IMG/VR virus record: IMGVR_UViG_2706794666_000002 | Direction: 5' to 3' (one strand) | Source: a virus | Taxonomy: Duplodnaviria > Heunggongvirae > Uroviricota > Caudoviricetes | Length of the DNA stretch: 25,129 nucleotides | In this document: positions 1 to 25,129 of the stretch, piece after piece | Position numbering within the stretch: the first letter of the stretch is position 1 | Layout: the number at the start of each line of letters is the position of its first letter | Translations under genes and position numbers: made by a program | The notes under the pieces: model-generated | Databases searched by the model: none | Seen by the model: the letters and a program-made list of their open reading frames with translations, nothing else | Told to the model about the DNA's origin: nothing

Positions 1-245
1 CCACGGGAATATCTGCGGCAGCGGGCTTGTAATGGGTTAAGTGATAACAGATGTCTGGAAATATAGGGGCAAATCCAATCGTCGCCGTATTCCCGTATTA
101 ACAGAGACCGTAGCCCGACGGGGAACTCCTTCTGCGCGAGTGTGCGGGAATAATCAAAAACGATGCACACCGGGGTTACCGGGTACACATATTTCATCAT
201 GCCAGCGAGTCCGGTTCTGGCACGGAAGAAACCGGACGTTATGAT

Positions 246-656
246 TTAGTGCGGAAATATTTGTGTAGTGTTCTGTATGTTCTCAGTAAAGAGTAATGAA
301 TTATCAAAGGTATAGTAATACCTTTTGTTTTCGTGGATATTTGTAATCCATCTGAAAACCCCTGCTGTAGCAAGATTTTTCCTGTATTCGTAAAATGATA
401 ACTCTCCTGATTTGAATCCTTTTAAGGTGGCTTCTATAAGGCATTTATTTTTTGAAAATCTTACATTTACAACCTTACCCTGTCCTTTTATTAAAACCGT
501 ATTATCGTTTTCAAGAACAAGATGAATATTCTCTGTGGCTAAATAGTAAATGTAATGTGAGACATTGTGACGTTTTAGTTCAGAATAAAACCAGTGATAG
601 TTTAAATTATTTCGCACTTTATCGAATATTTGTTTAAAAATGGCAACCTGAGCCAT
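246..656 (-). CDS. Hypothetical moron protein, probably DUF1398 (YbcV/YdfO-like) family; 136 aa from the second ATG
   Basis: Minus-strand ORF 246..671 in the six-frame track. The second in-frame ATG (656) has a GGAAGG Shine-Dalgarno about 8 nt upstream, the first (671) has none. Very AT-rich relative to the packaging genes. Family assignment is from memory of K-12 cryptic prophage proteins next to nohA/nohD and is not verified. Confidence 0.55.
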
Positions 657-713
657 TGTAGTACCTTCCATGTGATCTGAGGGGGCGTAGTCTGCACGAT
701 TATCTAAATTGCT

Positions 714-947
714 TCAATCTGGTCTAACCTGTTTTCTGAGCAATTCAGTAATGTCACTCTTTTCTTTGTTTGCTTCAGGCGAAACTCTTTTTTCTGAGCA
801 CAGTCTCCGGCGGCAGGCTTCAATGACCCAGGCTGAGAAATTCCCGGACCCTTTTTGAACAAGAGCGATGTTAATTTGTTCAATCATTTGGTTAGGAAAG
901 CGGATGTTGCGGGTTGTTGTTCTGCGGGTTCTGTTCTTCGTTGACAT
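714..947 (-). CDS. Small ribbon-helix-helix-like protein of the YlcI/YnfO (DUF3950) family, 77 aa
   Basis: Minus-strand ORF. N-terminus MSTKNRTRRTTTRNIRFPNQMIEQINIALVQKGSGNFSAWVIEACRRRL matches my recollection of YlcI/YnfO, which sit next to the terminase small subunit in E. coli cryptic prophages. Basic N-terminus followed by a beta-strand/helix pattern typical of RHH DNA binders. Confidence 0.7.
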   Translation of the reverse strand: MSTKNRTRRTTTRNIRFPNQMIEQINIALVQKGSGNFSAWVIEACRRRLCSEKRVSPEANKEKSDITELLRKQVRPD

Positions 948-1133
948 GAGGTTGCCCTGTATTCAGTGTCGCTGATTTGTATTGTCTGAAGTTGTTTTTA
1001 CGTTAAGTTGATGCAGATCAATTAATACGATACCTGCGTCATAATTGATTATTTGACGTGGTTTGATGGCGTAGATGCACGTTGTGACATGTAGATGATA
1101 ATTATTATCATTTTGCGGGTCCTTTCCGGCGAT

Positions 1134-1158
1134 CCGACAGGTTACGGGGCGGAAGGCG
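1134..1158. other. cosN (terminase nicking site); predicted 12-nt cohesive end at 1147..1158
   Basis: 1134..1146 (CCGACAGGTTACG) matches the lambda right terminus. The following 12 nt read GGGCGGAAGGCG, against lambda GGGCGGCGACCT as I recall it, and are followed by the lambda-like CGCGGGTTTTCGCTATTTATGA. Lies 189 nt upstream of nu1, as in lambda. Confidence 0.6.
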
Positions 1159-1189
1159 CGCGGGTTTTCGCTATTTATGACAATTTTCC

Positions 1190-1315
1190 GGTTTAAGGCG
1201 TTTCCGTTCTTCTTCGCCGTAACCTAATGTTTTTATTTAAAACACCCCCTGAAAAGAAAGGAAACGACAGGTGCTGAAAACGGGCTTTTTGGCCTCTGTC
1301 GTTTCCTTTCTCTGT
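1190..1315 (+). promoter_or_regulatory. cosB: terminase small-subunit binding region with three R elements and an AT-rich putative IHF site between them
   Basis: CGTTTCC motif at 1199..1205 (direct), 1260..1266 (inverted, GGAAACG) and 1300..1306 (direct). The outer two form an 11-bp inverted repeat (1260..1270 / 1296..1306). This is the same arrangement as lambda R3-I1-R2-R1 upstream of nu1. Confidence 0.65.
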
Positions 1316-1335
1316 TTTTGTCCGTGGAATGAACA

Positions 1336-1855
1336 ATGGAAGTCAACAAAAAGCAGCTGGCTGACATTTTCGGTGCGAGTATCCGTACCATTCAGAACTG
1401 GCAGGAACAGGGAATGCCCGTTCTGCGAGGCGGTGGCAAGGGTAATGAGGTGCTTTATGACTCTGCCGCCGTTATAAGATGGTATGCCGAAAGGGATGCT
1501 GAAATTGAGAACGAAAAGCTGCGCCGGGAAGTTGAAGAACTGCGGCAGGCCAGCGAGACAGATCTCCAGCCAGGGACTATTGAGTACGAACGCCATCGAC
1601 TTACGCGTGCGCAGGCCGACGCACAGGAGCTGAAAAATGCCAGAGACTCCGCTGAAGTGGTGGAAACCGCATTCTGTACTTTCGTGCTGTCGCGGATCGC
1701 AGGTGAAATTGCCAGTATTCTCGACGGGATCCCCCTGTCGGTGCAGCGGCGTTTTCCGGAACTGGAAAACCGACATGTTGATTTCCTGAAACGGGATATC
1801 ATCAAAGCCATGAACAAAGCAGCCGCGCTGGATGAACTGATACCGGGGTTGCTGA

Positions 1856-1881
<26 letters not shown>
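1336..1881 (+). CDS. nu1: Terminase small subunit Nu1, 181 aa
   Basis: ORF 1336..1881. Protein MEVNKKQLADIFGASIRTIQNWQEQGMPVL... is near-identical to lambda Nu1 with its N-terminal winged helix-turn-helix. Overlaps the start of A by 26 nt, as in lambda. Confidence 0.95.
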
Positions 1882-5569
<3,688 letters not shown>

Positions 5570-5589
<20 letters not shown>

Positions 5590-6889
5590 TCTCCCGCATA
5601 TTGCCAGCATGGCTTTTAATGAGCCGCTGATGCTTGAACCCGCCTATGCGCGGGTTTTCTTTTGTGCGCTTGCAGGCCAGCTTGGGATCAGCTGCCTGAC
5701 GGATGCAGTATCCGGCGACAGCCTGACTGCCGGAGAGGCACCCGCGGCGCTGGCGTTATCCGGTGATGATGACGGACCACGACAGGCCCGCAGTTATCAG
5801 GTAATGAACGGCATCGCCGTGCTGCCGGTGTCCGGCACGCTGGTCAGCCGGACGCGGGCGCTGCAGCCGTACTCGGGGATGACCGGTTACAACGGCATTA
5901 TCGCCCGTCTGCAACAGGCTGCCAGCGACCCGATGGTGGACGGCATTCTGCTCGATATGGACACACCGGGCGGAATGGTGGCGGGAGCATTTGACTGCGC
6001 TGACATCATCGCCCGTGTGCGTGACATAAAGCCGGTATGGGCGCTGGCCAATGACATGAACTGCAGCGCAGGTCAGCTGCTTGCCAGTGCCGCCTCCCGG
6101 CGTCTGGTCACGCAGACCGCCCGGACAGGCTCCATCGGCGTCATGATGGCTCACAGTAATTACGGCGCTGCACTGGAGAAACAGGGCGTGGAAATCACGC
6201 TGATTTACAGCGGCAGCCATAAGGTGGATGGCAACCCCTACAGCCATCTACCGGATGATGTCCGGGAAACATTGCAGTCCCGGATGGATGCAACCCGCCG
6301 GATGTTTGCACAGAAGGTGTCGGCATATACCGGCCTGTCCGTGCAGGCTGTGCTGGATACCGAGGCTGCAGTGTACAGCGGTCAGGAGGCCATTGATGCC
6401 GGACTGGCTGATGAACTTGTTAACAGTACCGATGCGATCACCGTCATGCGTGATGCACTGGATGCACGTAAATCCCGTCTCTCAGGAGGGCGAATGACCA
6501 AAGAGACTCAATCAACAACTGTTTCAGCCACTGCTTCGCAGGCTGACGTTACTGGCGTGGTGCAAGCGACGGAGGGCGAGAACGCCAGCGCGGCGCAGCC
6601 GGACGTGAACGCGCAGATCACCGCAGCGGTTGCGGCAGAAAACAGTCGCATTATGGGGATCCTCAACTGTGAGGAGGCTCACGGACGCGAAGAACAGGCA
6701 CGCGTGCTGGCCGAAACCCCCGGTATGACCGTGGAAACGGCCCGCCGTATTCTGGCCGCAGCACCACAGAGTGCACAGACGCGCAGTGACACTGCGCTGG
6801 ATCGTCTGATGCAGGGGGCACCGGCACCGCTGGCTGCAGGTAACCCGGCATCTGATGCCGTTAACGATTTGCTGAACACACCAGTGTAA
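5570..6889 (+). CDS. C: Capsid assembly protease C (S49/ClpP-like), 439 aa, GTG start
   Basis: The track ORF 5435..6889 contains lambda gpC from VTAELRNLPHIASMAFNEPLMLEPAYARVFF... onward. GTG at 5570 sits at the lambda-equivalent position and overlaps the end of B by 20 nt. Confidence 0.88.
6284..6889 (+). CDS. nu3: Scaffolding protein Nu3, translated in frame from an internal start within C (201 aa)
   Basis: In-frame ATG at 6284 (MDATRRMFAQKVSAYTGL...) at the lambda-equivalent offset from the C start. Nested in-frame C/Nu3 arrangement is known from lambda. Confidence 0.75.
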   Translation: MDATRRMFAQKVSAYTGLSVQAVLDTEAAVYSGQEAIDAGLADELVNSTDAITVMRDALDARKSRLSGGRMTKETQSTTVSATASQADVTGVVQATEGENASAAQPDVNAQITAAVAAENSRIMGILNCEEAHGREEQARVLAETPGMTVETARRILAAAPQSAQTRSDTALDRLMQGAPAPLAAGNPASDAVNDLLNTPV

Positions 6890-6898
6890 GGGATGTTT

Positions 6899-7231
6899 AT
6901 GACGAGCAAAGAAACCTTTACCCATTACCAGCCGCTGGGCAATAGTGACCCGGCTCATACCGCAACCGCGCCCGGCGGATTGAGTGCGAAAGCGCCTGCA
7001 ATGACCCCGCTGATGCTGGACACCTCCACCCGTAAGCTGGTTGCGTGGGATGGCACCACCGACGGTGCTGCCGTTGGCATTCTTGCGGTTGCTGCTGACC
7101 AGACCAGCACCACACTGACGTTCTACAAGTCCGGCACGTTCCGTTATGAGGATGTGCTCTGGCCGGAGGCTGCCAGCGACGAGACGAAAAAACGGACCGT
7201 GTTTGCCGGAACGGCAATCAGCATCGTTTAA
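6899..7231 (+). CDS. D: Head decoration protein D, 110 aa
   Basis: [40 protein letters not shown]... matches lambda gpD. AAGGGA Shine-Dalgarno 7 nt upstream of the ATG at 6899. Confidence 0.93.
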
Positions 7232-7252
7232 CTTTACCCTTCATCACTAAAG

Positions 7253-7280
7253 GCCGCCTGTGTGGCTTTTTTTACGGGAT
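7253..7280 (+). terminator. Weak hairpin plus T-runs between D and E (possible attenuator)
   Basis: GCCGC-CTGT-GTGGC (5-bp stem with one G-U pair) followed by TTTTTTT, then a second T7 run just before the E start. Confidence 0.3.
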
Positions 7281-7286
7281 TTTTTT

Positions 7287-8312
7287 ATGTCGATGTACAC
7301 AACCGCCCAGCTGCTGGCGGCAAATGAGCAGAAATTTAAGTTTGATCCGCTGTTTCTGCGTCTCTTTTTCCGTGAGAGCTATCCCTTCACTACGGAGAAA
7401 GTCTATCTCTCACAAATTCCGGGACTGGTAAACATGGCGCTGTACGTTTCGCCGATTGTTTCCGGTGAGGTTATCCGTTCCCGTGGCGGCTCCACCTCTG
7501 AATTTACGCCGGGATATGTCAAACCCAAGCATGAGGTGAATCCGCAGATGACCCTGCGTCGCCTGCCGGATGAAGATCCGCAGAATCTGGCGGACCCGGC
7601 TTACCGCCGCCGTCGCATCATCATGCAGAACATGCGTGACGAAGAGCTGGCCATTGCTCAGGTCGAAGAGATGCAGGCAGTTTCTGCCGTGCTCAAGGGC
7701 AAATACACCATGACCGGTGAAGCCTTCGATCCGGTTGAGGTGGATATGGGCCGCAGTGCGGCGAACAACATCACACAGTCCGGCGTCACGGAGTGGAGCA
7801 AGCGTGACAAGTCCACGTATGACCCGACCGACGATATCGAAGCCTACGCGCTGAACGCCAGCGGTGTGGTGAATATCATCGTGTTTGACCCGAAAGGCTG
7901 GGCGCTGTTCCGTTCCTTCAAAGCCGTCAAGGAGAAGCTGGATACCCGTCGCGGCTCTCATTCCGAGCTGGAGACAGCGGTAAAAGACCTGGGCAAAGCG
8001 GTGTCCTATAAGGGAATGTATGGCGATGTGGCCATCGTCGTGTATTCCGGACAGTACGTGGAAAACGGCGTCAAAAAGAACTTCCTGCCGGACAACACGA
8101 TGGTGCTGGGGAACACTCAGGCTCGCGGTCTGCGCACCTATGGCTGCATTCAGGATGCGGACGCACAGCGCGAAGGCATTAACGCTTCTGCCCGTTACCC
8201 GAAAAACTGGGTGACCACCGGCGATCCGGCGCGTGAGTTCACCATGATTCAGTCAGCACCGCTGATGCTGCTGGCTGATCCTGATGAGTTCGTGTCCGTT
8301 CAACTGGCGTAA
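7287..8312 (+). CDS. E: Major capsid protein E, 341 aa
   Basis: MSMYTTAQLLAANEQKFKFDPLFLRLFFRESYPFTTEKVYL... matches lambda gpE (HK97-fold major capsid protein). Confidence 0.95.
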   Translation: MSMYTTAQLLAANEQKFKFDPLFLRLFFRESYPFTTEKVYLSQIPGLVNMALYVSPIVSGEVIRSRGGSTSEFTPGYVKPKHEVNPQMTLRRLPDEDPQNLADPAYRRRRIIMQNMRDEELAIAQVEEMQAVSAVLKGKYTMTGEAFDPVEVDMGRSAANNITQSGVTEWSKRDKSTYDPTDDIEAYALNASGVVNIIVFDPKGWALFRSFKAVKEKLDTRRGSHSELETAVKDLGKAVSYKGMYGDVAIVVYSGQYVENGVKKNFLPDNTMVLGNTQARGLRTYGCIQDADAQREGINASARYPKNWVTTGDPAREFTMIQSAPLMLLADPDEFVSVQLA

Positions 8313-8314
8313 TC

Positions 8315-8340
8315 ATGGCCCTTCGGGGCCATTTTCTCTC
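8315..8340 (+). terminator. Intrinsic-terminator-like hairpin between E and FI
   Basis: ATGGCCC-TTCG-GGGCCAT (7-bp stem, UUCG loop) followed by TTTTCTCTCT. Sits 3 nt after the E stop and before the FI Shine-Dalgarno (GGAGG). Confidence 0.5.
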
Positions 8341-8353
8341 TGTGGAGGAGTTC

Positions 8354-8752
8354 ATGACGAAAGATGAACTGATTGCCCGTCTTCAGGAGCTGGGTGAGCA
8401 ATTGAACCGCGATGTCAGTTTGACGGGAACGAAAGAAGAACTGGCGCTTCGTGTGGCAGAGCTGGAAGAAGAGCTTGATGACACGGATGAAACTGCCGGT
8501 CAGGACACCCCTCTCAGCCGGGAAAATGTGCTGACCGGGCATGAAAATGAGGTGGTATCAGCGCAGCCGGATACCGTGATTCAGGATACGGCTGAACTGG
8601 TCACGGTCGTGGCACTGGTGACGCTGCATACTGATGCACTTCACGCCACGCGGGATAAACCTGTGGCATTTGTGCTGCCGGGAACGGCGTTTCGTGTCTC
8701 TGCCGGTGTGGCAGCCGAAATGACAGAGCGCGGCCTGGCCAGAATGCAATAA
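8354..8752 (+). CDS. FI: DNA packaging protein FI, 132 aa
   Basis: MTKDELIARLQELGEQLNRDVSLTGTKEELALRVAELEEELDD... matches lambda gpFI. Confidence 0.9.
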   Translation: MTKDELIARLQELGEQLNRDVSLTGTKEELALRVAELEEELDDTDETAGQDTPLSRENVLTGHENEVVSAQPDTVIQDTAELVTVVALVTLHTDALHATRDKPVAFVLPGTAFRVSAGVAAEMTERGLARMQ

Positions 8753-8763
8753 CGGGAGGCGCT

Positions 8764-9117
8764 GTGGCTGATTTCGATAACCTGTTCGATGCTGCCATTG
8801 CCCGCGCCGATGAAACGATACGCGGGTACATGGGAACGTCAGCCACCATGACATCCGGTGAGCAGTCAGGTGCGGTGATACGTGGTGTTTTTGATGACCC
8901 TGAAAATATCAGCTATGCCGGACAGGGCGTGCGCGTTGAAGGCTCCAGCCCGTCCCTGTTTGTCCGGACTGATGAGGTGCGGCAGCTGCGGCGTGGAGAC
9001 ACGCTGACCATCGGTGAGGAAAATTTCTGGGTAGATCGGGTTTCGCCGGATGATGGCGGAAGTTGTCATCTCTGGCTTGGACGGGGCGTACCGCCTGCCG
9101 TTAACCGTCGCCGCTGA
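8764..9117 (+). CDS. FII: Head completion / head-tail connector protein FII, 117 aa (GTG start)
   Basis: (M)ADFDNLFDAAIARADETIRGYMGTSATMTSGEQSG... matches lambda gpFII. Confidence 0.9.
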   Translation: MADFDNLFDAAIARADETIRGYMGTSATMTSGEQSGAVIRGVFDDPENISYAGQGVRVEGSSPSLFVRTDEVRQLRRGDTLTIGEENFWVDRVSPDDGGSCHLWLGRGVPPAVNRRR

Positions 9118-9128
9118 AAGGGGGATGT

Positions 9129-9707
9129 ATGGCCATAAAAGGTCTTGAGCAGGCCGTTGAAAACCTCAGCCGTATCAGCAAAACGGCGGTGCCCGGTGCC
9201 GCCGCAATGGCCATTAACCGCGTTGCTTCATCCGCGATATCGCAGTCTGCGTCACAGGTTGCCCGTGAGACAAAGGTACGCCGGAAACTGGTAAAGGAAA
9301 GGGCCAGGCTGAAAAGGGCCACGGTCAAAAATCCGCAGGCCAGAATCAAAGTTAACCGGGGGGATTTGCCCGTAATCAAGCTGGGTAATGCGCGGGTTGT
9401 CCTGTCCCGCCGCAGGCGTCATAAAAAGGGGCAGCGTTCATCCCTGAAAGGTGGCGGCAGCGTGCTTGTGGTGGGTAACCGTCGTATTCCCGGCGCGTTT
9501 ATTCAGCAACTGAAAAACGGCCGGTGGCATGTTATGCAGCGTGTGGCCGGGAAAAACCGTTACCCCATTGATGTGGTGAAAATCCCGATGGCGGTGCCGC
9601 TGACCACGGCGTTTAAACAGAATATTGAACGGATACGGCGTGAACGTCTTCCGAAAGAGCTGGGCTATGCGCTGCAGCATCAACTGAGAATGGTAATAAA
9701 GCGATGA
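9129..9707 (+). CDS. Z: Tail completion protein Z, 192 aa
   Basis: MAIKGLEQAVENLSRISKTAVPGAAAMAINRVASS... matches lambda gpZ. Confidence 0.9.
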   Translation: MAIKGLEQAVENLSRISKTAVPGAAAMAINRVASSAISQSASQVARETKVRRKLVKERARLKRATVKNPQARIKVNRGDLPVIKLGNARVVLSRRRRHKKGQRSSLKGGGSVLVVGNRRIPGAFIQQLKNGRWHVMQRVAGKNRYPIDVVKIPMAVPLTTAFKQNIERIRRERLPKELGYALQHQLRMVIKR

Positions 9708-10099
9708 AACATACTGAACTCCGTGCAGCCGTACTGGATGCACTGGAGAAGCATGACACCGGGGCGACGCTTTTTGATGGTCGCCCCGCTGTTTTTGATG
9801 AGGAAGATTTTCCGGCAATTGCCGTTTATCTCACCGGCGCTGAATACACGGGCGAAGAGCTGGACAGCGATACCTGGCAGGCGGAGCTGCATATTGAAGT
9901 TTTCCTGCCTGCTCAGGTGCCGGATTCAGAGCTGGATTCGTGGATGGAGTCCCGGATTTATCCTGTGATGAGCGATATCCCGGCACTGTCAGATTTGATC
10001 ACCAGTATGGTGGCCAGCGGCTATGACTACCGGCGCGACGATGATGCGGGCCTGTGGAGTTCAGCCGATCTGACTTATGTCATTATCTATGAAATGTGA
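9704..10099 (+). CDS. U: Tail tube terminator protein U, 131 aa
   Basis: [45 protein letters not shown]... matches lambda gpU. ATGA overlap with Z. Confidence 0.93.
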
Positions 10100-10106
10100 G
10101 GACGCT

Positions 10107-10847
10107 ATGCCTGTACCAAATCCTACAATGCCGGTGAAAGGTGCCGGGACCACCCTGTGGGTTTATAAGGGGAGCGGTGACCCTTATGCGAACCCGCTTT
10201 CAGACGTTGACTGGTCGCGTCTGGCAAAAGTTAAAGACCTGACGCCCGGCGAACTGACCGCTGAGTCCTATGACGACAGCTATCTCGATGATGAAGATGC
10301 AGACTGGACTGCGACCGGGCAGGGGCAGAAATCTGCCGGAGATACCAGCTTCACGCTGGCGTGGATGCCCGGAGAGCAGGGGCAGCAGGCGCTGCTGGCG
10401 TGGTTTAATGAAGGTGATACCCGTGCCTATAAAATCCGCTTCCCGAACGGCACGGTCGATGTGTTCCGTGGCTGGGTCAGCAGTATCGGTAAGGCGGTGA
10501 CGGCGAAGGAGGTGATTACCCGCACGGTGAAGGTCACCAATGTGGGACGTCCGTCGATGGCAGAAGATCGCAGCACGGTGACGGCGACGACCGGCATGAC
10601 GGTGACACCCGCCAGTGCTTCCGTAGTGAAAGGGCAGAGCACCACGCTGACCGTGGCATTCCAGCCGGATGGCGCAACCGACAAGAGCTTCCGTGCGGTG
10701 TCTGCGGATAAAACAAAAGCCACCGTGTCGGTCAGTGGTATGACCATCACCGTGAAAGGTGTTGCTGCAGGCAAGGTCAACATTCCGGTCGTATCTGGTA
10801 ATGGTGAGTTTGCTGCGGTTGCAGAAATCAACGTCACCGCCAGTTAA
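10107..10847 (+). CDS. V: Major tail tube protein V, 246 aa
   Basis: [42 protein letters not shown]... matches lambda gpV, with the C-terminal Ig-like region. GAGGA Shine-Dalgarno upstream of the ATG at 10107. Confidence 0.93.
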
Positions 10848-10862
10848 TCCGGAGAGTCAGCG

Positions 10863-11285
10863 ATGTTCCTGAAAACCGAATCATTTGAACATAACGGTGT
10901 GACCGTCACGCTTTCTGAACTGTCAGCCCTGCAGCGTATTGAGCATCTCGACCTGATGAAACGGCAGGCAGAACAGGCGGAGTCAGACAGCAACCGGAAG
11001 TTTACTGTGGAAGACGCCATCAGAACCGGCGCTTTTGTGGTTGCGATGTCCCTGTGGCATAACCATCCGAAGAAGACGCAGATGCCGTCCATGAATGAAG
11101 CCGTTAAACAGATTGAGCAGGAAGTGCTTACCACCTGGCCCACAGAGGCAATTTCTCATGCTGAAAACGTGGTGTACCGGCTGTCCGGTATGTATGAGTT
11201 TGTGGTGAATGATGCTCCTGAACAGGCAGAGGACGCCGGGCCTGCAGAGCCTGTTTCTGCGGGAAAGTGTTCGACGGTGAGCTGA
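10863..11285 (+). CDS. G: Tail assembly chaperone G, 140 aa
   Basis: MFLKTESFEHNGVTVTLSELSALQRIEHLDLMKRQAEQAESD... matches lambda gpG. Confidence 0.93.
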   Translation: MFLKTESFEHNGVTVTLSELSALQRIEHLDLMKRQAEQAESDSNRKFTVEDAIRTGAFVVAMSLWHNHPKKTQMPSMNEAVKQIEQEVLTTWPTEAISHAENVVYRLSGMYEFVVNDAPEQAEDAGPAEPVSAGKCSTVS

Positions 11286-11701
11286 GTTTTGCCCTGAAAC
11301 TGGCGCGTGAGATGGGGCGACCCGACTGGCGCGCCATGCTTGCCGGGATGTCATCCACGGAGTATGCCGACTGGCACCGCTTTTACAGTACCCATTATTT
11401 TCATGATGTTCTGCTGGATATGCACTTTTCCGGGCTGACGTACACCGTGCTCAGCCTGTTTTTCAGCGATCCGGAGATGCATCCGCTGGATTTCAGTCTG
11501 CTGAACCGGCGCGAGGCTGACGAAGAGCCTGAAGATGATGTGCTGATGCAGAAAGCGGCAGGGCTTGCCGGAGGTGTCCGCTTTGGCCCGGACGGGAATG
11601 AAGTTATCCCCGCTTCCCCGGATGTGGCGGACATGACGGAGGATGACGTAATGCTGATGACAGTATCAGAAGGGATCGCAGGAGGAGTCCGGTATGGCTG
11701 A
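10863..11701 (+). CDS. G-T tail assembly chaperone fusion made by programmed -1 ribosomal frameshift
   Basis: Slippery heptamer G GGA AAG at 11261..11267 near the end of G. The -1 frame (T ORF 11267..11701, ...REMGRPDWRAMLAGMSSTEYADWHRFYS...) matches lambda gpT. Coordinates span the whole fusion; the shift is not representable as one interval. Confidence 0.8.
11261..11267 (+). other. -1 programmed frameshift slippery site (GGGAAAG)
   Basis: Exact heptamer at the position used for the lambda G-T frameshift. Confidence 0.8.
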
Positions 11702-14255
11702 ACCGGTAGGCGATCTGGTCGTTGATTTGAGTCTGGATGCGGCCAGATTTGACGAGCAGATGGCCAGAGTCAGGCGTCATTTTTCCGGTACGGAAAGTGA
11801 TGCGAAAAAAACAGCGGCAGTCGTTGAACAGTCGCTGAGCCGACAGGCGCTGGCTGCACAGAAAGCGGGGATTTCCGTCGGGCAGTATAAAGCCGCCATG
11901 CGTATGCTGCCTGCACAGTTCACCGACGTGGCCACGCAGCTTGCAGGGGGGCAGAATCCCTGGCTGATCCTGCTGCAACAGGGTGGTCAGGTTAAGGACT
12001 CCTTCGGCGGGATGATCCCCATGTTCAGGGGGCTTGCCGGCGCGATCACCCTGCCGATGGTGGGGGCCACCTCGCTGGCGGTGGCGACCGGTGCGCTGGC
12101 GTATGCCTGGTATCAGGGCAACTCAACCCTGTCCGATTTCAACAAAACGCTGGTCCTTTCCGGTAATCAGGCGGGACTGACGGCAGATCGTATGCTGGTC
12201 CTGTCCAGAGCCGGGCAGGCGGCAGGGCTGACGTTTAACCAGACCAGCGAGTCACTCAGCGCACTGGTTAAGGCGGGGGTAAGCGGTGAGGCTCAGATTG
12301 CGTCCATCAGCCAGAGTGTGGCGCGTTTCTCCTATGCATCCGGCGTGGAGGTGGACAAGGTCGCTGAAGCCTTCGGGAAGCTGACCACAGACCCGACGTC
12401 GGGGCTGACGGCGATGGCACGCCAGTTCCATAACGTGACGGCGGAGCAGATTGCGTATGTTGCTCAGTTGCAGCGTTCCGGCGATGAAGCCGGGGCATTG
12501 CAGGCGGCGAACGAGGCCGCAACGAAAGGGTTTGATGACCAGACCCGCCGCCTGAAAGAGAACATGGGCACGCTGGAGACCTGGGCAGACAGGACTGCAC
12601 GTGCATTCAAATCCATGTGGGATGCGGTGCTGGATATTGGTCGTCCTGATACCGCGCAGGAGATGCTGATTAAGGCAGAGGCTGCGTTTAAGAAAGCAGA
12701 CGACATCTGGAATCTGCGCAAGGATGATTATTTCGTTAACGATGAAGCACGGGCGCGTTACTGGGATGATCGTGAAAAAAAACGCCTGGAGCGGGATGCA
12801 GCCCAAAAGAGGGTAGATCAACAGCGTCAACAGGACAAAAATGCGCAGCAGCAGAGCGATACCGAAGCGTCACGGCTGAAATATACCGAAGAGGCGCAGA
12901 AGGCTTACGAACGGCTGCAGACGCCGCTGGAGAAATATACCGCCCGTCAGGAAGAACTGAACAAGGCACTGAAAGACGGAAAAATCCTGCAGGCAGATTA
13001 CAACACGCTGATGGCGGCGGCGAAAAAGGATTATGAAGCGACGCTGAAAAAGCCGAAACAGTCCGGCGTGAAGGTGTATGCGGGCGATCGTCAGGAAGAC
13101 AGTGCTCATGCGGCCCTGCTGACGCTTCAGGCAGAACTCCGGACGCTGGAGAAGCATGCCGGAGCGAATGAGAAAATCAGCCAGCAGCGCCGGGATTTGT
13201 GGAAGGCAGAAAGTCAGTTCGCGGTACTGGAGGAGGCGGCACAACGTCGCCAGCTGTCCGCACAGGAGAAATCCCTGCTGGCGCATAAAGACGAGACGCT
13301 GGAGTACAAACGCCAGCTGGCTGCACTTGGTGACAAGGTTACGTATCAGGAGCACCTGAATGCGCTGGCGCAGCAGGCGGATAAATTCGCACAGCAGCAA
13401 CGGGCAAAACGGGCAGCCATTGATGCGAAAAACCGGGGGCTGACTGACCGGCAGGCAGCGCGGGAAGCCACGGAACAGCGCCTGAAGGAACAGTATGGCG
13501 ATAATCCTCTGGCGCTGAATAACGTCATGTCAGAGCAGAAAAAGACCTGGGCGGCTGAAGACCAGCTTCGCGGGAGCTGGATGGCAGGCCTGAAGTCCGG
13601 CTGGAGTGAGTGGGAAGAGAGCGCCACGGACAGTATGTCACAGGTTAAAAGTGCAGCCACGCAGACCTTTGATGGTATTGCACAGAATATGGCGGCGATG
13701 CTGACCGGCAGTGAACAGAACTGGCGCAGCTTCACCCGCTCCGTGCTGTCCATGATGACAGAAATTCTGCTTAAGCAGGCAATGGTGGGGATTGTCGGGA
13801 GTATCGGCAGCGCCATTGGCGGGGCTGTTGGTGGCGGCGCATCCGCGTCAGGTGGTACAGCCATTCAGGCCGCTGCGGTGAAATTCCATTTTGCAACCGG
13901 GGGATTTACGGGAACCGGCGGCAAATATGAGCCAGCGGGGATTGTTCACCGTGGTGAATTTGTCTTCACGAAGGAGGCAACCAGCCGGATTGGCGTGGGG
14001 AATCTCTACCGGCTGATGCGCGGCTATGCGGAAGGTGGTTATGTGGGCGGTGCCGGAAGTCCGGCGCAGATGCGGCGGGCTGAAGGCATTAATTTTAATC
14101 AGAACAATCACGTGGTGATTCAGAACGACGGTACGAATGGTCTGCCAGGTCCACAGATGATGAAGGCCGTGTATGACATGGCCCGCAAGGGTGCCCGTGA
14201 TGAAATTCAGACACAGATGCGTGATGGTGGCCTGTTCTCCGGAGGTGGACGATGA
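11694..14255 (+). CDS. H: Tail tape measure protein H, 853 aa
   Basis: MAEPVGDLVVDLSLDAARFDEQMARVRRHFSG... matches lambda gpH in sequence and length. Confidence 0.95.
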   Translation: MAEPVGDLVVDLSLDAARFDEQMARVRRHFSGTESDAKKTAAVVEQSLSRQALAAQKAGISVGQYKAAMRMLPAQFTDVATQLAGGQNPWLILLQQGGQVKDSFGGMIPMFRGLAGAITLPMVGATSLAVATGALAYAWYQGNSTLSDFNKTLVLSGNQAGLTADRMLVLSRAGQAAGLTFNQTSESLSALVKAGVSGEAQIASISQSVARFSYASGVEVDKVAEAFGKLTTDPTSGLTAMARQFHNVTAEQIAYVAQLQRSGDEAGALQAANEAATKGFDDQTRRLKENMGTLETWADRTARAFKSMWDAVLDIGRPDTAQEMLIKAEAAFKKADDIWNLRKDDYFVNDEARARYWDDREKKRLERDAAQKRVDQQRQQDKNAQQQSDTEASRLKYTEEAQKAYERLQTPLEKYTARQEELNKALKDGKILQADYNTLMAAAKKDYEATLKKPKQSGVKVYAGDRQEDSAHAALLTLQAELRTLEKHAGANEKISQQRRDLWKAESQFAVLEEAAQRRQLSAQEKSLLAHKDETLEYKRQLAALGDKVTYQEHLNALAQQADKFAQQQRAKRAAIDAKNRGLTDRQAAREATEQRLKEQYGDNPLALNNVMSEQKKTWAAEDQLRGSWMAGLKSGWSEWEESATDSMSQVKSAATQTFDGIAQNMAAMLTGSEQNWRSFTRSVLSMMTEILLKQAMVGIVGSIGSAIGGAVGGGASASGGTAIQAAAVKFHFATGGFTGTGGKYEPAGIVHRGEFVFTKEATSRIGVGNLYRLMRGYAEGGYVGGAGSPAQMRRAEGINFNQNNHVVIQNDGTNGLPGPQMMKAVYDMARKGARDEIQTQMRDGGLFSGGGR

Positions 14256-14581
14256 AAACCTTCCGCTGGAAAGTGAAACCCGGTATGGATGTGGCTTCGG
14301 CCCCTTCTGTAAGAAAGGTGCGCTTTGGTGATGGCTATTCCCAGCGAGCGCCTGCCGGGCTGAATGCCAACCTGAAAACGTACAGCGTGACGCTTTCTGT
14401 CCCCCGTGAGGAGGCCATGGTACTGGAGTCGTTTCTGGAAGAGCACGGGGGCTGGAAAGCCTTTCTGTGGACGCCGCCTTATGAGTGGCGGCAGATAAAG
14501 GTGACCTGCGCAAAATGGTCGTCGCGGGTCAGTATGCTGCGTGTTGAGTTCAGCGCAGAGTTTGAACAGGTGGTGAACTGA
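14252..14581 (+). CDS. M: Tail tip protein M, 109 aa
   Basis: MKTFRWKVKPGMDVASAPSVRKVRFGDGYSQRAPAGLNANL... matches lambda gpM. Confidence 0.93.
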   Translation: MKTFRWKVKPGMDVASAPSVRKVRFGDGYSQRAPAGLNANLKTYSVTLSVPREEAMVLESFLEEHGGWKAFLWTPPYEWRQIKVTCAKWSSRVSMLRVEFSAEFEQVVN

Positions 14582-15279
14582 TGCAGGATATCCGGCAGGA
14601 AACACTGAATGAATGCACCCGTGCGGAGCAGTCGGCCAGCGTGGTGCTCTGGGAAATCGATCTGACAGAGGTCGGTGGAGAACGTTATTTTTTCTGTAAT
14701 GAGCAGAACGAAAAAGGTGAGCCGGTCACCTGGCAGGGGCGACAGTATCAGCCGTATCCCATTCAGGGGAGTGGTTTTGAACTGAATGGCAAAGGCACCA
14801 GTACGCGCCCCACGCTGATGGTTTCTAACCTGTACGGTATGGTCACCGGGATGGCGGAAGATCTACAGAGTCTGGTCGGCGGAACGGTGGTCCGGCGTAA
14901 GGTTTACGCCCGTTTTCTGGATGCGGTGAACTTCGTCAACGGAAACAGTGACGCCGATCCGGAGCAGGAGGTGATCAGCCGCTGGCGCATTGAGCAGTGC
15001 AGCGAACTGAGCGCGGTGAGTGCCTCTTTTGTACTGTCCACGCCGACGGAAACAGATGGCGCTGTTTTTCCGGGACGTATCATGCTGGCCAACACCTGCA
15101 CCTGGACCTATCGCGGCGATGAGTGCGGTTATCACGGTCCGGCGGTCGCGGATGAATATGACCAGCCAACGTCCGACATCACGAAGGATAAATGCAGCAA
15201 ATGCCTGAGTGGCTGTAAGTTTCGCAATAACGTCGGCAACTTTGGCGGCTTCCTTTCCATTAACAAACTTTCGCAGTAA
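14581..15279 (+). CDS. L: Tail tip protein L, 232 aa
   Basis: MQDIRQETLNECTRAEQSASVVLWEIDLTEVGGERYFFCNEQNEKG... matches lambda gpL, including the C-terminal Cys cluster. Confidence 0.93.
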   Translation: MQDIRQETLNECTRAEQSASVVLWEIDLTEVGGERYFFCNEQNEKGEPVTWQGRQYQPYPIQGSGFELNGKGTSTRPTLMVSNLYGMVTGMAEDLQSLVGGTVVRRKVYARFLDAVNFVNGNSDADPEQEVISRWRIEQCSELSAVSASFVLSTPTETDGAVFPGRIMLANTCTWTYRGDECGYHGPAVADEYDQPTSDITKDKCSKCLSGCKFRNNVGNFGGFLSINKLSQ

Positions 15280-15284
15280 ATCCC

Positions 15285-16028
15285 ATGACAGAGACAGAAT
15301 CAGCGATTCTGGCGCACGCCCGGCGATGTGCTCCAGCGGAGTCGTGCGGCTTCGTGGTAAGAACGCCGGAGGGGGAAAGATATTTCCCCTGCGTGAATAT
15401 CTCCGGTGAGCCGGAGGCGTATTTCCGTATGTCGCCGGAAGACTGGCTGCAGGCAGAGATGCAGGGTGAGATTGTGGCACTGGTCCACAGCCACCCCGGT
15501 GGTCTGCCCTGGCTGAGTGAGGCCGACCGGCGGCTGCAGGTGCAGAGTGATTTGCCGTGGTGGCTGGTCTGCCGGGGGGCGATTCACAAGTTCCGCTGTG
15601 TGCCACATCTTACCGGGCGGCGCTTTGAGCACGGGGTGACGGACTGTTACACGCTGTTCCGGGATGCTTACCATCTGGCGGGGATTGAGATGCCGGATTT
15701 TCATCGTGAGGATGACTGGTGGCGTCACGGTCAGAATCTCTATCTGGATAATCTGGAGGCCACAGGGCTGTATCAGGTGCCGTTGTCAGCGGCGCAGCCG
15801 GGCGATGTGCTGCTGTGCTGTTTTGGTTCATCGGTGCCGAATCATGCCGCCATTTACTGTGGTGACGGCGAGCTGCTGCACCATATTCCTGAACAACTGA
15901 GCAAACGAGAGAGGTATACCGACAAATGGCAGCGACGCACACACTCCCTCTGGCGTCACCGGGCATGGCACGCATCTGCCTTTACGGGGATTTGCAACGA
16001 TTTGGCCGCCGCATCGACCTTCGTGTGA
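15285..16028 (+). CDS. K: Tail tip assembly protein K (JAB/MPN plus NlpC/P60-like), 247-aa long form
   Basis: Continuous ORF from 15285. JAMM-type motif HSHPGGLPWLSEAD (H-x-H-x7-S-x2-D) and a downstream Cys/His region. The classical 199-aa lambda gpK corresponds to the internal Met at 15429 (MSPEDWLQAEMQGEIVALVHSHPGG...). Confidence 0.75.
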   Translation: MTETESAILAHARRCAPAESCGFVVRTPEGERYFPCVNISGEPEAYFRMSPEDWLQAEMQGEIVALVHSHPGGLPWLSEADRRLQVQSDLPWWLVCRGAIHKFRCVPHLTGRRFEHGVTDCYTLFRDAYHLAGIEMPDFHREDDWWRHGQNLYLDNLEATGLYQVPLSAAQPGDVLLCCFGSSVPNHAAIYCGDGELLHHIPEQLSKRERYTDKWQRRTHSLWRHRAWHASAFTGICNDLAAASTFV

Positions 16029-16597
16029 AAACGGGTGCCGAAGCCATCCGGGCGATGGCCACACAGCTCCCTGCGTTTCGTCAGAAGCTGAGCGACGGCT
16101 GGTATCAGGTGCGTATTGCCGGGCAGGATGTTAGCACGTCCGGATTAACGGCACAGTTACATGAGGCTCTGCCTGACGGCGCTGTGATTCATATTGTTCC
16201 CAGAGTCGCCGGGGCCAAGTCAGGTGGTGTATTCCAGATTGTCCTGGGAGCAGCCGCCATTGCCGGATCATTCTTTACCGCCGGAGCCACCCTTGCAGCA
16301 TGGGGGGCTGCCATTGGTGCCGGTGGTATGACCGGCATTCTGTTTTCTCTCGGTGCCAGTATGGTGCTCGGCGGTGTGGCTCAGATGCTGGCACCGAAAG
16401 CCAGAACTCCCCGCACACAGACAACGGATAACGGTAAGCAGAACACCTATTTCTCCTCACTGGATAACATGGTTGCCCAGGGCAATGTTATGCCTGTTCT
16501 GTATGGTGAAATGCGCGTGGGGTCACGTGTGGTATCTCAGGAGATCAGCACGGCAGACGAAGGGGACGGTGGTCAGGTTGTGGTGATTGGTCGCTGA
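15926..16597 (+). CDS. I: Tail tip assembly protein I, 223 aa
   Basis: MAATHTLPLASPGMARICLYGDLQRFGRRIDLRVKTGAEAIRA... matches lambda gpI. Overlaps the end of K by about 100 nt, as in lambda. Confidence 0.93.
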   Translation: MAATHTLPLASPGMARICLYGDLQRFGRRIDLRVKTGAEAIRAMATQLPAFRQKLSDGWYQVRIAGQDVSTSGLTAQLHEALPDGAVIHIVPRVAGAKSGGVFQIVLGAAAIAGSFFTAGATLAAWGAAIGAGGMTGILFSLGASMVLGGVAQMLAPKARTPRTQTTDNGKQNTYFSSLDNMVAQGNVMPVLYGEMRVGSRVVSQEISTADEGDGGQVVVIGR

Positions 16598-16657
16598 TGC
16601 AAAATGTTTTATGTGAAATCGCCTCCGGGCGGTTTTATCGTTTATGGAGCATGACGA

Positions 16658-19600
16658 ATGGGTAAAGGCAGCAGTAAGGGGCATACCCCGCGCGAAGCGA
16701 AGGACAACCTGAAGTCCACGCAGCTGCTGAGTGTGATCGATGCCATCAGCGAAGGGCCGGTTGAAGGTCCGGTGGATGGATTAAAAAGCGTGCTGCTGAA
16801 CAGTACGCCGGTGCTGGACAGTGAGGGGAATACCAACATCTCCGGCGTCACGGTGGTGTTCCGGGCAGGTGAGCAGGAGCAGTCACCGCCGGAGGGATTT
16901 GAATCCTCCGGCTCCGAGACGGTGCTGGGTACGGAAGTGAAATATGACACGCCGATCACCCGGACCATCACGTCGGCAAACATTGACCGACTGCGTTTTA
17001 CCTTCGGTGTACAGGCACTGGTGGAAACCACCTCAAAGGGAGACAGGAATCCGTCTGAAGTTCGCCTGCTGGTTCAGATACAGCGTAACGGTGGCTGGGT
17101 GACGGAAAAAGACATCACCATTAAGGGCAAAACCACCTCGCAGTATCTGGCCTCGGTGGTGGTGGATAACCTGCCGCCGCGCCCGTTTAATATCCGGATG
17201 CGCAGAATGACGCCGGACAGCACCACAGACCAGCTGCAGAACAAAACGCTCTGGTCGTCATACACCGAAATCATCGATGTGAAACAGTGCTACCCGAACA
17301 CGGCACTGGTCGGCGTACAGGTGGATTCGGAGCAGTTCGGCAGCCAGCAGGTGAGCCGTAATTATCATCTTCGCGGGCGCATTCTGCAGGTGCCGTCGAA
17401 CTATAATCCGCAGACGCGGCAATACAGCGGTATCTGGGACGGAACGTTAAAACCGGCATACAGCAACAACATGGCCTGGTGTCTGTGGGATATGCTGACC
17501 CATCCGCGCTATGGCATGGGGAAACGTCTTGGTGCGGCAGATGTGGATAAATGGGCGCTGTATGTCATCGGCCAGTACTGTGACCAGTCGGTGCCGGACG
17601 GCTTTGGCAGCACGGAGCCGCGCATCACCTGTAATGCCTGGCTGACCACACAGCGCAAGGCGTGGGATGTGCTCAGTGATTTCTGCTCGGCGATGCGCTG
17701 TATGCCGGTATGGAACGGGCAGACGCTGACGTTCGTGCAGGACCGACAGTCGGATAAGGTGTGGGCCTATAACCGCAGTAATGTGGTGATGCCGGATGAT
17801 GGCGCGCCGTTCCGCTACAGTTTCAGCGCCCTGAAAGACCGCCATAATGCCGTTGAGGTGAACTGGATTGACCCGGATAACGGCTGGGAGACGGCGACAG
17901 AGCTTGTGGAGGATACGCAGGCCATTGTCCGTTACGGTCGTAACGTCACGAAGATGGATGCCTTTGGCTGTACCAGCCGGGGGCAGGCACACCGCGCCGG
18001 GCTGTGGCTGATTAAAACGGAACTGCTGGAGACGCAGACCGTGGATTTCAGCGTGGGTGCTGAAGGGCTTCGTCATGTACCGGGCGATGTCATTGAAATC
18101 TGCGATGATGACTATGCCGGTATCCGCACCGGCGGGCGCGTGCTGGCGGTGAACAGCCAGACCCGGACGCTGACGCTCGACCGTGAAATCACGCTGCCAT
18201 CCTCCGGCACCACGCTGATAAGCCTGGTTGACGGGCAGGGGAATCCGGTCAGCGTGGAGGTCCAGTCCGTCACCGACGGCGTGAAGGTAAAAGTGAGCCG
18301 TGTTCCTGACGGTGTTGCTGAATACAGCGTGTGGGGGCTGAAGCTGCCGACGCTGCACCAGCGATTGTTCCGCTGCGTGAGTATCCGTGAGAACGACGAC
18401 GGCACGTATGCCATCACCGCCGTGCAGCATGTGCCGGAAAAAGAAGCCATCGTGGATAACGGGGCGCACTTTGACGGCGACCAGAGCGGCACGGTGAATG
18501 GTGTCACGCCGCCAGCGGTGCAGCACCTGACTGCCGAAGTCACCGCAGACAGCGGGGAATATCAGGTGCTGGCGCGCTGGGACACGCCGAAGGTGGTGAA
18601 GGGCGTGAGCTTCCTGCTCCGTCTGACCGTAACAGCGGATGACGGCAGTGAGCGGCTGGTCAGCACGGCCCGGACGACGGAAACCACTTACCGCTTCACA
18701 CAACTGGCGCTGGGGAACTACAGGCTGACAGTCCGGGCAGTAAATGCGTGGGGGCAGCAGGGCGATCCGGCGTCGGTATCGTTCCGGATTGCCGCACCGG
18801 CAGCGCTGTCGCGGATTGAGCTGACGCCGGGCTATTTTCAGATAACCGCCACGCCGCATCTTGCGGTTTATGATCCGACGGTACAGTTTGAGTTCTGGTT
18901 CTCGGAAAAGCGGATTGCGGATATCAGGCAGGTTGAAACCACAGCACGCTATCTTGGCACGGCGCTGTACTGGATAGCCGCCAGTATCAATATCAAACCG
19001 GGCCATGATTATTACTTTTATATCCGCAGTGTGAACACCGTTGGCAAATCGGCATTCGTGGAGGCTGTTGGTCAGCCGAGTGATGATGCATCCGGTTATC
19101 TGGATTTTTTCAAAGGCGAGATAGGGAAAACCCATCTGGCTCAGGAGCTGTGGACGCAGATTGATAACGGTCAGCTTGCGCCTGACCTGGCTGAAATCAG
19201 GACGTCCATTACGGATGTCAGCAATGAAATCACGCAGACCGTCAATAAGAAACTGGAAGACCAGAGTGCGGCAATTCAGCAGATACAGAAGGTTCAGGTT
19301 GATACAAATAATAACCTGAACAGCATGTGGGCTGTGAAGCTGCAGCAGATGCAGGACGGACGCCTTTATATCGCGGGTATTGGTGCCGGTATTGAGAACA
19401 CCCCTGACGGCATGCAGAGTCAGGTGCTGCTGGCGGCGGACAGGATTGCGATGGTTAATCCTGCGAATGGCAACACAAAACCGATGTTTGTTGGTCAGGG
19501 CGATCAGATATTCATGAACGACGTGTTCCTGAAACGCCTGACGGCCCCCACCATTACCAGCGGTGGAAATCCATCGGCATTTTCCCTGACTCCGGACGGA

Positions 19601-20155
19601 AAGCTGACCGCTAAAAATGCGGATATCAGTGGCAGTGTGAATGCGAACGCCGGGACGCTCAACAATGTCACGGTAAATGAAAACTGTACGATTAAGGGCA
19701 TGCTGGAGGCGACTCAGGTCAGAGGTGACTTCGTTAAAGCTGTATCCAAATCATTTCCGAAACAGGCTGGTACGTGGGGTAACACGGAAACACCAAACGG
19801 GACGGTTACAGTCACCATAAGCGATGATCATAACTTTGACCGCCAGATTATTATTCCGCCCATTATTTTTAACGGTATAGCGTATGACGATCCGGGGAGC
19901 GGAAATAACCCAGGAGGCACGCGATACACGGGTTATGGTTTTGAAGTTCGCAAAAACGGCGTATTAATCGCATCCAGAGAAACTAAAGGTGCCATTCCCG
20001 GTAGTTACAGTGCAGTTATTGATATGCCTAGTGGTGGTGGTAGCGTCACTCTGGAGTTTAAGATTTTCCAGAAAGGCAATCAGGGGGCAGGCAATATCAC
20101 CGACTGTACGGTGATTGTGACCAAAAAAGCGGCTTCCGGCATCAGTATTCGTTGA
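16658..20155 (+). CDS. J: Central tail fibre / host specificity protein J, 1165 aa, with a divergent C-terminal receptor-binding region
   Basis: The first roughly 820 residues ([34 protein letters not shown]...) are near-identical to lambda gpJ. The remainder is patchy and the last roughly 150 residues are unrelated to lambda J and lower in GC. Confidence 0.95.
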
Positions 20156-20177
20156 AATATTTATAACCCCAATAAAT

Positions 20178-20204
20178 GGCGTCAGGAATGACGCCTTTTT
20201 TATT
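20178..20204 (+). terminator. Rho-independent terminator downstream of J
   Basis: GGCGTCA-GGAA-TGACGCC (7-bp stem) followed by TTTTTTATT, 23 nt after the J stop. Confidence 0.65.
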
Positions 20205-20225
20205 GCAGAAAAGCGAGAGGTAATT

Positions 20226-20742
20226 ATGCGTAAAGTTTGTGCAGCCATTTTGTCCGCAGCCATTTGCCTGGCCGTATCCGGTGCGCCTGCATGGGCGTCT
20301 GAACATCAGTCCACGCTGAGCGCGGGGTATCTTCATGCCCGGACCAACGTTCCCGGCAGTGATGATCTGAACGGGATTAACGTGAAATACCGTTATGAGT
20401 TTACGGATACGCTGGGGCTGGTGACGTCATTCAGCTATGCAGGAGACAAGAATCGCCAGCTGACCCGTTACAGCGATACCCGCTGGCATGAAGATTCCGT
20501 GCGTAACCGCTGGTTCAGCGTGATGGCGGGGCCGTCTGTGCGCGTGAATGAATGGTTCAGCGCGTATGCGATGGCGGGTGTGGCTTACAGCCGTGTGTCG
20601 ACTTTTTCCGGGGATTATATCCGCGTAACTGACAATAAGGGGAAAACGCACGATGTGCTGACCGGAAGTGATGACGGTCGCCACAGCAACACGTCTCTGG
20701 CGCACTGACGGTTTCATCGTGGGTGTCGGTTATAAATTCTGA
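20226..20742 (+). pseudogene. lom: lom-like Ail/Lom-family outer membrane protein gene, disrupted by a frameshift near the 3' end
   Basis: ORF 20226..20708 has a signal-peptide-like N-terminus (MRKVCAAILSAAICLAVSGAPAWA) and Lom/Ail-like blocks (GINVKYRYEFTD, SVMAGP, SAYAMAGVA). It stops at ...RHSNTSLAH. The conserved C-terminal strand WRTDGFIVGVGYKF-stop is present at 20701..20742 but in the +1 frame. Confidence 0.6.
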
Positions 20743-20769
20743 TTAGCCAGGTAACACAGTGTTATGACA

Positions 20770-20796
20770 GCCCGCCGGTTCAGGCGGGCTTTTTTG
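20770..20796 (+). terminator. Rho-independent terminator downstream of the lom remnant
   Basis: GCCCGCC-GGTTCA-GGCGGGC (7-bp GC-rich stem) followed by TTTTTTG. Lies after the frameshifted lom stop and before stf. Confidence 0.7.
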
Positions 20797-20806
20797 TGGG
20801 GTGAAT

Positions 20807-23716
20807 ATGGCAGTAAAGATTTCAGGTGTACTGAAAGACGGCACAGGAAAACCGGTACAGAACTGCACAATCCAGCTGAAAGCAAAACGTAACAGCACCA
20901 CGGTGGTGGTGAACACGCTGGCCTCAGAAAATCCGGATGAAGCCGGGCGTTACAGCATGGACGTTGAGTACGGTCAGTACAGCGTTATTCTGTTGGTGGA
21001 AGGATTCCCGCCGTCACATGCCGGGACCATCACCGTGTATGAAGATTCCCGACCCGGTACGCTGAATGATTTTCTCGGTGCCATGACGGAGGATGATGCC
21101 CGTCCGGAGGCACTGCGCCGTTTTGAGCTGATGGTGGAAGAGGTGGCGCGTAACGCGTCCGCGGTGGCACAGAACACGGCAGCCGCGAAGAAATCAGCCA
21201 GCGATGCCAGCACATCAGCCCGTGAGGCGGCAACCCATGCGACTGATGCTGCAGATTCAGCACGTGCAGCCAGCACGTCAGCCGGACAGGCCGCTTCGTC
21301 GGCTCAGTCAGCGTCTTCCAGCGCAGGAACGGCATCAACAAAGGCCACTGAAGCCTCAAAAAGTGCTGCCGCTGCAGAGTCCTCAAAAAGCGCGGCGGCT
21401 ACCAGTGCCGGTGCGGCGAAAACGTTAGAAACGAATGCGGCAGCGTCACAACAATCAGCAGCCACTTCTGCATCCACCGCGACCACGAAAGCGTCAGAAG
21501 CTGCCACCTCAGCCCGGGATGCGTCGGCTTCAAAAGAGGCGGCAAAATCATCAGAAACNNNNNNNNNNNNNNNNNNNNNNNNNNNNNNNNNNNNNNNNNN
21601 NNNNNNNNNNNNNNNNNNNNNNNNNNNNNNNNNNNNNNNNNNNNNNNNNNNNNNNNNNNNNNNNNNNNNNNNNNNNNNNNNNNNNNNNNNNNNNNNNNNN
21701 NNNNNNNNNNNNNNNNNNNNNNNNNNNNNNNNNNNNNNNNNNNNNNNNNNNNNNNNNNNNNNNNNNNNNNNNNNNNNNNNNNNNNNNNNNNNNNNNNNNN
21801 NNNNNNNNNNNNNNNNNNNNNNNNNNGAGGCGACCAGACAGGCGTCAGCAGCGAAGGGCAGCGCCACGACGGCATCCACGAAGGCGACAGAGGCTGCTGG
21901 TAGTGCGACGGCAGCAGCTCAGAGCAAAAGTACGGCGGAATCTGCAGCAACGCGCGCTGAGACAGCGGCAAAACGGGCAGAGGATATTGCATCCGCCGTG
22001 GCGCTTGAGGATGCGAGCACGACGAAAAAGGGGATAGTACAGCTCAGTAGTGCGACTAACAGCACTTCCGAGTCACTGGCGGCAACACCAAAAGCCGTTA
22101 AGGCCGCGTATGACCTGGCTAACGGGAAATACACCGCACAGGATGCAACGACAGCACAGAAAGGGATAATCCAGCTAAGCAGCGCGACCAACAGCACGTC
22201 TGAAACGCTGGCGGCAACGCCAAAGGCAGTAAAAGCAGCCAATGACAATGCTGAGAAACGTCTGCAGAAAGATCAGAACGGTGCGGATATCCCTGGCAAA
22301 GACACCTTTACGAAAAATATTGGTGCCTGCCGTGCCTTCGGTGGGTCAGTAAGCACAACAACAGGAAACTGGACGACTGCACAGTTTATCGAGTGGCTGG
22401 ATTCTCAGGGAGCATTTAACCATCCATACTGGATGTGCAAGGGTTCCTGGTCTTATGGCAATAATAAAATCATTACTGATACTGGCTGCGGTAATATTCA
22501 TCTCGCCGGAGCTGTCATTGAAGTAATGGGGATAAAGTCAGCGATGACGATCCGCATTACCACTCCGACCACATCCAGCGGTGGCGGAACAACCAACGCC
22601 CAGTTTACCTATATTAATCACGGAACAGATTATTCACCTGGCTGGCGAAGGGACTATAACTCCAGAAATAAGCCAACGGCATCAGAGATCGGGGCGCTAC
22701 CGTCAGGTGGAACAGCAGTATCATCAGTTAATCTGGCTTCAAAAGGTCGGGTAGCCGCGCTGACAGACAATACGCAGGGGGCAGCAGGTCTTGAGTTATA
22801 CGAGGTGTATAACAACGGATATCCAACAGCGTATGGAAATATCATTCACCTGAAAGGGATGACAGCCGTTGGCGAAGGTGAGTTACTCATCGGCTGGAGT
22901 GGTACAAGCGGTGCTCATGCTCCGGCATTTATTCGTTCACGACGGGATACGACCGACGCAAACTGGTCGCCGTGGGCGCAGCTTTACACCTCGGCTCATC
23001 CTCCTGCAGAGTTTTATCCAGTCGGTGCACCAATCCCGTGGCCATCAGATACCGTTCCGTCTGGTTATGCCCTGATGCAGGGGCAGACTTTTGACAAATC
23101 TGCTTACCCGAAACTTGCAGCCGCTTATCCGTCAGGCGTGATCCCTGATATGCGTGGCTGGACGATTAAGGGCAAGCCCGCCAGTGGTCGTGCCGTATTG
23201 TCTCAGGAACAGGATGGCATTAAATCGCACACCCACAGCGCCAGCGCATCCAGTACGGATTTGGGGACGAAAACCACATCGTCGTTTGATTACGGCACTA
23301 AATCCACGAATAACACCGGGGCGCATACGCACAGTCTGAGCGGCTCTACAAGTTCAGCTGGGGCCCACCAACATAGTCAGACTGGGCCCAGAACGAATAG
23401 CGGGAGTCAACCTACTGGAATGTTTCCGGCAGGGAGTACTCAAGTTAGCGGGACTAATCAGGTTGGTATCAGTGGCTCATTAACCAGTGGCACCTCCCAA
23501 TGGGTAGGTAAATCATCTTCAGAAGGAAACCATACACACTCACTGTCCGGCACAGCAGCATCTGCGGGTGCACACGCGCATACTGTCGGTATTGGTGCTC
23601 ATACGCACTCTGTTGCGATTGGTTCACATGGACACACCATCACCGTTAACGCTGCTGGTAACGCGGAAAACACCGTCAAAAACATCGCATTTAACTATAT
23701 TGTGAGGCTCGCATAA
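20807..23716 (+). CDS. stf: Side tail fibre protein Stf (about 969 aa as written; contains a 268-nt N run)
   Basis: N-terminus [60 protein letters not shown] and C-terminus ...[31 protein letters not shown] match lambda Stf. The frame is continuous across the N run. The central about 230 residues are not lambda-like. Confidence 0.9.
21559..21826. other. Run of 268 undetermined bases (N) inside stf
   Basis: Directly visible. Falls inside the Ala/Ser/Thr-rich low-complexity part of Stf. Confidence 1.
22027..22240 (+). repeat. Two imperfect direct copies (about 82 nt each, about 132 nt apart) encoding the phage tail-fibre repeat motif
   Basis: 22027..22108 encodes [30 protein letters not shown]. 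22159..22240 encodes [30 protein letters not shown]. Confidence 0.75.
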
Positions 23717-24297
23717 TGGCATTCAGAATGAGTGAACAAGCACGGACCATAAAAATTTATAACCTGCTGGCCGGAACTAATGAATTTATTGGTGAAGGTG
23801 ACGCATATATTCCGCCTCATACAGGTCTGCCTGCAAACAGTACCGATATTGCACCGCCAGATATTCCGGCTGGTTTCGTGGCTGTTTTCAACAGTGATGA
23901 GTCATCGTGGCATCTCGTTGAAGATCATCGGGGTAAAACGGTTTATGACGTGGCTTCCGGCGACGCGTTATTTATTTCTGAACTCGGCTCATTACCGGAA
24001 AATGTCACCTGGTTATCCCCGGAAGGGGAGTTTCAGAAGTGGAACGGCACAGCCTGGGTGAAGGATACGGAAGCAGAAAAACTGTTCCGGATCCGGGAGG
24101 CGGAAGAAACAAAAAACAGCCTGATGCAGGTAGCCAGTGAGCATATAGCGCCGCTTCAGGATGCTGTGGATCTGGAGATCGCAACGGAGAAAGAAACCTT
24201 GTTGCTGGAAGCTTGGAAAAAGTATCGGGTGTTGCTGAACCGTGTTGATACATCAACTGCACCGGATATTGAATGGCCAGTAGCACCTATAGGGTAA
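23716..24297 (+). CDS. tfa: Tail fibre assembly chaperone Tfa, 193 aa
   Basis: [54 protein letters not shown]... matches lambda Tfa. Start overlaps the stf stop (TAATGG). The last few residues (WPVAPIG) differ from lambda as I recall it. Confidence 0.9.
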
Positions 24298-24380
24298 ATT
24301 CGTAATGATTACCTAAATACGTTATTCTTTTGTTAAAAAAGTGATTTTGCTATAGGTAGGGAGTATGTTCTTGGATTAAG

Positions 24381-24414
24381 AATAAAAAATCGCCATGAAA
24401 GAGCTTCATGGCGA
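24381..24414 (-). terminator. Intrinsic-terminator-like hairpin oriented for leftward (minus-strand) transcription
   Basis: Perfect 10-bp inverted repeat TCGCCATGAA / TTCATGGCGA with a 5-nt loop at 24390..24414. On the minus strand it is followed by TTTTTTATT (plus-strand AATAAAAAA at 24381..24389). Confidence 0.5.
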
Positions 24415-24562
24415 GTACATAAACGTACAAAATGTGATGAAAGTAGAGTGGCGTAAGCCACTATATTAAGATATGACAATAGCGAAGAAAAGTAAATAAC
24501 ATTTTATGGACGTTTAATTGTTAATTATAAAAACTAGAGTGCCCGATATTGTTTATCTTGCT

Positions 24563-24664
24563 TTAAAATAATGTACTCAAACCAAATTTTTGAGCTAAAA
24601 GCTCAAATAATATAAATGCAATAATAATGTTTAATAAGACAATTAGCTTGCTTTGTATTTTCAT
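24563..24664 (-). CDS. Candidate small hydrophobic peptide ORF, 33 aa (speculative)
   Basis: Minus-strand translation MKIQSKLIVLLNIIIAFILFELLAQKFGLSTLF, one predicted transmembrane helix. No convincing Shine-Dalgarno. A sigma70-like promoter candidate lies upstream and the hairpin terminator about 150 nt downstream. The AT-rich context makes chance ORFs of this type common. Confidence 0.2.
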   Translation of the reverse strand: MKIQSKLIVLLNIIIAFILFELLAQKFGLSTLF

Positions 24665-24698
24665 TTCGGAATACTGTTAAGTAACTTTGATGACCCTA

Positions 24699-24727
24699 AC
24701 AATAGATCGGAATTTTCTTAGAGTCAA
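24699..24727 (-). promoter_or_regulatory. Candidate sigma70 promoter on the minus strand (TTGACT, 17 bp, TATTGT)
   Basis: Minus-strand -35 TTGACT (plus 24722..24727) and -10 TATTGT (plus 24699..24704) with a 17-bp spacer. About 30 nt upstream of the candidate small ORF. Confidence 0.3.
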
Positions 24728-25046
24728 TGGTCACTGTTTTTGCTTGCAAAGCAAATGTTTTGGTGGTTATAAGTCGTCTTAATATAGTCACGCATGCAAC
24801 TTGTTCCATGCGGAGATTAAAGATTGGAATATAACGCGAAGATGGAATTAAATTACATTTGCAATAATTAATTTATTATTACTCAATAATTACCGATATT
24901 ATTATTGTAAATTAATCATTAGAATGCAAAAAGAAATGTAACGGCAAAATAAGAGGACGATAGCTGAGAAAAAAGCGTGCTTTCCCAATCTGGGGCAAAT
25001 CACGTCTGAATGACACCTGAAAACAGGTGGTAGCCTCAAGAAGGCT

Positions 25047-25129
25047 GGTGATGCTGCCAACTTACTGATTTAGTGTATGATGGTGTTTTTGAGGTGCTCC
25101 AGTGGCTTCTGTTTCTATCAGCTGTCCCT
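25047..25129 (+). mobile_element. IS1 left end (left terminal inverted repeat and start of insA), truncated by the window edge
   Basis: GGTGATGCTGCCAACTTACTGATTTAGTGTATGATGGTGTTTTTGAGGTGCTCCAGTGGCTTCTGTTTCTATCAGCTGTCCCT matches the IS1 left terminus as I remember it. Confidence 0.9.
25102..25129 (+). CDS. insA: IS1 InsA, 5' end only (GTG start; continues beyond the window)
   Basis: GTG GCT TCT GTT TCT ATC AGC TGT CCC encodes (M)ASVSISCP, the InsA N-terminus. Confidence 0.8.

Follow-up and report, generated by a model that had tools for sequence, protein, structure and literature searches.

Immediately to the left of the cohesive-end site of a lambda-like virus, two small genes lie on the strand opposite to the packaging genes, and the question that they raise is whether they constitute an accessory cassette foreign to lambda, as had been predicted from the sequence, or a regular constituent of the right end of lambdoid genomes. 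The stretch of DNA that was analysed (25,129 nucleotides of the Caudoviricetes record IMGVR_UViG_2706794666_000002, hereafter the window) contains a lambda-like late region in which Nu1 (1336-1881) is followed by terminase, head, tail and tail-fibre genes. Two minus-strand ORFs are located left of Nu1, one at 714-947 (77 aa) and the other at 246-671 or 246-656 (141 or 136 aa, respectively). The features of the interval are as follows:

246-656, minus strand: DUF1398 (YdfO/YbcV-type) coding sequence of 136 aa and a stop codon; translation from a further ATG upstream, at 671, would yield 141 aa
664-669, minus strand: Shine-Dalgarno-like GGAAGG, 7 nt before ATG 656, kept in lambda, DLP12 and Qin
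699-733, minus strand: candidate DUF1398 promoter block, TAGACC-16 nt-GATAAT (726-699), overlapped by the PdhR-box-like ATCTGGTCTAACCTGTT (717-733)
714-947, minus strand: DUF3950 (YnfO-type) coding sequence, 77 aa, with core codons 1-50 (798-947) and lineage-specific tail codons 51-77 (714-797)
731-784, no strand assigned: Qin-type junction segment of 54 nt, without lambda counterpart (blastn breakpoints)
948-1146, no strand assigned: non-coding stretch from the DUF3950 start up to the cosN nick; identity to the terminal 199 bp of lambda is 95%
1147-1158, plus strand: cosN 12-nt cohesive end in the variant form GGGCGGAAGGCG, given as context for the position left of cos

Gene content and family assignment

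The two minus-strand genes of 77 and 136 aa are present as originally predicted, both antisense to the late operon and separated by 57 nt from the DUF3950 stop codon to ATG 656, which is the start used for the K-12 annotation of the DUF1398 homolog. Their location just left of cos also holds, with the DUF3950 start 199 nt from the cosN nick, which is placed at 1146/1147 because 1146 is the last position aligned to the lambda right end. The non-coding stretch between them contains an inverted repeat (1017-1029/1037-1049), and the junction segment is bounded by a 14-nt direct repeat (729-742 and 787-800).

The profile searches that had been suggested as a check support both family assignments. 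The 77-aa ORF matches Pfam DUF3950 (PF13132; 72.8 bits against a cutoff of 25, E 2e-20), NCBIfam YlcI_YnfO_N (NF041551; 35.2 bits, cutoff 30) and PHROG 949 (E 6e-33), while the 136-aa ORF matches Pfam DUF1398 (PF07166; 147 bits, cutoff 22), its residues 13-131 covering positions 1-119 of the 119 in the profile. A match of the latter protein to E. coli YdfO, whose structure has been solved (PDB 2HH8, E 1e-69), was also obtained, and the two share a fold with a duplicated alpha2-beta3 unit. Both ORFs are genuine genes under purifying selection, which is very strong on the first 50 codons of DUF3950. When the window was compared with the copies of Stx phages, the DUF3950 core gave a dN/dS of 0.03-0.10 at dS 0.7-1.6 (16-23 synonymous vs 6-10 non-synonymous changes in codons 1-50), and the DNA upstream of those copies is unrelated to that of the window. 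For DUF1398, dN/dS values of 0.18-0.35 were obtained in the comparison of the window with lambda, DLP12 and Qin.

The description of the pair as an AT-rich cassette applies to one of its members. DUF1398 has a GC content of 0.314 vs 0.53-0.58 in the packaging and tail genes; DUF3950 reaches 0.444 as a whole, with 0.369 in the tail and 0.487 in the conserved core (798-947), which is thus not strongly AT-rich.

A Qin-type allele of the lambda right-end region

The interval is a Qin-type allele of the accessory region that extends from the lysis genes to cos at the right end of the lambda family, and it does not carry the ybcW/lambdap79 module. By blastn, window 77-730 corresponds to lambda 46875-47527 (82.5%) and window 785-1146 to lambda 48141-48502 (95.0%), that is, to the last 362 bp before cosN. 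Based on these alignments, homology to lambda does not restart at about 960, as had been proposed, since it spans everything but 731-784. Nor are the genes absent from lambda, as previously believed: at the lambda right end (bor-gp78-lambdap79-YlcI-like ORF-cos) both have homologs in equal order and orientation. The last 136 residues encoded by gp78/lambdap78 (J02459, 47042-47575) constitute the DUF1398 domain, and the first 49 residues of a 64-aa YlcI-like ORF (48109-48303) differ from the window DUF3950 at one position. This ORF carries no annotation in J02459, and its equivalent in the lambda-derived phage O276 is named "YlcI/YnfO family protein" in RefSeq. The classic lambda record therefore has no annotation for a small gene with a core that ranks among the best-conserved sequences of lambdoid phages.

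What distinguishes the alleles is the segment between the two genes. In place of the 54 unrelated nucleotides of the window (731-784), lambda has 613 nt, which accommodate lambdap79/ybcW on the plus strand and give DUF3950 another tail, of 14 residues, and the DLP12 prophage of K-12 shows the lambda arrangement (borD-ybcV-ybcW-ylcI-nohD). The Qin prophage of K-12 presents the arrangement of the window, with ynfO (b4533) and ydfO (b1549) beside nohA; neither the gene lengths nor the 57-nt spacer differ, and blastn aligns window 208-1400 collinearly to Qin at 90%. The sequence comparisons thus identify K-12 ynfO/ydfO as orthologs of the two genes, and the YlcI-like ORF and gp78 of lambda as their homologs. 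There are differences with Qin, as the window DUF1398 protein is about 75-80% identical to YdfO (dS 0.67), and Qin is a truncated remnant whereas the window is part of an apparently complete lambda-like late region. The homology to lambda together with the collinearity with Qin rule out a foreign, non-lambda insertion.

The arrangement is widespread. Sequences matching window 200-1150 were detected in 3992 of 5426 complete E. coli genomes, and a probe for the Qin-type junction (window 690-830, which includes conserved flanks) matched 2177-2244 of them (~40%); the lambda-type 613-nt ybcW segment was found in 1362-1947 (~25-36%). In IMG/VR, 80 loci with a YnfO-type gene were surveyed, and Nu1 was divergent upstream in 68 and DUF1398 downstream in 79, the contig ending there in the loci without one of these neighbors. 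Where these contigs were long enough, the layout was Nu1 (divergent), DUF3950, DUF1398, in some cases KilA-N, and then Rz. Since the cassette is frequent in E. coli and PGAP already names both genes in the matching genomes, it can be regarded as known and ordinary. The main outcome is thus a correction of the first reading: the window has the commoner of two alleles of the lambda right-end region, an accessory region that is annotated in thousands of genomes.

Relationship between the two genes and the nature of DUF1398

Adjacency of a small DNA binder and a second protein had suggested that the two genes are partners, and the corresponding explanation is that they form one lysogen-expressed module in which DUF3950, as regulator or antitoxin, controls a DUF1398 effector with a toxin-antitoxin-like, exclusion or anti-phage role. 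The genes are indeed neighbors on one strand with 57 nt between them, their shared reading frame is interrupted by a single TGA, this is their commonest layout (79/80 IMG/VR loci; ~40% of complete E. coli genomes), and a small ribbon-helix-helix gene that precedes a second gene resembles the organization of type II toxin-antitoxin systems. The synteny survey, which had been suggested as a check, showed that the pair is common but not obligate. Five Stx-type phages with HNH-TerS-TerL genes have DUF3950 but no DUF1398; in them, 41 bp separate DUF3950 from the HNH gene, to which it is divergent. Conversely, DUF3950 was not present within ~4 kb of the diverged DUF1398 genes in any of the 28 loci examined (ycgX type, 44-53% identity; copies of Klebsiella, Kluyvera, Pseudocitrobacter and Salmonella diarizonae, 28-39%), and lambda and DLP12 have a third, convergent gene between DUF3950 and DUF1398. 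The proposed pairing is contradicted by these observations, as each gene exists alone and co-inheritance as a unit was not found.

The control region of DUF1398 points in the same direction. Upstream similarity of the lambda-type and Qin-type alleles begins ~75 nt before the DUF1398 ATG, at the candidate promoter block, and because this block is common to both alleles it is suggested that DUF1398 moves with its own control region. The candidate promoter matches 9 of 12 consensus positions, a score that alone is not above chance in the promoter scan. The last codons of the window DUF3950 tail extend into this block, which fits the lineage differences after residue ~50 vs the near invariance of residues 1-50. 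With regard to a toxic or defensive function, the second gene has no recognizable toxin fold or family, and among the PADLOC-DB 2.0 models DUF3950 had no match and DUF1398 only one at chance level (12.6 bits), in agreement with the earlier view that such a role lacked support. In addition, a strain with a ybcV deletion (Keio strain, PMC3945230) and a ybcV overexpression clone (ASKA library, PMC2853380) were viable enough for use. Altogether, a regulator-effector module is considered very unlikely, and a toxin-antitoxin or defence cassette was rejected on the basis of co-inheritance, the separate promoter block and the lack of a PADLOC match and of a toxin fold.

The continuous frame across the TGA looks like chance. 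A 233-aa fusion produced by a TGA-to-TGG change was found on only 6 contigs, the 761-member cluster that includes it consists mostly of ordinary 136-aa proteins, and in the lambda-type upstream sequence a 1-nt indel breaks the DUF3950-DUF1398 frame.

Several reports on the K-12 homologs are relevant to expression. The counterparts of ATCTGGTCTAACCTGTT are PdhR targets detected by gSELEX at ybcV<>ybcW and within ynfO>ydfO in K-12, and the mRNA levels of ybcV and ybcW decreased ~10-fold in a pdhR mutant (PMC7660256). The ydfO transcript increased ~116-fold by qPCR after ionic-liquid shock (PMC4077768) and ydfO was among four Qin genes altered by DicC induction (PMC11430063). Overexpression of T4 MotB, which perturbs H-NS silencing, raised ybcV and ybcW more than 1000-fold in BL21(DE3) (PMC7827196); prophage induction may contribute to this rise. 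Furthermore, ybcW and ylcI were classed as convergent, overlapping transcripts in no fewer than half of the RNA-seq samples of another study (PMC12288877). Because of these results with the K-12 homologs, independent and host-controlled expression is supported, and late read-through as the only source of transcripts, which had been put forward as an observation that would speak against the original prediction, is disfavoured. The evidence points to independent transcription of the two genes. The K-12 homologs are located in cryptic prophages without late transcription.

Regarding the nature of DUF1398, its conserved positions are mostly aromatic or aliphatic, in addition to R15, T41, N43 and R112, and neither an N-terminal signal sequence nor a catalytic-looking set of conserved residues was recognized by eye. 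No informative fold relative was found, and our best guess is that DUF1398 is most likely a binding protein. The family is small (189 representatives among 1.84 billion clusters) and, in a scan of one genome per species, restricted to Enterobacteriaceae; occurrences in Pedobacter, Flavobacterium, Bacillus-like and other genomes correspond to lambda control DNA in the assemblies. Some members are single chromosomal genes outside prophages. The neighbors of diverged copies, inspected by eye, are yedE-yedF, a carbonic anhydrase with a GGDEF protein, or fatty-acid genes depending on the genus, and guilt by association was rejected since they change from genus to genus.

Existing labels were also evaluated. 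A weak match to Pfam HEPN_AbiA_CTD (R15-x5-H21) might suggest a HEPN nuclease, but H21 is not conserved in the DUF1398 family. The original prediction had stated that placement in a structural phage family would argue against an accessory role, and the name "head protein" (PHROG 413, RefSeq) is nominally such a placement; it was judged an unsupported, propagated label given that the gene is oriented opposite to the late operon, that lambdap78 is dispensable and that single chromosomal relatives exist. "Putative envelope protein" was dismissed as being without support. A published claim that YdfO overexpression confers resistance to oxidative stress cites Wang et al. (2010), where the proteins named are YfdK, YfdO and YfdS of CPS-53 and ydfO does not appear. 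This role, apparently the product of a mix-up between the names YfdO and YdfO, was not used.

The accessory character of DUF1398 is in line with the finding that lambdap78 is non-essential by CRISPRi, with an efficiency of plating (EOP) of 1.9 upon knock-down (PMC10695390). The lambda morons bor and lom are useful for comparison: like the two minus-strand genes, they lie on the strand opposite to the late operon and have homologs expressed from prophages, and DUF1398 resembles them in its low GC, its dispensability in the lytic cycle and its patchy presence, being absent from the HNH-type Stx phages. DUF3950, unlike bor and lom, is not optional, as it was found in every lambdoid examined, and its core has a near-normal GC content that makes it a weak case for distinct base composition. 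Moreover, Bor and Lom, whose phenotypes are known, are exported to the envelope, whereas the two proteins studied here have no obvious N-terminal signal sequence (by eye).

DUF3950 at the packaging boundary and lambdap79

In all phages examined the packaging module is directly preceded by DUF3950, which lies on the opposite strand and adjoins two unrelated terminase systems, lambda Nu1/A and HNH-TerS-TerL. Residues 1-50 are almost invariant and those after ~50 are hypervariable and lineage-specific. An AF2 monomer model displays an extended N-terminus and helices at 19-32 and 34-52, with a core pLDDT of ~86 and low confidence in the tail; that no beta-strand is called in the monomer is expected because the partner chain is absent. 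With hhalign, DUF3950 TRNIRFPNQMIEQINIALVQKG aligns to Arc QFNLRWPREVLDLVRKVAEENG (TRNIRFP on QFNLRWP; E 0.059, probability 0.9%), in a register that is that of a ribbon-helix-helix and places N14 and R16 of DUF3950 on the base-contacting N11 and R13 of Arc. In Foldseek nothing was significant, and two ParD ribbon-helix-helix antitoxins ranked second and third (E ~8). Among Pfam families, 25 DUF3950 members matched DUF3950 only, with no ribbon-helix-helix family at E<=10, and the family profile retrieved no PDB chain at that threshold. DUF3950 is similar in size to Arc/Mnt of P22, with a basic N-terminal arm, N-[IL]-R-[FW]-P, a helix, G-x-[SG]-x-x-S and a second helix; the arc and mnt genes lie in the immI region, whereas the DUF3950 gene adjoins packaging genes. 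The previous description of the 77-aa protein as ribbon-helix-helix-like is thus confirmed for the YlcI/YnfO (DUF3950) family and finds no significant ribbon-helix-helix match. Since profile and fold searches lacked such a match, we present it as a reasonable inference from the model, and not as a result, that DUF3950 is probably an Arc-like DNA binder.

The DUF3950 promoter must lie within 948-1146, a stretch where the promoter scan revealed no minus-strand sigma-70 consensus; the search for an operator of DUF3950 likewise yielded none, and no RNA family was matched in Rfam.

The position of DUF3950 may be taken to mean that it serves packaging, as a DNA-binding accessory factor at or near cos or through an effect on the expression of the terminase genes. 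Such a role could account for its presence before two unrelated packaging modules and for the very strong conservation of its core, and it is in keeping with a promoter-like site directed toward Nu1 between DUF3950 and cos and with the listing of DUF3950 in capsid-forming PICIs of Enterobacter, which have their own packaging genes (PMC13612085). DUF3950 is, however, antisense to the late transcript that encodes the packaging proteins, no DNA motif common to the lambda-type and HNH-type upstream regions was found, and its position could just mark a module boundary that tolerates recombination. Short cos fragments are enough for lambda packaging, and decades of lambda genetics are not known to have placed a packaging gene at the right-end region. 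A packaging function is regarded as unlikely. The same position admits another explanation, in which both genes would be the first available after injection and counter host defences. The right end of lambda enters the host first, DUF3950 starts at a distance of 199 nt from the right cohesive end, both genes are directed away from this end, and the neighboring lambdap79 is sensed by a defence system, therefore the region meets host immunity. Against this, lambda DNA enters and circularises fast, so the end position matters little; homology to known anti-defence proteins was not found, and homologs are retained and transcribed in cryptic prophages that never inject. Entry genes of this kind are accordingly held to be highly improbable. 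It is also conceivable, if quite unlikely, that in lambda and its relatives an overlooked Arc-like DUF3950 regulates the lysis-packaging boundary or acts from the first-injected DNA end. For example, it might keep rightward transcription off the terminase genes in the lysogen, and the blocked transcription could start at the promoter-like site, which overlaps a perfect Fur-type palindrome beside cos.

The explanation that we favour, and hold to be rather likely, is that of a Qin-type allele composed of an Arc-like regulator (DUF3950) and an optional cargo gene for a binding protein (DUF1398), in which the lack of lambdap79 should avoid the Vulcan defence. DUF3950 is predicted to be a small ribbon-helix-helix DNA-binding protein of the Arc type, of which only the first 50 residues would be functional, the tail being whatever recombination joined to them. 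It would be made in the prophage state from a leftward promoter within the 199 bp beside cos, and not from the late transcript, and it would probably act as a transcriptional regulator at the lysis-packaging boundary, its site in every phage examined. The DUF1398 protein, in turn, would be cytoplasmic and soluble, with a pseudo-dimeric alpha/beta architecture and most likely a binding role, and would be encoded by an optional AT-rich cargo gene with a putative promoter block of its own. Control of this block by the host factors PdhR and H-NS has been reported for the K-12 homologs ybcV and ydfO only. Without lambdap79, the phage of the window should avoid the Vulcan NADase defence. What interest the region retains comes from DUF3950, a small gene of the best-studied phage whose conservation is extreme and whose position does not vary.

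Recently, it was reported that lambdap79 activates the Vulcan NADase, a defence that depletes NAD, and that seven of seven lambda-vir escapers from Vulcan lacked lambdap79, probably via recombination with Qin (2026 preprint, 10.64898/2026.09.04.749371). The arrangement of the Qin recombinant among these escapers is that of the window. Recombination of lambda with the DLP12, Qin and Rac prophages was described by De Paepe et al. (PMC3945230), where the Qin interval assayed corresponds to the tail-fibre genes. Since lambdap79 is reported to trigger Vulcan and escape to arise, probably, through recombination with Qin, the natural polymorphism of the right end, with the junction in ~40% and the ybcW segment in ~25-36% of complete E. 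coli genomes, may reflect selection by host immunity.

Sequence elements around cos

The region between the cosN nick (1146/1147) and the first packaging gene, Nu1 (1336-1881, plus strand), and its immediate left flank contain the following elements (window coordinates):

1096-1110 (with 1084-1111): perfect palindrome TGATAATTATTATCA, with the cosN nick 36-50 bp to its right
1147-1158: 12-nt cohesive end GGGCGGAAGGCG
1199-1211, 1254-1266, and 1300-1311: CGTTTCC-type repeats in direct and inverted orientation
1255-1311: 26-nt inverted repeat, directly ahead of Nu1

The palindrome TGATAATTATTATCA is the 7-1-7 Fur-box consensus, TGATAATnATTATCA, and no match to it was obtained in 100 shuffles of the window. 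It overlaps the -10 element of a promoter-like site on the plus strand, GTGACA-16-TATCAT (10/12), which is aimed across cos toward Nu1. This Fur-type palindrome was detected in all the lambda-type loci fetched (Nu1/A packaging), including lambda, DLP12 and Qin, and was absent from the HNH-type loci fetched, which carry the HNH-TerS-TerL packaging genes. In the literature searched, the palindrome beside cos is nowhere named as a Fur site in lambda.

The cohesive end of the window differs from that of lambda (GGGCGGCGACCT) at 6 of 12 positions, and the two phages would have ends that fail to anneal with each other. The same form was shared by 7 of the 80 surveyed IMG/VR contigs with a YnfO-type DUF3950 gene; the lambda form was present in about 50 of them as well as in PhiR49_1 (98.6% identity overall), DLP12 and Qin. 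The CGTTTCC-type repeats ahead of Nu1 presumably correspond to the R sites of cosB, bound by Nu1; an Rfam search of 1199-1311 returned only miRNA matches, at chance level.

Structure around the DUF3950 and DUF1398 genes

The Qin-type allele (the window and K-12 Qin) is set apart from the lambda-type allele (lambda and DLP12, with lambdap79/ybcW between both genes) by a 54-nt segment, which is flanked by a direct repeat:

729-742 and 787-800: 14-nt direct repeat, CTGTTTTCTGAGCA / CTTTTTTCTGAGCA

The recombination that produced the Qin-type junction may have left this repeat behind. The DUF3950 (714-947, minus strand) and DUF1398 (246-656, minus strand) ORFs share one frame, separated by a single TGA (714-716) and 18 stop-free codons (657-713), and rare natural TGA-to-TGG fusions of both domains were found (P0014, 233 aa, on 6 contigs, and P0010). 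The shared frame looks incidental, since it is broken by a 1-nt indel in the lambda-type sequences. The sole published functional claim on YdfO, the DUF1398 protein of Qin, is protection against oxidative stress (PMC4077768); the work cited therein (PMC3105296) reports YfdO of prophage CPS-53, not Qin YdfO.

Lambda control DNA and masked sequence

Contigs that match the lambda right end exactly were found in many unrelated bacterial assemblies (loci L017-L040 and L049-L053), for example those of Pedobacter, Flavobacterium, Cohnella and Kitasatospora, and as a 3566-bp “plasmid” of Arcanobacterium hippocoleae. Most of them carry the lambda-type YlcI-like, YbcW and gp78 genes, and many are about 3.5 kb in size; the nanopore control strand measures 3.5 kb. 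These contigs are control-DNA contamination, which has also inflated the protein-database match lists.

Two masked N runs in the window, at 3140-3394 in the terminase large-subunit gene and at 21559-21826 in the side-tail-fibre gene, give rise to spurious stretches of X and to dips in GC content.

Follow-up and report, generated by a model that had tools for sequence, protein, structure and literature searches.

Variation of cosN and the cos site of the window

The cosN site of lambda-related phages is defined as 12 + 2 + 2 bp (PMC9026076) and its two halves behave differently. Changes in the left half are severe, and both this half and the CG pair outside each nick are conserved (PMC4669245), while changes at bp 7-12 have a minimal effect on cos cleavage (PMC4669245, citing Xu and Feiss 1991); this left/right asymmetry depends on cosB proximity (PMC4669245). 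Natural variants of the right half are described in N15 and phiD326 (positions 9 and 12) and in Gifsy-1 (positions 8, 9 and 11) (PMC4669245). The N15 left end, read directly from its record, is GGGCGGCGTCCG, and the end of mEp213/LLS is GGGCGGCGCGCT (PMC12315714). The lambda 12-mer is GGGCGGCGACCT, the annotated cos site of the DE3/lambda record, and the records of phages 434 and 21, whose first base is that of the physical left end, open with GGGCGGCGACCT.

The window, which is the whole stretch of 25,129 nucleotides analysed here (IMG/VR record IMGVR_UViG_2706794666_000002), shows CCGACAGGTTACG at 1134-1146, GGGCGGAAGGCG at 1147-1158 and CGCGGGTTTTCGCTATTTATGA from 1159 onward. The 32-base core has one copy in the window and none in 100 shuffles. 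The predicted 12-nt 5' cohesive end (1147-1158, + strand), placed by gap-free alignment to the annotated DE3/lambda, 434 and 21 ends, contains the invariant left half GGGCGG and a variant right half, AAGGCG (1153-1158, + strand), where lambda has CGACCT. The changes are at positions 7, 8, 9, 10 and 12 (window 1153-1156 and 1158), and positions 1-6 and the C at position 11 are as in lambda. The end is thus different at five of 12 positions from the one of lambda, 434 and 21, and at positions 7, 8, 9 and 10 from the N15/phiD326 type. Outside the right half, the window and lambda differ by 5.1% over 255 aligned bases (261-base alignment); at this rate, five differences in six bases have P ~ 2e-6, or ~5e-4 corrected for all windows of the stretch, so the cluster is more than chance. 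A simple 6-bp inversion of CGACCT was rejected, since its reverse complement, AGGTCG, equals AAGGCG at only four of six positions.

Like the ends of N15/phiD326, Gifsy-1 and mEp213/LLS, the window end has all its changes within positions 7-12 and keeps the left half and the flanking CG; it has G at position 12 in common with N15 and G at position 10 in common with mEp213. Because the published variation follows the same rule, the window allele adds to the natural right-half alleles of a subsite known to be polymorphic, with more changes (five) than the published examples compared (two or three); tolerance has been published for point changes and for the N15 allele with its two changes, as against five changes here (PMC4669245). 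N15 has a single-R cosB, whereas the window allele is on a full lambda cosB with a lambda Nu1. The phage literature searched for GGGCGGAAGGCG, which excludes the 2017 cosN survey (Vahanian et al., Virology 509:140), does not contain this 12-mer.

The sequences around the cohesive end are arranged as in phage 434. The cosQ heptamer GGGTCCT, the packaging-termination subsite (1117-1123, + strand), equals the annotated cosQ of 434 and lies ~24-30 bp to the left of the predicted nick in the top strand, within a segment (1083-1146) identical at 64/64 bases to the 434 right physical end. According to the alignments to lambda, 434 and 21, cosN spans 1145-1160, with the 12-bp cohesive end and a conserved CG outside each predicted nick: ACG, GGGCGGAAGGCG and CG follow one another at 1144-1160, with GGGCGG intact and both flanking CG intact and 12 bp apart. 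The same alignments predict the nicks at 1146/1147 in the top strand and at 1158/1159 in the bottom strand. To the right, 260 bases align gap-free with the 434 left end at 97% identity, with the Nu1 start at the same offset, and contain the cosB elements R3-I1-R2-R1 at lambda spacing from cosN: the predicted small-terminase binding site R3, AGGCGTTTCCGTTCTT (1196-1211, + strand; annotated at 50-65 in the 434 left end); the predicted IHF site I1 (1220-1232, + strand; equivalent to 434 bases 74-86); the inverted R box R2 (1254-1269, - strand; 434 bases 108-123), whose reverse complement, TGTCGTTTCCTTTCTT, matches R1; and R1, TGTCGTTTCCTTTCTC (1297-1312, + strand; 434 bases 151-166).

The terminase genes are directly downstream of cos, as in the lambda family. 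The ORF at 1336-1881 (+ strand) encodes Nu1, the small terminase subunit, of 181 aa, whose relatives are annotated as terminase small subunit, and A, encoding the large subunit, occupies 1856-3788 (+ strand) as two ORFs (1856-3442 and 3123-3788) around a masked N run at 3140-3394. These ORFs are out of frame because the 255-base N run does not preserve length, and a frameshift or pseudogene in A was therefore rejected as an artefact of the mask; an intact 641-aa gpA homologue is present in APEC E14033. A second masked N run (21559-21826, 268 bases) is inside a side-tail-fibre-sized ORF (20801-23716). The ORFs in the rest of the window downstream of A are lambda-like in size and order, and are taken to be head and tail genes. 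Just upstream of cos, and judging by annotated relatives, there are two genes on the - strand, which encode a DUF1398 protein (246-671) and a YlcI/YnfO-family protein (714-947); the right-arm end upstream of cos varies widely among carriers of the same cos.

The window therefore shares with lambda and 434 the cosQ, the cosQ-cosN spacer, the cosN left half, the flanking CG, the R3 spacing, the R3-I1-R2-R1 order and the adjoining Nu1 and A, and differs from them in that its predicted ends are complementary to lambda ends over GGGCGG only. The cosB and the Nu1 N-terminus align with those of lambda and 434 and not with those of phage 21. The preliminary description of this DNA had reported a cos site with lambda-like flanks and a five-base substitution clustered within positions 7-12. 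The alignments to lambda, 434 and 21 bear out both flanks and cluster, the lambda 12 nt given there agree with the DE3/lambda annotation and with the starts of the 434 and 21 records, and the cosQ, cosN and cosB layout next to Nu1 and A is that of a cos site. On this evidence 1117-1312 is a complete lambda-type cos site, and not a fragment, directly upstream of Nu1 and A in a lambda-like Escherichia prophage, and it is probable that it is a functional site with a natural right-half allele, which needs no adapted terminase and was spread by recombination. The masking of gpA residues ~429-513 in the window copy weighs against this reading.

Distribution and probable exchange of the AAGGCG allele

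The exact variant site is found in 155 of 5,426 complete E. coli genomes (~3%), at 166 places, 16 of which are on roughly 46-kb plasmid records; the comparison base comprises the 3,480 complete E. coli genomes with some match to the 91-bp cos stretch. The site is also present in 78 IMG/VR contigs, in 31 metagenome contigs and in Escherichia sp. E1V33, and two deposited phages carry the allele, PhiR46_1 and YDC107_1. PhiR46_1 has intact Nu1 and A and is presumably viable, judging from the host field of its record (ECOR13); a literature search for PhiR46_1 and the PhiR phages found no describing paper. The allele occurs on at least 38 distinct haplotypes (-30 to +135) and is a common minor allele in Escherichia, no oddity of one phage. 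The exact 91-bp stretch of the window has no perfect match in the 5,426 complete E. coli genomes because of a separate A-to-C change at window 1181, which is the only private-looking feature of the window and is common to ten fetched IMG/VR loci. Among the records searched, no phage record begins with the variant 12-mer, and neither IMG/VR nor metagenome contigs have a terminus at the predicted nick.

A scan of IMG/VR with the right half left as NNNNNN gives 120 sites: 116 with CGACCT, three with AAGGCG and one with CGACCG. The five changes always occur together, as an unbroken block in all variant loci examined; the same scan shows no intermediates with two to four changes between CGACCT and AAGGCG, only rare single-change CGACCT alleles. 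A later scan, restricted to one left-flank type, found CAGGCG, which is one change from AAGGCG (position 7) and four from CGACCT. The rare right-half alleles from these further scans are AGACCT (L003 and L198), TGACCT (L195 and L197), CGACCG (L080), CGACCC (L201), CAGACT (L204 and L206-L208), CAGGCG (L243), GAGCGT (L242 and L246) and the N15-type CGTCCG. AGACCT and CGACCG each contain one of the five changes of the window allele.

Over the first 3 kb, the closest relative among the complete genomes is strain PSS-07 (L210), which is 99.15% identical and has CGACCT as right half. Eleven of its 26 differences from the window are within 1153-1243, between the cosN right half and the cosB I1, which corresponds to a divergence of 12% in these 91 bases versus 0.5% elsewhere. 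This contrast indicates a short recombination patch and not five in-place mutations, and the arrival of the allele in this lineage looks, from these sequences, like such a patch at cos. The allele is joined to unrelated sequences upstream of cosQ, and its linkage is moderate on both sides (r2 ~0.55 at +71 and +97, and 0.40 at -10); the only strongly linked DNA sites, +71 and +97, are both non-coding and in cosB. Linkage to the cosB side alone, which would implicate nick-translation repair of mismatched ends, was rejected given the r2 of 0.40 at -10.

Three other groups of elements carry AAGGCG. The first contains N15-like linear plasmid prophages: PhiR46_1 (L192), YDC107_1 (L009) and the 16 places on ~46-kb plasmid records. 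They show telL/telR, ParA/ParB and a large primase, together with a full lambda-type cosB, Nu1, A and lambda head and tail genes, and have the variant end and not the GGGCGGCGTCCG of N15. The second contains 21-like loci, L212 (2560-3348) and 16 similar IMG/VR loci, so that the 21-like cosB family of IMG/VR carries AAGGCG in 17 of 18 contigs. Their small subunit is 21-like at the N-terminus and lambda-like at the C-terminus, and in their cosQ region one base is deleted (GGGTCC-TTCC) and the spacer, GGTGGGGTGGCCTGCCACG, is unrelated. An origin of the allele in phage 21 was rejected, since phage 21 itself has CGACCT; phage 21 and IdasGreatGrand, which carry CGACCT, differ in this from the window, whose cosB is lambda-type. 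The third contains the satellite-like loci L072 (2060-6254), L135, L163 and L170, with a capsid-E-like gene, a gpD-like gene, AlpA, a lambda-like cosQ/cosN without lambda R boxes, a Nu1-family gene with only 35% identity to Nu1, and Abi_C; their right-flank type is also seen with CGACCT. In having a lambda-like cosQ/cosN and a Nu1-family gene just downstream, their layout appears to resemble the cos-rpp arrangement of E. coli PICIs (PMC9026076); the window differs from these in containing a full phage structural region and is not a satellite.

Under the preferred reading, AAGGCG would be a natural allele of a part of cosN read only loosely by terminase, and recombination would have carried it between cos regions of the lambda, 21, satellite and N15-like-plasmid types. 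For annotation, the lambda 12-mer alone is insufficient for finding lambda-type cos sites or the termini of prophage-derived phages, as ~3% of complete E. coli genomes have the alternative end. The importance of this is modest.

Predicted pairing of the ends

In packaging, Nu1 bound at R3 and R2 would position gpA on cosN, and gpA would place one nick behind ACG in the top strand (1146/1147) and the other 12 bp further on in the bottom strand (1158/1159). Virion DNA would then have the 5' overhangs GGGCGGAAGGCG and its complement, which would re-anneal with each other on injection. The two ends of a phage are cut from a single duplex site, so that every cosN allele is compatible with itself and only hybrid chromosomes would be affected. 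Duplex energies computed with DNA nearest-neighbour parameters are -19.0 kcal/mol for lambda with lambda and -18.6 kcal/mol for variant with variant (all 12 pairs in each case), about -15 kcal/mol for lambda with N15 (10 of 12 pairs, with mismatches at 9 and 12) and about -9.5 kcal/mol for variant with lambda, in which only the six GGGCGG pairs are formed. The two-mismatch lambda/N15 end pair is viable, with a yield about fourfold lower (PMC4669245). Poor cyclisation would be expected of a hybrid chromosome that combines a variant end with a lambda-type end, as would low viability of recombinants, or of products of tandem-prophage packaging, whose two ends differ in type. Lambda cos oligonucleotides and the cosmid and packaging-extract tools that rely on end annealing would mismatch these phages.

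This predicted incompatibility could itself be what selection maintains, with the allele kept as a cohesive-end incompatibility group that limits hybrid chromosomes or guards against the targeting of lambda ends. Consistent with this are the halved cross-pairing energy, the presence of the allele in lambda-type, 21-like, satellite-like and N15-like-plasmid cos regions, and the unbiased scan without intermediates of two to four changes, although CAGGCG appears in the later restricted scan. However, the pattern is also explained by recombination together with the neutral drift of a half-site that is not constrained, the frequency is low (about 3% of genomes), and a moderate two-sided linkage (r2 up to ~0.55) is as expected for an old neutral allele. 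No defence system is known that reads cos ends. Selection of this kind is unlikely, and it is similarly doubtful that the lambda supercluster has in GGGCGGAAGGCG an old second type of cohesive end, moved between these cos regions at cos itself and kept since unlike ends make hybrid chromosomes inviable. If the incompatibility reading is true, there would be packaging-level incompatibility between co-resident elements.

Nick register and terminase beside both alleles

The variant right half creates CGCGCG across the predicted bottom-strand nick, which makes the register of this nick less self-evident than in lambda, and a shifted nick, with an overhang of 10 or 14 nt for instance, is conceivable. 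On the sequence only (AAGGCGCGCGGG), GCG/CGCG replaces CCT/CGCG, with three tandem CG steps, and the CG step repeated here is the conserved flanking feature (PMC4669245). Nevertheless, the spacing to R3 and to the top-strand nick is the same as in lambda, and C11, the partner of G2, is retained, so a displaced nick is quite improbable and a 12-nt overhang, as in the functional lambda-type site preferred here, is the better prediction.

The lambda 16-bp cosN has five symmetric pairs, of which the variant cosN retains G2:C11 and both flanking CG pairs; it loses G6:C7 and G3:C10 and gains C4:G9. The loss of two pairs could point to a switch in nicking specificity that requires a co-adapted large terminase, and the suppressor mutations of cosN G2C/C11G in gpA might suggest a co-adapted large terminase. 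However, terminase does not covary with the allele. Among the loci with full-length genes, the gpA of a variant locus (L143) and that of a lambda-type locus (L079) are identical, most other variant-linked gpA proteins are 1-5 of 641 residues from a lambda-type-linked gpA, and four Nu1 proteins are common to both classes. A search for a terminase residue segregating with the allele found none, with top residue-frequency differences of 0.33 for gpA and 0.15 for Nu1. The stretch of gpA residues 486-520, which covers the suppressor positions 509 and 515, shows no difference among the five proteins compared, of which three are variant-linked and two lambda-type-linked. The allele is also beside 21-like and satellite-type small-subunit genes. 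In addition, no cosN specificity is found between lambda and N15-hybrid terminases (PMC4669245). A switch in specificity is therefore very unlikely, slightly more so than a displaced nick, and no sign was found that the allele needs an adapted terminase.

These results bear differently on the consequences drawn in the preliminary description. The poor annealing to lambda ends agrees with the prediction of GGGCGG pairs only (-9.5 versus -19.0 kcal/mol), and the cosN symmetry does differ from that of lambda; the altered recognition by gpA is not supported, as an identical gpA and four identical Nu1 are beside both alleles and the published effect of changes at bp 7-12 on cos cleavage is minimal (PMC4669245). 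The window site provides a natural test case, a five-change allele beside an unchanged terminase, for the idea that Nu1 positions the cosB-proximal half of cosN and that gpA does not read this half.

A sequencing or assembly error, or a private mutation in the non-functional cos of a decaying prophage, to which the absence of a perfect 91-bp match in the 5,426 genomes and the masked N runs of the window could point, is scarcely credible, since that absence is due to the A-to-C change at 1181, common to ten IMG/VR loci, and the 12-mer and its flanks are exact in the 155 genomes, 78 IMG/VR contigs and 31 metagenome contigs, on 38 haplotypes and adjoining full-length Nu1 and A. The exact lambda-type cos with lambda flanks is also present in assemblies of Raphidiopsis brookii D9 (L186), Aeromicrobium sp. 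(L187) and Archangium violaceum (L188), and in an Alicyclobacillus fastidiosus plasmid (L189), which are most simply explained as contamination of these assemblies with lambda or cosmid DNA.

Follow-up and report, generated by a model that had tools for sequence, protein, structure and literature searches.

A mosaic J gene in a lambda-like prophage with a 434-type receptor-binding tip, predicted to be directed at OmpC

Which receptor would be recognized by a lambda-like tail tip whose distal third departs from the lambda sequence? The question is raised by gene J of a 25,129-nucleotide stretch of DNA (hereafter, the window; IMG/VR record IMGVR_UViG_2706794666_000002), for which a first-pass annotation had described a J protein that is lambda-like for about 820 residues and mosaic thereafter, and had proposed a receptor specificity different from that of lambda. 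Here, we compared this J with those of sequenced phages and with solved tail-tip structures. The reading that we regard as probable is that of a mosaic J in a lambda-like prophage, with a tip of the phage 434 type that would be directed at the porin OmpC.

The gene itself is an ordinary member of its family. Its reading frame runs for 3.5 kb without interruption, and six Pfam families follow one another along the protein (FNIII-A_GpJ, Phage-tail_3, Ig_J, Ig_J_second, Phage_Tail_Tip, and Ig_GpJ_C), each scoring 89-146 bits against cut-offs of 22-29 bits, so that the domain series of a lambda-type J is complete (Table 1). Upstream, open reading frames of 853, 109, 232, 247, and 223 aa match lambda H, M, L, K, and I in length; downstream lie lom, stf, and tfa, which reproduces the order of the lambda tail genes, and the same neighbors, with matching Pfam families, were called in other assemblies. 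The lom gene is truncated (160 aa of a 199-position profile), a short form that was also called in two of five other assemblies. Phage 434 has an annotated terminator at the site equivalent to the hairpin that follows J. An antisense open reading frame of 562 aa lies within J (17447..19135); we regard it as a frame of the type that is common opposite GC-rich coding sequence.

Table 1. Gene J, its segments, and the hairpin that follows it (positions in the window)
Feature	Position	Strand	Description
Gene J (tip attachment / central tail fiber protein)	16658..20155	+	Single open reading frame, 1165 aa plus stop (ORF list, translation)
J residues 1-805	16658..19072	+	Conserved lambda-like part: hub domains and two FNIII/Ig domains
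J residues 806-950	19073..19507	+	Alternative "long-shaft" allele: alpha-helical shaft and upper fiber
21- and 7-codon insertions relative to lambda	19163..19255	+	Residues 836-856 and 860-866; 28 of the 33 extra residues (indel table)
J residues 951-1005	19508..19672	+	Beta-prism block conserved across all alleles compared
J residues 1006-1165	19673..20152	+	434-type receptor-binding domain (Ig-like), predicted OmpC binder
Terminator-like hairpin 3' of J	20178..20201	+	GGCGTCA-ggaa-TGACGCC, then TTTTTT; read from the sequence

The window is a prophage fragment with an insertion sequence at either edge, the end of IS2 occupying positions 1-77 and that of IS1 positions 25047-25129. Such edges fit a draft-assembly contig of an IS-rich Shigella genome. 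Two irregularities elsewhere in the window proved to be effects of masked bases: the dip in GC content at 21450-21900 (0.17-0.20), in stf, is due to 268 N at 21559-21826, and the apparent frameshift in the gene for the terminase large subunit (open reading frames 1856..3442 and 3123..3788) is caused by 255 N at 3140-3394 and not by mutation.

Alignment of the J protein with those of lambda, 434, phi458, and Lambda_2G7a divides it into four segments with different affinities. Over residues 1-805, identity is uniformly high (lambda 97.1%, 434 97.8%, phi458 97.6%, Lambda_2G7a 97.8%). Over residues 806-950, it is 41% with lambda and about 41%-42% with 434, as against 100% with phi458 and 98.6% with Lambda_2G7a. 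Residues 951-1005 are again alike in all (lambda 94.5%, 434 90.9%, phi458 98.2%, Lambda_2G7a 83.6%), and over residues 1006-1165 the affinities are redistributed, with 94.4% identity to 434 (151/160, gapless) and 96.9% to phi458, against 38% to lambda and 40.6% to Lambda_2G7a. At the DNA level, breakpoints lie near 19065, 19500, and 19700, and all five sequences converge in the conserved block of residues 951-1005, which is likely, from these comparisons, to be a recombination linker, or crossover site, between two variable modules. The mosaic structure that had been proposed thus stands, and both peptides quoted in its support are present, one of 31 residues at 942-972 and one ending in RETKG at 1073-1111; the boundary, however, had been placed slightly late, at residue 820 (position 19120), when divergence from lambda begins at about residue 806 (~19065-19073).

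The protein is, as had been noted, 33 residues longer than lambda J (1165 vs. 1132 aa). The sources of this difference are two insertions in the shaft (+21 and +7), four longer tip loops (+2, +6, +1, and +2), and one shorter tip loop (-6). In the domain naming of lambda J, the segment of residues 806-950 corresponds to the alpha-helical shaft and the upper beta-prism fiber (PMC11101478). A single-sequence AlphaFold model draws residues 841-899 as one long helix, with block-mean pLDDT of 79-90 for residues 846-885 in a model whose overall mean is only 55. A 3-4 spacing of hydrophobic residues can be read directly from L844 onward, and automated heptad scoring of the insertion gave no decisive outcome. 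It is a reasonable inference from the model that the long-shaft allele would give a shaft physically longer than that of lambda.

A sensitive DNA search of sequenced phages with the region 19120-20155 placed the same modules in other company. The long shaft occurs together with a 434-type tip in ev099, phi458, ev243, PhiR68_2, and Stx2a_WGPS6, and with other tips in Lambda_2G7a, 1H12, ev017, and 640R1; the short, lambda-type shaft occurs with a 434-type tip in 434, 2B8, mEp460, and many Stx1a and Stx2c phages, and with the lambda tip in lambda and HK630. Among these phages, two alleles of the shaft and three or more of the tip thus occur in varied combinations, which shows modular exchange around the conserved block, and the horizontal exchange of the receptor-binding module that the first-pass annotation had proposed is borne out by these recombined alleles, the tip here being of the 434 type. 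Within the tip, the first half has eight nucleotide differences from phi458 and 19 from 434, and the second half has 19 from phi458 and seven from 434, a distribution that suggests an additional exchange inside the domain.

The closest relatives of the whole gene share both modules. The J proteins of phi458, ev099, ev243, cdtI, Ayreon, mEp332, PhiR34_1, Kati, and Stx2a_WGPS6 have the same long shaft, the same 434-type tip, and the same length of 1165 aa, and their genes differ from that of the window by point differences only, with 95.5%-96.4% DNA identity over the whole gene (98% for the phi458 protein). Phage 434 shares the tip, and likewise the terminator and a lom-type gene downstream, but its J (1137 aa) has the short lambda-type shaft, so that the shaft of the window J is 28 residues longer. 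Lambda J (NP_040600; 8xck, 8xcj, 8iyk) has the same order of domains, namely hub, two FNIII domains, helical shaft, beta-prism, and Ig-like tip, but it differs in a shaft shorter by those 28 residues, in the diverged tip, and in its receptor, LamB (PMC11101478). Lambda_2G7a has the long shaft in common with the window J, and its tip aligns closely with that of the A8 gpJ chimera (9wca, 9wcb), which has the same fold as the window tip, binds OmpC, and is its top PDB match by both sequence and fold; the tips of A8 and Lambda_2G7a (45% and 40.6% identical to that of the window) nevertheless form a separate allele group with another set of loops.

The last ~150 residues had been called unrelated to the LamB-binding domain of lambda, and this claim does not hold. 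The family PF12421 (Ig_GpJ_C) matches residues 1029-1164 with 89.2 bits, well above its cut-off of 26.2 (E = 3.2e-25), and the match takes in positions 1-134 of the 135-position profile; the tip also aligns with the solved lambda gpJ up to the last residue. An AlphaFold model of residues 996-1165, a monomer built from a 12-sequence alignment, is all-beta with a mean pLDDT of 74 (118 of the 170 residues at 70 or above). Foldseek matched this model to 9wcb (E = 1.4e-13) and to 8xck and 8xcj (E ~ 3e-13), with a query TM-score of 0.68 in which a disordered N-terminal lead of 26 residues is counted; the tips of lambda gpJ (8xck, 8xcj) and A8 gpJ (9wca, 9wcb), at E ~ 1e-13, were its sole strong matches in the PDB. 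Structure prediction, which had been suggested as a check, thus returns a lambda-like fold and speaks for homology, and on alignment and model together the tip is a diverged homologous allele of the receptor-binding domain of lambda, with the same fold.

The indels within that fold lie mostly where natural J proteins are known to vary. In an alignment of 1207 natural J homologs, the specificity region (lambda residues 960-1132) was hypervariable, with indel hotspots at residues 1012, 1048-49, 1077-78, and 1107 (Maddamsetti et al. 2018; PMC6646904). Compared with lambda, the window tip has indels following lambda residues 1011, 1051, 1078, and 1099 and a further one at 1109-1114. Four of these five coincide with the hotspots or lie a few residues away, and the remaining one, which follows 1099, is some eight residues short of 1107. 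The specificity region and loop lengths of the LamB-specific allele of lambda are accordingly not those found here, and the alignment with lambda J that had been suggested as a further check showed a C terminus that is not the same.

Base composition was a further part of the earlier argument. The drop toward the 3' end is real: the GC content of 19120-20155 is 0.499, lower than in any stretch of equal length (1036 nt) from the structural genes (mean 0.574, SD 0.018), and the last 483 nt of J (GC 0.47, GC3 0.45) are the lowest against all 663 equal-sized structural-gene windows (mean 0.573, SD 0.026; z = -4), whereas the DNA for residues 1-805 has a GC content of 0.588 and a GC3 of 0.71. As an argument for horizontal transfer, however, this is weaker than had been supposed. 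The DNA for residues 806-950 has a GC content of 0.513, the corresponding lambda segment one of 0.524, and every allele compared falls at 0.51-0.52; only the tip differs, with 0.47-0.48 in the 434 and Lambda_2G7a types against 0.546 in lambda. GC content is thus only partly useful as a sign of foreign origin, and because the fiber segment is equally low in lambda, the case for recombination rests on the comparison of alleles.

The identity of the tip follows from its nearest characterized relatives. It is near-identical to that of phage 434 J (UMO75286.1, OL657226), with equal loop lengths and nine substitutions in 160 residues, and the J C terminus of lambda h434 imm21 (OM418627), a hybrid built with the classical 434 host-range allele (PMC9119081), is 93% identical to it and represents the same domain. 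Judged by these alignments, the tip is the phage 434 (h434) receptor-binding allele, a type that the first-pass annotation had not recognized. Lambda is reported to turn to OmpC, on which 434 itself relies, once its J is exchanged for that of 434 (PMC3509688; PMC11101478), a result that a citing preprint traces to Hantke (1978), and the 434 tip has been described as OmpC-targeting and 35%-40% identical to that of lambda (PMC12502783). Lambda has likewise been redirected to OmpC by grafting other natural gpJ tips onto it (PMC11338833), and for one of these, that of A8, a structure with bound OmpC has been solved (9wcb). A receptor-prediction preprint, the HepS and SNIPE papers, and a CRISPRi screen gave no receptor data on 434-type J. 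Because the tip is 94% identical to that of 434, we infer OmpC specificity: the porin bound would most likely be OmpC rather than LamB, which supports the earlier proposal that specificity differs from that of lambda. With nine differences from 434, the tip may accept only some OmpC variants, and K-12 OmpC may not be among them.

Other readings of the tip can be weighed against this one. Membership of the same domain family and possession of the same fold are what would be expected if the tip still bound LamB and had merely drifted neutrally from that of lambda, but the tip is only 38% identical to that of lambda, each of the four specificity hotspots has an indel at it or nearby, and the tip is near-identical to an allele whose reported effect is to move lambda from LamB to OmpC (PMC3509688; PMC11101478), all of which makes this highly improbable. 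A subtler possibility is that the tip is 434-like with a shifted specificity, for certain OmpC alleles (e.g., the Shigella or EHEC type as opposed to that of K-12) or for another porin such as OmpF. The tip has nine substitutions in 160 residues. Among these is G1143, whose lambda counterpart, H1104, lies three residues from lambda position 1107, which is critical for specificity; 434 has R here, and lambda h434 imm21 has W. Variation recurs at the same few positions in 434-type database fragments, the natural gpJ variants A8 and 1A2 tell OmpC alleles apart (PMC11338833), and a handful of point mutations shifts lambda J to OmpF (PMC6646904). Against these points, the tip has no loop indels relative to 434, its codon differences from 434 (12 synonymous, nine nonsynonymous) show no striking excess of amino acid changes and taken alone no sign of positive selection, and no member of the 434-type allele group carries an experimental hint of another receptor. 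We therefore think it unlikely that S1032, Q1036/A1037, N1047, I1136, Q1138, and G1143 have retuned the tip to a particular OmpC allele or another porin, and list them as candidates; if they had, the substituted positions could be a limited natural repertoire of specificity switches, following the diversity of OmpC.

The remaining alternative concerns present use of the module, and not its identity: J could be a relic in a decaying prophage, with no current role in receptor binding, and could have stayed intact because the Shigella sonnei clone is young. The IS ends that bound the window and the shortened lom point in this direction, and the exact J protein is found mostly on contigs of 20-50 kb, as expected for draft assemblies broken at IS copies. 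The unbroken reading frame of J points the other way, as do the remaining head and tail genes of the window, which look full length, masked runs of N aside, and the plaque-capable free phages phi458, Ayreon, mEp332, and PhiR34_1, whose J genes are 96% identical in DNA. We find a relic doubtful, if a good deal less so than a shift in specificity.

The preferred reading, a mosaic J with a 434-type tip directed at OmpC, can be put together as follows. This is the J of a lambda-like prophage of a kind found in Shigella sonnei and many E. coli, with a distal third made of recombined, interchangeable modules: the lambda hub and FNIII domains are followed by a common alternative shaft (+28 residues), a conserved block of ~55 residues that is the likely crossover site, and the Ig-like tip of 434 (h434). 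By analogy with the lambda structures (PMC11101478), the bottom loops of the three tip domains would insert into a trimeric porin, predicted from 434 to be OmpC, and the spreading of the tip would be passed along the beta-prism and the helical shaft to open the tail.

This J is widely distributed. Public collections list the exact 1165-residue protein, correctly named, on 1000 contigs or more ("host specificity protein J [Shigella sonnei]" or "MULTISPECIES ... [Shigella]"), and it is indexed in 4293 blocks of an assembly collection, one 4.99-Mb chromosome record among them. Of 5426 complete E. coli genomes, 1167 match 80% or more of the region 18900-20300, which spans the C-terminal third of J and the beginning of lom. 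A scan of species-representative genomes placed the 434-type tip at three loci, confined to Escherichia apart from one short contig labeled Collinsella, which is probably mis-binned.

Descriptions already exist of this very protein and the allele group to which it belongs, of the indel hotspots, and of the receptor used by the nearest characterized relative. The finding raises no new question and has little significance beyond correct annotation. It is a clean textbook case of modular exchange in the tail-tip genes of lambdoid phages, and natural gpJ tips of this kind have already been used by engineers to retarget lambda particles to OmpC. For annotation, its value is to indicate OmpC, rather than LamB, as the expected route of adsorption should the prophage be active.

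Insertion sequences bound the prophage segment, since the window opens on the end of an IS2 element and closes on the start of an IS1 (see the table below), and such a pattern is as expected for a contig from a Shigella draft assembly. Two runs of N have further consequences for how the sequence is read. The reading frame of gene A appears as two open reading frames (1856..3442 and 3123..3788) because of the run of N that lies within it, and this run has 7 bases more than the stretch of lambda sequence in whose place it stands. The dip in GC content to 0.17-0.20 is false, being produced by the runs of N.

Features at the ends of the window, downstream of J and at the runs of N
Feature	Window position	Length	Remark
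IS2 end	1-77	77 bases	terminal part of IS2; matches annotated copies of the element at 100%
Run of N	3140-3394	255 bases	within terminase large subunit gene (gene A)
lom	20226-20708	160 aa only	Ail/Lom profile match
stf (side tail fibre gene)	20801-23716	971 aa as read	interrupted by run of N
Run of N	21559-21826	268 bases	within stf
Tail fibre assembly gene	23716-24297	193 aa	next after stf; Pfam Caudo_TAP
AT-rich stretch	24298-25046		downstream of tfa; GC 0.29-0.35
IS1 end	25047-25129	83 bases	first bases of IS1

Downstream of J, the lom product covers positions 1-159 of the 199 in the Ail/Lom profile, and the last beta-strands are therefore absent; of five further assemblies examined that carry the exact J, two (loci L007 and L008) also have a lom called with the same 160 aa. 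The stf product is Ala/Ser-rich in its N-terminal half and has repeated G-x-H-x-H motifs close to its C-terminus. Within the AT-rich stretch that follows tfa there is no open reading frame of more than ~50 aa, and phages mEp332, PhiR70_1, and ev099 share this stretch at 98.5-99.2% identity in the corresponding region, where it is either without annotation or labelled "hypothetical protein."

A scan of species-representative genomes with the J tip also returned a contig of 1350 bases (JAGZNZ010000056.1; locus L011) encoding a J tip 99% identical to that of the window. Binning placed this contig in a metagenome-assembled genome labelled "Collinsella sp.," and the contig is most likely a mis-binned prophage fragment from Escherichia or Shigella.

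Within J itself, an antisense open frame of 562 aa occupies 17447-19135 on the minus strand, and we take it to be a putative by-product of GC-rich coding sequence. On the sense strand, residue F952 of J (window 19511-19513) aligns with F924 of lambda J. The F924S substitution in lambda J confers escape from the Gifsy-1 abortive-infection nuclease HepS (PMC13043305); wild-type, HepS-sensitive lambda has phenylalanine at this position, and the J of the window retains it.
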